This document shows positions 1 to 64,000 of a stretch of DNA of 64,000 nucleotides, one piece after another (within the stretch, counting starts at the first letter, position 1; each line of letters begins with the position of its first letter). Where the stretch lies: positions 3,794,705 to 3,858,704 of the forward strand of contig OZ199838.1 in assembly GCA_964304625.1 (NCBI GenBank). Reading direction: 5' to 3'. Origin of the DNA: Kudoa neothunni (lineage: Eukaryota; Animalia; Cnidaria). The notes beneath the pieces were generated by a model, which did not search any database, had not been told where the DNA came from, and worked only from the letters and a program-made list of their open reading frames with translations. Made by a program: the position numbers and the translations under genes.

Positions 1-2966
1 AGAATTTGAATTTAAACTCGAGCTGGGTTTTAAAATGGAAGAAATTAAATTGTCGCAAGTGGCATCAGTTAAAGTAGGGTTCGAAGACGAAGCACCTACA
101 TTTAAATTGTTATTTAAATTTAGATCGTTATTTAAATTAGAGTTTAAAGTTGAAGGGGAACTTGGAGTTGGCGCAATAATAGTGTCAATTTCGGGTGGAA
201 TGTCATTTAAAATTTGCTTAATTTTCTTAACAATAGGTGTAATTTGAGAATTAGGAATAGAAATAGGCTCACTTTGGTCATTGATAACAATGACTTCAGG
301 AGCATTTAAATTTGAATTTAAATTTGAATTATTAACAGTATTAGACTGAGGGGAAGCAGCCACTCCTATAGGGTTGGATAAAACAGAGGCAATATTCGCT
401 GCAGATGCAGAACACCATACAGGAGTAGCTTGAGTTATTTCCCTATAGCAGCGCTTACGATTACAATTATATAAACCTCTCAGACGTTTAGCTAGTGCTT
501 TTCGATCTTGCGCGGGAGTTCTGGGAATATTAACTAGTGGTTTAATTTTAGAAGTATTAGAATTTGAATTATTAAGATTTTTAGATTTATTAGAATCAGC
601 GTCACACTTAAAAGGGGTGAAAAACAACCCCAATTCTTGTGCTCGCTGGGAACAAATTTCCATTAACTTGGCATAAAGCACAGTGACATCTCCAATAGTA
701 CGACTATTGAAAACATCACAAAGCTGCAAAGATGTAGCTTTAAGCAGTTCCTCCTGTTCTGCTTTGCGCTGACGGTAGTCTTTCTTAACATTAACTATTG
801 CGCTATCTATAGCATTATCATTAACGTTAAGTTCGGCGTTAAGTGCGGCGTTATTGGTGGAGGGAGATTCCAGAACATTCGCATCGTTACCAGCATTACT
901 TCCAACAACGATAACGTCACCGTTATCGTCATCTTCAGCAACACCGCCATCATTCGAAGCTCCTGGAAGATTAATTTCTAAACTATCAGAACTAATATTA
1001 GGATTATTAGCTGCTGCAGTCATTGCCTCATTTAAAAATTTACTAAGGCCAAACGAAACAATAGATTCGTCTGGTTCAATTAAAGCTTCTTTAATTTCAC
1101 CTAAAAAAGTCACTGAGTCGTCGAGATTGCTCTCGGTTTCCTTAGCGAATTTAACATTAGAATTCATTAAAAGCGAATCTAGTTTTTTCTTAAAAGAGGC
1201 ACCAGTGGGTTGCGCGTACTCCCGTTTAGTTGGAATATTAATGCTAATCGAAGAGTCCATAACTGCTCTTGGACGCTTAGATCGCGGAAAATAAAGGTCT
1301 CCTGCATTAGCAGGAGGTTTAATATTGTTAAAATTAATATTAGGATTAAGGCGCGGGTTAGTTAAATCATTATTTAACAGTAAAGAATTAAAATCGCTGT
1401 CTGTAAAATATAAATAATCAAAAATCTCTGTCCTTTCGGAGAGAGTTTTTGAACTTAATGTGGAAGAGTTATTGATGAGGAAGTTTTGTAAATTAGTTAA
1501 GTAAAAAGGGTCACTATTAATACTAGCAGTAGGAATACTACTATTTAATGAATAAATGTTAAAATTGGACTTGGGCGGCGGGGAACCAGCCTCATTTAAT
1601 TCATTAAGTGACTTCATTAAGTTGGATTTAATGTTAAAATTAGGTTGATTAAAACTAGAATCAACCATCGTTTGTTCCAGTAAAACAACATCAGATTGGT
1701 TATCCAAAGGGGGAATAATTCCAGCTTTAGTTAACTCGTCAGACGCCGTATTCAAATTTAAGTTTAAGTTTAAGTTTGAATTAGAATTAAAATCATGATT
1801 AAGATTAGTAAAAGGTAAATTAGAATTGGAATTAGTAAAGTTAAGTGATGTTAAATCAACAGCCAAGTCAGTGTGATCCATAGTACTATTTAACGTTAAC
1901 ACACAGTTGTCAACTTCCAACATAGCTTCACTCACAACTTCCACGTTAGGGGAAGCCGATTGCTCATCTACATCTTCAGTCACAACAAAATCATCATCAT
2001 TAACATTAAAAAGATCACCCATCATCGATTGCCGTTGCGACTTAGTCGCCAAGACATCAATAACAGGGACATTAACACTAACATTACGTAAAGTTACATC
2101 GTGAGGTTGCTGAGTACTACTAACTAAAGTTACGTTATCATTAATGATATTAATGACATCATCAGCACAAACAGCTCCAACACTCGCAACAACAACAACA
2201 TCAGCAGATTCAGATTCACCAGAACCATCATTATCAACTGACTTTGCTGTGATGGAGGTTGTACCTGATTGCACATCAGTGTCAGCACTAGAGCCTAAAA
2301 ACTTTTCATTAGCGATTAAAACATCATTATATTGATTAAGTTTAGCAGAATTGTTGTTAAAATTGTTGAAATATATGGTCAAATCTGCCGTTATTTCAAC
2401 GGCGCCATCGGCCAAAATTAACTCATCAGGAAAAGTCCCGTGAGTGTACTCATCACGAACAAGGTTGCAGAACTTGTTCAGTGATGTGTTTAAAATTGTT
2501 TTATTGCGACGAATCGCAGTTAAAATGCGCTTTCTTTCTTTGGACGATTTCTCGTCCAAAGTCGCAAATGCGGCGGCGCAGTTAGAAGATGGCTCGTTTT
2601 CGAGGGCAATCAACTCAGTTTGTAATTTAAGGATTCGCTCGCTAACACGGTGGTAGTCTGCTGCACCCAAACACAAAGCAGGAAGCTTCTTGCCTCGGCC
2701 ACGGCCCTTTAAATAGGCTTGAAAATAAACGTGCAATGCTCGTCTATTCTCGTCGCCCATGCTTTAAGTTAAAATGGACAAAATTCCGCGATAAATCGCT
2801 CAATTTTAATACTTAAAGCAACCCCACTAAAAAGCTATGTGGATCGTTAGATGCGCAAAAAAGAGCTCTATCAAACGATACCAACAAGTTTTTAATAAAA
2901 AAATTACTTGGGGGAGAAAAACCCAAAACAACTGATCCCGACGCGACTTGAACGCGCAACCGCCCG
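1..2966 (-). mobile_element. Second tandem copy of the same retrotransposon (5' part; truncated by window edge)
   Basis: 1-2966 matches 5718-8683 with no difference noticed. ATG at 2760; the ORF runs off the left edge of the window. Confidence 0.95.
2933..2966 (-). pseudogene. tRNA-Trp 3' half (nt 40-73) at the junction between tandem copies
   Basis: Same as 8650-8683. Upstream on the minus strand lies the element 3' end (..ATAATTA) instead of the tRNA 5' half (..CCAGAT). Confidence 0.93.
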
Positions 2967-3083
2967 TAATTATACAATATGGTATCTACGAGATAAACTA
3001 AAAATTTTATACTAATGATAGAGTTATGTCAAATTTCAGGCGTCGGAACTCATCGGGTATCATCGGTTAGAGGGGACAATTCT

Positions 3084-6000
3084 TCACGCCGTCCCCGGAC
3101 GGGGGACAGCGGGTTGGGATTTTGACAAAGAAGCCATTTGAATATTTGTAGTGGGCGGTTTGGGATTTGGTTGGCTTCTTGCTTGAGTGGTGGTGGATGG
3201 AGCCGGACCAGCATTTAAATTTAGACGTGGGGGGTTTCTCTTACGGACATGGTTGTACCATACCGCTCGAGAGCCCTCCAAAATGGAAAGAGTTATCCTC
3301 TTGCTGAGCCTCTTCTGCTTATGCATCGAGATCCCAACAAGAAGATAACCCTCGCGGTTAAGTGAGTGGTGTGACCCAAGAGAACCGTAAACCAAAGCGC
3401 TGCAACTAACTTTGTAGCCTAGATTCTCAAGAGCCGCCTTCTCGGGTAAATATTTGGCTATTTTAGTTATTCTAGCCTGGTCAAGTCGGCGGGAATTAGC
3501 TTCGTAACTTACAGTTACATCCACTATCTTCACCTCCTTCTTGACGCGATTAAAAATAACTATATCTGGTCGGCGGGTGGAAGAAATAACTGGGATTCTC
3601 TGGTCGTAGAGAACTTCCCAGGACTTACCTTCGGGTTTGATCATTTTAATGAGCTCCTCCATAACATTGTTATGGCGCAACTGTATGAGGGACTGCCCAT
3701 GAGGACACGAATTAAGGACATGGCCCAAAGATTCAATGTCACACGGACAGTGTCTACATTTTGCGTCAGGAACTGACTTGGCACGTTTTAAAGCGTATCT
3801 GGTGGGAAGAGTATTAGCACGACCCATGACAGCGAACCTATAAACAGGGGTAGATACGTTACCAGTTCGCAGCCATGAATTGGCCTCCTTCAACCCAGAA
3901 AAACACTCCACAGATCTCCCCTGATCAGGAAGCGCTTTCCAGTTACGCAGGAATATTAATTGATTATGCCATCGAAGCCTGCGAATTCGAGTGGCGGTTA
4001 CTTTATATCGTTCTGGAACAAACGATGGATCATTAAGTGTAGACAAGTCCAAATCCACACTCATATGATCTTCCTCATCACGCAGGTTAAATTTTATACC
4101 AGCAGATTTGCGATTAAGGCGTAGAGAAGAGAGCAGACTTCTTACATCCCTAATACGGCCAATCTCCTGGTCAAGATTAAGGTAGTCGACAGCGTTTAAT
4201 GTGGAATTGGTTCTTCGACTGATGATTTCATCTAGTGACTCACGAGCTATATTCTTGATCCTATCGTCTCCAGAATGAAGAACGTTAAGACCAGAAGCTA
4301 GTCGAAGAGCCACATAGTCCTTGTGAAGGTTTCGAAGGCCCAATCCACCAAGATTAACGGGGGTGAATAGTTGCGCTTTAGTATGACAATTAGGGAGTTG
4401 CAACCACTGACGAACATGCTTGACGACAAGCCTGTCCGTCCTTTTTAAATCCTCAATTTTTAAACAGTTATTTTTGAGGGTAAAGTCTAGAGTTGGATAA
4501 AGATAAACTCGCAACAACTCTAGCTTCATAAATGGCAGCAACAGCGCATTTGATAATTTAATAAAATTAGCCTCAAACTCTTTAATAGCAGGCAAAGGAT
4601 CTTTAAATGAATTCAGATCTTTACAAGTACCTAAATACTTATAAAAATCTTCCATCATCGGGATCGGTTGTTGCTGAAGAGTGAGGGGAATTAAGGAAGG
4701 GTCGTTGACTACACGTCTGCCGTTTTTCTTAAAAACACTTAAGGAAGCGCATTTGTTAATATTAACTGAAAGAGAATTTTCAGAACAAAAATCCTCAAAT
4801 TTAGTTAATAAAGAACTAATCTCGGTTCTTTCATTGGCCAAAATCACAATGTCATCTGCATAACAGAGGGCACCGATCTTTTGACCACGCAAACTATAAC
4901 CTAGATTAGAAACGTCAACCTTCTTAAGGTATTTATCTATAATTAGATTAAAAAGAAGTGGAGACATGGGACAACCTTGTCTCACACCTCTACCATTCGG
5001 CAGAACTCTCGCGGTAGCACCAGTGCTATCGCGGGCAAGGGAAAAGCATTTTTCATACAAATTAGAGATAAAATTGATGACATTGATATTGACGTTACGC
5101 TCTCTAAGTTCGTTTAAAACTAAATGGTGGGGAACAGAATCAAAAGCTTTACGAATGTCCACCCAGACAGCCGAAAGCTTTTTGCTACCCCGGCGAGTAT
5201 CATCAAGAATTTCTTGAAGAGTGAATGCATGCTCAACACATCCATCACCTTCTTGAAATCCTTTCTGAGAAGGGGAAAGTTTAATTAGTTTGGCCAACTT
5301 GCGGTTAACCACAGACATAAAAACTCTATAGAGCGTCTGAGTGACACTAATAGGTCGATAGTCAAGTGGGTCATTAGAATTTGGAGTGGGAGATTTGGGA
5401 AGAAGCACCAAACGGGATTCTAGCCAATCCTCCGGAATCTTACCTTGTTCTAGAATTAAATTAAACAGAGGCGTCATAATAAACTCCGCAAAAGGAAGTC
5501 TCTTCCAGAACAACATCTGGATACCATCGGTACCGGGAGATGTGTCCCTCTTGGCCCTTTCGAGCGCAAGAGCCACCTCTTCTTCTTTAATAATAAAAGA
5601 AGGTGTGAACTCATCATCATTAACTGATTCTGAGGACACGTTAAGATTGGGAATTTGATTTAAATTTAAATTATCATTTAAACTGGAATTAACTCTAGTT
5701 ACGTCCTTATTTAAATTAGAATTTGAATTTAAACTCGAGCTGGGTTTTAAAATGGAAGAAATTAAATTGTCGCAAGTGGCATCAGTTAAAGTAGGGTTCG
5801 AAGACGAAGCACCTACATTTAAATTGTTATTTAAATTTAGATCGTTATTTAAATTAGAGTTTAAAGTTGAAGGGGAACTTGGAGTTGGCGCAATAATAGT
5901 GTCAATTTCGGGTGGAATGTCATTTAAAATTTGCTTAATTTTCTTAACAATAGGTGTAATTTGAGAATTAGGAATAGAAATAGGCTCACTTTGGTCATTG

Positions 6001-8477
6001 ATAACAATGACTTCAGGAGCATTTAAATTTGAATTTAAATTTGAATTATTAACAGTATTAGACTGAGGGGAAGCAGCCACTCCTATAGGGTTGGATAAAA
6101 CAGAGGCAATATTCGCTGCAGATGCAGAACACCATACAGGAGTAGCTTGAGTTATTTCCCTATAGCAGCGCTTACGATTACAATTATATAAACCTCTCAG
6201 ACGTTTAGCTAGTGCTTTTCGATCTTGCGCGGGAGTTCTGGGAATATTAACTAGTGGTTTAATTTTAGAAGTATTAGAATTTGAATTATTAAGATTTTTA
6301 GATTTATTAGAATCAGCGTCACACTTAAAAGGGGTGAAAAACAACCCCAATTCTTGTGCTCGCTGGGAACAAATTTCCATTAACTTGGCATAAAGCACAG
6401 TGACATCTCCAATAGTACGACTATTGAAAACATCACAAAGCTGCAAAGATGTAGCTTTAAGCAGTTCCTCCTGTTCTGCTTTGCGCTGACGGTAGTCTTT
6501 CTTAACATTAACTATTGCGCTATCTATAGCATTATCATTAACGTTAAGTTCGGCGTTAAGTGCGGCGTTATTGGTGGAGGGAGATTCCAGAACATTCGCA
6601 TCGTTACCAGCATTACTTCCAACAACGATAACGTCACCGTTATCGTCATCTTCAGCAACACCGCCATCATTCGAAGCTCCTGGAAGATTAATTTCTAAAC
6701 TATCAGAACTAATATTAGGATTATTAGCTGCTGCAGTCATTGCCTCATTTAAAAATTTACTAAGGCCAAACGAAACAATAGATTCGTCTGGTTCAATTAA
6801 AGCTTCTTTAATTTCACCTAAAAAAGTCACTGAGTCGTCGAGATTGCTCTCGGTTTCCTTAGCGAATTTAACATTAGAATTCATTAAAAGCGAATCTAGT
6901 TTTTTCTTAAAAGAGGCACCAGTGGGTTGCGCGTACTCCCGTTTAGTTGGAATATTAATGCTAATCGAAGAGTCCATAACTGCTCTTGGACGCTTAGATC
7001 GCGGAAAATAAAGGTCTCCTGCATTAGCAGGAGGTTTAATATTGTTAAAATTAATATTAGGATTAAGGCGCGGGTTAGTTAAATCATTATTTAACAGTAA
7101 AGAATTAAAATCGCTGTCTGTAAAATATAAATAATCAAAAATCTCTGTCCTTTCGGAGAGAGTTTTTGAACTTAATGTGGAAGAGTTATTGATGAGGAAG
7201 TTTTGTAAATTAGTTAAGTAAAAAGGGTCACTATTAATACTAGCAGTAGGAATACTACTATTTAATGAATAAATGTTAAAATTGGACTTGGGCGGCGGGG
7301 AACCAGCCTCATTTAATTCATTAAGTGACTTCATTAAGTTGGATTTAATGTTAAAATTAGGTTGATTAAAACTAGAATCAACCATCGTTTGTTCCAGTAA
7401 AACAACATCAGATTGGTTATCCAAAGGGGGAATAATTCCAGCTTTAGTTAACTCGTCAGACGCCGTATTCAAATTTAAGTTTAAGTTTAAGTTTGAATTA
7501 GAATTAAAATCATGATTAAGATTAGTAAAAGGTAAATTAGAATTGGAATTAGTAAAGTTAAGTGATGTTAAATCAACAGCCAAGTCAGTGTGATCCATAG
7601 TACTATTTAACGTTAACACACAGTTGTCAACTTCCAACATAGCTTCACTCACAACTTCCACGTTAGGGGAAGCCGATTGCTCATCTACATCTTCAGTCAC
7701 AACAAAATCATCATCATTAACATTAAAAAGATCACCCATCATCGATTGCCGTTGCGACTTAGTCGCCAAGACATCAATAACAGGGACATTAACACTAACA
7801 TTACGTAAAGTTACATCGTGAGGTTGCTGAGTACTACTAACTAAAGTTACGTTATCATTAATGATATTAATGACATCATCAGCACAAACAGCTCCAACAC
7901 TCGCAACAACAACAACATCAGCAGATTCAGATTCACCAGAACCATCATTATCAACTGACTTTGCTGTGATGGAGGTTGTACCTGATTGCACATCAGTGTC
8001 AGCACTAGAGCCTAAAAACTTTTCATTAGCGATTAAAACATCATTATATTGATTAAGTTTAGCAGAATTGTTGTTAAAATTGTTGAAATATATGGTCAAA
8101 TCTGCCGTTATTTCAACGGCGCCATCGGCCAAAATTAACTCATCAGGAAAAGTCCCGTGAGTGTACTCATCACGAACAAGGTTGCAGAACTTGTTCAGTG
8201 ATGTGTTTAAAATTGTTTTATTGCGACGAATCGCAGTTAAAATGCGCTTTCTTTCTTTGGACGATTTCTCGTCCAAAGTCGCAAATGCGGCGGCGCAGTT
8301 AGAAGATGGCTCGTTTTCGAGGGCAATCAACTCAGTTTGTAATTTAAGGATTCGCTCGCTAACACGGTGGTAGTCTGCTGCACCCAAACACAAAGCAGGA
8401 AGCTTCTTGCCTCGGCCACGGCCCTTTAAATAGGCTTGAAAATAAACGTGCAATGCTCGTCTATTCTCGTCGCCCAT
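3084..8477 (-). CDS. Retrotransposon polyprotein: long Asn-rich N-terminus, reverse transcriptase, CCHC zinc knuckle, restriction-like (PD..D) endonuclease
   Basis: RT motifs SPGTDGI, YRPISV, QKGF, VDIRKAFDSV, GVRQGCPMSPLLFN, YADD (4851-4862), KYLG, GGLG. Then NTLPT, CRHC-x8-H-x4-C, RHN, RRPDIVI, IVDVTV, KIAKY, GSLG: the RT-CCHC-RLE architecture of R2/NeSL/Utopia-type elements. ORF uninterrupted. Confidence 0.96.
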   Translation of the reverse strand: MGDENRRALHVYFQAYLKGRGRGKKLPALCLGAADYHRVSERILKLQTELIALENEPSSNCAAAFATLDEKSSKERKRILTAIRRNKTILNTSLNKFCNLVRDEYTHGTFPDELILADGAVEITADLTIYFNNFNNNSAKLNQYNDVLIANEKFLGSSADTDVQSGTTSITAKSVDNDGSGESESADVVVVASVGAVCADDVINIINDNVTLVSSTQQPHDVTLRNVSVNVPVIDVLATKSQRQSMMGDLFNVNDDDFVVTEDVDEQSASPNVEVVSEAMLEVDNCVLTLNSTMDHTDLAVDLTSLNFTNSNSNLPFTNLNHDFNSNSNLNLNLNLNTASDELTKAGIIPPLDNQSDVVLLEQTMVDSSFNQPNFNIKSNLMKSLNELNEAGSPPPKSNFNIYSLNSSIPTASINSDPFYLTNLQNFLINNSSTLSSKTLSERTEIFDYLYFTDSDFNSLLLNNDLTNPRLNPNINFNNIKPPANAGDLYFPRSKRPRAVMDSSISINIPTKREYAQPTGASFKKKLDSLLMNSNVKFAKETESNLDDSVTFLGEIKEALIEPDESIVSFGLSKFLNEAMTAAANNPNISSDSLEINLPGASNDGGVAEDDDNGDVIVVGSNAGNDANVLESPSTNNAALNAELNVNDNAIDSAIVNVKKDYRQRKAEQEELLKATSLQLCDVFNSRTIGDVTVLYAKLMEICSQRAQELGLFFTPFKCDADSNKSKNLNNSNSNTSKIKPLVNIPRTPAQDRKALAKRLRGLYNCNRKRCYREITQATPVWCSASAANIASVLSNPIGVAASPQSNTVNNSNLNSNLNAPEVIVINDQSEPISIPNSQITPIVKKIKQILNDIPPEIDTIIAPTPSSPSTLNSNLNNDLNLNNNLNVGASSSNPTLTDATCDNLISSILKPSSSLNSNSNLNKDVTRVNSSLNDNLNLNQIPNLNVSSESVNDDEFTPSFIIKEEEVALALERAKRDTSPGTDGIQMLFWKRLPFAEFIMTPLFNLILEQGKIPEDWLESRLVLLPKSPTPNSNDPLDYRPISVTQTLYRVFMSVVNRKLAKLIKLSPSQKGFQEGDGCVEHAFTLQEILDDTRRGSKKLSAVWVDIRKAFDSVPHHLVLNELRERNVNINVINFISNLYEKCFSLARDSTGATARVLPNGRGVRQGCPMSPLLFNLIIDKYLKKVDVSNLGYSLRGQKIGALCYADDIVILANERTEISSLLTKFEDFCSENSLSVNINKCASLSVFKKNGRRVVNDPSLIPLTLQQQPIPMMEDFYKYLGTCKDLNSFKDPLPAIKEFEANFIKLSNALLLPFMKLELLRVYLYPTLDFTLKNNCLKIEDLKRTDRLVVKHVRQWLQLPNCHTKAQLFTPVNLGGLGLRNLHKDYVALRLASGLNVLHSGDDRIKNIARESLDEIISRRTNSTLNAVDYLNLDQEIGRIRDVRSLLSSLRLNRKSAGIKFNLRDEEDHMSVDLDLSTLNDPSFVPERYKVTATRIRRLRWHNQLIFLRNWKALPDQGRSVECFSGLKEANSWLRTGNVSTPVYRFAVMGRANTLPTRYALKRAKSVPDAKCRHCPCDIESLGHVLNSCPHGQSLIQLRHNNVMEELIKMIKPEGKSWEVLYDQRIPVISSTRRPDIVIFNRVKKEVKIVDVTVSYEANSRRLDQARITKIAKYLPEKAALENLGYKVSCSALVYGSLGSHHSLNREGYLLVGISMHKQKRLSKRITLSILEGSRAVWYNHVRKRNPPRLNLNAGPAPSTTTQARSQPNPKPPTTNIQMASLSKSQPAVPRPGTA

Positions 8478-8612
8478 GCTTTAAGTTAAAATGGACAAAA
8501 TTCCGCGATAAATCGCTCAATTTTAATACTTAAAGCAACCCCACTAAAAAGCTATGTGGATCGTTAGATGCGCAAAAAAGAGCTCTATCAAACGATACCA
8601 ACAAGTTTTTAA

Positions 8613-8645
8613 TAAAAAAATTACTTGGGGGAGAAAAACCCAAAA
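8613..8645 (-). terminator. Oligo-T Pol III terminators downstream of tRNA-Trp, inside the repeated unit (also at ~2896-2928)
   Basis: Minus strand after discriminator A73: GTTG TTTT GGG TTTTT CTCCCCCAAGTAA TTTTTTT. Confidence 0.75.
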
Positions 8646-8649
8646 CAAC

Positions 8650-8722
8650 TGATCCCGACGCGACTTGAACGCGCAACCGCCCGATCTGGAGTCGGACGCT
8701 CTGCCAATTGAGCTACGGAACC
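8650..8722 (-). tRNA. trnW: tRNA-Trp(CCA), intact 73 nt, no intron
   Basis: GGTTCCG TA GCTC AATTGGCA GAGC G TCCGA CTCCAGA TCGGG CGGTT GCGCG TTCAAGT CGCGT CGGGATC A folds into a full cloverleaf with anticodon CCA. A and B boxes are present. Confidence 0.95.
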
Positions 8723-10249
8723 TTTCGACTTCTAGGAGAGGATTTCTCTTCTCTTTATATATGTTATAACGTGAAAATTTTATTACACACAAAAAATTAT
8801 TTTTGTTTACATTATTTTCTATTTGTATATAATTTCCGAGTCGGTCTCTATTATAATGTCTTACAATTTTTCGAATCCTAAAAATAATTTTATCGATTTT
8901 AATGCACCTAGAATATAATTATTTTTATTTGGACACATGGATTTTATGAATATAACAATTTCCTATTACGTGTCAGTATATTTACTTATTGTTACATATC
9001 ATTTTTTAACTGAATTTTGAGCCATATTATACATATAATACTTACAATAATAAATAAAAATATAGATTTATTGTATGTTTAATTAAATTCATACATGCGT
9101 GCATACATGCATGCATGCTCAATAAACATTGATTTCATTTCAAAATTAATTTTTAATATGTAAATGTTAATCAATTAGATATCGCCAGGTTAATACAATT
9201 TCTTCTTTTTAACCTTTGAATTTTAATTTAAAATTTATTCTATATATATATATCAAATAAATTTTATTATTATTATTTAATAATGTCTTTTCTAATTGAT
9301 ATTTAATTATTAGTCTTTGAAACTTCAATGTTTCTAGATGATGAATTAAATGTGTTGTGGACCATATCCATCCATCACCATTGATGGTTAAAGCATTAAT
9401 AAAACAAATAAAATTTATATATGAATCAACATTATTGATTTCCCTTTCAAATAAATTATATTGAATCCAATACGAGATTTATAAGTAAAATAATTTTTAC
9501 AGATAAATTCAATGTTGATAAAATTTGTTAACTTAAAATATAAACTGGTGATTACGTGAAAAATAATTGTTACTTCAATTTATATTAATCGAATAATACA
9601 TTTAAAAAATTATCCTATAAATTAAACTATCGCAAACTTAGCATTTTTATAGTTCGAGTAATTTATCATATTAAATATCAGAAAAATATTTTTAGACTAT
9701 AAATGTAGAAACATTAATTTAAAAAAGTATAATAGCGGTCCAAATTATTATTTATATTCAATGTAATCAAGTTTAAAAATAAGCTACATTCATTAACAAT
9801 TTTATTTAAAATAAATAATAAATTACTTGTACAGGGCAAACTTACATAAATTCTGAAAATATTGCTTCAAAGTTGTCCCATCGACCTATGATTGTAGCTG
9901 TTATAAATCTGATAATCAATCGCACGTAACGTAACTGATTGATTACCATACTATCAGATTATGATAACATTGATACTTTAGCTCTGTATCAATAGATTTT
10001 ATTGCATAGGCACTAATTTATTAGAATACAAAATAACGTGAATTTTGGTGTTTTAAATAAGGCATGTCAGTCAGTTCTTCTGTTTGAGAGTGCATATTGG
10101 TATCAGTGAAAATGTTCTAAAAAATAAATATTAGTCTAAAATGTCAGTAAAAAATCTTATTACTTTATTTTATTTATTCTAAGGTTTATTGTATTATTAA
10201 AAGTTGAGTGGGGCACCAACCATAATGTTTGGGACAGGTGTCAAACAAA

Positions 10250-11040
10250 TCCCTCTTTCATTCGTGTGGATTTATCTTATCAATAATTTTTTCGTGATTT
10301 AATCCGAGTGCCCATATTTTTAATTTATAATTGGGTTGAATGATGAACCATTAAGCATGCTGAACAAATATTGAATCAAGATGTTAATAATTTACAGTTC
10401 TATAACATAAATGTATTTAAATTGCTAAAATAATTAGGAGAACTACCTTGCAGCTTTTGGAACAATAAGGCACCTTTTAGATTCGACAAATTTGAACAAA
10501 AACTTGCAGTGCAGCGATATTTACTCTATGAAACGCCTCAGATTATTGCATTAAGTTGTTTGAAGTTCTTCTATAACCAATACATCAGAAGAATTGAAAA
10601 TTTCCAGCATGCCAACAGTATCAGAAGATACTGAAAAAGAATGTAATAATTTCACAATTGAGATTTTTAATATTGGTTTGTAACTTTACAACAAATTTCA
10701 AGTTACTCGACCCTCTCATTTCACCCAAAATTTAAAGATTACGCTGATGCGTAACTTTTGCATGTGTTGGTATCTCTGAATAATGCCAAGCTATATGATG
10801 ATTTTTCCGCCAATAAAAGGATAGACCGGTTTGAAACTGTATAGACGATAGAAAATTGAGCAGAATATTACAATCTACCTCTTTTATGTAAAAAAAATGA
10901 AAATTTTCAGCTTCTTAATTAGATTCATTCCAATTTCTAACATTGGTGCTTAAAAAATACTTTTCAAGCATGTCTGGACAAAAATAGCGAAGTATCATTC
11001 AATTATATGATTTATGTAACCATGATCAATTAAAAATAAA
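10250..11040 (+). pseudogene. Possible heavily decayed hAT transposase C-terminal remnant
   Basis: Fragments LLDP (~10700) and IPISNIGA*K..FSSM (~10925-10975) resemble the hAT dimerisation motif (IP.Sn...ER.FS). Many stops and frameshifts. Confidence 0.3.
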
Positions 11041-12249
11041 GTCGTTTGTTTTGTGTCATTTGCCAAAGTTTCTTTACTGGCAGGTGTATCAGACCATTGG
11101 AAAATTCCAACAGTGGTTTTATGACCTACGTTAATATCATCTTAGTAAGTTTTGCAATAGTCGCAGCCGGTCGGGAGTTGCTATTGGCACGAACAAATTG
11201 TTTTTACCTACTTAGGGGATTCTTTTTAAATTTTAATGATTCAAAAAATTATTAAAATGGATTATATATTAATGTGAAAAAAATAAAATAATTTTGTATC
11301 TAGGAATCTGTGATATAACGCGTTACTTAGGAAAGACCCATCCTCATCATTATCGTAATTTATCGCTGTGAATGCTCTATTTTCTTCATAAACTTGTTTA
11401 ACATTTGAATGAAATGTTTCTATGATTTTTCATCAGTAAGAAATTTATTCGTTCCACGTATCGTGCAATAATAATTTTCTGATATGATATATCCGTGTTA
11501 TATTCATAGTTTTAAATGAATTCACTGTTGTAATCATGTTATTTGCTATTTTCAATATTTTTGAATTGATTTCATCCATATAAATGGTCGTCGTAAACCC
11601 AAAACTCCAAATGGCGTCAAATGTCCGACATTGATATTTTTTATAATATCGGCATCAAATCACTCAATGTAAATAAATGTTATGAATAGGATTTTTTATT
11701 TGAAAATAAATCCAATTTATTGATTTATACCTAATCAGGACACTTCGCATACTCCCTTATTTAGACTTTGCATACAAACTGAATTTTGACGATACTAGTT
11801 GAAATTTAATGTTCTCAATTAAAATATATAGTTGTTATTATCCACTATAACAATTTTATTCATATTTGGAGGATTATTTTCAACTTTTAAATATATAACT
11901 TTTTATTAGTGATTTTATTCAAAAAATGTTGGACTTAGACATTTTTTCACCAAGCCGTGTATCACACAGATGTTCTCATGAATTCTACTGCATGACTATA
12001 TGAATTTTGTAAAATTGATTGAATATATTTGATAAAAAAATCCTTTTAAATTATTGTAACATAAATACCATCTTATGGATGGGTAAAATACACATTCATA
12101 ATGGTATAAGATATATTTAAATAGCATATGAATTAAAAAGAAAGCTTTTTTATCACAATTTCTCTTACTATCATTCTTCTGTTTTACAATTCATACAACT
12201 CTAATATTTTGATGACGGGTTTAGTTTAATATGTTGGCATTTAAAATAG

Positions 12250-12900
12250 CTCGATTGAAGACATATGTCGCAGCCTATAGTCTCATTGTTGATTTCCCAT
12301 ATCTCTAAATATCTTCCTTTTTTATTTGAATTTTTTTAAAATTGCAGGCTCTTTGTATGTGATTTATAAGAGTGCTTCATGTTAGACACTTTATTCAATG
12401 AAACAAAGTTCCCTTTTCTCGTAATACTTTTTCTTGGATTACTTTGGAATTTCCGTTAATTTGAACAAATTGAGCGATAACATCACTTTCATCCTTTGAT
12501 ATTTTATTTCTATTATGCAAAAATTGTGATGAAAAGTTCATAGAATCATGGTTATGAGATAAGTCAAGGGATTTTAACACGAGCTTTTTTACATCGGCGG
12601 TGACTGAGAATTTTAGAAATATTGGGCATGTTTTGTAATAAGAATTCTAATTTCTTTTACCAACAGATCGTTTTCTTTAAAATAACGACTGCATGTTTTC
12701 AAACTTGAATGCATATACAAAATTTATTTAAATTTTTGAAGAAATTAAGTTTTTTTCGCGATGAACCCAGCAGTATTTTGTATGATAAAACTAAAGTATT
12801 GGATTTAACGTTTCATTACATCGCTTCTAAGCTCTTTCGATGGTTTAAGAGTCATATATAGATAAACTGCCCGTGGAGTTTTGTTCGTATTATTCTATTT
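12250..12900 (-). pseudogene. Possible decayed MULE-like transposase remnant
   Basis: KYCWVHREKN (~12755-12780) fits the MULE CxxH motif. Cys-rich fragments (IGCDIC) lie downstream. No long ORF. Confidence 0.3.
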
Positions 12901-13329
12901 TCAACTTTAACCCCTCAAAAATGCTAAAAGTATTTCCAGTTTGAAAAATCGTACTAAGTTCAGGCAATCTCATTTCGTAAACACGCGCATAGGAGTAGAA
13001 TTAAAATTTTTCTTCTACTATAACCAAATATCTTTAAATACAATAATTATACACTTTATGTTTTTGGTCTTGAGAAAAATCTTACATTTTTTACAATAAT
13101 TTTGTATTACAACATTAAGGGATGATTACAATAAAATTAAAACTATTAAAACAAAAATTTTAGTTACATAGATAGTTAAAAATTAAATCAGAACTAAAAA
13201 TGTTCATTTGAATAAATAAATAACTCATAAACTCAATAAAAAGACTTTTTACGGTCCATTTAGTCGAAACCATATTACATAATACAGAATGTTTTTAACC
13301 GATATAACTCGATAAAAAAATTAAGTAAG

Positions 13330-15800
13330 CACTTGCAAGTTGTTTTATATCAGACAACACAGATTTACTATAATGAAAAGCTCGAAAATTAAATAAATCA
13401 ATTTGTTCGGGCCAATAGACACTGCCTTAAAAATAAATCTGTAAAGACATCTGCAAGAACATGTTGAATTTGGTGATCATTATCACTAAAAAAGAAACTA
13501 AATTTGATAATTTTGGGTGAAACAATAAAAATGGATATATTTTACATAATGCTAATGAAATAGTAATGGTTTGAAAATTTTTGTCATGGCTGGATGTTAT
13601 TTCAGGAATATAAAAGTTATTGTATATTTTTAAATATAATTAAAAAGTAGTGCTATTAATATTTTCATATATGAAAAAATTCATTTTATAACTAATTCTC
13701 TAATATCTAGTATAACATGAAATATTTATTGTATAAGTATAATGGATTAGTCTTCATTACCTCAATTCATCGAGGACAATATCCGAAGATGCGATGATAA
13801 AATCTCAAAACTATCACAAAATGTAGAAAAAATCAAAAAAGCCTATGTAAAGGAGATAGGCTTTTATGGTTAGAATGTAATCTGAAATGAACAATCGAAG
13901 AAAATTCATACTGGAAATAATGGTCTGCTAAATTAAATAGCGTAAACCTTTCCTATTGAGTGGCGAATTTGAAAACAATAGCTAATAGAGTACTACGAAC
14001 TTAACAACTTATCCAATCGTACAAACAACTAAGGATTAATTGAATTCGAGGTTGTTGCATATCAACTGTCTTTATTTATTCAAAATTTAAACAGCTGTCT
14101 GTCTATTAAACTACCAAAACAAAATTAATCGATATTATCATATATTGGAAATGTTTTTGATGCATTTGTGGTAGAATGAAGGAATACCAATGATTAAGCG
14201 GGTTTCATTTGTTGCTTTATGTTGCTGTATCGTTCCACAATAAAGAATTAACTGGAACTAGTTTGACCTGAATGAAAAGTAGTAGAGAACAGCTAGATAC
14301 ATGAATATCATAAAGCAAATGTTAGGTCCAGATAAAATACAAATATGTGAATAAAAAATTCATTTTATAATCAAGTTGATTTAAGATCGGAAGGTGAAAA
14401 AAAAATAAAAATCTGATGAATAGAAATTTAAAATATAGAAAATGATGTTTATTGAAGGAAAGCCTTAAGCAATTTGAAATGTTGACGAATTACAAAGAGA
14501 TTACAAAAAAAGGTAATATATAAAAATAAAAAATGTAGAAAATAAGTCACGATGTAAATTAGCAATAACCTTATTAATCACTGAACCCATCGAATCTCGT
14601 AAGCACACAAAAGATCAATCGTACACGGAAAAGTAATAAATATTGGTTTGAAGTTGATATAATCAACTCAAATTCATCAGTAAGGAAGGAGGTGGGAGCA
14701 TAAAATAACAATGACATTTAAAACAACATCGTTATTATTGTGTAAGAAGTATATTAAAACGGCATGAAACGAAATAAAATAATGAAGTTGTTGTCTGTGT
14801 CTCTTTTTTGAACAAAATATGAAAAATCTAACAGATAATAGATTTGTAATATGATTATTTAGCTAAAGGATGGGGATATTACTGTTTAAGTAACTATGCT
14901 GACATAATAATGCTATGGACTCATTATTTCGATAAAATTGGGTTGTTTTTTTTTAAATAATTATAGTTAAATTTTTTTAAACTTTATCGCAAAATTCATC
15001 TTCAATGTAAATTATGACAGGAAAAGTGATTTTGTCGAATTTATCCGTAAGCATTCAGACTTAAGATATATAGCGAAAACAAATATCAGGTTTCGAATTC
15101 AAATTCAGAAGATATGACGGACCCCAAGCACATATTACAAAGTTAGAATTATGTGCTTTCAGTAACATAATAGTTGTTGAAAGATAATCACTAGCAGAAA
15201 CACTCGGAGACATTGGAATTCCAAGTTCAACGTTATCTGATATGTTTCAAAAAATTATGATAGAGAAACGTAAATGAGGAAACAAAGACAATGTAAAAAT
15301 AGTGAAACTAATTGAAGCCATTGAACGCATAATTCTTCATCAGGTTGATGACGATGGTACAATCACGTTAAAATTTATAGTTCAAAATAATCAGATATTA
15401 ACGTGTGTGTTACCGCTGTGTGAGATTTGGGGAATCATTAAATATTTGTTTCTTGTGATGGTTATTGTAAAATTTTCATTATTTTCGAACTCTTGCTAAG
15501 AAATACTTTCAAAAATGAAAAATAGAGTGAGACGATATGATCATATTCAAGTAGCAACTAACTTGTTTCTACACATGGAGCATTCTTCGGAGGAAATTCA
15601 CGAAGCTCAGTTAAAAATCTTCTTTAAACATTCGGAATTATTACTTTCTTCAAAACGTTATTTGACATTTAGTAATACAGAATTTATTAAAAAACTAAAT
15701 CAACGATGACCTGAAATTAAAAATTTAATCTCAAGCCGTTAGTGTTTCTTTCTGGATTTGGTCGAAAACATTGATATATATATTGTAATTTTATGACTTT
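13330..15800 (+). pseudogene. Decayed hAT-like transposase debris (probably two elements)
   Basis: Fragments WSAKLNSV (~13921), RHWNSKFNVI (~15210; TRWNS-like) and LKIFFKHSELLLSSKRYLTFS (~15610-15675). Confidence 0.3.
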
Positions 15801-17351
15801 TATGATCAAAAAAATACATTTTGATAATTTAAACTTAAGTTGTTGCATATAAAGGGTGAAAATAAAAAAATAAGAGGGGAGAAGAAATCATTTGCGATCA
15901 TTCTAGCACAGTTCGTCCAGGAGCCTTCAACGACGATAAATGTGGGGGAAAATTAATCAGCTATTTTTGGGAATTTAAGTGGGATAAATTATAAGTAAAA
16001 ACAGGTTAAGAAACTATGGGACAACAGTGCAAAACCATTTCGACCAAAATTAGTCAATAAATCGTTTTCTTTCATTACTTTTCATTCCTAACAAGAAGAA
16101 AAATTTGTGATATAACAAAAGAATCTGAAGGCTGAAGATTCTAGAGAAAATGGATTGATTTATATTTTATTTTATAATGATTTTTGAGCGATACTTCCAG
16201 GATAATCATGATAAAATTTTGGATTTAAAGTTAACCAACAGGAAAATATTTTTAAATTTAGTCACAATGAAGGAATAAGGAAGGAAAATCTTTAATAACC
16301 CGATAATTGTTCGTTAGGATGAAAATATTCAGATCATTAATCCACACATGATGTTATTTTCTTTATATTTAAATAAAATTCTATCAAAGATATCATTAAA
16401 CTTTTCTATATGGTCCACTGAAGATATAGGAACGAAACAACGAAGCATGACTACACTTTAGCCTGCGATCGCGACCGACAATATGCGGATATAAAGGCGT
16501 GTAAATGTAGTCAAATATTTTTAAAGATTAATTTTGTTATTATTCTTATCAAAAATTTGAAAAAAAAATAAAATCACATTAACTTTTTATTATTAATAAG
16601 CTGTTGGGAGTGTTGTGCCAATGTGAGCACAAGAACCAAAAATAATAGACTTATATCCGCATATACGTAGAGACACCTCCACTAACCCTCCAAGTAAAAT
16701 CAGATCGAAATCTATCCCACGTGATGTTTAAAACCATTTTTTACCAAATAAATTAAAGATTAATGGTAAAAATTCAGTCTAATCTTGTAACCATTTTATA
16801 GTATAAATATTAGGAATAAAAAGGTGTATCAGTTAAATATAAACAAAGTTACTTCAACAATCTCTTCCAAGTAAAAACGAGATAAAAATCTCTACCAGTT
16901 TTTGTTATAAAACTATCTATAATAAATAGTTATTGAATTTGGAACAGTATTAGTCGATTGTATTGATTAGATCTGAGTTAATCAAGAAACACTATTATTA
17001 AGCCCCGTGTGCATATGCTCTCATCTCGTTTTGCGTGCAATGAGTTCGTGCGAATACAGTGAAAGTTTCTCAGATTCGACTCACCAGACACTTATTACAG
17101 TCTATTAACGAAGAATCTTCAGATAAATGCGATTTTCGTATAAACCTTCCAGCCGATTGTCTTATTGACGCGAATGGAACATTATAGAAGACTGAGACTA
17201 CACTCTCTACTCGAACGTCAGCCAAAAACATTTTGTATAATCGTTTCGGACATTTTTCAAGAAATCACGCCGTTTTCTTGTTATTTTTGTTACTTTTTTG
17301 TGTAAATATTACATTTATTAGTGCGCGATAAACTTTAGAAAATTCTTCACA

Positions 17352-19860
17352 TTAACCCTCCCCGGGCCGAGCTCGTGGAAAAAACGAATGTTCCCAACGG
17401 GGTCTTTTTTGACCCCAGTAATTTTTTACTTATTATTTTCGTTTTAAAAATTAAGTAAATTTCACAAATAATGTTTTTAATATAATTAGATTAACCTGTT
17501 AGAACTTTATACAGCGAATACATTAACAATAAAAATCACAAACATTCGGATAAAAACAAAAATGCTTATTAATATATACCAGAAAACACATCATACTTTT
17601 AGTTTTCAAGTAATTCGCGAGGAACCCCGACATCCAAACAATTTTTAAATATAGAAACCCCAGAAGATCATGATTCTCCATTAATCACGTTTTCTGGAGA
17701 ACTTACTGGAGCTTTGCATTAATCTGAGATCAAAATTTGGTTTTAATATCCTCCCAAAATTAAGAGTTTCGTTAATTGAAATTTATATTTAGGGGTAATA
17801 ATGATTATTTGGTTTAGAACTATATATTATAACCCTTCTTTTATCGTTACGGTTGACGTATTTTTGAGATTTGAATACAAGGTTATAATTGTAACGATGT
17901 TTGTGTATAAAACCAAAGAAGGAAATCTCCAAGAAAAATTGTAACACAAATAAAATATTCCCATTCACATGAAGTTAATGATCTAGTAACAAAATATCGA
18001 GAAAACTAGGAACGAACTCCTTCATAGATAGAAACTAAGTTATGTTTATAATAATATACGAATTTAACTTTATACGAATTAAGCATGCTAATAAACGACA
18101 TCATTTTTAAATATTTTTATTAAAAAATTTCCATAATCGACGAGTTATATGAGATTAATTAACTCAATTATTTAGGTAGTTTAATCTGTGCGCCAAAAAA
18201 ATCTGCGAAACTAACAATCATTATCTATATTACATGTTTGACAATAGGCAACATTCTTTTTAGATCTATATGATGAGCAGATGGGTATTTTACAATTATG
18301 ACACTTCACGTTGGTTTTTCGATCCGTATTTCTTGAGTAAAACGCACACCTTGACCTTTTATATATAGAACTCAACCCTGTCGAATTGGATACATCATTA
18401 TTATTTGTGTACTTGTTAAACAGTTCAAACTGTATTTTATGTGTTATTGATAATTAGATCCGCAGTTTGACGAAGTAACACATTCGATTGAATTAAATCG
18501 ATGCACAGGTCTCTTAAGAAATGTTGTCTGCGACTTCGATCATCAGCTCTCCAAATTAGGAAATTTGGATGCCCATATGACATAAGCATCGAGAGCTGAT
18601 ATATCTACCAAATTCAACAACCTTACAGCCCGGTCATTTAGCTTTATTGTAGTGACGAATAATTGTTGGTCTCTTCATCACATCTGTTTCTATTTCACCA
18701 TGATTTATTTCACTGAACAATAAATAAACAACCCGATTCTTTTTCGAGATATATGACATCATTGTCATGTCATTATAGAAATAAAAAGTGGACGAAAATT
18801 CAGGTTAATTTTAAAAATTCAACAAACGTTGAGGAATGTACATGTTATTGCGCCTAACAGTGCCGTTAACGTAATTTTATTTTGTAGCAAGAAAGTTCCT
18901 AGCGGAACCATTGTAAAAAGTTATCAATGGTGACACCACGACCCGATCCATAAAAGGTTCAATTGGTTCCTTGTCAACTTTCCCCTCTGTTTTGAATCCC
19001 TAATGCCTTCAATCTTACCTGTGTAAAATTTAATATTCAATAAATACGACGTCTCGACACCCGCAGCGACCTATAACTTCATACCGTGGCGAGAGGGTTT
19101 ATTTTTTCTGTACAATCGAAATGGACATCCGCAGCGAAATGCTACCATTCTTTCACCAACGATTATGTGAGAACCAGAAGAATAGTTTTTTCGGAAAGAA
19201 TCATTTATTTCATTAAAAATTTCACAATTGGTTCAAATTTATCATTAGATAAATTCAATCTAAATTTTCTGGTTAGTCTACCATCAAACCGTATTACACG
19301 ATATATACGAGGAAAACGATTTCTTGAGATGGCTACAGAAAAAAAATATTATTAAATTAGAAGGTTTTTATCACAAATATTTTTTAATGATAATTTAGAA
19401 CCATTATATCATCCCGATGTAATTAATATCCAATAAAAGATTTTAATTCTTCAGTGGTTATTTTTTTCATTTCTATATCTGCTATTGGGATAACAAAAAT
19501 TGTTCGCGTAATATAAAATTTTTTCTAGGATGGAGTTAAACATAAAAAGTTGAAAACAATCAGAAATGTTGTTCAAATTTTTAGCATCACCTAAAGGTCC
19601 CGAGTTAATTGTGAACTCTAGTTTCCGTTCTTGTTTGATTTGTAATATCCCACAGAATTCCTGATTTCAACATTGATTTATTGTTATCAATTTGACATTC
19701 ATCATCATTTCGCGAATCAGAACATGGTTCTTAACCTTCCACAATATCTTCATGATATGAGGCATCTGATAGGTCACCTTCAAATTCAAGGTCGCCATCA
19801 GTGCTTTGATCAGCCTCTACATTATCATCGAGTAGTTTATTCAGATCTTTTTTATACTAA
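17352..19860 (-). mobile_element. Decayed piggyBac element: transposase pseudogene (~18180-19860) and a probable terminus at 17352
   Basis: Minus-strand motifs in piggyBac order: acidic N-terminus, IIVGERMVAFRCGCPFR, KPSRHGMK, RGVTIDNF, NGTVRRNNMYIP, KRPTIIRHYNKAK, then Cys-rich RSRCAF..TNVKCHNCKIPIC..YCQTC. TTAA|CCCT at 17352 with a GGGGTC-T-run-GACCCC subterminal palindrome (~17399-17416). Confidence 0.85.
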
Positions 19861-21749
19861 ATGACTAAATAAAAATTAAATTTCAAATTGACCACGTAAT
19901 GTTACTTATCTGTTCCTAATTATTACTTCTCACGGTAATCTGATACCAACTAATCCCTTTAGTTTTTGGGCATCACTCGATAAGTGAGTGATAAAATCAA
20001 AATGTTTCTACCCATACTTGGTTTAATAATTTTTCAACGTTTCAGATTCATTTTATTTAATTTCAGTACCTAAATTCTAATAATCAAATTATTAGGTCTA
20101 CTTCTAACCAAGGTTTACTGATGTGTGATGAGATATCCAGACAATGTCCGTTCGTATGTTCGTTGGTGTCATGGGCGAACGAACTTTTCTGATCTTAAAA
20201 TTTTGGGAACGAAACCATTCGTGCGTTTAGTATGCGAGGATGGTGGTAGAGTATGCGATGTAGCGAACGAGGGTCGAATACATGACCCCTTAAACTTAAA
20301 AGTGGCGAGACCTTATTACTTGACTATGGACCATAGCGCTGGCGCACGATTACGCGCTATTGTTAATATGTGGATACGCCACAACGATACCTAAAAACAC
20401 TCTCTTGCGCATGTTTTCGAATATCTTTTTTTCACGATTGTCCATAATAAAATAATAACCTCTAAATTTAATGAATTTTTCATTCCGAACGCGGTCGGAT
20501 ACACGCGGAATCTCCATATTTTTTCAACAAACATTGAATTTTCTTCGTTTCTCTCTTAGTTATTAACTCAATAGTTTATTATTATTATTTCGTTTTGTTA
20601 CTGTCGGTATATACAAATTTTATACGAACTAACTTAAAATATAAACTTATTGCAATGTCTCACAAGAAGATCTTATTTTTTACTATAATAAAGTACTTTT
20701 CGAATTTTAAAAAATAGATGTTGATGTTGTACGATTTTTTTTAGTTTATAACTTTTTTTTATTAAACTTGTTATTAGACATTAAGAATTAATTAAGTTTT
20801 TATTATTAACCTTCAGAAATCTAATTTTTTGAAATGACAATAGAAAATTGTTTTACATCACAATGTCTGCAATATATTTTTATTGTTTTGTAAGTTTTTG
20901 TGTCAGTCGAAATTTACTAACAACAAATTCGGACCGTTGTACGAATTGAGAATATTACGAAGTGTAAACTCAATATCTTAACTAAGGTTATTATTTTGAT
21001 CGGTACGCATATAATTGACTAAAACTAATAAATGTAAAGAAATAACAATTTTTTGAATTTTAATAACAATATTTTTTACGTTTATCGAATGTTATACTAA
21101 ACACACACGTAACAATTCCTCTAATATAGTAATAACTTCATATAATCAACCTTTAATTATTTACCTATTGAAATTAAATGTTTATCTAAAATATAGTGTT
21201 TATTTATTTTTAAAAACTCACCAGTCCTAAGAATATTAAGAAAATGCATTTTGAGAGCACGTGGTTGTCCTCGTTTTAAACTATTCACAATTAAAACCAA
21301 TAAAAACACGAATAGATAAATCTGATATTGTAAAATTTATGTTTATATGCTAAAAAATATAAAGAATATCCAATTTATGAGTGATTTTCAAAAACAAATT
21401 AGACAACAATTCAATGTTTGTCGGAAAAAAGATGGAGATTGCACGTATATCCGATATCGTTCGGATGATGAATTATGAAAAATTTAGAAGTTATTATTTT
21501 AAGCTAAATTTTATCTCTCCTTATTCTTTTGTTTTATTATGGACAATCATGAAAAAAAGAAAATCGAAAAAACGTGAGTAAATGGGCGTTTTTAGATGCC
21601 GCATACTCTACCATTGCCAAAAAGATCTTAGATATGAAACTAATATTGAATTCTAAGCCAACAAAATGTGAGGGATTGAATATAAACAATTACAATCTTT
21701 ACCTTGATTTACTGTACTTTTTGAGGTATGTTACCTCATATGTCATAAT

Positions 21750-22650
21750 TTCATATTTTATTACCAAATAGAAATTTGACATCAGTGTTTTTTTCAAAGA
21801 TAATTAAACTGATTTTGGAAACAGAACCTTGCTATATTAAGTTATGTTATAGTCAGATCTGTCGAAACGTTTTTTAGAATGACAAAAATACTTTCAAACC
21901 CTAATTTTATAAGTCTAATAATTAGAAATGAATTGTTTAAGTGGCTAAGTTAGGTTTGTTTAGTTTCTTTTAAGATAATGCAAAATAACACATAATAAAG
22001 AGGAGTGAATTAAACTTACTCCGAAAGTGTCTTACTTTTAATGTTATTAGTATGAACTACTAATTTTCTAAGGTTTTTTTTCTTTGAGTTTTCCAATAAA
22101 TGAGCGGATTTTTGTAAACCTGATTGACTTTTTCTTGGATGTACCGTTGAATGGTTTTTCGAAGATTCCGGGATCTTTGGAATTAATTCTAAATTTTTTT
22201 AAATGTTTGTTACAAACAAAGATTTACCTTCAAATTTGTTTTTCTTAAATGGATAATTTTGTTCAGCCATGCCGGAAAAAACGACTCAATGTGGTTTATC
22301 ACTAAATTTAATTCTTTATTTCGCAAAGACTCACACTCAATAAATTTGAATTTTCTAAAATTTCCGTGGATAAAAGCTTCGATTGTATGGTTGATATCTG
22401 ATACATTGTGTGTATTCTTCGTCCAATAAACTTTCCAAGTGCATACAATAATTACCCATAAGAGTTTCACGTTGCTTTTGAAAAATTCAATTTCAGCAAC
22501 GCATTCGTTCTTGTCCAATCCATAAAAGTATTTTTTAGTTGGACGATTCTCTAACACATCCTCCTAATTATCGAAACACGCCATTAACGTCCTATATCGA
22601 TCGCTGAGACCACTCCATGGTCGCATAGCTGAGCCCCATTATATTTTCAT
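21750..22650 (-). pseudogene. Unidentified decayed coding remnant, possibly MULE-type transposase
   Basis: ORF 22210-22557 contains YW...INHTIEAF, loosely like the MULE YW..TNN.iE motif. Weak. Confidence 0.2.
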
Positions 22651-22959
22651 TTGTAATTTTGACTGTAAATCTGCGGTTTATTAACAGATTCGCACAGTTT
22701 GTCAACATTCGCCCTTAGTATAGATAAATCGAAATTAGATATCATAGCGAAAGTAAAATTTATTTATAAATTCATTAGTGATAAAAAAAATGTAATCAAT
22801 ATATTAAAATACATGACATATAAATTATTAAAATATTGATTAAAACAGTTTTACATCAATTTAATACATAAAATACCTTGAGATATAATAGTGTTGAACT
22901 CTCTTAGACCAGATAGATTGTTTGCTGCGGAGTCACAAACAATTCTTAGATCCGATTTG

Positions 22960-25900
22960 CTGAGTGAAAATTTAGTACAAAATGCCGTGCTAAGAAGTGG
23001 ATAAACGAATCTGCGAGTATGTGCTGTTCCGGCGCTAAGGTTATTTTGGACACACTACATGATCCTCTTCATTTGCTACAAAGACTCCGAAATTTCAAGA
23101 CACTTGCTACAAAATATCCAAAGATACAACTGCGCTTTCCAGATGACATTTTCGGAGCGAACGTAGTTAGTAGGGACGGGTTCATGCCTATTTTTAAGGT
23201 TCACGGTCAAGTTTGTCATCGAATTGGATCGATATCCCCTTCTGAAAATAAGCAACCAAAATTCTTACAAATACATTTTATATAAGACATGCATTTGCAA
23301 GCTCAAAATCGACCCAACATGTATATCCAGCTTAGGTATGATGTAATTTTAGCCTTTTAATATATGTTACACAGGCGCAATAGCTACATCCACAGTTTTA
23401 AGTATACTTTAGAAATGTACCCGTCCTCCGATTTTAATATAATTATAAACGTTGACGAGCGTCCATAGGGAGAACACGAGAGAAGATACAATGCCCCAAC
23501 TTACAATGACGTGGCCATCGTAATGTCGGGATGAGCAACATTGTAGGAGGGATATTGTCTTGAGCAATAAAGACAACAGACTTCAAAGAATAGGTGAAAC
23601 ACACAGATCGTATGATGTATTGCAATCTCCACTAATTAATGTCTACGGTCAAGATGGTTACCATTTTCGTTTTCCACAGATTGGCACAAACAAAAGTGTT
23701 TCGAGTAAGGATTTTTATTCTTTTCATTTTATGGTAAGGAAAAATAGTTTTAACATGCTACATCGGCTTGGGACATTATTCCAACAATATGCTTTAGATA
23801 TGCTTGCGAAGATGGAATCAGAGAGACTTGATTTCATCAGAGCCGAACGAGATGAACTTCGTGTTGAATCTTCCATCATTTTAAATTGATAGCATTCGTA
23901 GAGACGGTGAAATAAATGGGGGATGGTTGTGAATTTTGCCGTCGACTTTTGTAGGTTCACCTCGCTATATGAACGTGAAGATGCAGGATGCCATGACCTA
24001 TTTCTATCATTTACATGTAATTCATTTTGGAGCGAAATTAATGAAGAGTTATTTCCTGACCAAGCACCTAAAGAGAGACCAGACATAGTCGCGAGAGTAT
24101 TCAACTTGTAATTAATTAAAATTTTGATGAATTTAATTCATAAATTGTAGGTTTTGGGGTGAAATTCAGTGTTATATGTATATTATTGAGTGGCAGAAAA
24201 GGGAGCTGCTACACGCTCATATATTGGTCTGGATGAAACAGAAACTGCGTTCCAAAGATATCGACCAATTCATATCGAGCGAATTACCAGACTCAAATGT
24301 AGATCCAGTATTGTAAGAACAACCATGGGTCCATGATCCTTGTGGTGCGTTGAATCCAGAAATCCTGTGCATGAATGATCAAAGAAAATGCACCAAAAAT
24401 TATTCCAGACTGACGCTGATGGGTATCCTGTTTACAGATGAAGACGACCTGAAGATGGAATTTTTCGGGCGTCAATTCATCTGAACAACAGTGGGGAAGT
24501 CATCATAGATAATAGGTGGATCGTTCCCTATTGTCCTTTCTTGACTGAGATTTTCAATGTCCATATTAATGTAGAGTATTGCCATTCAATCAATTCCATT
24601 AAGTACATATGCAAGTACGTAAACAAGGTTTCTGATGCCGCCATGTTTGTTGCTAATCAAAGAGATCGTTTGGATAAAGTTTCAAATTACCAGGCTGGTC
24701 ATTAGATAAACAGTAGCGAAGGATTTTGGAGATTCTTCGGCTTCAACATTCATAGTCATTTTCCAACCATAGAGCATTTAAGCGTCCATTTGGATAACGG
24801 TCGGCGTATTTATTTCACCGACGAAACTTTGTTGAATCGGTTACCAAATCCAAAGGACACGACATTAACCGCTTTTTATCAAGCTATGCTAGAACGAATT
24901 CGTTCAAAGTGTCCTCTACCATCTAGTCCCATCTTACTACATATGGAAGGATAATAGTCGGCGTCGGAGAAAAAGAGGTTGTCCAGTTGAGGGCCATCCA
25001 GACATACGATTCAATTATACAATAGGAAGAGTTTACAGTGTACATCCTGCACATCAAGAATGTTTTTATTTGATAATGTTGCTCCATTGTGTAAAAGGAC
25101 CTAAAAGTTTTGACGATCTTAAGAAGGTTGACGGTCAGGTATACCCAACATACCTTGAAGCGTGAATTAAAAATGGTTTGGTGGAGGTAGACAACCACTA
25201 GGAATGTATATTAAGGGAAGCTTCTCTTACCAACAGCCAATGTCAATTACGAAGATTATTTGCTCTGTTGATCAAAAATTGTGAAATGCGCCAGCCTCAC
25301 AAACTGTGATTACTTTTTAGGGAAGATATGTCGGAAGATTACCGGTATCAACTGCAACAAACCGGTTTAATGCCAAACGTGATTTTCAATTCTGACATTT
25401 TTAACATGCCCCCTAATTGACACAGAAAAACACTTTAATTTAAATGGGTGGAGGAATGTTAAATTCATACGGATTTCCTCCTTTGGACAGAACATTTGGC
25501 ACCCTCTTCCAAACGAAATTCAGAGAGAATTAGCCTACGACATTGAAGAATAATCATAGTTTGTAGAAATAAACGAGCCGAAACTGACGCCTGACTAAAG
25601 ATTTGCGTTCGAAACGATGTTGGGAAGCATTTATAACAATATAGGTTATTGTAACGTTTTTTTTCTTGGTGCATCAGGTGGCACAGGTAAGACATTTGCG
25701 ACAAATCTTTTATTGGCCTAATTAAGAAGAGATTCTAAGATTGTACTCGCTGCTGCATCTTCGGGGCATTGTAGCCACGTTATTACCAGGGGTAGGACCA
25801 CCCATACTAAGGTTAAGTTACCAATCGCGATTAAGGATGATGGAACCGACGTATGTGCAATCAGCAAGGGGTAGGTCTTCTCAATTGTTGGCTAGATGTA

Positions 25901-27910
25901 CGACCATCATATGGGATGAATGCACAATGACAAATAGAGTGGTTTTCGAAGCTTTAGATAGAATGATAAGCGATTTAACAGACGAAAACATTCCATTTGG
26001 CGGAATCACAATGGTTTTGTCCGGCGATTTTCGCCAGACACTACCTGTAATACCCAGAGATGCAAGATATGATCAAGTAAAATATTCCTTAAAGTTCTTT
26101 TCCTTATGGGCGCGCGTTTAAACCCTCCATCTCACCACCAATATGAGAGTGCAACTCAGCAAAGAAAGAAGGAGCCAGTCAATTCGCTTCAGAAAACTTT
26201 TACAACTCAAATTAGCTGTCAGAACGAACTATCTTAACCCCCACAAACCAATCCGTAAACAAAAATCAATGATAGATTGATCCATCTTATTCCTGGTGAC
26301 TCAATAGAGTACAAATCATATGACACTGTTGTGGACCAAAACCAGTATGTCAATTTCCCTGTTGAATTCCTCAACAGTCTAGACTCTAAAGCTTTCGAGG
26401 GTTCCTTCGCATAAGATTCTCCTAAAGGTAGGCACTCCAATTATATTGCTAAGAAATTTTGGATTCATCAAGGTTGTGTAACGGCACTCAATTAGTGGTA
26501 AAGTCGCCAATGTCTTATCTTATTTTGGCCACTATCACAATTGGTTGTGCCAGAGGGGAAGGTGTAAATATTCCGAGAATTCCGATTATTCATTCAGACA
26601 TCACCTTTAATTTTAGAAGACTGCAATTTCCCATCAAACAATGCTTTGAAATGTCCATAAACGAGACCCAAGGGAAATCCTTAAAAGTTGCCAATTTAAA
26701 TTTTGAGGAACCGTATTTTTCTCATGAGTAGTTGTATATCGCCATCTCCAGGGTAGGTTCCAAAGACAATTTATACGGGTTTTCTCCAAATGGTCCGACC
26801 AACAATATAGTTTATGGGGAGGTATTACAATAACTGACTATGTTATCATTTTCTTATCTTTATGGATCTTACTCGCCTATTTAAATTTAGTGTTTATTTA
26901 AATCTCATTCAAATTTATTTATATGAAACAATGTATCAGATTTATTTTTGGAGTGCGTTGTGGTAATTTCACAAAAAAATGTTTAATACTTCATTCTGCT
27001 GATCTAATTTTATGGGGACCATTAATCGTGACTTGGAGTGTTATATCAACTTCTGTTTTCTTCTTATGAGTCCGTCAGTATCTATCATTGTAATAGGATC
27101 AGAAGTTGGGTGGATTTCCTAAACAAGCTTAAAATGGTGGGTATAGCTATTTTGACGGTTAAACACATCTTGGTGTTGGAAAAATACGTACCTGTTCTGA
27201 AAATGTGTTGCTGATCAATTCTAAGCTTGCATATGCAAATCTTCCAAGAAATTCATTTTGTAAAAAGTCGGTTCGCCATCGTCTTAAAGCTACTACAAAT
27301 CCTGATTAAATGAGCGCGTTAGTTTTAAAAGTAGCTTTGAGTTTTTTTGTTTGCATTTTTCATGATCTTGTATGTGACGAAATTTCTTCGGTAAGCGTTT
27401 ATAAGATTTCATGGTAAAAATTTAATCTACCACATTGTTATAGGTAGGATTCAACTGAACAGGCCTATAAAAGAATTCAAATGAGAATTCGATTTCGGAT
27501 TCTATATCCCTTCATACGTTGACCGAATAGTTGTGTTCCGTCGTAATGCCTCAAGTATACGTCGATTTCTATTTGCTTTTCTTGGTTTCTTAAACCGCGG
27601 ATGCATCAAATAATGATGATGAGAATTAAACGAAATGAGATTCATTTGTTAGTATTATAGTTTCTTTAATATATTTAAATTAGGGGTTTTCTGTTTTTTC
27701 TTAAATATAATAACTACTTACATTATTATGTAAAATTTTGTTATGTTTCGTTTATGACTGTTTATGTCGCCTGGTAAATTTTCGGCAGATGTTATTAACG
27801 TTGAAACGTTGATTAAATTAAAAAATATAATTTAAAACATTTTTATTTCAATTTTTCCCCTGAATTAGATATTCCCAGCACCCCGATCGTATTCAGGGTA
27901 TTACAGCTAG
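22960..27910 (+). mobile_element. Helitron with decayed RepHel gene (~22960-26833) and 3' CTAG terminus
   Basis: Rep part: CCSGAKV, FKVHGQVCHRIGS, LFQQY..D, FLSFTCN..W.EI, RPDIVARVF, HUH motif EWQKRELLHAHIL (~24185-24230), SIKYICKYVNK. Pif1 helicase part: GGTGKTF, IIWDECTM, GDFRQTLPV, LCNGT, RLQFP, QGKSL, LYIAISRV. Many stops and frameshifts. Imperfect hairpin plus TTACAGCTAG|T at 27910. 5' terminus not located. Confidence 0.9.
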
Positions 27911-28471
27911 TATAAACTAAAAGTTATTGTATTCGCTAAGATATGTTTACAGGTAAATATAGATTAATGAGGATGAAGGTAACATCGATCCTCACCGTTC
28001 ATATTTGAGTCAATCAGAACTTTTGTAAACTAATTACTCAATCATAGTCATCAATCTCTCTTATTAAAATACACGAACGAGACATTACATGTAATAATTA
28101 GCAACAACTACGTGGCAAGACCACATAAACTGAGTTTAAAAGTAAAGTGGTCACAGCAATAATATATAATTGATTATTAGCAACTGTTAAGATGGTTCAG
28201 CCAAAATGTGTAATCAGACATTCATATGAAACACGGAAATAACATCACCACCCACCCCATTCACAATGTGCCTTCTTCGATGAAACTCGTCGAAACTCGT
28301 ATCAAAAACGACATATCCAAGTTTTATGATTAATGGTTTTAATTTGTTTCTAAAATCATTCATTAATTTTCATAAGTCATATTTTAACAAATTAAGTGGT
28401 TTGTAGATTAAAATATACCATCTAGCAATTATCGGACAAGTTCGGGGAACGTGCGTCTTCTGTGATTAGAG

Positions 28472-29218
28472 ATGGTAGGTTTTTGTTGTTGAATTTCTTT
28501 TGTTTAACAGTGATTTGTAGGGTGTTGATTGTATTCAAAGTCGTAAAAGTAGACCAACTCGCAAGGAGCCAAAATCTGGCAATTTGTACCAGTTGCTTCT
28601 TGTTAAGGTAAATGAGTTGTCGGTTACGTTGCCGTTTTCAATCAAAAACATTAGCTTTACAAATTGTTGTCAAGAAGAACATCTTCTTCCTTTAACAAAG
28701 TTGTTTTGAGACGACTTTGTATGTCGAAGATTCATAGACCAGCTGTTTCATTGTCCTCATTGGTATGACCGGTTTGTTGTGATATGTCACACGTTACTTG
28801 CAATTTTTAGGCAAGAAAAGTTCCTAAGGAGGAAAAGAACGTTAAAACAATGGTGGTTGTTGGAACTGTTACCAACGATGAACGACTTGTGGATGTTCCA
28901 AAAATGAGAGTAATTTGAGTGATCAATTGTGCTATTAATTAGTGGTTATTTACTGTGAAGGTTGTTGCGTTGAAATTCACAAAAGAAGCCTACAGAAGAA
29001 TTGTCAAGGCTGGTGGTAGCTGTTTAAATTTCGACTCTTTCGCAAGAGAAAACCCCACTGGTAAAAACACTTGTTTGATCCAAGGAAAGAGAAGCGCCAG
29101 AACCACCTGCAAATACTTCGGTAAAGCTACTGGTCTTCCTGGGAGCCATAGTCGCCCACGTGTTCAAAGTGTTGGACGTAAATTCGAGAATGGTCCACGT
29201 CGTCGAAGAATGCATTAA
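28472..29218 (+). CDS. RPL18: 60S ribosomal protein L18 (eL18); exons 28472-28474, 28521-28607, 28655-28762, 28811-28909, 28961-29218
   Basis: Spliced translation M|[29 protein letters not shown]|LYKLLSRRT...RPAVSLSSL|ARK...[16 protein letters not shown]|VVALKFT...GRKFENG. Four GT-AG introns of 46-51 bp. Confidence 0.95.
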
Positions 29219-29679
29219 CACTTTAATTAATCTCTTAGGATGTCTGTTATGCATTTATGAGTTCCGTTTTTTTCTAATGAATGCCTGAAGGCGCTCTAAT
29301 CAAGTTTTATGCACGTGCGAGTGATATTTCTTGGTGACCATTTCTCAATTTGTGGGAATTAATTGTGTACGTTGACTTGAAAGCGTTAGTTTTACAAAGA
29401 TCAGATGTAGGGATATTTCTGGAGGTTCTTAATGGATGAGTTCTAGTTCGACGCTAGACCCATTGGGAGTTTCGATAAATAAATGATATATTAAGCCGTA
29501 TTATTGTTTTGTAAATAATTTTTCCAATTACCAATATCAATTTTTTCACGCAAAAAGTATTTAAAATGTGATGAACTGAAAACTTATTTTTGTCGGTCTT
29601 TGTTTAAATACACTCTTTAATAGAAAATTTCGAATTATTTGGCAGTTGAATTATATAAAAACGATTATATATATTTAAT

Positions 29680-30150
29680 GGTTAAAATGTAGAGTGGTGG
29701 CCGTAATCGAAATCAGCGACCACGATAAGAATCGAACCTGTAGATTATTATTCTAATTTTTTGTATTTATCATTGTTTCACCACCAGTAGGTTATTTTCG
29801 ACACTGTATTTGTTGTCGATAATAGTGGCTGTAATATATTCGTTAAATAACTGCTAGCCCCTCGTAGTTATAGCCACAGGCCATACCATTTAATCGATGG
29901 AGTAGAGCATGCTTTATTTATCCTAAAATTTGAGTGTGACAACTATGATTTTTTATCGATTGTCGTATTTCATCATTAGCGATTGCCTATTATTAATTCT
30001 ATGTCTATAAGAATAAGAAATTCATATTTTCTGCAAGCATTAAATGTTCAACATAGTTCATGCTAATTTGTTATAAAAAATTCAGGATTAATCTACGAAC
30101 CAATTATAATGTTTAATCGAAAAATGTGACCACTATTCTACATTTTAACC
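29680..30150. mobile_element. 471 bp MITE with GG-initial TIRs and 8-bp TSD (Merlin-type)
   Basis: Left GGTTAAAATGTAGAGTGGTGGCC vs right (reverse complement) GGTTAAAATGTAGAATAGTGGTC, 20/23 match. Flanks TATTTAAT / TATTTAAA. Confidence 0.8.
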
Positions 30151-30369
30151 TATTTAAAATTTGTTCAGACGCATTAGAAAAAATCTCACGACTCAAATTT
30201 CAATTTAATTATGAAACTGGTTATTGGCACGGTTAATAATATTCAGGTGCCAGAAATAATTAAATATAGCAGATCCTACAAAATTAAATCTATAACCAGC
30301 TTGTAATTTGGAGTTACCGAGATTAAAAATTCTCATTGCGCAAATGGACCTGCATGCCTTTTAATTATT

Positions 30370-30950
30370 TCCATTTTCATAAATAAACACAATAGTTTCA
30401 GGTTTTGAGTCACTCAATTTTGTTTTCAACAGTGGAATTACACGGTTTCATAGATAGAAAATTCTTTCTGGATCAATACTCGCAGGCCTAACGTTAGAAA
30501 GTGTTTTACGAACCCTTTCTAAACGATCTCACATCATATCGTGCTTAACACAATTGGAAATCTATTTAGAATCCGAAAAATATGTTGAACTTTTTGGTTT
30601 TGGTCTGGATACGTAATTTGTCAAATCGTCTAAATTCATCTCAGATTCGGAAGTTTCATAATTCCGGATATGATCATTCGGTTCAATGAAATCAATTTCT
30701 CCTTCTAGCTCCAAATTTACAGTCTTCTGTAGAAAAAACTCTTCTTACAAATGTTTGAATCGAAGCTTAAAAACATAAATATATCGGGCCAAATGGTGCG
30801 ATGTTCAAAGCAGCGTTCGATAAATTTCATTTATAAATTTTCTGAAACGGTTCCGTCAATACGCGAGAGATCCTCAATTTTATTGGTGAGTATGAAGTCA
30901 CATCTGTTACATTTTGTTTATTCAATAACAAACTTAACAAGATAGTTCAA
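30370..30950 (-). pseudogene. hAT transposase C-terminal remnant
   Basis: Minus-strand TLSNVRPASIDPERIF...LKTKLSDSKPETIVFIYEN matches the hAT dimerisation domain pattern. Confidence 0.6.
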
Positions 30951-31312
30951 AATAGCAGATATTATTACTGTAATACTGATTAAAAAGCTTTTTCATTGTT
31001 AAAACACGTGCCACTCTTAAAAAGTTGTTTATTTTTTTTAAATATCGCGTCAATTAATATCAGAAGTTAATTTATATTAATTGAAAAATAGACTTGAAAA
31101 TCCGAAACGATCTTAACCCCTAATTCTTTGTGGATTAATAACTTCGCACAATTTATAGATTAAAATTTAAAAAAAGTCTAATAATCGAACACAACGAAAT
31201 AAAAAACAATCGAATTACACGCAAACGCAAGAAATCGCTCTACGTCGCAGCTGAGAAAAATCAAACAATTGAAAATAACCTTGTTCTATTTAATTTTTAT
31301 TATGAATGTTTT

Positions 31313-34300
31313 CGGTAATTATAAAGTCTGTGACTCCAGAAAATCTCCCATTCCTACGCGTTTTTTCACAATTATATTTATCAATGAAAAAGAATGTCGA
31401 GAGTAAAGATTCAGCTCATGAAATTAATTTCTAACTTATGACCAAATTTTGATTAAGGATAAATCCTCGCCACGTGTAGTCCATCTTATGTTTACAACAT
31501 GCATTGAAATTTGGCGTTTTTTGCAAACTTTATGACTTATTCATGGTATAAAATTGTCCGTACTATTTTAGTTTATTTCCTAACTTGACTAAATATACCA
31601 CGGGAAATTATATCATGGCGCACAATCGGCAATGGAGTTTTTGGTTTTTGGAGGAGATGATGATGATTTTTATTTATTAATAAATAATTATGATGAATTA
31701 TTCCAAACCTTGTTAACCAAAGATTACCTGGGAAATGCACTCAATAGATGTAAAAACTGTTGGAATTATGATACGTTTATAATAAGCAAACGCAAGCTAA
31801 ACATTTTGAGACTAGTAACCCAAAAAACATCATATGATAGAAATATGATGGAGCGTTCCTTTATTTTTATTTGTAAAAAGTATGCAAATATATTCCATGT
31901 AAATAAATTTAATTATATCTAGGTGTAAAACTAATATATCTCCCAGAATGGAAACCCTTTTTTCAACGATGGGAATAGTTGGTCCATCCCAAAATTTAAC
32001 ATTGAAACAAATTCTTAAAATTTTATATAATTGGTCCATGGATTCCACCATGTCGACATCCGCTGAAATGTCTGGCGTAAGTTGGCCAACTGCTTCCGTC
32101 TGGTATAAAAAAATTCGCGGGTTGTATCACTCTTCTTACGAAGCAAGACAAAGATTCGGAGGAAAAGGCTAAGTCATAAAAATTGACGAGTGTCTTCTAC
32201 ACGGGAAAAGGAAAAATAACCGTGGAAGATATCTAAAGGGTGACGTTTTCCACATGCCATTCTTTAGAGAAATTTTGTTCCCAAGTATGCTATGCATACT
32301 ATATATTTATTTCCTTTAGCAAAAAATTTATAGATATCGATGAAATAAGGGTGAGTGAGTAATTATCTTCCGAAATCGAGTTTGCTGATGTCTCTTTGAG
32401 AAGTACAGTAAGGCCTCGATATTGCGCACTAAATCGGGACCTGAGCTTTTACTGTCCAATATCAATGTTGTGCGCTTGCGCGGATAGATAAATTTTCCAT
32501 TTTTTAACGAAAAAATGATCTATTTTGTTTGTATTATTAAGTTAAAGATGTGGAAGGCATCGATTTTATATTATATATATGAACTTTTCTTCATCTTTCG
32601 CAAACTTTCATCAAGAGTTTTTAAAATATCATGAAGACAGTTGAAGACATCCAATCATTATTTTGATCGTTAATATTTAGCTGAGAATTCATAAATCCTT
32701 TAAAACAGGGATCTATTTAAATTTTCCAATTCCACTATGTGGGAATTTTATATTTATAAATTAAGCACCCTATAATTCTATTACATGTTTTTTGATTGTT
32801 TCATTTCATTTTAATTCAACTCCTTCTTTATGTTATGTGTTTGTTGAGTGCATTATTCTTAGGAACGAGCAGTCTCACCGAGATTTAATGTTTTATTTTT
32901 CATATCTACTTTTTACCTTACAAAATTTGATTACTTAATCATTAATAATATTATCATCAACTTTCTCTCCTTCTCCAGGAAGAGTGAATTTTTAAACAAT
33001 AGGGGATCTTAATATTTTTAAGGAAACCTTTTGTTCCACTTAAACTAGTGATTTAAGATCGTAAGCAAAAAGTCTTGCCTTATCAGTGATAAAAACTCTA
33101 GAATATTTGTCTTTTTTGGTGTTCTGACACAATCCGGCCATATAACGAAATTTGAAATTGGATGTATTTTTTTGTTTGTAATTTTTTTGCGGAGAGAATA
33201 ACATTGGAGTTCATTATATCACATGTATTAGACAAAATTCTATTCAGAGAAGGATAACTAATTTTAATTTGAATAAAATTCACAATAACAGAATTTATGA
33301 TATTCTATAGAGCCATAGAGTAACTTTGTGGCATTTCAGGTTGAGGTAATTGAATCATAATATTGAATAGTTCCAAAGTGTAATTTAGTGGATTAATCGG
33401 ATTGAAATTGAAGTCACCATTGCCTAATAGCAAGACCCTGAATTTTACAAAAAATGCATTTCTTGAATGTTATTCCGTACTTTTGGGTCTGGCACTAGAT
33501 TAGAAGACTATACACATCGAAAAGGTTACAGAAAATTGAAAAAAATGTCGACTACCCTATATCGAACCTCGCAATATCGAGACCTTATTGTATTTGATCC
33601 TTTCATTTGTATTTTGAACGTAAAATATAGCAACGGAAATTAGAAAGGAAAAGTATGGAAACCGTACTGATGGGTCATGGATATTTGGGCTATGGTTACG
33701 TAAACTTGACGACCCTGATATTAGAACTCTTGAAGAAGTCTGATACTTTTATGTAAAGCGATAAGATGCCAACACACTCCTGCCTATTATTGAAATCGAA
33801 GTGAAAAAAAGGCTCACAAATTTATAGCGATGAATGGGCAGCCTACAATGGTATAAGTTCCCTCGGATATAACCATATTCGAGTGAACCATTCTAGGGAG
33901 TTTGTCGGAAACGGTGCCCACACAAACACAATTGAAGCGTGTTGGGGGAGATTAAAACCGAAATTTCTCAGAATTAAAGGGAGTTTCCTTTGAAAATCTG
34001 CGTGAGTACCTAATAGAAGAATGGTTTCGATCATTCATGGGCTCAAAAGTAACTCCGTTAAATAATACTCTAACGAAAATTAGAATGCCTCATTAGTTTA
34101 CTCATTTGGATTTTTTGCATCAACGAGCCTTAAGGATGTCTTAATTCATCGCGTTAAAGTTTAAAAAATTTGAAATCACTATGTAATAATTATAAGATTA
34201 TTCTAAACCCATATATAGATTACCACGTAAATACTGCAAATCCAGTATCAAAATTTTTAAAAGATAATTTTATTACAAAAATTAGAATTTGAAAAGTTTT

Positions 34301-35251
34301 TTTGTTAATTTCATAATGTGCTTAAATTAATTGCGGAACGTTGTCAATTAATTATAGTATTCTAGGATATGCTTATCAATTTAATTCGATTTATTTTAAA
34401 AACTTACCTCCATTATTTACATGAAATTGAGATGAATTAGGTTGCCAAAGTCTATAAATTTTCAAAAACTTCGTGTATAGACTAATCATATTCTACATAT
34501 AGGTAAAAATTTGCTTATCATATTTATAATGCCATAGACCATTTTTATGATTCATTTATTCAAAATAAAATAAAAATATGTTTAATAATTTATTCCAGAA
34601 GGTTTTTAAGATAAAAAATTTGTGTTTTAAGACAAAATCCCTTAGATATAATATATAAGTGGAAACAGGTTTGAATCACTAGTGATGTTTTTACAGTATC
34701 TGTGATTATTTTCCATCCAAATTTTTTTGTGTTAGTTTAAACCACTCAACATTAATTAAAGAAATAAACAATACTTAAATCTTTGCATTTCGTAAGAATT
34801 GGAACTATTCTTATCAATTCAATATAAATGATACAAAAATAATAAGAAAACTAAAAAAACTAGTTAAACACAATTTTTTAAATTAATATAATGCTTATGC
34901 TCACAGAGCAAGAAATAAAATAGGTTATTTTATTGGACATAAGATATACCTTATTTTGCACGTAAATATATTTATTTTGTTCCATTTACTATATAAAAAA
35001 CATTTTGAGTTGTCTGATGAGGTAACTAAATTGATACATGCAACAAATAAAGGAATTTTCGATATTTTGTCAACATGAGGTGGATTATGCGCGGTGACGA
35101 TTTATCCCGAATCAAAATTAGGTCAAAATTTAGAAATTAATTTCATGAGCTGAATTTTTTCTTTTGATATTCTTTTTCATTGATAAATGTAATCGAGAAA
35201 AAACGCGTGGAAATGGGAGATTTTCTGGAGTCACAGGCTTTATAATTACCG
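31313..35251 (+). mobile_element. Merlin/ISXO2-like DNA transposon with ~200 bp degenerate TIRs; transposase pseudogene interrupted by a ~1.2 kb insert
   Basis: 31313-~31510 is the inverted repeat of ~35050-35251 (CGGTAATTATAAAG...). Transposase pieces: CKNC, GGKG*VIKIDECLLHGKRKNNRGR (~32160-32230), then GSWIFG, DANTLLPII, IYSDEWAAY, VNHS, AHTNTIEACW (~33660-33950). Confidence 0.88.
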
Positions 35252-36425
35252 CACAATGACCACACAAATTGATTGTCATAAAATAAGTGCATGGCGGTTC
35301 CTAAAAATTAATTTGATCTTTCATCATTACATATTCTTTTTTATGGATAAAACAATCAAAAAATTTAAAGCGAAAAACATCTGCGATCATAGCTAATTTT
35401 TGAGGTCACCGATAATACTATCAAAAAGAAAGCTTCAAGCGCATAATACCTGTTACCTATTTAAACAATATATCTGCATTACAGGATAAAATTCATCCTT
35501 GTACGATTGCTCAGCCACTGTCGAACAAAGTCGATCAGCGTAGGCAAATGCGCATTTCATTGTTTTAGATAGAGCCGCCAATAATGTAATCCCATTTTTG
35601 TTATTGGATGGCGTTTGGATCACACCAACTGGGAATTTCTCACGCAATTTTATCTGTTTAATATACAATTAGCTAATATTAATCAATTCACATCACTGTT
35701 TTCCATATTAGAGTATTGGTGTCAAAACATCACCCAATGCATTGGTTATATTAATTTCGATTAAAATGGGATGCTTGCAGCTTACTTTAATCACTATGCG
35801 CATTAAAATTATATTGCAGTAATATATCATTCATTTCTGATCTTAACGCACAAATACCGATATTATACCAGCCGAAATCGCCAGATTATGTTCCCAACTG
35901 ATTTCGAGTGAAACCGTGTAATTGTTCGAAAACAATTGAGAATATTCTTCTTTCATATTTTAACTAGAAAAACATTAATCGTAGAGTCTCGCATTAAAAT
36001 ATAAGTGAAGGGGCATAATAACAATTTTGTCGGCATTATCCTAAAGTAAGTGCTAATCGTCCAACAAGCAAGTTTCAAACAATACATTTGATTCTGTACT
36101 ATAAAATAAGTTAAATCTCTTGGCAACTAACGATAAGAATTGCTGTTAGACGACGAACCATTCCATCGAGAGTAAACAACGCCTAACTGTGATCAGTGAA
36201 TTGATATCGCATGCGCATTAGGCGGAATTATTGACTTGGAAAATTTTCGGCAATATACCTTCTGTTTGTTTAGTAGGGTTGGAGATTTTAGGTCGTTGTC
36301 AATACGTGAATATTTCAAAAGTGAGTTTATTCATACAATTCACTACTAATAGCCAATTTCAAACCTTCTACGATGCCACATTATCAGTATTGATCATTTT
36401 TATCGTAGTTATCAAATATTGAGAT

Positions 36426-39400
36426 ATGGATGTTAAAATAAAAATTAAAACACTGCCTTCTGATGACGATTCAAATTCTATCAACGGAATGACGAATAAA
36501 TCCACAAAGCGAGAAAATATTTTGAAAGTTGAGATTCAAGGTAGATCGGAGTGGAGTGCCGTCTTTTAGTTTATTAATTCGTGTGAACCATCATTAAACA
36601 TTGAAATCTAGGATCGAAAAATGACGATATCGTTGAAAATGGTACACAAAAACGTCCAACATCGTTGTCGAAAGTTTATCATAATTTCTGTGCGGCGCTT
36701 TGCATGACAACCATTTTAGGCGGTCAAAAAACGTAAATCAATTGAGCTCAGTTCTCAAGAGGCAATGCCGATTCTCCGGAAATAATTTTAATGATTAGTC
36801 TTTAGATCACACCCAATCACAAACCGAAAAAGCGAATTTTGGAGGATGATGATGATGATTTTGTTACTGTTCCTAAAGTACACACCAAATAAATAAATAA
36901 TTTAGTAATTTTTATCATTTAGCATCACAAAAAGAAAAAAGTCAAAAAAATTGAGGAAGATGACGAGGATGATTTGGATTCAGTGGTAAAACCAAAAAAG
37001 TCATCCAACAAAGAAAAAGTAATGGAGTTGGTAAAGTTTGTTTTTTTGATGTTGATTAGAAAAGTAAAATAAAGCATGAGGACCAACTTCTAGATGAAGT
37101 AACTTTTGCAGTTTTTAAACAATCATCAATTTGTGTGTGTGTATTAGGTAAAAGTGAAGAAAGAAGAGCAAAAGTTGGCGGAAAAGTCTAAAAAAGTATC
37201 TCGTTGTTATTGAAATAAATGTGAACACCTTTTAATGTAGAAAAAAAAGACATCCAAAGATAGTGAAGTTGTTTCGAAAAAGGTTTTTGTTTAGTAGGGT
37301 TTAACGCTCTCATAATTTTGTTAGAAAATAAAATCTGAAAAGATTCCGAAAGTTAAGGAGGAGAGTAAAAAACGAACCAAGGTAAAATGTAGTTTCAATA
37401 GGATATTATTGATATTTCAAAAAGGTGGTTGCGGAACCCGTTGAAACGTGGAAATGGTGGGAAGAAGAACCACTACCTGAAGGCATTAAATGGATGAAAT
37501 TAGAACATAACGGACCGTTTTTCCCACCAGAATACGAATCGTTGCCTTCACATATACATTTTTATTATAACGGCCAGAAAATGAAATTGTCTAAGGATGC
37601 TGAAGAAGTCGCTAGTTTCTACGCCAAGATGCTGGATCATGATTACACCAAAAAGGAGATTTTCAACAAAAACTTTTTTGGAGATTGGCTTGAGACAATG
37701 ACCAGAGAAGAACGATCTATCATCAAGGATCTTACCAAATGCGACTTCAAAGAAATGGCCGAATATTACACCAAACTACACGAACAAAAAAAAGAAATGT
37801 CAAAAGAAGAAAAAGATAAAATCAAACTAGAAAATCAAGCTATTCAAGAAAAATACGGAATATGTATGATGGATGGGCACAAACAAAAGGTAGGGAACTT
37901 TCGAGTTGAACCTCCAGGCCTTTTTCGTGGTCGAGGAGACCATCCAAAACAAGGAAAACTTAAGAAACGCGTTCTACCCTCCGATATTACTATCAATATT
38001 GGAAAGTATATACTTTTTTAAATTTTCCGACTATTCTTCCTTATTAGAGAAGCTACCGTACCCGAACCTCCTTATGGAAAATGGAAAGGGGTGTGTCATG
38101 ATAACACTGTATCACAATTGTTGATGAATAGATGTTTTTAATTGGTATTAGGTTGCTTGGTTAGCCTGTTGGATTGAAAATATTGGTGGCAACTATAAAT
38201 ATGTTATGCTTAATCCTACCGCTAAGTTGAAGGTAATTTACTTGTTAATTCTTAAATAATTTAATTGATTGATTGATTAATAGTTTATTTACATATTTTG
38301 TTATTGTAGGGTCAAAAAGATATGGAAAAGTTTAATATTGCAAGAAATCTTCGAGTAATCAAAATCAACAGTCAACAATTCTATGATAAGTTTTGTCTTG
38401 ATTTATTCAATTAGAACCATATCGACACCATTCGCAAAAACTACAGAGAAGATTGGAAAGTCAAAGATATGAAAACCCGTCAACGATCTGTCGCGTTATA
38501 TTTCATTGACAAATTGGCACTTAGAGCAGGTCATGAGAAAGAAGAGGGAGAATCTGCAGACACTGTTGGTTGTTGTTCACTTCGAGTAGAACACATTAAA
38601 CTTCACCCCACCTACGAAGGTGATGATTATGTGGTTGAGTTTGATTTCCTCGGCAAAGATTCTATTCGTTATCGAAATTTTGTGCCTATTGAGAAACAAG
38701 TTTATAAAAATTTGAAACTATTTATGAAGAACAAAGAGCCTGGCGATGATCTTTTTGATTGTCTTGCGGTAGATTTTGTTTGTAGTTGTTCGGTTCTGAG
38801 GTATTTTGTTGTGTAGACATCCATGCTTAATCGTTACCTGAATGAATTGATGAACAACCTCACAGCAAAAGTTTTTCGTACTTACAACGCATCCAGCACT
38901 CTACAACAACAACTCGATCTACTCACTCAACAAGACAGCACTATCAATGAAAAAGTTCTCTCTTACAATAGAGCCAACAGAGCTGTTGCCATTCTTTGTA
39001 ACCATCAAGTACAGTTTAATTAATTCTTCTTTAATTAATGTTTGGCTGGGATTTTATGTTAATTTTTATAATGTAGAGGTCTGTACCAAAAACATTTGAA
39101 AAAACGATGGAAAATTTAAACAATAAAGTAGCTATTAAGTTTAATATTACAGAATAATTACATGATAAAATGTAATTAAATTCATAATGTAGCTTATTGA
39201 AAAGAAAAAAGAAATTTCAACTCTTAAACAAGAACTCAGCCAATTAAAACATGATGGAAAGGATAAAAATCAAAAGTAGCAACTTTGATAATTTTCAATT
39301 ATATCTAGTTTATAAAATTATTTAATTAAATATTTTATTATTTAAGAGAGATTGAGAAAAAGAAGAAAAAATTAAACACAGCAAAGGAACAGCGACTCAA

Positions 39401-39648
39401 AATGGAGTTGAATATCACAGATAAGGATGAAAACAAGGAAATCGCTCTAGGAACCTCCAAACTTAACTACCTCGATCCTAGAATTACAGTCGCTTGGTAA
39501 CGTGTTTCAGTGGCTATTTTCTAATAGAATTGTGTGTGAGTTTAGGTGCCTACAATACAATGTCCCCATTGAAAAGGTTTACAACAAAACTCACAGAGAA
39601 AAATTCCAATGGGCCGTTGATATGGCGGATCAAAATTTTCGTTTCTGA
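36426..39648 (+). CDS. TOP1: DNA topoisomerase IB (about 18 short introns, ~41-77 bp)
   Basis: Lys/Glu-rich N-terminus split into micro-exons; [83 protein letters not shown]; catalytic [11 protein letters not shown] (~39450-39482); stop TGA at 39648. Confidence 0.96.
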
Positions 39649-41774
39649 ATCACTTAAACACTTTGGTTTCATCAAAATATTTTTTTCGTTATTTTTCTGT
39701 TAGATATGTACTATAAATACTATCTTAGATGTGTTGAAGTTATTTGATAGTTGTTTTTTTTTCGACTAAGTAATTGGTGAATTTGTGTCCTATGCGACTT
39801 GGAAATTTATTCGATTTACCGAAAATAAAATGTATTTCGGCGGACCTTACTTAAGGTAGAAAAATGAAAAATACTCCAAATTTTTATTTTATCATTTCTC
39901 ACAAAAAATTTCATAAGAAGAAATATTGGAGATTTTGGTGGGTATACAAAAAGAATACAGTGTTACAACGTAAATAAATTCGTCAATAACGTCGATAATC
40001 CTACAAATGCCATTTTTATTAACAACCGTCGCATTAGCTTTCTAGTTGGATTTCAATTTAGTGTGTTATTCTAAATTAAAGCTTTAAAGCTAAAATATTA
40101 ATCTACATTTCGACTTAGATTATTTTTTGTGTCACAAATAAACCGCAGTTAATGCAAACAAGATTCGCGAACATGTATTGGGTGGTTCTTACAGAAATAT
40201 TTATTGCATATTGCGCACTCAAGGTTTTTTTTATTCAAATTTCTTGTCAAAAGTCGCTTATTGATATTTTAAGTCGAGAATTTTGTCAACATGATATCTT
40301 TGGAGTGGTGATAGAAGTCGTTATTAGATTTTTAGTTTTCATTTTTGTCTCTATTGGTAGGTCATGTAGTAACTTTATCATCATTACAAGAACTTTCTCC
40401 AGAGAGTATATCTCGAAAACCTCGTCTTTATATAGAATCACGTGACTTATTTACAGTTTGTGAGTGTCATATCGTGGCATCTAGTTTATAGAAAATACTA
40501 AAACTTGTCATTTGTGCTAAAAATTACATATTATTTAATTTTCGCTAAGAAAAATATGGGGTATTTTTCTGTCCCAGGTTCCGGTTCCATTGGAAGATGA
40601 AAAATGTATATTTCCACCCATACTATATTTAAACAATTTTATTTTATTTCATTTTAATTTAATTTATAAATAATGCATTACACAACAAACATAGTTTCAT
40701 TGGGATAGTTTTCTACCCCAATTCCATTAGAGGGTTAGTGGAAAAGTTTCGTTTTAATGAGTGGATAATGTAATAGGATAGGTAAACTTTTTACAATTCT
40801 ACGTTAAATTAGAGCTCGTTATTATTTACGTTTATATCAATGCTGGGCATAGTCCGGCGCACGGATGAGTTGGAGACTGAACAAATTCGTGGGCATGTAC
40901 GCGTTTTCTACAATCTGATAACACGAAAACAGTGATTTTCTTCCATAAACAAATTTAAAAATCATTTTTTGATAAATATTGTAGATTTTTATATGTTAAT
41001 TTTACGTATTTTAGTCATCCAGTTTGATATTTTACCTACGATTGCATCCTGCCTATGATTATCGTATCTACTAGTGATGAAGGTATGGTCTAATACGCGC
41101 TTAAAACAAAATACAATGGGTTATGTGGTTCATAATTTGTTCTTCATCACAATGGGATTACGAACCACCCGTTGTCTACTGTATAATTCACAAAAATTGC
41201 AAAGTTAACTATATTTATGGTTGTAATTAAGAATTACAATTTTGTCAGGCATAAAATTCATAGTCTATTTATTTGATCATAGTAGAAAGTTGCGTAAATG
41301 TTAATAAGGTGTTCATTTGTCGAGTTTCCAACTTTTTTTATAATTTCTTTATTAGCCACCTTTTGGAGATAGGTATATAATTTCATGAATTACTGTATAT
41401 GACGCTAGAAAATATCTAACAAACGGTGATTATTGTATCATTATTTTAAATTTCTAGCACCAAATCAACTAAACTCCACCAGATTAAAAATTAGAGCTAA
41501 TCAATTTAATTTATAAGTTTAAATGATTCAGAATTTTAAATTATTAGAAGTATACGAATCAAATTAATCTTGAAACATGTATTTTAAACGATTCGTACGT
41601 TTTACATTAATAATCTTGCTATATTAGAGTGTCGACTTTCACTTTTGTTTCAGTTGAGATAAATAAAAACGTTAAAGGAATTAAAGGATCACATTTGATT
41701 TAGGCTTCCCATTAAAATTTCCTTTTTTAATGATTAATAATTGATACGTCAGTGTTTGTACCGCCCTTTATAAT

Positions 41775-43658
41775 CAGGTATCGCTGTTTTCGACGTTTAT
41801 TTGTAAAACTACAATGCGCAGAAATTTGAGAAAACAAGCATCAAAATCAAGATATGCTAAATTAAATAGTTAATTTGCCATTAAAATATAATATTGACAA
41901 CATGCGAGAACGATCTGGCGACAGTTTCGCCCTATCCATGGTCAACACATGCTTTAATTTTGAAAAGTTACGTTCAACTGCGATCGAAGACAGTGGAATT
42001 GACGTCAAATCTAAAGTAACTTATGAAAGTATGGGCTACTTTCTAGTATACTCTCTCTCGACGTTTATTTCAAAATTTTCTCCTTGGTCGTCACATTAAG
42101 GAAGTTATACATTCACTATTGAGTCCATCAAGGTCGTTGCTTCCAACATAAGAAGAAATTAGTTCGAAATTAACAGCTTTAAAATTAAGACTGCATAGAT
42201 CAAGACCACCCATCGTTTTTAAGAAATCAGGGGAAGCGGAACAACCTCCAGTCTGCTTTGTCACTATTATTGATAGTTCCAAGATCAAAGAATCAATGAA
42301 TTGCGCCATTTTCTCCAAGATCTTTTGTCGACAACCAAAAGGAAACATTGAAATAATATTTTCATAATTACTTAATCTTTCTTCCTTAGGAATATTATAT
42401 TTATTGTTTATACAATTGTAAAGATATGTAAGTCCAAAGGAATTATCAGATTCAATTAAGGATGAAAATTTGTATAATGGATCAGGGGAAAATATTATAA
42501 ATTGTATACAAATAGACAATTCGTTGAAAGATTATTCGGAGAGTTCAACGTGTTCAATAAATTTGGAGAGGATTTCGTGTCCATATTCCAGAAAAAATTC
42601 TCTTATTGCTTGGAAATAATATCTACAACAAAAAACACCTGTAAAAGCTGTAACACCTAATGTTGAGCATTCTTGGAATTTCTTTACGATATTCGATTTT
42701 TTGTTTATCCAAATAATGCAAAAAGCTGGTTTTTACTTAGTAATGCAGAAAAGTTCATACAGGAATGTTTGACATGATGGAATACAGTATCTATTGATTT
42801 TTCACGGTCAAATGGATAAGGTGTGAAAAACACAGTATCCTAATAATTTTATGATACATGATAGATATACTTCTGTAACATTTCTTCATATATGATGCAG
42901 AATCAGCTACAATTGCCATTAATTGTTTTCACATAATTTCATAATTATTTAGGGTTTCCGATACTTCATTGACAATTATAATGGCATTGTACTCGCAGAA
43001 AATTTTCAAATTAAGCAAAAGTACTCTCCTCATTGATGTCTCATTGTCGTAAAAACAAGCCAAAATATTTAGAAAGAGCTTATTTCTAAAATCTGGCGAT
43101 TCATCGATAATAAGATAAAATCGCTTATTTTTTAGCAAGAATTTCACACATTCATTATTTTGTTGAAATAAAAATGGCAGTTGCTTTTCAACCAAGGCTC
43201 GACTATTAGGTAATGATCTGGAAGGCACACAGTATTTAGCCAAAAACTTGCGCAACGTACTTTTTTTATCAATGGAAGACCATCATATACAACCATGGAA
43301 ACCAAATCTATTTCGATATCAGTGTAATTCTTGTCTCTGAAAAGGAGATTAAGAGCTGGTTGGGAATTTTCATGAGATAATTTTGTAGATATATGTTTTT
43401 TTTGAGTTGACGTATTCTACAACTTTATTTTCTTGCATGGGTAGTTTTATTTTGCCATATTTGCAAACAAGATTTTCGCCTATGATTTCCAAATCATAGA
43501 TGTATTCAATCAAAAAGCTGTCAATTGATCTTCGTTTTCTTCTCATTTAAATTTAAACTTCCTAGCGAAAAAGGCGAAAGAATCCGCCCATAAAAAAACG
43601 TCGAAAATTTTTCAAAAATTTGACGGAAATCGATTCTAATTGAAAACGGCAATGCCTA
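41775..43658 (-). mobile_element. Full-extent decayed hAT transposon with TIRs and degenerate 8-bp TSD
   Basis: TIRs CAGGTATCGCTGTTTTC / TAGGCATTGCCGTTTTC differ only by transitions. Flanks TTTATAAT / TTAGTAAT. Transposase motifs FYLIIDESPD, IVADSASY, CVFH (CxxH), IPLSSIAVERNFS; frameshifted. Confidence 0.85.
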
Positions 43659-43683
43659 TTAGTAATATTACAGTACTAGGTAG

Positions 43684-44790
43684 GTTAAGTCCACAAAGTA
43701 TACTACTTAAGGGTTAGCGACCACTCATCGTTAAGTCCACTGCCAATGATTTCCCCATTTCTGTCTTTTGATACAGTAGGCAATCGATTTTGCATACTTT
43801 TATCATCTTTTCTTTATTTGTGAACTTTTTTAATTCAAATTATATCATGATATTCCAATATCGAATCTTTACTTTTACAGACACTTTCAGAGTAGACAAG
43901 AAACAACAAGTTAAAAAGTACGAAAAATCGATTGTCTACTGTAATATTTTTAACGATGAAGATAACTCCATCCATTATCTCATCGCTGTTGTTATATTTA
44001 AAGCACCAAAGAGTTGTAATGAGTGTTATCGTACCAACCATTCTATACGTCGAAAAAATTGGCGATGCTGTTCGAAATTGTGTGAAAAAGAAACCTCTAT
44101 TTTTGATTCGACATTTTTCAGTAATATGAAAATTAAACTACATGATTTTTTGGAATTATCATATTACTGGTTGGTGGGCACAATTACCGGACATTCGTCT
44201 CAAACAATAACTAACTATTGTCATTATCTTCGCCAGATGGTAGCGGATAGTTTAGACTTTGAAGGTATAGTTATTTGAGGAGAAAACATAGTTGTAGAGA
44301 TCGATGAGTCCAAATTCGGAAAGGTGAAGCATAACAGAGGGAACGGCGTTTATGTAGCCTGGGTTCTTGGGGGTGTAGAAAGGACACCCGAACGAAAGAT
44401 GTTTTTGGTGGAGGTTCCTGACAGAACCCCCGAGGCTCTTATCCAAAAAATCAAAACTTACGTCCATTCTGGGTCTATTATCATAACTTATTGATTCAAA
44501 AGTTACGGAACATTACACAATTTCTACACTCACCTCACTGTGAATCACAGTATAGAATGTGTGGATAGTACCACAGGAGCTCATACAAACACCGTTGAAG
44601 TTACCTGGGTTGCTATCAAATATAAAATATCACAAAGAAACAGGACTTCTTCGGTTAATGAAGATGGTTCTGTCAGTATGGATAGTATCAACGAGTTTCT
44701 CAGTTAACTTCGATGAAGAAGGGAAAACAATCACGATTTACGAGATGACTTTATATTCTCATTAAAAAATTTTAAATTTACTATAAATTA
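43684..44790 (+). mobile_element. Merlin/ISXO2-like transposase pseudogene
   Basis: SCNEC...WRCCSKLC zinc ribbon, SIFDSTFF, VVEIDESKFGKVKHNRG, WVLGGVER, EVPDRT, VNHS, GAHTNTVE. In-frame stops (e.g. 44276). Right TIR not found. Confidence 0.85.
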
Positions 44791-44995
44791 GATTTGTATC
44801 TGTTGTGTTTTTCGTATTTTTTTATCAATTGCGCTAATCCTATGTTAATTTGAGATTAGGAGGTTTATTTAAAAGTTCAGCCGAATTAAATGATATTTTT
44901 AATCAATACTCATCTACTAAAGTAATGTATTGTTTGTCTTCAAGTAGTTCACCACAAATTCTCTCCCGCATGCGCGTTCGAATATTATGGAACAG

Positions 44996-45040
44996 CTGGG
45001 GCCGGATTTGACCCGCGGACCGTACTTTGACGGCCCCTCT
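44996..45040. repeat. Isolated hAT (Charlie-like) terminal fragment
   Basis: GGGCCGGATTTGACCCGCGGACCGTACTTTGACGGCCCCT resembles the GC-rich subterminal palindrome and ...CCCCTG end of hAT MITEs. Confidence 0.4.
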
Positions 45041-46402
45041 ACTAAATCACGAGCCTTAACAACAGTAATCCACCCAGTGCTAATTTTCACTTTTTGAAAT
45101 ATAATAATTTTCGACCAACATCGGTTATTCTATTCGATCTTGAATAATCAGTTCTCTTCCCAAGGGAGTATCAAAATTGATATTTTGGGCGATAAATAAT
45201 CTTGAAGTTAATTATCAATTATTTCAATTTTATAATTTGAAGACACGCAATAGAATTATTTTATTCCGAAAGTTTATATGAACTCTCTGTATTTTATGCT
45301 ATTCAGTTTCACTCAAAATTAGCAATATAACTCCGTGTTTTTTTATTATAACTAATTGGACAATTTATGCAAAATTAACATTATATGCTAGTACGTCAAA
45401 GTAGATAACCAATAATGGCACGATTATTTCCACAAAATAAATTACAATATAGACGGTGAATAACTAATATGTGTATTTGAATAGGAAATTTTAATATAAT
45501 AAATATTATATTTGAATTTGCTGCAAAATAAGTCACTAGGAACATTTTCTAAGGAATCTAATCTATGGAAAATCGTTATATACAGTTGAAAAAGTTATTA
45601 AAGTGTGTTGTTTTCATCAAAAACAAAATGGTGAATGTTGGCGAATATAGAAACGAAAATCATTTTAACTAATAGATCGTAGACGATCTTTGTAATATGT
45701 GTAATGACGTCTCATTTTATGAGTTAAAACTACGATTCCATGTTAAATGTTCAAAAAATCAATATTTGTTGCAAAGAATAAATACATAATTTATTGGTAT
45801 CAACAAAAATATACATCATATTCTCATGTAAAAGTATTTGAGGTAAGATTCACCGCTGGTCAATAGATTATATTGTATTATTTCTGTATCAATATAATAT
45901 CATTTGAAAAGTATCTATATGTTGGTCAGCTGTAACTATTGTTGTTGGTGTAATTTGGAGGGTGTTATTTAATTCGATATGTTCAATTCAAAGGATTATT
46001 TAATTGCTCAATTTTATTGTGAGCACTATGCGTAATAAATAAATAAATAAATTGAATATAATAGCAAGCATAAAATCACACGCAACTATATTATTATATC
46101 CAACAACTCGATAATGCGCACTCACACCAAATTAACTAAATCCTTGGTGTGCATTATGAAAATGCCCTCATCTGCAAGTAGCTGTTAGTGTAGTTTTTAT
46201 AACTCACGAAATATTGTATTGTTAGGGCGCATCAAAAACTCATCAATCAATCAAGTATATCCACTGTCTGCGATATAGATTGTAGAGTGTGGGGAAACTC
46301 GTTTGTCCATAATAGATCTAATAAAATAAATAGTTATGAGTTTTAATATACAACATTTCCCCCAAACATATACATACGTTTGCTGAATTGTCTTATTTTT
46401 AG

Positions 46403-48124
46403 GACATAGCGGAAGATATAAAAATTGCTATGGCTTCGATGAAAATTTCCACAAATAACATATCAAATAATTCCAGTGAGAGATTGCTGCCAAGTGCTAT
46501 AACCAGTTATTCGGTGTGCAATCAAACACTTGTTGCGTTGCCCTCTTCAGACTCAACCATACACGATTACGATAATCAAGTGTTATTTGTGTTGGTTGAT
46601 ATGTATGAGGATGATTCCAATAAACCAAATTGCACCCAATGTGCTATATGTAAAGATAACTTTTTCATACCTAAAATAACCAAATGTGGCCACATTTTCT
46701 GCTATGCTTGCATTATGGGGTATATGGTAGCATGTGGGTCCACACAACTAGTTAAATGTCCTCTATGTTCGCGATGGATACATGCACCAGAGTTAAAATC
46801 GTTAATATGGAGGAATGTTAAAAGATTAAAAGTTGGCGATAAAATTAAATTCCATCTCTATCGTTATAACGTTGAGACAAACACGGTGGAAAGAATGCGC
46901 GAGAATTTCGATAAAACAACAAATCGAAGAAAAAATTTTAACAACCAACTACCACCTAAACATACTTTTGAATACCTTTGGAATCATGTGGAGCATTGGG
47001 GAAATGCTCAACTTTATGTCAACCAAACCGAACACAACCTCATTCTCCCAGACAATAATATTTATTTTGTTGCTAATGACCGACTAAATTTGACACTTTT
47101 TGATGTGGAAAAATCAGTTCTCATTGATCGAATCAATGATACCACTATAAGTGCTGAAGAAATGATGGCTTATTTGGCTTGCAATGATCATTTCAATGAT
47201 TTCATTGATAGATTAACAAAACAATTTCAAGCATACGCTGAACAACATCAACACCCATCTACAGCCATTAGCAACATCTACAATAAAAACTCTATCGATA
47301 CAAGTATCAATGAGATTCGATCATCAGCAAGAATCACCACCACTGTTAATAAAAAAAGTGATGATCCATGCAATGATACCATAGTTGCTGCTATTTCCAT
47401 TAAAGATGGTAATACGTTAGAAAAACACAGTGCATCTATCCCTATTATCCCTCTTGTGAAACCGGAATTTATCAAAACACCAAGAGATCTAAAAAACAGA
47501 TCCAGTCTAGTCAACGAAAATGATTATAGATTTATAAAATATTTATTTTTCTACAAAAACGAAATCTACTTTAACACCTATATGTCCAATATCAACTGCC
47601 ATCAGATTGCCAATTATCTGTTGAATAATAAGCGTATTTTTGATGACCAACTACATCTTCCGATCAAGGTTGAAGGTGTGTTATTTCAAGTAGAAAATTA
47701 TGAACCAGAAGTATTGCTACTATTATCATCTTTGTGATGTGGTGTTTTGAATTTTTTAATGTGTTTGTAATAGAGCGCCCAACTAGCAGATTTCACGTGG
47801 AAATATTGCAGTTCGATGGTGAAATTTTTAGGGTTCTGCAGTGTACAACTGACACATCCTTTTCAGCTTGAGATGCCACCTATTGGCGTCCTTCAATACA
47901 AATATTCCATCAAAAATCCGCGTGCGAATTACGCTGCCTCAAGTACCACCTCTTCTGTTACAGGCGATGCTGATTTACAAAACTCGCTTGAAAATTTTAA
48001 CTTAAATCTCACCAGGAATAGCACAGCTCCTGTTCAATATTTATCAACATCCATTAACAACACTACACACAATGCATATAGTGAAGTGTATCCAGATTTC
48101 CAATGTAAACCCAACCTAAATTAA
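46403..48124 (+). CDS. RNF10: C3HC4 RING finger E3 ligase, RNF10/Mag2-like (5' exons unresolved; probable intron ~47711-47773)
   Basis: CAIC...PKITKCGHIFCYACI...KCPLC followed by ELKSL...KVGDKIKFHL, as in RNF10. Splice acceptor at 46402. 435 aa ORF, continued in frame by the ORF ending at 48124. Confidence 0.7.
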
Positions 48125-49397
48125 TTTCAATGTGATTTACTAAGTTGAATTTTTAGCTTACTACTATGATTATTTTGGTAATAAAAACGATGACTTTCCT
48201 TCGTTTGATTAACAATTTCATTTTTTATTGTTTTTTGTAGTAAATTTTAGTTCATTGGTTTTGTTGGCTCAATGTTATTTGATTTTAAAAGTTTATTCCG
48301 CTTATTTTTGATTGCTATTATAGCTAAATTATAGTGTAGTTAGTGGGCGATTTTCCCAACTTTGTATGTGGCGTAATTTTTTCGTTTGTTTGATTTATGA
48401 GAAATATTTGATTATTTGATTAAATTCAATTTAATTATGCTCTAACTTTACAAATTTTAATCGGGTAACTTAATAAAATATTTAGTGTATTTATTAATAA
48501 AATTTTATCTAAATACATTTATTTTTATTTGATATATTTTCAGAAATATTTCTTGTCCTTTATATCTTATGAGAACCAATCCAAGTTTTTTTGCTTTTTA
48601 CCTTTCTTCTCCTACAGCAACTTTATTTAACTTTAATTTTATAGACTATCTGTCTTATAATTAGTATACGTTATTGCAGTATTTCAAAACGTGGGGCGCG
48701 GAAAATCCAGAGTACTGACGTGACAAGGATAATGGTGAGATAATTTGGCAATATGACGTACTTTGACGTCAATATTGCGATTTTCGATATCTCTTATTTT
48801 TTTGTAGCGATTAACACCATTAAAAATAAAAAAGCAATGACTAATTATATAAAAATGAATAGTAATATTTAACGTGCCCTTCATCCGAAGAGAATCAGAA
48901 TGCTTTGAATCTCAGTTTTGCCTCATTTAGAATCGTATATCCCCTTTTTGGATTAAAGCTAATATGACGTCGATTAATTTTGTATCTAAATTATTTATTT
49001 TCCGTTTATTAACCCCGTATACACGAATGTCTTTACTAATGAAGGTTGGATTATCACAAGTTTCATTTGACGCTGTTTTTGACGGAACGAAGAACTTAAG
49101 ATGTTAATTTTTAAGGTCCATCGATAAATTTAGTTAGATCTAATTGCAAAAATTTTAATTTTAAGGAGCAAAGAAGTATTCAGTGCAACCTCGGACTTCG
49201 ACCGTAATCCGTTCTAGAAATGTGTTCGAACTCTGAATCAATTTTTCCCAGGTAAAACAATGAAAATTAATTTAACCCGTACCTCTCATCAAATAAATTA
49301 CTATTTTTATTCTTATTTATCAAAAAATAAGCATGCCTTATGATTATAAAATATAACAAATAAATGCTAAATGTAATAATAAAAATGCAGTATACGA

Positions 49398-49524
49398 TGT
49401 AACACAGACTCCGAATAGGAATTCGAACCTGTTATTAGCATTAAAAGGCGGTGGTGCCATACCGCTCTTTCCTTGACCGTTCATATGATTGGTAGATTAC
49501 AACCCTTATAATCCACATGTTATA
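49398..49524 (-). repeat. ~130 bp dispersed repeat with LTR-like ends and a tRNA-Lys-like core (copy 1)
   Basis: Homologous to 56910-57040; shares GCATTAAAAGGCGGTGGTGCCATACC and TTCGAACC. Ends TGTAACA...TGTTATA. Confidence 0.7.
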
Positions 49525-52202
49525 ATATATGAACATAAAATTTTGATACGAGCGTTATTTTAGCGGATATTCTCATCCGTTGCAATAGCCACTGCCTTAA
49601 TAAAAAGGTCGCCACGTGTTAGACACATTCCAACAATATATTAATTCACAGTCTAACAGATTAGAGCGTATGCACTAGAAAATCTAATTGAGGCCTGTAG
49701 TACACTACTCCAGTTAATTCAGTCGGAGTTGAATACTAGGCTAGTCAGCAGAATTTTGATAAATTACTCCAGTTTATACTTATGCTGAAACAATCTATAG
49801 ATTTTATATAGGAAATATTTGTTTACGTACGTGTATTGACCATAACACTACCCATTATTTATTAAAGCAGGTTTTGTGTATCAATTACACATATGAAAGA
49901 ATAGTGAGATTATACCACTTTAATAGCTCCCGAATGCTGTATGTGACGCTAATGCTACACGAATCCGCAGTGAGAATAACGCGAGGTGGAATTATACCGT
50001 GCCGAAGAGAATGATCAGTCGAGTTGTTTTGCTAAGTTTTTTGAACAAATAGAATTATTGTATTCATATTTTTGAAAAATATTTTACTTACCAAACTGAA
50101 ATAAACCCTCACCCAATAGATAGGCAATTTGGTTAGTCATCTTCGGATTCATCAAATTGAGTTATACAATTTATGCATCACCCCAACAACAATATTATGA
50201 TCAAATTAGTCACAACAAATACAGTATATACGATATAAACGACATTAATCCTATAAATTCTCTCAACATTCGCATAGCCTGTCGCTGATAGTGTACGTGA
50301 TAATCACTACGTAGGATAGTCGTATCAAATGATGGATTCTGGCAAGGAGGAGAATCTACACTGAACTGCATGTCGACGCAAACATTCAATTCAAACATAA
50401 TACAGCATGTATTCGATTATTCGCCAGGGAATAAACTAAAACGTTGTTTAGGAATATTTTCCCATGGAATCCCCACGAGGTTAATCATAGTTCAGCACGC
50501 TATTTTAACGATTATTCTATCTCGAGGTAGTAAGGTAATTTGACCAGTTGCCATTATGTGTGTGAATCTATTTAGGTGGAGTTTTATGGTTGGTACTGCG
50601 GAATGAGTGTGCAGTAAGGATATTATTAACGCTATTACGAACCGTAGATCGTTGATTTTCTCGTCAGGTAAACCCTGATATAGAGCTTACATTGCACCGA
50701 TGAGAGTGATAACTACTTGAAGTGCCTGGGCTCACCCATACGTGTACAACATGCAGTGGTTAGGAATAATTGATTGGTGTTGGTAAAAATCAATTATTGA
50801 TCTTGCATTCATCGATTGCAATTATAAAAACTTTTCTTGAGGTATATTTTCATATTTATTGTGATCGATCGAAGCAAGATTCTTATCAAATCTATCAGCC
50901 TTTATATTAAAAATTGAAATAAAACTTGTTATTAACTATAATTTCGTTATAATAATTATTTGCTTCATCAAATTAGGAATATTTTTTCCCTAAAAACAAT
51001 TAAATATTTTATGAATCCTAAAATTAAACAAATAAAATAAAGCAATGCGCTAGATTATATAAAAACCTTATTAATTTCAATTATTTTAATGAAAACGCTT
51101 GTTATTAAAGAATAATCATTTTTAATTTAGTTATAAGAATGAATATGTTCATAAATTATTTTTACTGTGTTTAATCTCAATTAATCATCGTTATAATTGA
51201 TTTCGTTTTACATTAATGTCTATTATACAAAAATTAGGTATAAAATCGAGATAAAAAACGTGGAAAAATAACGAATTATACATGATACCATAATACCACC
51301 GTAATATAACAACTATGATAAGAGTAAACAAAAATACTTCAAATGTGTGAATTTAAAGAGATGCTTCAAATTTTGTTTCAAAAATCTAGACTTTGATTAA
51401 AAATAATTTGTCGATATTGACCTTATGAATGTAAAAAGGGGATATTTAAGGTTTTTAAAGTTGCATTAATTGATATACGTATCATAGAAAATTCGTATTC
51501 AATTAGTAACTTAGAAAGAATTAAAGTTTATGTTAGAAATTTTTGGTTAAAATCTTAATTGGAATCGAAGTTGGTCAATATTTACACTACATTGAGAAAT
51601 TAGTTTATATAATAGAAGACTTTAAGAATTAGTCGTTACCACTAATCAAAATTAGGTCATGTGAATCCGACATTAGATACGAAGATGCATTGTCTGATCC
51701 AAATGAAGTATAAACAACAAAATATATTTACTCTGTGCTATCTATGGTCAAGAGAAAATCGTTTATTTATAAAATATTTTTAGAGAGTCAATACAAATGG
51801 GTGTAGATTACAATTTAAACAAGAATGAAAATCGGCAAATTATCAGTCATTAAAGACAAGCTGCTGCAAAACACAACACAGATGAGCGTATTCAAAGATA
51901 AAAACAATTATAATGAAAATTTCTTTTCATTATAGCTTATCAATTAAAATTAACATATTTGTAATTAATTTTGTCCAACCGCTGACAGCATGGTTTAAAT
52001 CTCCATCTATCTGTCAAACTATCAGCTCGATAGATAAAACATCTGATGCGAGCAAAAACGAACACATGAATAAGTATGGATACTAATTCTAACATATGTA
52101 ATACAATACATGATTTATTAGAGAGTAGTGGTGTGTGAATATTTTCAAGAATTGACCATCAGTTATTGTGGAACTAGCGGAAGACATATCGATCTGTTGT
52201 GA

Positions 52203-54480
52203 TTATTCAGCAGGACTGTTGGGAGGAGTGTATTGGTTGATTGAAACCAAATAATTTATTTTCTCTTTAACCGCGTTAACAAGCCTATGTTTGTCACTTT
52301 TGAGGCGAGTTAGGTTTTTCTTCATAGCGTTAATCATTAGTGCGTAGTTGGAAGTGGCGGTTAGAATTTTAACCTTGGATAGGCGATTTAGTTGCATGTT
52401 TACGAGTTCTGGGACGAGACTGACCAATTTGAAGAAGTAACCCCTCAATTCACTCCTACGCTTTCGTTCTAGCATGTTGTGATTTTGTCTTTTATACACA
52501 GACTGTGGATCATTGACATCGGAGCGACGCCTAGAACTTGAAGATTTTCTTTGCGACGGGCAGCGGGAACGTCTGGATCTACTAGACCTGGAATTTTCAT
52601 CGATTTGTCTACGGCTGGTATTGCCGTTGGACAAAAATGCAAAGCCGTTGGAACTGATAAAGGCACCATTGTTGCTGAGTGCGTCGAATGGATTAAAGGC
52701 GTTAAAGTCATCAAGTGGCGTAGTCGAATGATTGCTCGCATTGTTATGATAGTTACTGTATCTATGATAACTGTCTTGTTGTTGATTCGGTATGACATTA
52801 GAGACTGGAACATTGCTACCGCTACCGGGTGGCCTCGCAATCACCAAGTCGTTTGCAGTGTGACCAGGGGGTCTCTGCTGAAAATGGTTGCTAATCATGG
52901 AACCAGTTCCAAACATACCGTTAGGGTCACTGGAATTGAATGATCCCATCATATCAAAATATTCATTGTGATTAACGTCAAAAAAATTGTTGGCAGATCG
53001 GACTGACGCGGCTGTGTTAAAATCGAAAGGAATACCACCGGCAGACAACGATGTCGGCATTGTTAGAATGCTGTCGTCCCCATAAGCTGCTGAATCGTTT
53101 AAATTGGCGACTCCAGATGCTCCATTGCTGTCGTTAACGTTGGAATTTATGACGAAATTGGGATTAGAACCAATCGCAGAGGTTGAATAATTCAAGTTAT
53201 TCTTAGTGCTGTTTGATGCGACTACAGCATCAGAATTTTGGAAATCGACATGAAAACCGCCAACATCAATTAAGTTTTGCTCTAAGTATCCAAGAGAAAC
53301 GTTTTGGAATGTATACACAGAATTGAGAGCTAAAATGACATGAGTGAAAAGCAGCACTTAGAGTACAACTAACAAAACCGTTTTGATCATCAATCAATGT
53401 TTGATCAATAAAACTTTTATTCAAACGCATACCTGGTTCAACGTTTTCCTGATTGGCTGATCCATCGGAGGCTGTGGTTTGCCAGTTACAATTTTGTTCA
53501 GAACATGTATTTATGTAGTAGTTGGCTTGTAACTCCGATTGGAGCTCATTAGAATAGCTATTAATTGAATCTTGGTTTACAAAGCTACTAGTGGTGTGGT
53601 TTACAACTGATTGATCGGATTCCTTACAAAAAATTCCAATCACAAAAAATCACACACACACAATAATTACCGGAGTAACATTGTCAAATGATTGATCAAA
53701 GTAGTGTACCTGTTGTTGTTGTTGTTGTTGTTGCTGTCGTTGATGATCAGAAATATTAAGTGAGACTGATCTGGTCAATTGAGAAGCAGTCGATGCCGAT
53801 CTGTTTGGGGACATAATATCATTAGAGCTAAAACATTCGATTACACGAGTAAATCATGCCGATTTACTTAACATCTCCATTTTGTGTGGAACCACCGTAA
53901 CTGGTAGCGGTCCTAATGTTAGAATCAAATGAGCCACCTATGGGATTTAATCTTGGTGGATTGATAGCTCTATTGGGACCACTATTCACACCAGATGTCA
54001 AACCAACCAACGTATTGTTGGTGGATGATATTTCATCGACATTCTCATTTGAGGATCTTGCCGATGAAGATTGTGTCGTTTTAGAAATCATTTCCAATCT
54101 AGGTGGTTTTGAACCTCCAATAGCAGTGGGGTTATTACTACTATAGCGGTTAGAGTTTGGCATAGATAATTTTTTAAGCTCCTCTCCTAAATTCAAAATA
54201 CGTTAAGTGGAGCAAAAACGAATAACACAAGGAAGCTGTCAAGTTGATCAGACTCAATTAGGCAAACCCAACAAATATTCGGCAGGTTTAACCAATTGAA
54301 ATTTGTATTTGGTATTAAAAGGGAGAGCCAAAAACATGGCCGAACAATAACAGCGCGGATAATGTGTTTAATCGTCATACTCATAGTTTGATGGGGTGCG
54401 GCACACCTTGTTTCACTGTGCATTTCCAGAGGTAGGTCCGTAGAAAACTTATAAAGTTGATTCTGAATAGTGTTTTCCAT
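52203..54480 (-). CDS. myc: Myc-family bHLH-ZIP transcription factor (multi-exon; 5' end uncertain)
   Basis: C-terminal KRQNHNMLERKRRSELRGYFFKLVSLVPEL...SKVKIL...Y plus zipper matches the Myc bHLH. Asn/Ser/Gln-rich upstream exons are joined by short GT-AG introns (e.g. ~53330-53379). Confidence 0.75.
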
Positions 54481-54499
54481 AGTGAATTACAAAGACGTG

Positions 54500-56250
54500 T
54501 ACAGGTATTTTCAAAAGAGTCTATATAGATTGGTGTCAGAAAAAACTCCTCAAAAGATCAGCTGGCGTTAGCACAACGCGTGCAATGTGTCAACCTCATA
54601 GATATCTAACGAATTGGGTGGAAAACATCGAAATGTAATCACAAACGAAGTGACACTTTGAATCGCCCCAGCCTACAAAAACAACACATACCCTAATGAT
54701 AATTTCAGACAGCAGCTTCCAAGAAATGTGATTTGGTTGGAATCAATAAAATCAGAGCAAACACCACTATTGCAGCTATTAACACCTTCGCTAATCCCAC
54801 TTTAATACAAAGTTGGCTGAGATTAGATGGATTTTGATCCACACGTATTAAGCTCCTGAATATTAAAGTGGGTTGGATTTGCATTTGAGGCGACCGATAG
54901 AAGCAATTGATTTAAAATATATCTCAAAAGTTCACTACCAAACTAATTTACTTTAAACTCTAAAAAAAATTTCGGTCGATGATATTAACGATGACATGAT
55001 GATTATTGTGAATTTTCGTTTATTTAACTACTCAATCGACCATTCAGCCCACTTGTACAATTTGTTTAATAGGGTTATGTACTAATACCGAAATTAATAA
55101 CGACTGAAAATCCAATTCATTCATGAATGCCACCTACCAAAGTTGAATAGAGTTTAGCTAAACATCTGAGAGAATGAGATTTTCAGTTAAACAATATTTA
55201 TGCTCCTAACACAGATAGGATCAATCTCTAAACCTTTATATGTGCCATGACACAAAAACACCCACAATACATATTAATATTCAAATAATAACAATTACAA
55301 ACGAACGTAAAAACAAATTGAGTTCAAATCACATTATTACCCCCTCAAATAATATATTATGAGTGGATAGTGTCAATATTAACTGTCCTGAGGAATACTA
55401 CTTATATATGTTATTATCTAGTTTAAGCTGGTGTATTATCTATCCCATTTATTTATTTTGATTGGTGGAGTTAATATTTACTTTTGGGTGGGATCGGTTG
55501 TAATGGGTGAACTCACAGAATAATTCCACATACTTGAAGTATTTATATCGTTATTGGGTGGCGCCTTCTATTCTCACATATTCAATACTGTGTTGAACTT
55601 ACACTATAAATTAAGCCTTTCAGCTGATAAATAAATATTCAATGTTTGCATTGATTAATAACAATTGCGGGGTTTGAAAACTGAAATTTTGTGATTTGGT
55701 TGGCAGTTTGCAACTGAATCCAATATTTCTGTTATTCCAACTGATGCACATCATTGGTTGGAATATATTATTCAACTCTAAATTAAAGCTGCCTTGGTGT
55801 GATTGTTTTCGGTTGCTTCCAACAACCTCTATAACGAAATCGTAATCTCAACATATTGGATTAGGATTGGAGGGGAATGGACTCTCGTTCCTTTTACAAT
55901 CGATATTTTCTGTTGAGCTTTACAGTCAACATATTAAAAGTTGCCTAAAATTGCCTAAATGAACCATCTTACTTTGTTGATTAAAATTAGTGAATCTAAA
56001 AGCGGGGTTTGCGATAATTCTATTAAAGATTTAGCAGATCGTTGGGCGTTTTCACACCTTATTGTATTGCAGTAAAAACATGTAGTTAAGAACTAAACAG
56101 TTATTAAATATCTATTCCGTAACGACTTATATCAGGAGGATTCTGTCATCAATTGTATTAATCTACTTATCCATACCTGATTTTTTGCACCTAGGCACAT
56201 TCTTCTTGATTAGATAGTTTTTACTGAAATTATTCAAAATTTCGTTTAAG
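54500..56250 (-). other. Candidate additional small exons (upstream part of the myc-like gene, or a separate gene)
   Basis: Several short stop-free segments flanked by GT/AG, e.g. CENAQRSAKSLIELSQTPLLDSLILINK|gtaag near 55975-56060. No recognisable domain. Confidence 0.25.
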
Positions 56251-56909
56251 CTTTAACTTTTTAACCTAGTATAATAACTCTCTGACTAAAAAGATTATGG
56301 AGTTTGGGACACCTGACAAATAACTGTTAGGTTGGTGACTTTCCGGCCCACATTATATTGTACGTGTTTTGGGTCACAAACTTTAAGCTTGTAATTTTTT
56401 AATTAATATTAATTATGAGAAAATTCCTTTTAAAATATAATTTTCGATTGTACATTATCTATTCGAGGAACTACGAAAAGATTTAAAATATTAATTACGT
56501 TTTTAAAAAAATGATTACGTTTTCGTTGTTATTTCCTCGCCATATGAAATTACTATGCATATTTTATAATACAACTATAAGGGCCTGATTTCTAAAGTTT
56601 TGTGTTTGACGTTAAAAAGATAAGCAGAGATGCTACAAAAATTCAAATCAAAAGGGTGATTATTTTTTATAATTTTAAAAGTGAAATCGCCGAAAATAAT
56701 ATAAGTTAACTCAATTATTGAGTTTGATAGATTCGTAGTCGTAGCTTCCTAATCCGTTCGTGGGTCTCACATCCATCCGGCTAAAATTGGGTTTGACACA
56801 GCGAGCACGAAACAACCCCAAACATTAAGAACACACAAAAAACAACTTAAGTGGAAATTATGTGAATCAGTACTGTTTGATTTATTTTGTCACTATAAAT
56901 ATAACGTTT

Positions 56910-57040
56910 TGTAACACAAGGTCCGAACTGGGATTCGAACCTCTATTATTGGCATTAAAAGGCGGTGGTGCCATACCACTATATGATCGATCGCACATCT
57001 GTGATTGGTGGGTTACAACCCTTGTAATCTATACGTTACA
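56910..57040 (-). repeat. ~130 bp dispersed repeat with LTR-like ends and a tRNA-Lys-like core (copy 2)
   Basis: TGTAAC...GTTACA terminal inverted hexamers. Minus strand has A-box-like TATAGTGGTA, loop CTTTTAA, B box GGTTCGAATCC and 3' CCCAGTTCGGAC. Confidence 0.7.
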
Positions 57041-57071
57041 GAAATCTACTATATTTTACGTAGATGATTAA

Positions 57072-58139
57072 TCCTCTATCCTTTCCTTTATATATATATA
57101 TATATACACAAAGAGGACTGTCGGTATGTTTGTTTGTGTGTGTATGCCCCTAAGTACGCATGTGCGGATAATTTTTTCCTTATAGAGAGCCGTATATAAA
57201 ATTTTTATAAATTTATGATATTTAAAAAAATCGTTTAATTGTTTTCGGACTACGAAAGTTTCTAAAAAGTATTTATGAAATAGTGATTTTGTCGATTTAA
57301 AGTTTGTTTTTCGGATTAAATGAGTTCAACGATAGGATTAGCACTTGCTTATTTCATGGTTATGATCGGTTAAAGTTAACTATCTCCCTTATATGCTCCA
57401 TCATATGTTCATTAACTGCTTCTATCTATCTTTATATATAAGGTTGGCGTTTCTTTTCGGGTGTCTGTTTAAACACACTCCTTATTCGTGGGGCTTTAAC
57501 GTATATGACTTGATAAGTATATTTTATAGGTTCTATTAATGGTTTTCAATGTGATAAAAAATCTATATATGTTTCATAAATAACGAATTCATGGAGAACG
57601 TTAAAGTTACGTTGATTGAAGCGTTATAATGGAAATACTGCGTTCATAGGTCTCATTAAATTGTCCGCAAAGTTTTACTTTACGTGATTAAGTTCAATGC
57701 GGATGGTTGTACTTTTATTTCACCAAATTATTTAAATTGTTTATGTTGAAGTCGACGCAATTTGTGGTTGTTTATGATAAAAGCGCATGTATGTTTATGC
57801 CGAGTTAAACAATGCTAATTTCAACAATATCGATTAATTTTCATAAGTTTTCTTCTATCTCTTTTATTTTTTCTATTTTTTTATCTCTTAAAAAGTTAGT
57901 GGTACACCCAGTTACCGAGCCACGAAATTTTTAAATGGACGCCGGGATTAATACTTTCCTTCACAGAAATTATAATAATTTAAATTACATAACCCAAATC
58001 GTTATAGTAAGCTGCTTAAAAATTTTTAGTTATTTTGTTTTTATGGGTTAATTCGAGATTTCAATATATTTTTTGAATGCTATTAAAACAAGCCTCTAGG
58101 CGAAATCTTCCCCAAGCAACGCTGGGCAGTTCCAGCTAG
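57072..58139 (+). mobile_element. Non-autonomous Helitron(s): two 5'-type ends (~57072 and ~57421) and one 3' end
   Basis: TC...TATATATA starts followed by GT-rich tracts. 3' hairpin CCCA(A)GCAACGCTGGG followed by CAGCTAG|T at 58139. Confidence 0.7.
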
Positions 58140-58160
58140 TGATACATAAAAACGACCACA

Positions 58161-58959
58161 TTCCAAGGAACTTGGGATCTTTTAGACATCTAGTCTTTAT
58201 TTTACGATAATCAATGAAAAAATGTTTCAAAATGCTGTAAAATAATTTAAGAAATTTCTACCAACAAAAGTTTAAGAGCAAAGTGACTCCTCGGGTCAGT
58301 TAATCCTTTAAAATTCGATTCGGCCGGATTATGTGACGTTTCGTAAGTTTTCGAGAATAATAACAATTTTTTCGTATTATGGAGATAAAATTAAACATAT
58401 AAGAATCAAAAAATCATTGCTGTACATCCGAGTTAGTAGATTTATATTTGGAACACTGAATATACTTAATCGAAGAATGAATTCGACAAAAATATCGTTT
58501 ATAACTAATGCGCCGAATTTTTTTGTCACTTTTTGTAGGAAAAAAATGTAGCATATTTCTTTCGAGTTGGATTCCATTATTTCGATTTCATAGGAACAAT
58601 ATGGATCCGGTGTTTTAATCATTTCCGTATCCATTGATTTTTAACTAATATTGGTTCTGTAGAAACATAACAAATATTATATTTTTGAATTGTAAAACAA
58701 TTAAGGGTTATTAAAGGACTAAGAATCCGTATTCTCAACATAAAACAACTATCACACTTGATTTTAACATTCAGCGAACACGTACGAAGAGTCATATTAG
58801 CTTGCCGAATTAATTTTGAAAGATTAACTGTCCCAATAAACCATCCTTTGCTCGAAGTTTCGCCTGTTGAAATTTCTTAAACTATTTAAAGCATTTTGAA
58901 ATATTTTTCAGTATCGCAAAATAAAAACTTGGTGTTTAGAAGATCCAAAATTCGTTGAA
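58161..58959. mobile_element. Foldback/MITE-like element with ~200 bp degenerate inverted repeats
   Basis: 58161-~58360 aligns with the reverse complement of ~58770-58959 (shared blocks TTTCAAAATGCT, TTTAAGAAATTTC, GAGCAAAG, CAGTTAATC, ATTCGGC). Confidence 0.75.
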
Positions 58960-61104
58960 GGATAAATTTTTATTTCAAGAAGAAATTTAGTTTATTTTTT
59001 CCGAGATTTAACGACTTGTAAATATTGTAAATTAACGATAATAACATTCTTTCAAGTATTTCGAAAAATATATAAAATACAATCAGGTTAAAATTGCTTG
59101 TGGTCCAAAAAAATCCAAGCTCGTTAGGGGATTAATAAACATCGAAATGCATGTTTACCATTCATTACTCACAAATTATGGATACTTGGTGGTATTTCTG
59201 ACAGAACCCGGTATTTTTTGCAAACTTTCGAATATTGGCATGGGGTGGGAAGTTTTATGAAAATATGCGCCTTCAATGGTGTGGACGGTATCAAATTTTT
59301 GATTTTGTATGTTTTGATATAGATAATGCGTATAAAACTAAAGTTTCAATATGAGAAAAGTGGTCGACCGGGAGAACTAGGAAACTTCCTACGCGCGGAA
59401 CCTATAATATGTGAGTGATACTAAAGAAACTACAATTTATCTAATTAATTAATTAATTTCGAGATAAACATATTTTAAGTTCGCTGAATATAAGTCGCTA
59501 TAATCTAAATAGAAAATTTTCTAATTTATCTAATAAAATCAAATTTTCGCCAATACGCCGCTTCTGTAACATTTGTCACATTAGACATGTGACAATCGAT
59601 AACATTTTCAACATTAATTTGGCTAGCCTTTATTTTTACGAAGAATTTTGAAATTTTTAGGCGTTATTCATCAAATTTACCGCAATAATGACAATTAGAT
59701 TGTTCTGCATTGTTTTAAATTAAAGATATGTCATCTACAACATTTTCACACGCGTTCCAACAATCGATAGGATATTTGACTCCTTGTAGAAAATTTTTTC
59801 AAACCTACTTGAAAAAGAGGGAAAGATTGATATTTTTAAATTCCTACGGTTTCCTTCCAATTTTCTTATATTCTAAATGTTCGGATGGAACAAATGTTAC
59901 AAATATACGGCATTTAACAATATATTTGAATTCGTAATTTGAAAAATTACCTATAGCTAAAAAAAAATTTCGGATTTTTCTAAAAATACACTATCCGAAG
60001 TGACACAGGCAAAAGTATATCTTAGATTTTGTTAATTTTATAAAAACCGACCTTTGCAGATATCTCGAAATAAATTATTGTGTAATCTGAGAAACTTAGA
60101 TCACACTTACTTCTAATAATGAGAGTCTCCTTCAAAAAGTCATTCTCTTTCTTCATCCTTGGATGTATGCATGCCAGTAAATAAACATCCAAAAATATTC
60201 CATAACACATAACATACAGATGAAGGAATCTCTTGTACATACCTTAAATGCACATCCAAAATCCTCATATTTTTAGAATTTCAAATGGGTAAGATTTTAA
60301 TCAGAGGTCAATATTACTATGCTGTTGGTGTTGTCCACTCCAAGTCAAACAGACAAACAATTTTTATCACGACATATATATACTTCTGATTCTACCAAAT
60401 CTTTTCAAGAATCAACTAAAATAGAATTTCTTTCTTACATTACGGATAAACGGTGGCTATTGGCACGATTATCGATATCTCCATAACCGCTTCTCAGTTT
60501 ATAACCACATTTCGCAAACTTATTTATTGATTTTTTTCCTGCAAAATTTTCTATACAAATATAAAACGTACGTTTATCATCGTAAAAACACCATCAAATA
60601 GGATATAATTTTTAAAATCGTAAATTATAAGTTATTATTAAAGTATACGACTCTATCGAAATTAATTATAGCCGGTATTTTCATAGTAAGTAACAAATGG
60701 TCGAGCGCCATTATTCATTGGTTGGACGCGCAAAAACTATGCCACATGTCGAGACTCACAATTAGTTTTACGAATTTACATCAAAATTATATAAACCTAT
60801 TTTTAATTTTTATGTTAAATATGAATTTTAAAAACTTCCTTAAATTTTTTGCATATTTATAATATATGTTACGGATATTTTATGATTATTATTGGATAAT
60901 TAACTGCCAGCATAAAATGTAGTAAACAAATTTCTAAAGTTACTTGGGATAAAAATCCTAGAACCAAGTTATTTGGAACCGTCCTACATTGGTTTTAATA
61001 CTAAATGATTTCAGTTTTATTTTAAGACAGCGATACTTTTACGACATATGAATTCACATGGTCGCGCAATTTTAAGGTCATAGTTATGGGGCTAACAAGT
61101 CAAT

Positions 61105-61650
61105 GCAATGACGAAAAAATTTACTTTGAAATAGGGAAGGAGTTTCCCACATTTGATTCATTACGTGAAACAATTTATGCTTTGAACAGAATAAATGTTG
61201 TAATCTTAAAATATACAGCTCAAGATCTTTAGATGATGCACAGAAGCGGATGAATAGATACCTTAACCCTTTAATTATTTATTATGAAATAAAATACGTT
61301 TGTTTTTTGCGAAGCAACATGAAAATCGCGGAACTGGGAAAAGAAATAAACCTTCACTTGAAGTTGGAAGCCCTTTCTATATATCTCTAGGAGCTAACGA
61401 CGAACGTGAATCCCTTGAGATAAAATGGATCAACCAAAATCATAAACCACAACTGTGATCCTATCGTCTTTCAATATTTACCACCTCAAAGGAAAATTGA
61501 TAGGTCAGACCCAACCTTGGCCAGTTTAATTGCAGTTGGCGCCAACAAGAAATTGGCTGGCAGTCACACATTAACAAGGAAACTGGGAGAATTGTTACTT
61601 TGAAATCATTAAATAATTTAAAGAAGAAAATTTCCACAATAGATGATAGT
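61105..61650 (+). pseudogene. MULE/FAR1-type transposase N-terminal remnant
   Basis: EIGKEFPTFDSLRETIYA, YYEIKYVC, GSPFYI and an HNH-like segment, typical of the FAR1/MULE DNA-binding region. Frameshifted. Confidence 0.5.
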
Positions 61651-62289
61651 TTTACGTCGGTTTATAACATACATACAATAGATTACAACTGTGATGTTAA
61701 AAGATTCCCAGAACATTTTCTCTCTGATATCCACAGAAACATAACGCCATACTCAAATTACCTCGATGTCAAGGTAATTATAATAAAATACCATAACAAA
61801 TTTTTGTTTGAGTTATAATAATTTGGCAGTCAAGTTCAAAAGATTGCACCGACATTATATCTCGAATGTATGTCCTTGCACTTGCCCATATAACAAACAC
61901 ACCCGCGCGCGTTTTCCGTTTTCCATCAAAAAAAAGTGTTATCGCCGTTAAGCTAGTTACAAATTACATAAATTCGACATAAAAACACTTGAAATATTAG
62001 TCATGCATCTTAAAGATATAATATAATGAGTAATTATGTTAATAGTTTCTAAACTGTACATCTTCAGTACGTTTACAGTAAACCAGAATCGTTAATGTAA
62101 TTATTATTGCCAAAAGAATTATCGTAATTGAAATGGTAGCGATATATCCAGCGCTTAATTTTGGAGGTGGAGCGACAGTGACCTCTTTCAAGCGAGGGCC
62201 TATGAACCCTAATCTTGGATCACTGCAGGCGTAGACCTGCTCATTTAAAAAGAACGGTCTAAATAATGTAAAATCAACTAATTAATAAC

Positions 62290-63460
62290 CAATACTATAC
62301 TCCTTATAAATTATCACATTTGAGGATGATTCGATGTGAAAGATGTCTTTGAAAATGATTTTTATCAGTGTGGCATCAAAACAATATTCGCTTCGAGTGT
62401 TTTCAAACTAGATTTTAACCTAATAAAGTCCTCAAATATGTAAATTTTTATATACTGTGTCGGTGATTGTTTCAATGAATGGCTTGCATAGAGTTTTGAT
62501 CGACTCCTCTAACGATTTGATGAAAACTTCATATTGTAACTTTTCACTTTTGATCACTGGTGTGTAAAGCTAAAAATAATTAACTTGTACCTACGCGTAA
62601 ATATGGATCACGAGAATATCAGCATCTTTAAGGGGAATTTTTTTGGTGAAAATAGAAAAGTTGCACCCTTTATAACTTTTCACAGTATTTTTTGTTTTTT
62701 ATAATATTTAGAAGCTGATTGTAGCACTGTTCATGATTGTATGAACCAACTTCAGTGTAGACTTTATCATACTCCATAACTTTGGAAATTAGCGGAGCGA
62801 CGTCACTCTTCGAAACAATAGTTTGAGAAGCTTCCGGTTTGCATGGGTTTGTAAAGAAGATTTCAGTTTTTTCCGTTGATGGTATTTTCTTTTAATATTC
62901 ATTAAAATTAGCAAAAATATTAATTCCAACTACTTCTAGCAATTCTTCTATTAAGGTGACCCTTAGTTTCAAATGACCCAAATTGTTAAATTCGTTTGAA
63001 AATAGTTTCAATTTCTTATTCTTAAAGTTGACTTCAGACACAAAGTTATCATCCCATTTATTTGCGTCATCTGCAACAAATCCTACGTTTAAACTATTGA
63101 AAAGAAATTCAATATGCGTTAGTTCTGAAAATTTCTACAACATATTAATACGTTCAATCCTAATCCCACAATATACCCCAGTTTCAAAATTGAAGGTACG
63201 ATCCAAGTATGTATATAGCATAGTAGTATGTGGTGTCAATACTTGCACATATTCATAATCCTTAATTACCATAAATTCTTTAAGTTCTAATTCCGCATCT
63301 TTAGTAAATCTTTTTAGTTCCTCTTTTGAATAGCTGTTCAACGATAATTAAAACAACAACCAAAAAATAACTACATACCTCTGTGCTGCCTTTTGTGTAT
63401 AAAGAACCCGTGACAAAATAGTTCTCATTTTCACGTTTGACATAAATTTACACCCCACAG
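62290..63460 (-). pseudogene. Unidentified multi-exon gene remnant
   Basis: Consecutive long stop-poor minus-strand frames with apparent GT-AG introns (~63335-63378, ~62570-62594), broken by stops. No recognisable domain. Confidence 0.3.
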
Positions 63461-64000
63461 TATATTCACTTAAACACATGTATATGTCTTCTCCTAATTG
63501 ATAGTTTTATCACACATTTTTCAACCTGTTAATTTTTAATAAAATGAATCTCTCTACAAAATGTATATATTAACCTAAAGTAAACGTTAATTTCTCTTAA
63601 ACATCAATTATTCTGATTCTGGTGTTATTTTAATTTTAAATATAGATTATTTCTTCTGTTGTTCTTTTATTGTTCCTTTATAGTTTTGTTTAAAACACCT
63701 TTACATACAATTGTGTTGTAACAATTATATTTTTTCAGTCTGGTCTTTTTAATATTTATTCATAATTAATCCATGAACTAAAACTAGTATATTCGTTATT
63801 AAATTTCGTTACATTATTGGTAAGTAAAACCTAGTTTTATTGTTTGGTGTTAGTATTTTATGAAATCATACTGTCGCAATTACGAATTTCAGTATGGAAA
63901 ACACCATTCTGAACAGGAAATTTTTTCCCGATTTGAATTTTATAGCACAAAAGGGTTTTCCGCTCGGAATCATGCAGCAGAACCAAACCATACTAATTGT

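Follow-up and report, generated by a model that had tools for sequence, protein, structure and literature searches.

The single tRNA-Trp(CCA) gene of Kudoa neothunni is probably the target of a site-specific retrotransposon of the R2 group, whose unit includes the 3' half of the tRNA (nt 40-73) and whose insertion restores the gene. The locus lies on contig OZ199838.1, in a stretch of 64,000 nucleotides (the window). On its minus strand, nt 1-39 of the tRNA (8722-8684) were followed by head-to-tail units of 5,717 bp. Each unit consists of tRNA nt 40-73 (8683-8650 in the first one), T-run terminators, a leader, an ORF of 1,797 aa and a 117-nt 3' UTR, the terminus of which, GTATAATTA, adjoins C40 of the next unit. 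This order, proposed in an earlier note on the same DNA, was confirmed to the base. The UTR of the first unit (unit A) ended with ...ATTGTATAATTA at 2967; C40 onward resumed at 2966-2933, after which the T-runs, the leader and the start of the ORF recurred (unit B). The element end and C40 therefore meet exactly at 2967/2966, as the note had read. Positions 1-2966 and 5718-8683 of the window were 100% identical, with a period of 5717. The features, all on the minus strand, are the following:

8754-8761, minus: TATA-like box TATATAAA, preceding tRNA nt 1 by 32-39 nt; part of the host gene, head copy only
8684-8722, minus: tRNA-Trp(CCA) nt 1-39, comprising the acceptor 5' strand, D arm and anticodon stem-loop to U39; unique with up to 3 mismatches
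8650-8683, minus: tRNA-Trp nt 40-73, comprising the anticodon-stem 3' strand, variable loop, T arm with B box and acceptor 3' strand
8630-8649, minus: trailer with T4 and T5 runs at 8645-8634, Pol III terminator-like; present in every unit
8478-8629, minus: 5' leader of unit A
3084-8477, minus: single intact ORF of 1,797 aa, stop included (ATG at 8477, stop at 3084-3086)
8073-8477, minus: N-terminal helical domain, aa 1-135, 20-42% identical across the tRNA-associated family; without zinc finger
6153-6203, minus: conserved pre-RT motif RLRGLYNCNRKRCYREI, 13 invariant columns among 9 family members
4737-5369, minus: reverse transcriptase core, Pfam RVT_1, aa 1037-1247, YADD at 4851-4862
3696-3758, minus: CCHC zinc knuckle (CRHC...H....C) ahead of the endonuclease
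3447-3575, minus: restriction-like endonuclease (RLE) motifs RRPDIV, IVDVTVSYE and the K in ITKIAKY, aligned to the RLE of R2 structure 9nl3
2967-3083, minus: 3' UTR of unit A, 117 nt
2933-2966, minus: second copy of tRNA nt 40-73, without a preceding 5' half; 5' end of unit B
1-2932, minus: remaining sequence of unit B, from the trailer through the leader into the 5' part of the ORF; 100% identity with unit A; leaves the window and reaches a 200-N gap

ARAGORN and Rfam both identified tRNA-Trp(CCA) at 8650-8722 as the only tRNA in the window (58.6 bits against a cut-off of 29), in agreement with the perfect 73-nt tRNA previously read at the 5' junction. The 39-nt 5' half occurred once in the 40.26-Mb genome when up to 3 mismatches were allowed, and the 34-nt 3' half occurred exactly three times, always within the Trp array; this distribution indicated that the arrangement is not due to chance. 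A search of the same 40.26 Mb found no further Trp-like tRNA gene. The target is the genome's sole detectable gene for tryptophan tRNA, present as a single copy. Nucleotides 1-39 are the only host-side portion of this gene, and nt 40-73 at 8650-8683, the first 34 nt of unit A, appear to complete a functional-looking tRNA gene. A TATA-like motif similar to that upstream of tRNA-Trp was present at about -30 to -40 in all seven head tRNA genes examined.

Comparison of the Trp copies showed that the last 31 nt of the 3' UTR (2967-2997) were identical, the remainder differing at 18 positions. To the left of the window, the 200-N assembly gap was followed by the 3' 2.86 kb of a copy with 98.5% identity and then by the last unit, which retains the 3' half, the leader and the first ~132 codons before passing into an old, decayed copy. 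The number of copies in the array is uncertain because of this gap. Decayed older copies form the tails of both the Trp and Phe arrays. All copies with at least 99% identity were found in the Trp array, the next best matches having at most 51%, and the 3' junction lay at tRNA nt 39/40 in both readable Trp junctions. Two predictions of the earlier note, a fixed junction and the confinement of close copies to the tRNA-Trp locus with none at unrelated sites, were thus borne out. Neither an empty site nor a clean single insertion with its original trailer was seen. Two Trp copies differed by 21 synonymous and 1 nonsynonymous substitutions; together with the conserved terminal 31 nt of the UTR, this suggests that the copies derive from active lineages.

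The only domain family found in the ORF protein was RVT_1 (Pfam, E 1.1e-33), with YADD at aa 1206-1209; Pfam gave no match to the APE domain (PF03372). The RT and RLE domains both aligned to solved R2 proteins with E of about 1e-80, and a second HMMER domain placed query 561-780 on the RLE region of 9nl3, with matching CRHC, PD, VDVTV and K motifs. No Pfam match was obtained for aa 1-140 and 640-960 even at E up to 5, and the predicted fold of the N-terminal domain, a helical hairpin, had no counterpart in the PDB. We take the pre-RT motif RLRGLYNCNRKRCYREI to resemble the N-terminal extension of the RT. The N-terminal zinc-finger/Myb DNA-binding domain common in the R2 group was not detected in the ORF protein. 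C2H2 patterns were absent from the N-terminal ~950 aa of all 11 family ORFs and were found in C-terminal position only, in two Lys ORFs. With an RT carrying YADD, a C-terminal CCHC and PD-(D/E)xK motifs, a single ORF, no LTRs and one fixed site, the element is, judged by its sequence, an RLE-type non-LTR retrotransposon of the R2 group, which upholds the initial class assignment. Within this group it appears nearest to Utopia/NeSL-like elements, in a comparison that covered PDB R2 proteins, octocoral proteins and unnamed proteins, and NeSL-like families by their descriptions only. Its closest named relatives were the octocoral P0003/P0004 and P0006 (25-27% identity over RT-RLE). A long, fully supported branch (100/100) separated 11 tRNA-associated sequences from two octocoral ones in an RT-RLE tree that was midpoint-rooted and does not establish monophyly of the tRNA-associated set.

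The Trp element is one lineage of a larger tRNA-associated family. The genome contained 20 element clusters, and for 17 of them a tRNA was listed 2-5 kb upstream in the same orientation (chance expectation about 0.004 per locus); ARAGORN found the tRNA of an 18th, Met. At least 18 of the 20 clusters thus directly follow a tRNA gene, such as those for tRNA-Gln, -Lys, -Phe, -Asn or -Met. The earlier note was right about the Trp locus and understated the breadth of the pattern, both in the number of tRNA-headed loci and in the single-copy nature of the target. Internal junctions at canonical tRNA nt 36-40 were present in five of the six other arrays that were read; the Met array had no clean junction, its second 3' piece matching over the last 20 nt only. 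The 5' halves of tRNA-Phe and tRNA-Gln-TTG were likewise single-copy, and a lineage with a Gln-like 3' half was found on a contig from another organism.

The note had left open whether the 3' half is carried by the element or duplicated from the target. Since the Trp array is too uniform to tell the two apart, the answer rests on its sister arrays. Two units of the Gln-TTG array had variant acceptor strands (CAACC and CGACC versus CGGCC), each with its own trailer type and all still pairing with the 5' strand, and one UTR type preceded normal and variant halves alike. Similarly, in the Lys array the trailer variant tracked the unit type. In one Gln array the flanks of the units were 50-80% identical, whereas the 38-nt tRNA piece differed by 0-2 nt; two adjacent units on the foreign contig shared 65% of their leader and all of the tRNA piece (33/33). 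Divergent flanks around near-identical halves point to a tRNA 3' half that is under constraint. Collectively, the linkage of variants, the near-identity of the halves and the 21 versus 1 substitutions indicated that the element most likely carries the 3' half, insertion thereby rebuilding the tRNA gene.

A long target-site duplication alone, in which the half is copied from the target at each insertion and is absent from the RNA, would involve a bottom-strand cut at nt 39/40 and a top-strand cut just past the tRNA end or the terminator. Such duplications have parallels: the planarian LIN15_SM has its 3' junction near nt 26 and its 5' junction near nt 66, so that the two overlap by about 40 bp, and reptile Utopia families make 20-bp target-site duplications. 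The trailers of different subfamilies are also similar over their first 10-20 nt in the Lys and Asn arrays and on L021. We nevertheless regard this explanation as unlikely. It predicts equal left and right halves and trailers for each element, and they were found to be unequal; the Gln-TTG and Lys arrays alternate two discrete classes that follow the type of the right-hand unit; and lineages with trailers that diverge from nt 74 on would require a duplication that stops at nt 73. Variant halves and trailers that track the following unit are not what a pure duplication is predicted to give. Given the apparent duplication of about 40 bp in LIN15_SM, staggered cleavage could still play a part in duplicating the half.

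From a tandem array by itself, the 34 nt cannot be assigned to one or the other end of the unit. The insertion could accordingly fall after nt 73 and never split the tRNA, the unit reading trailer, leader, ORF, UTR and half, with a 3'-terminal target copy that could anneal to the nicked target. This appears quite improbable: the variant halves of Gln-TTG were uncorrelated with the preceding unit and correlated with the following trailer, and a primer able to pair with that half would presuppose nicking at nt 39/40, which leads back to the model of a carried half. Still less probable is a single ancient insertion amplified by DNA tandem duplication or unequal crossing-over, with no ongoing site-specific retrotransposition. 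The complete identity of units A and B, the tail unit that looks like a recombinant of a recent and an old copy, and the recurrent blocks of identical units in the Gln array would all fit such a history; it is opposed by the excess of synonymous differences (21 versus 1) between Trp copies, the several 50-80%-diverged lineages stacked behind one gene in the Gln array, the separate lineage at each of at least 18 different tRNA loci, the presence of a lineage with a Gln-like half in another organism's contig, and the intact ORFs. An assembly artefact, with a collapsed or mis-joined repeat behind the apparent junctions, has a negligible chance of being correct even though the 200-N gap breaks the array just left of the window, as both junction types are gap-free, recur in the six other arrays (Met without a clean internal junction) and on an independent metagenome contig, and four older runs of one sample, possibly the assembly's own source, hold 81-95% of the window's words.

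We therefore return to an element that carries the 3' half, and propose the following sequence of events. The endonuclease would place a nick in the bottom strand at the 39/40 boundary of the tRNA, and the freed 3'-OH would prime target-primed reverse transcription (TPRT) from the conserved end of the 3' UTR. The cDNA would extend to the 5' end of the RNA, expected to hold fresh nt 40-73 and a terminator. Host nt 1-39 and the upstream TATA-like box would then be joined to the element-borne nt 40-73, giving a complete tRNA gene with B box and terminator, and the old 3' half would be displaced downstream as an orphan. The 5' junction may owe its precision to pairing between the end of the cDNA and an overhang of the target with the same 34 nt. 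Because the target is rebuilt, it could be entered again, and elements would stack head-to-tail behind the gene. As the gene is single-copy and essential, an insertion would survive only if it extends to the 5' end and agrees with the tRNA.

Among known elements, tRNA targets have been described for the NeSL-related families NeSL-1_TV (tRNA-Pro), LIN15_SM (tRNA-Arg, with an apparent target duplication of about 40 bp inside the tRNA) and LIN25_SM (tRNA-Glu) (Kojima & Jurka 2015, PMC4640811), consistent with the statement in the earlier note that a few families have tRNA targets, with none known for tRNA-Trp. Similarly to the Trp element, they are RLE-type, have a single ORF, an AT-rich 3' end and a fixed 3' junction inside the tRNA gene, and lie in the orientation of the tRNA. 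Their targets are presented as multicopy, with the inserted copy disrupted, whereas the target of the Trp element is single-copy; their junctions lie elsewhere in the tRNA (near nt 26 for the 3' junction of LIN15_SM, against nt 36-40 in the tRNA-associated family studied here); and the only 5' junction depicted for them falls before the end of the tRNA and leaves the gene incomplete, unlike the complete 73-nt tRNA and terminator found here.

Utopia elements share the RT-CCHC-RLE core. The octocoral P0003/P0004 and P0006 sit in U2 snRNA genes, which are split and left disrupted (nt 1-29, element, nt ~39 onward on L048), and disrupted U2 copies outnumber intact ones in published genomes. Rfam found no U2 snRNA in the window, and the Trp element does not share the target of Utopia. 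P0004, P0005 and P0006, treated as a Utopia-like set in which P0005 was grouped without a locus check, have N-terminal C2H2 motifs, which the tRNA family lacks in its first ~950 aa. R2 gave the best matches among solved structures over RT and RLE (E 1e-80 to 1e-51) and resembles the Trp element in its single ORF and TPRT-type anatomy, in its strict choice of site and in occurring at times as tandem copies. It differs in its target, 28S rDNA, where the inserted unit is inactivated, the Trp element being flanked by tRNA-Trp and not rDNA; in its N-terminal zinc fingers and Myb domain, neither of which is detectable in the Trp element; and in its RNA, which can include upstream target sequence, not a replacement of the downstream part.

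Prokaryotic attP integrators (phages, ICEs and islands), to which the earlier note had likened the element, also bring a tRNA 3' part and leave the gene intact with an orphan 3' part at the far end. They integrate by means of a tyrosine or serine recombinase, pass through a DNA intermediate and recombine reversibly at a short segment of identity, whereas the Trp element has RT and RLE and presumably an RNA intermediate; no tyrosine or serine recombinase was found beside tRNA-Trp, and the likeness is functional only. Dada DNA transposons likewise comprise lineages each specific to a different small-RNA gene, some near the anticodon loop, but they are DDE transposons that make 6-7-bp target-site duplications and disrupt one of hundreds of gene copies.

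Known relatives thus break one copy of a multicopy gene, whereas the Trp element keeps a single-copy essential gene whole, since each copy would supply a replacement back half. Tentatively, the tRNA 3' half carried by the element may also determine the choice of target, through pairing with the nicked target or overhang, a suggestion that we hold to be rather doubtful. If it were true, a lineage would gain a new target by simply acquiring a different 34-38-nt tRNA piece. This would account for the spread of a protein family without zinc fingers or Myb over at least 18 tRNA genes, for the common structural position of the junction (nt 36-40), and for the fact that the elements would now supply the 3' halves, B boxes and terminators of the working tRNA genes of the host.

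Re-reading of the minus strand reproduced exactly the coordinates and order of parts that the earlier note had described for tRNA-Trp and the retrotransposon behind it. The locus is made up as follows:

8650-8722, minus strand: tRNA-Trp(CCA), the sole tRNA in the 64 kb (ARAGORN and Rfam)
directly 3' of the tRNA gene, minus strand: trailer GTTGTTTTGGGTTTTT with T4 and T5 runs (sequence read)
between the trailer and the ATG at 8477, minus strand: leader of ~170 nt (sequence read)
ATG at 8477, end at 3084, minus strand: single ORF of 1,797 aa (sequence read)
last base at 2967, minus strand: 3' UTR of 117 nt with terminus ...ATTGTATAATTA (sequence read)

C40 of the tRNA falls on base 2966, and from there nt 40-73, the T-runs, the leader and the start of the ORF recur. 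Positions 1-2966 are identical base for base to 5718-8683, which gives tandem units A (8683-2967) and B (from 2966) and a unit length of 5,717 bp. The window also codes for HLH and RING proteins; a database search with a RING protein returned distant hits only. A sequencing-run search indicated that four older runs from one sample contain this stretch; no reads were placed from three RNA runs and one DNA run filed under the species label, a label that probably belongs to a host or is generic.

The window spans G000:C1:3794705-3858704, and the array extends to its left (fetched stretch L016), beyond a 200-N gap adjoining the window's left edge (L016:9801-10000, G000:C1:3794505-3794704). Past this gap, 2,864 bp represent the 3' part of a copy with 98.5% identity to unit A, and next leftward come a further tRNA 3' half, leader and first ~132 codons, 97.7% identical; this leftmost unit then decays, with ORF aa 388-516 at 43% identity and the RT gone. 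The Trp array comprises at least three units differing in age and one remnant. The last unit is chimeric: for the first ~574 nt it is almost the same as the young units, and then it switches abruptly to a strongly diverged older copy (ORFs of 150 aa and 206 aa; L016:4175-4795 and 6275-6727, minus strand), suggesting recombination or conversion inside the array. The fetched Gln, Lys and Phe regions contained similar 200-N gaps, and the true length of the arrays probably exceeds that in the assembly.

Both the target and the element were confined to this locus. The 39-nt 5' half of tRNA-Trp occurs once in the 40.26-Mb genome with up to 3 mismatches allowed, and the 34-nt 3' half three times, always inside the Trp array. 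A loose pattern (CCA-anticodon arm, then T-loop) returned genome-wide the Trp gene and one hit that was not tRNA-like in appearance. tRNA-Phe and tRNA-Gln(TTG) likewise have 5' halves that are present in one copy. Element copies were counted by protein search, the whole-element DNA search having listed distant relatives and not self copies; proteins with at least 99% identity were found only in the Trp array, and all others had at most 51%. None of the contrary evidence listed by the earlier note (copies at unrelated sites, 3' junctions away from nt 39/40, an already described family with the same target and structure) was encountered.

The matches with at most 51% identity formed 20 clusters, 17 of which had a same-strand tRNA from the incomplete Rfam list lying 2-5 kb upstream; the tRNA of an 18th (Met) was detected by ARAGORN. 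The chance expectation is ~0.004 per locus, and the head-tRNA check covered the clusters other than C2:1.82 Mb and C2:7.76-7.78 Mb. Six further arrays were read (Gln-TTG, Lys-TTT, Phe-GAA, Gln-CTG, Asn-GTT and Met-CAT), all headed by a complete tRNA. In five of them the unit junction consisted of the 3' UTR end, tRNA nt 36-40 to 73 and a T-run trailer. The second 3' piece of the Met array matches its tRNA over the last 20 nt only, without a cleanly readable junction. The UTR-end motif ATTGTAT(A/T)ATTA is common to Trp, Phe and Asn, and a related but shorter end, ATTGTATTGT, occurs in one Lys subfamily. A TATA-like box (e.g. TATATAAA) precedes all seven head tRNA genes at ~-30 to -40 and is missing from the internal copies:

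8754-8761 of the window, minus strand: TATA-like box of the head tRNA-Trp
~-30 to -40 in fetched stretches L023 (Gln-TTG), L030 (Lys-TTT), L033, L035, L036 and L038: TATA-like boxes of the other head tRNAs

These boxes suggest the use of an upstream promoter element by tRNA genes in this organism. The observation of the earlier note was confirmed, and its interpretation was supported and widened in scope to at least 18 tRNA-headed loci of one family. The genome has three contigs of chromosome size (17.2, 12.0 and 11.0 Mb) as well as one of 18.2 kb on which COX1 lies. This COX1 (L045, G000:C4:1216-5445) is extremely divergent, with 70-74% identity to the best contigs and ~45% to all else; its 8 in-frame TGA codons must read Trp, and AGR is Arg at conserved motifs (code-4-like). 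Taken with the cnidarian sources of the nearest named RT relatives, these features would suit a fast-evolving non-bilaterian animal, perhaps a parasitic cnidarian, which is no more than a guess.

The Trp array alone does not discriminate between a 3' half carried by the element and one duplicated from the target, and the test rests on the sister arrays. If the half were a pure target-site duplication (TSD), copied from the target at each insertion, the left and right copies of each element would be equal and each array would hold a single class. Neither was the case. The Gln-TTG array stacks eight units of at least five lineages with flanks 50-80% identical, and its 38-nt tRNA piece varies by at most 2 nt among units. 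The variants have acceptor strands CAACC and CGACC vs the usual CGGCC, each still pairing with GGTTG; variant halves have their own trailer type, and the UTR type before them also precedes normal halves. In the Lys array, two trailer variants track the type of unit on their right. We therefore regard a pure TSD as improbable. A tRNA half located at the 3' end of the unit instead of its 5' end is less probable still, because it predicts a linkage to the preceding unit, and none was seen in the sister arrays. Since the predictions of both models fail, the unit reads as 3' half, trailer, leader, ORF and UTR. The element most likely carries the tRNA 3' half, and its insertion would rebuild the gene. 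The Phe array has, behind its intact element, an orphan half that matches the tRNA at 36/36 positions, and the old element headed by this orphan half has decayed, a pattern that fits a half that worked until the newer element arrived. tRNA-Phe as a clean single insertion was ruled out by the decayed 5' region of an older element after the second 3' half.

The anatomy, the site fidelity and the linkage of half to unit are direct observations, from which the following mechanism may be proposed. The bottom strand would be nicked at tRNA nt 39/40, target-primed reverse transcription (TPRT) would begin at the conserved UTR end, and copying would reach an RNA 5' end bearing nt 40-73 and the terminator, the product then being joined to host nt 1-39. 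To account for the exact 5' junction, we favour a model of staggered cuts plus a carried homology arm, in which the cDNA end would anneal to the target strand with the same 34 nt; alternatively, the RNA may be terminally redundant and bear the half at each end. One Lys subfamily has no in-frame ATG ahead of the conserved N-terminal domain except one in the tRNA T-arm (CCATGGGTTCGAGCCCC), and at the head of the Lys-TTT array (L030:8700-8826, minus strand) the frame is open from this ATG across the T-run trailer into the ORF. This is a small hint that the 3' half is transcribed; an AUG-less start is possible for R2-type proteins. A giant tRNA intron cut out by the splicing endonuclease was judged unlikely, because the junctions lie at 35/36 to 39/40 and not at the canonical 37/38, and because the first 3' half already makes a normal complete tRNA. 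tRNA mimicry in the 3' UTR was rejected: local alignments of each tRNA 5' half to the UTR of its own element did not exceed shuffles, and MFE folds had no consistent acceptor-like pairing.

Comparison of unit A with the older Trp copy revealed 21 synonymous differences and 1 nonsynonymous difference in the ORF part; in the UTR, 18 of 117 positions differ, none of them in the last 31 nt. At the sequence level, the protein and 3' end of the Trp element are under purifying selection, the 21:1 synonymous excess and the invariant 31-nt UTR end both standing against a DNA duplication that decays neutrally. Among the element copies, none with a 5' truncation was observed; deletions were internal only and both ends were kept, which fits the expectation if insertion without a delivered 3' half is lethal.

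The ORF matches Pfam RVT_1, and its last 848 aa align to R2 structures across both the RT and the CCHC/PD-D/ExK endonuclease at the C terminus, with E-values of ~1e-80 for 9nl3 and 9dou and 1e-51 for R2Bm 8gh6. The motifs YADD, CRHC...H....C, RRPDIV, VDVTV and the K motif are present. The first ~950 aa gave no Pfam match at permissive thresholds and no C2H2 pattern. This region contains a family-conserved helical domain (aa 1-135), modelled by AlphaFold as a helical hairpin (pLDDT 78) for which Foldseek found nothing below E 0.5 in the PDB, and a second conserved stretch, the pre-RT motif RRLRGLYRxNxKRCxREI. Between the conserved domains, low-complexity Asn/Leu/Ser-rich stretches (NLNSNLN...; window 5600-8060, minus strand) are unalignable across lineages and make up most of the size excess over R2 (~1,100 aa). 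Several arrays contain open ORFs of 1,750-2,240 aa.

The closest large-database proteins, at 51% identity, were two from one ENA assembly, and they group with our genome's Gln-TTG lineage in the RT-RLE (restriction-like endonuclease) tree. In this midpoint-rooted tree, where monophyly is not established, a long branch with support 100/100 splits tRNA-associated from octocoral sequences. On the foreign contig L021, two divergent units (leader 65%, N-terminal protein 46% identical) are joined by a 33-nt tRNA 3' part that is identical at 33/33 positions and by eye resembles the tRNA-Gln genes of our genome. A canonical ~36-nt mini-intron (GTAAGT...CTAAC...TTTTTAG) lies in the Gln-lineage 5' leader just ahead of the ATG, conserved between our genome and the foreign contig:

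L023:8540-8590 (own Gln-TTG array): mini-intron
L021:118-155 and 5153-5190 (foreign contig): mini-intron

If it is truly spliced, its retention would imply that unspliced RNA is the template. On the foreign contig L022 (3540-3600), two units are joined without 3' UTR or tRNA piece, and ~40 nt after the ORF stop the sequence continues with the 3' portion of the leader's mini-intron and then the next ATG; this junction is a deletion or a recombinant.

The octocoral proteins (Dendronephthya, Paramuricea) and P0006 lie in U2 snRNA genes. Octocoral and metagenomic RT relatives were located in U2/U1 snRNA clusters (L046:9685-11373; L047:3564-5191; L048:1040-1110 and 5124-5310). L048 has the order U2 nt 1-29, element, U2 from ~nt 39, and its element is preceded by three tandem partial U2 5' ends. 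Unlike the tRNA family, these Utopia-like elements leave their own target split, and P0004, P0005 and P0006 carry N-terminal C2H2 motifs (P0005 was counted by this motif only, its locus lying outside the U2 check). tRNA-specific NeSL-related families have been described, namely NeSL-1_TV (Pro), LIN15_SM (Arg) and LIN25_SM (Glu), with 3' junctions at ~tRNA nt 26 and one 5' junction short of the tRNA end in a supplementary figure (PMC4640811, Kojima & Jurka 2015). Disruption of the target is described for Utopia in U2 genes and is also the outcome when Dada DNA transposons insert into multicopy tRNA genes. Full-text literature searches of incomplete coverage found no tRNA-regenerating retrotransposon, which is absence of evidence only. 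The kind of element is known, a site-specific RLE non-LTR retrotransposon with some tRNA-targeting members; occupying and rebuilding a single-copy essential gene is a strategy that we did not find described in the literature examined.

Site-specific retrotransposons are usually viewed as persisting in multicopy genes, where a broken copy is cheap. The tRNA family settles in single-copy essential genes, and the price would be the delivery of a new half-gene that includes a promoter box and a terminator. Bacterial islands use the attP trick, of which this family would be the eukaryotic, RNA-mediated counterpart. Selection is predicted to favour strongly those insertions that are full-length and correctly matched. 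Should targeting also be guided by the carried half, the family would offer a natural case of site-specific insertion that repairs its target and can be retargeted, directly relevant to R2-based gene insertion work. For the organism, part of the host tRNA genes would be retrotransposon-derived, and gene repair would account for the persistence of these elements in a compact genome where each tRNA has a single gene.
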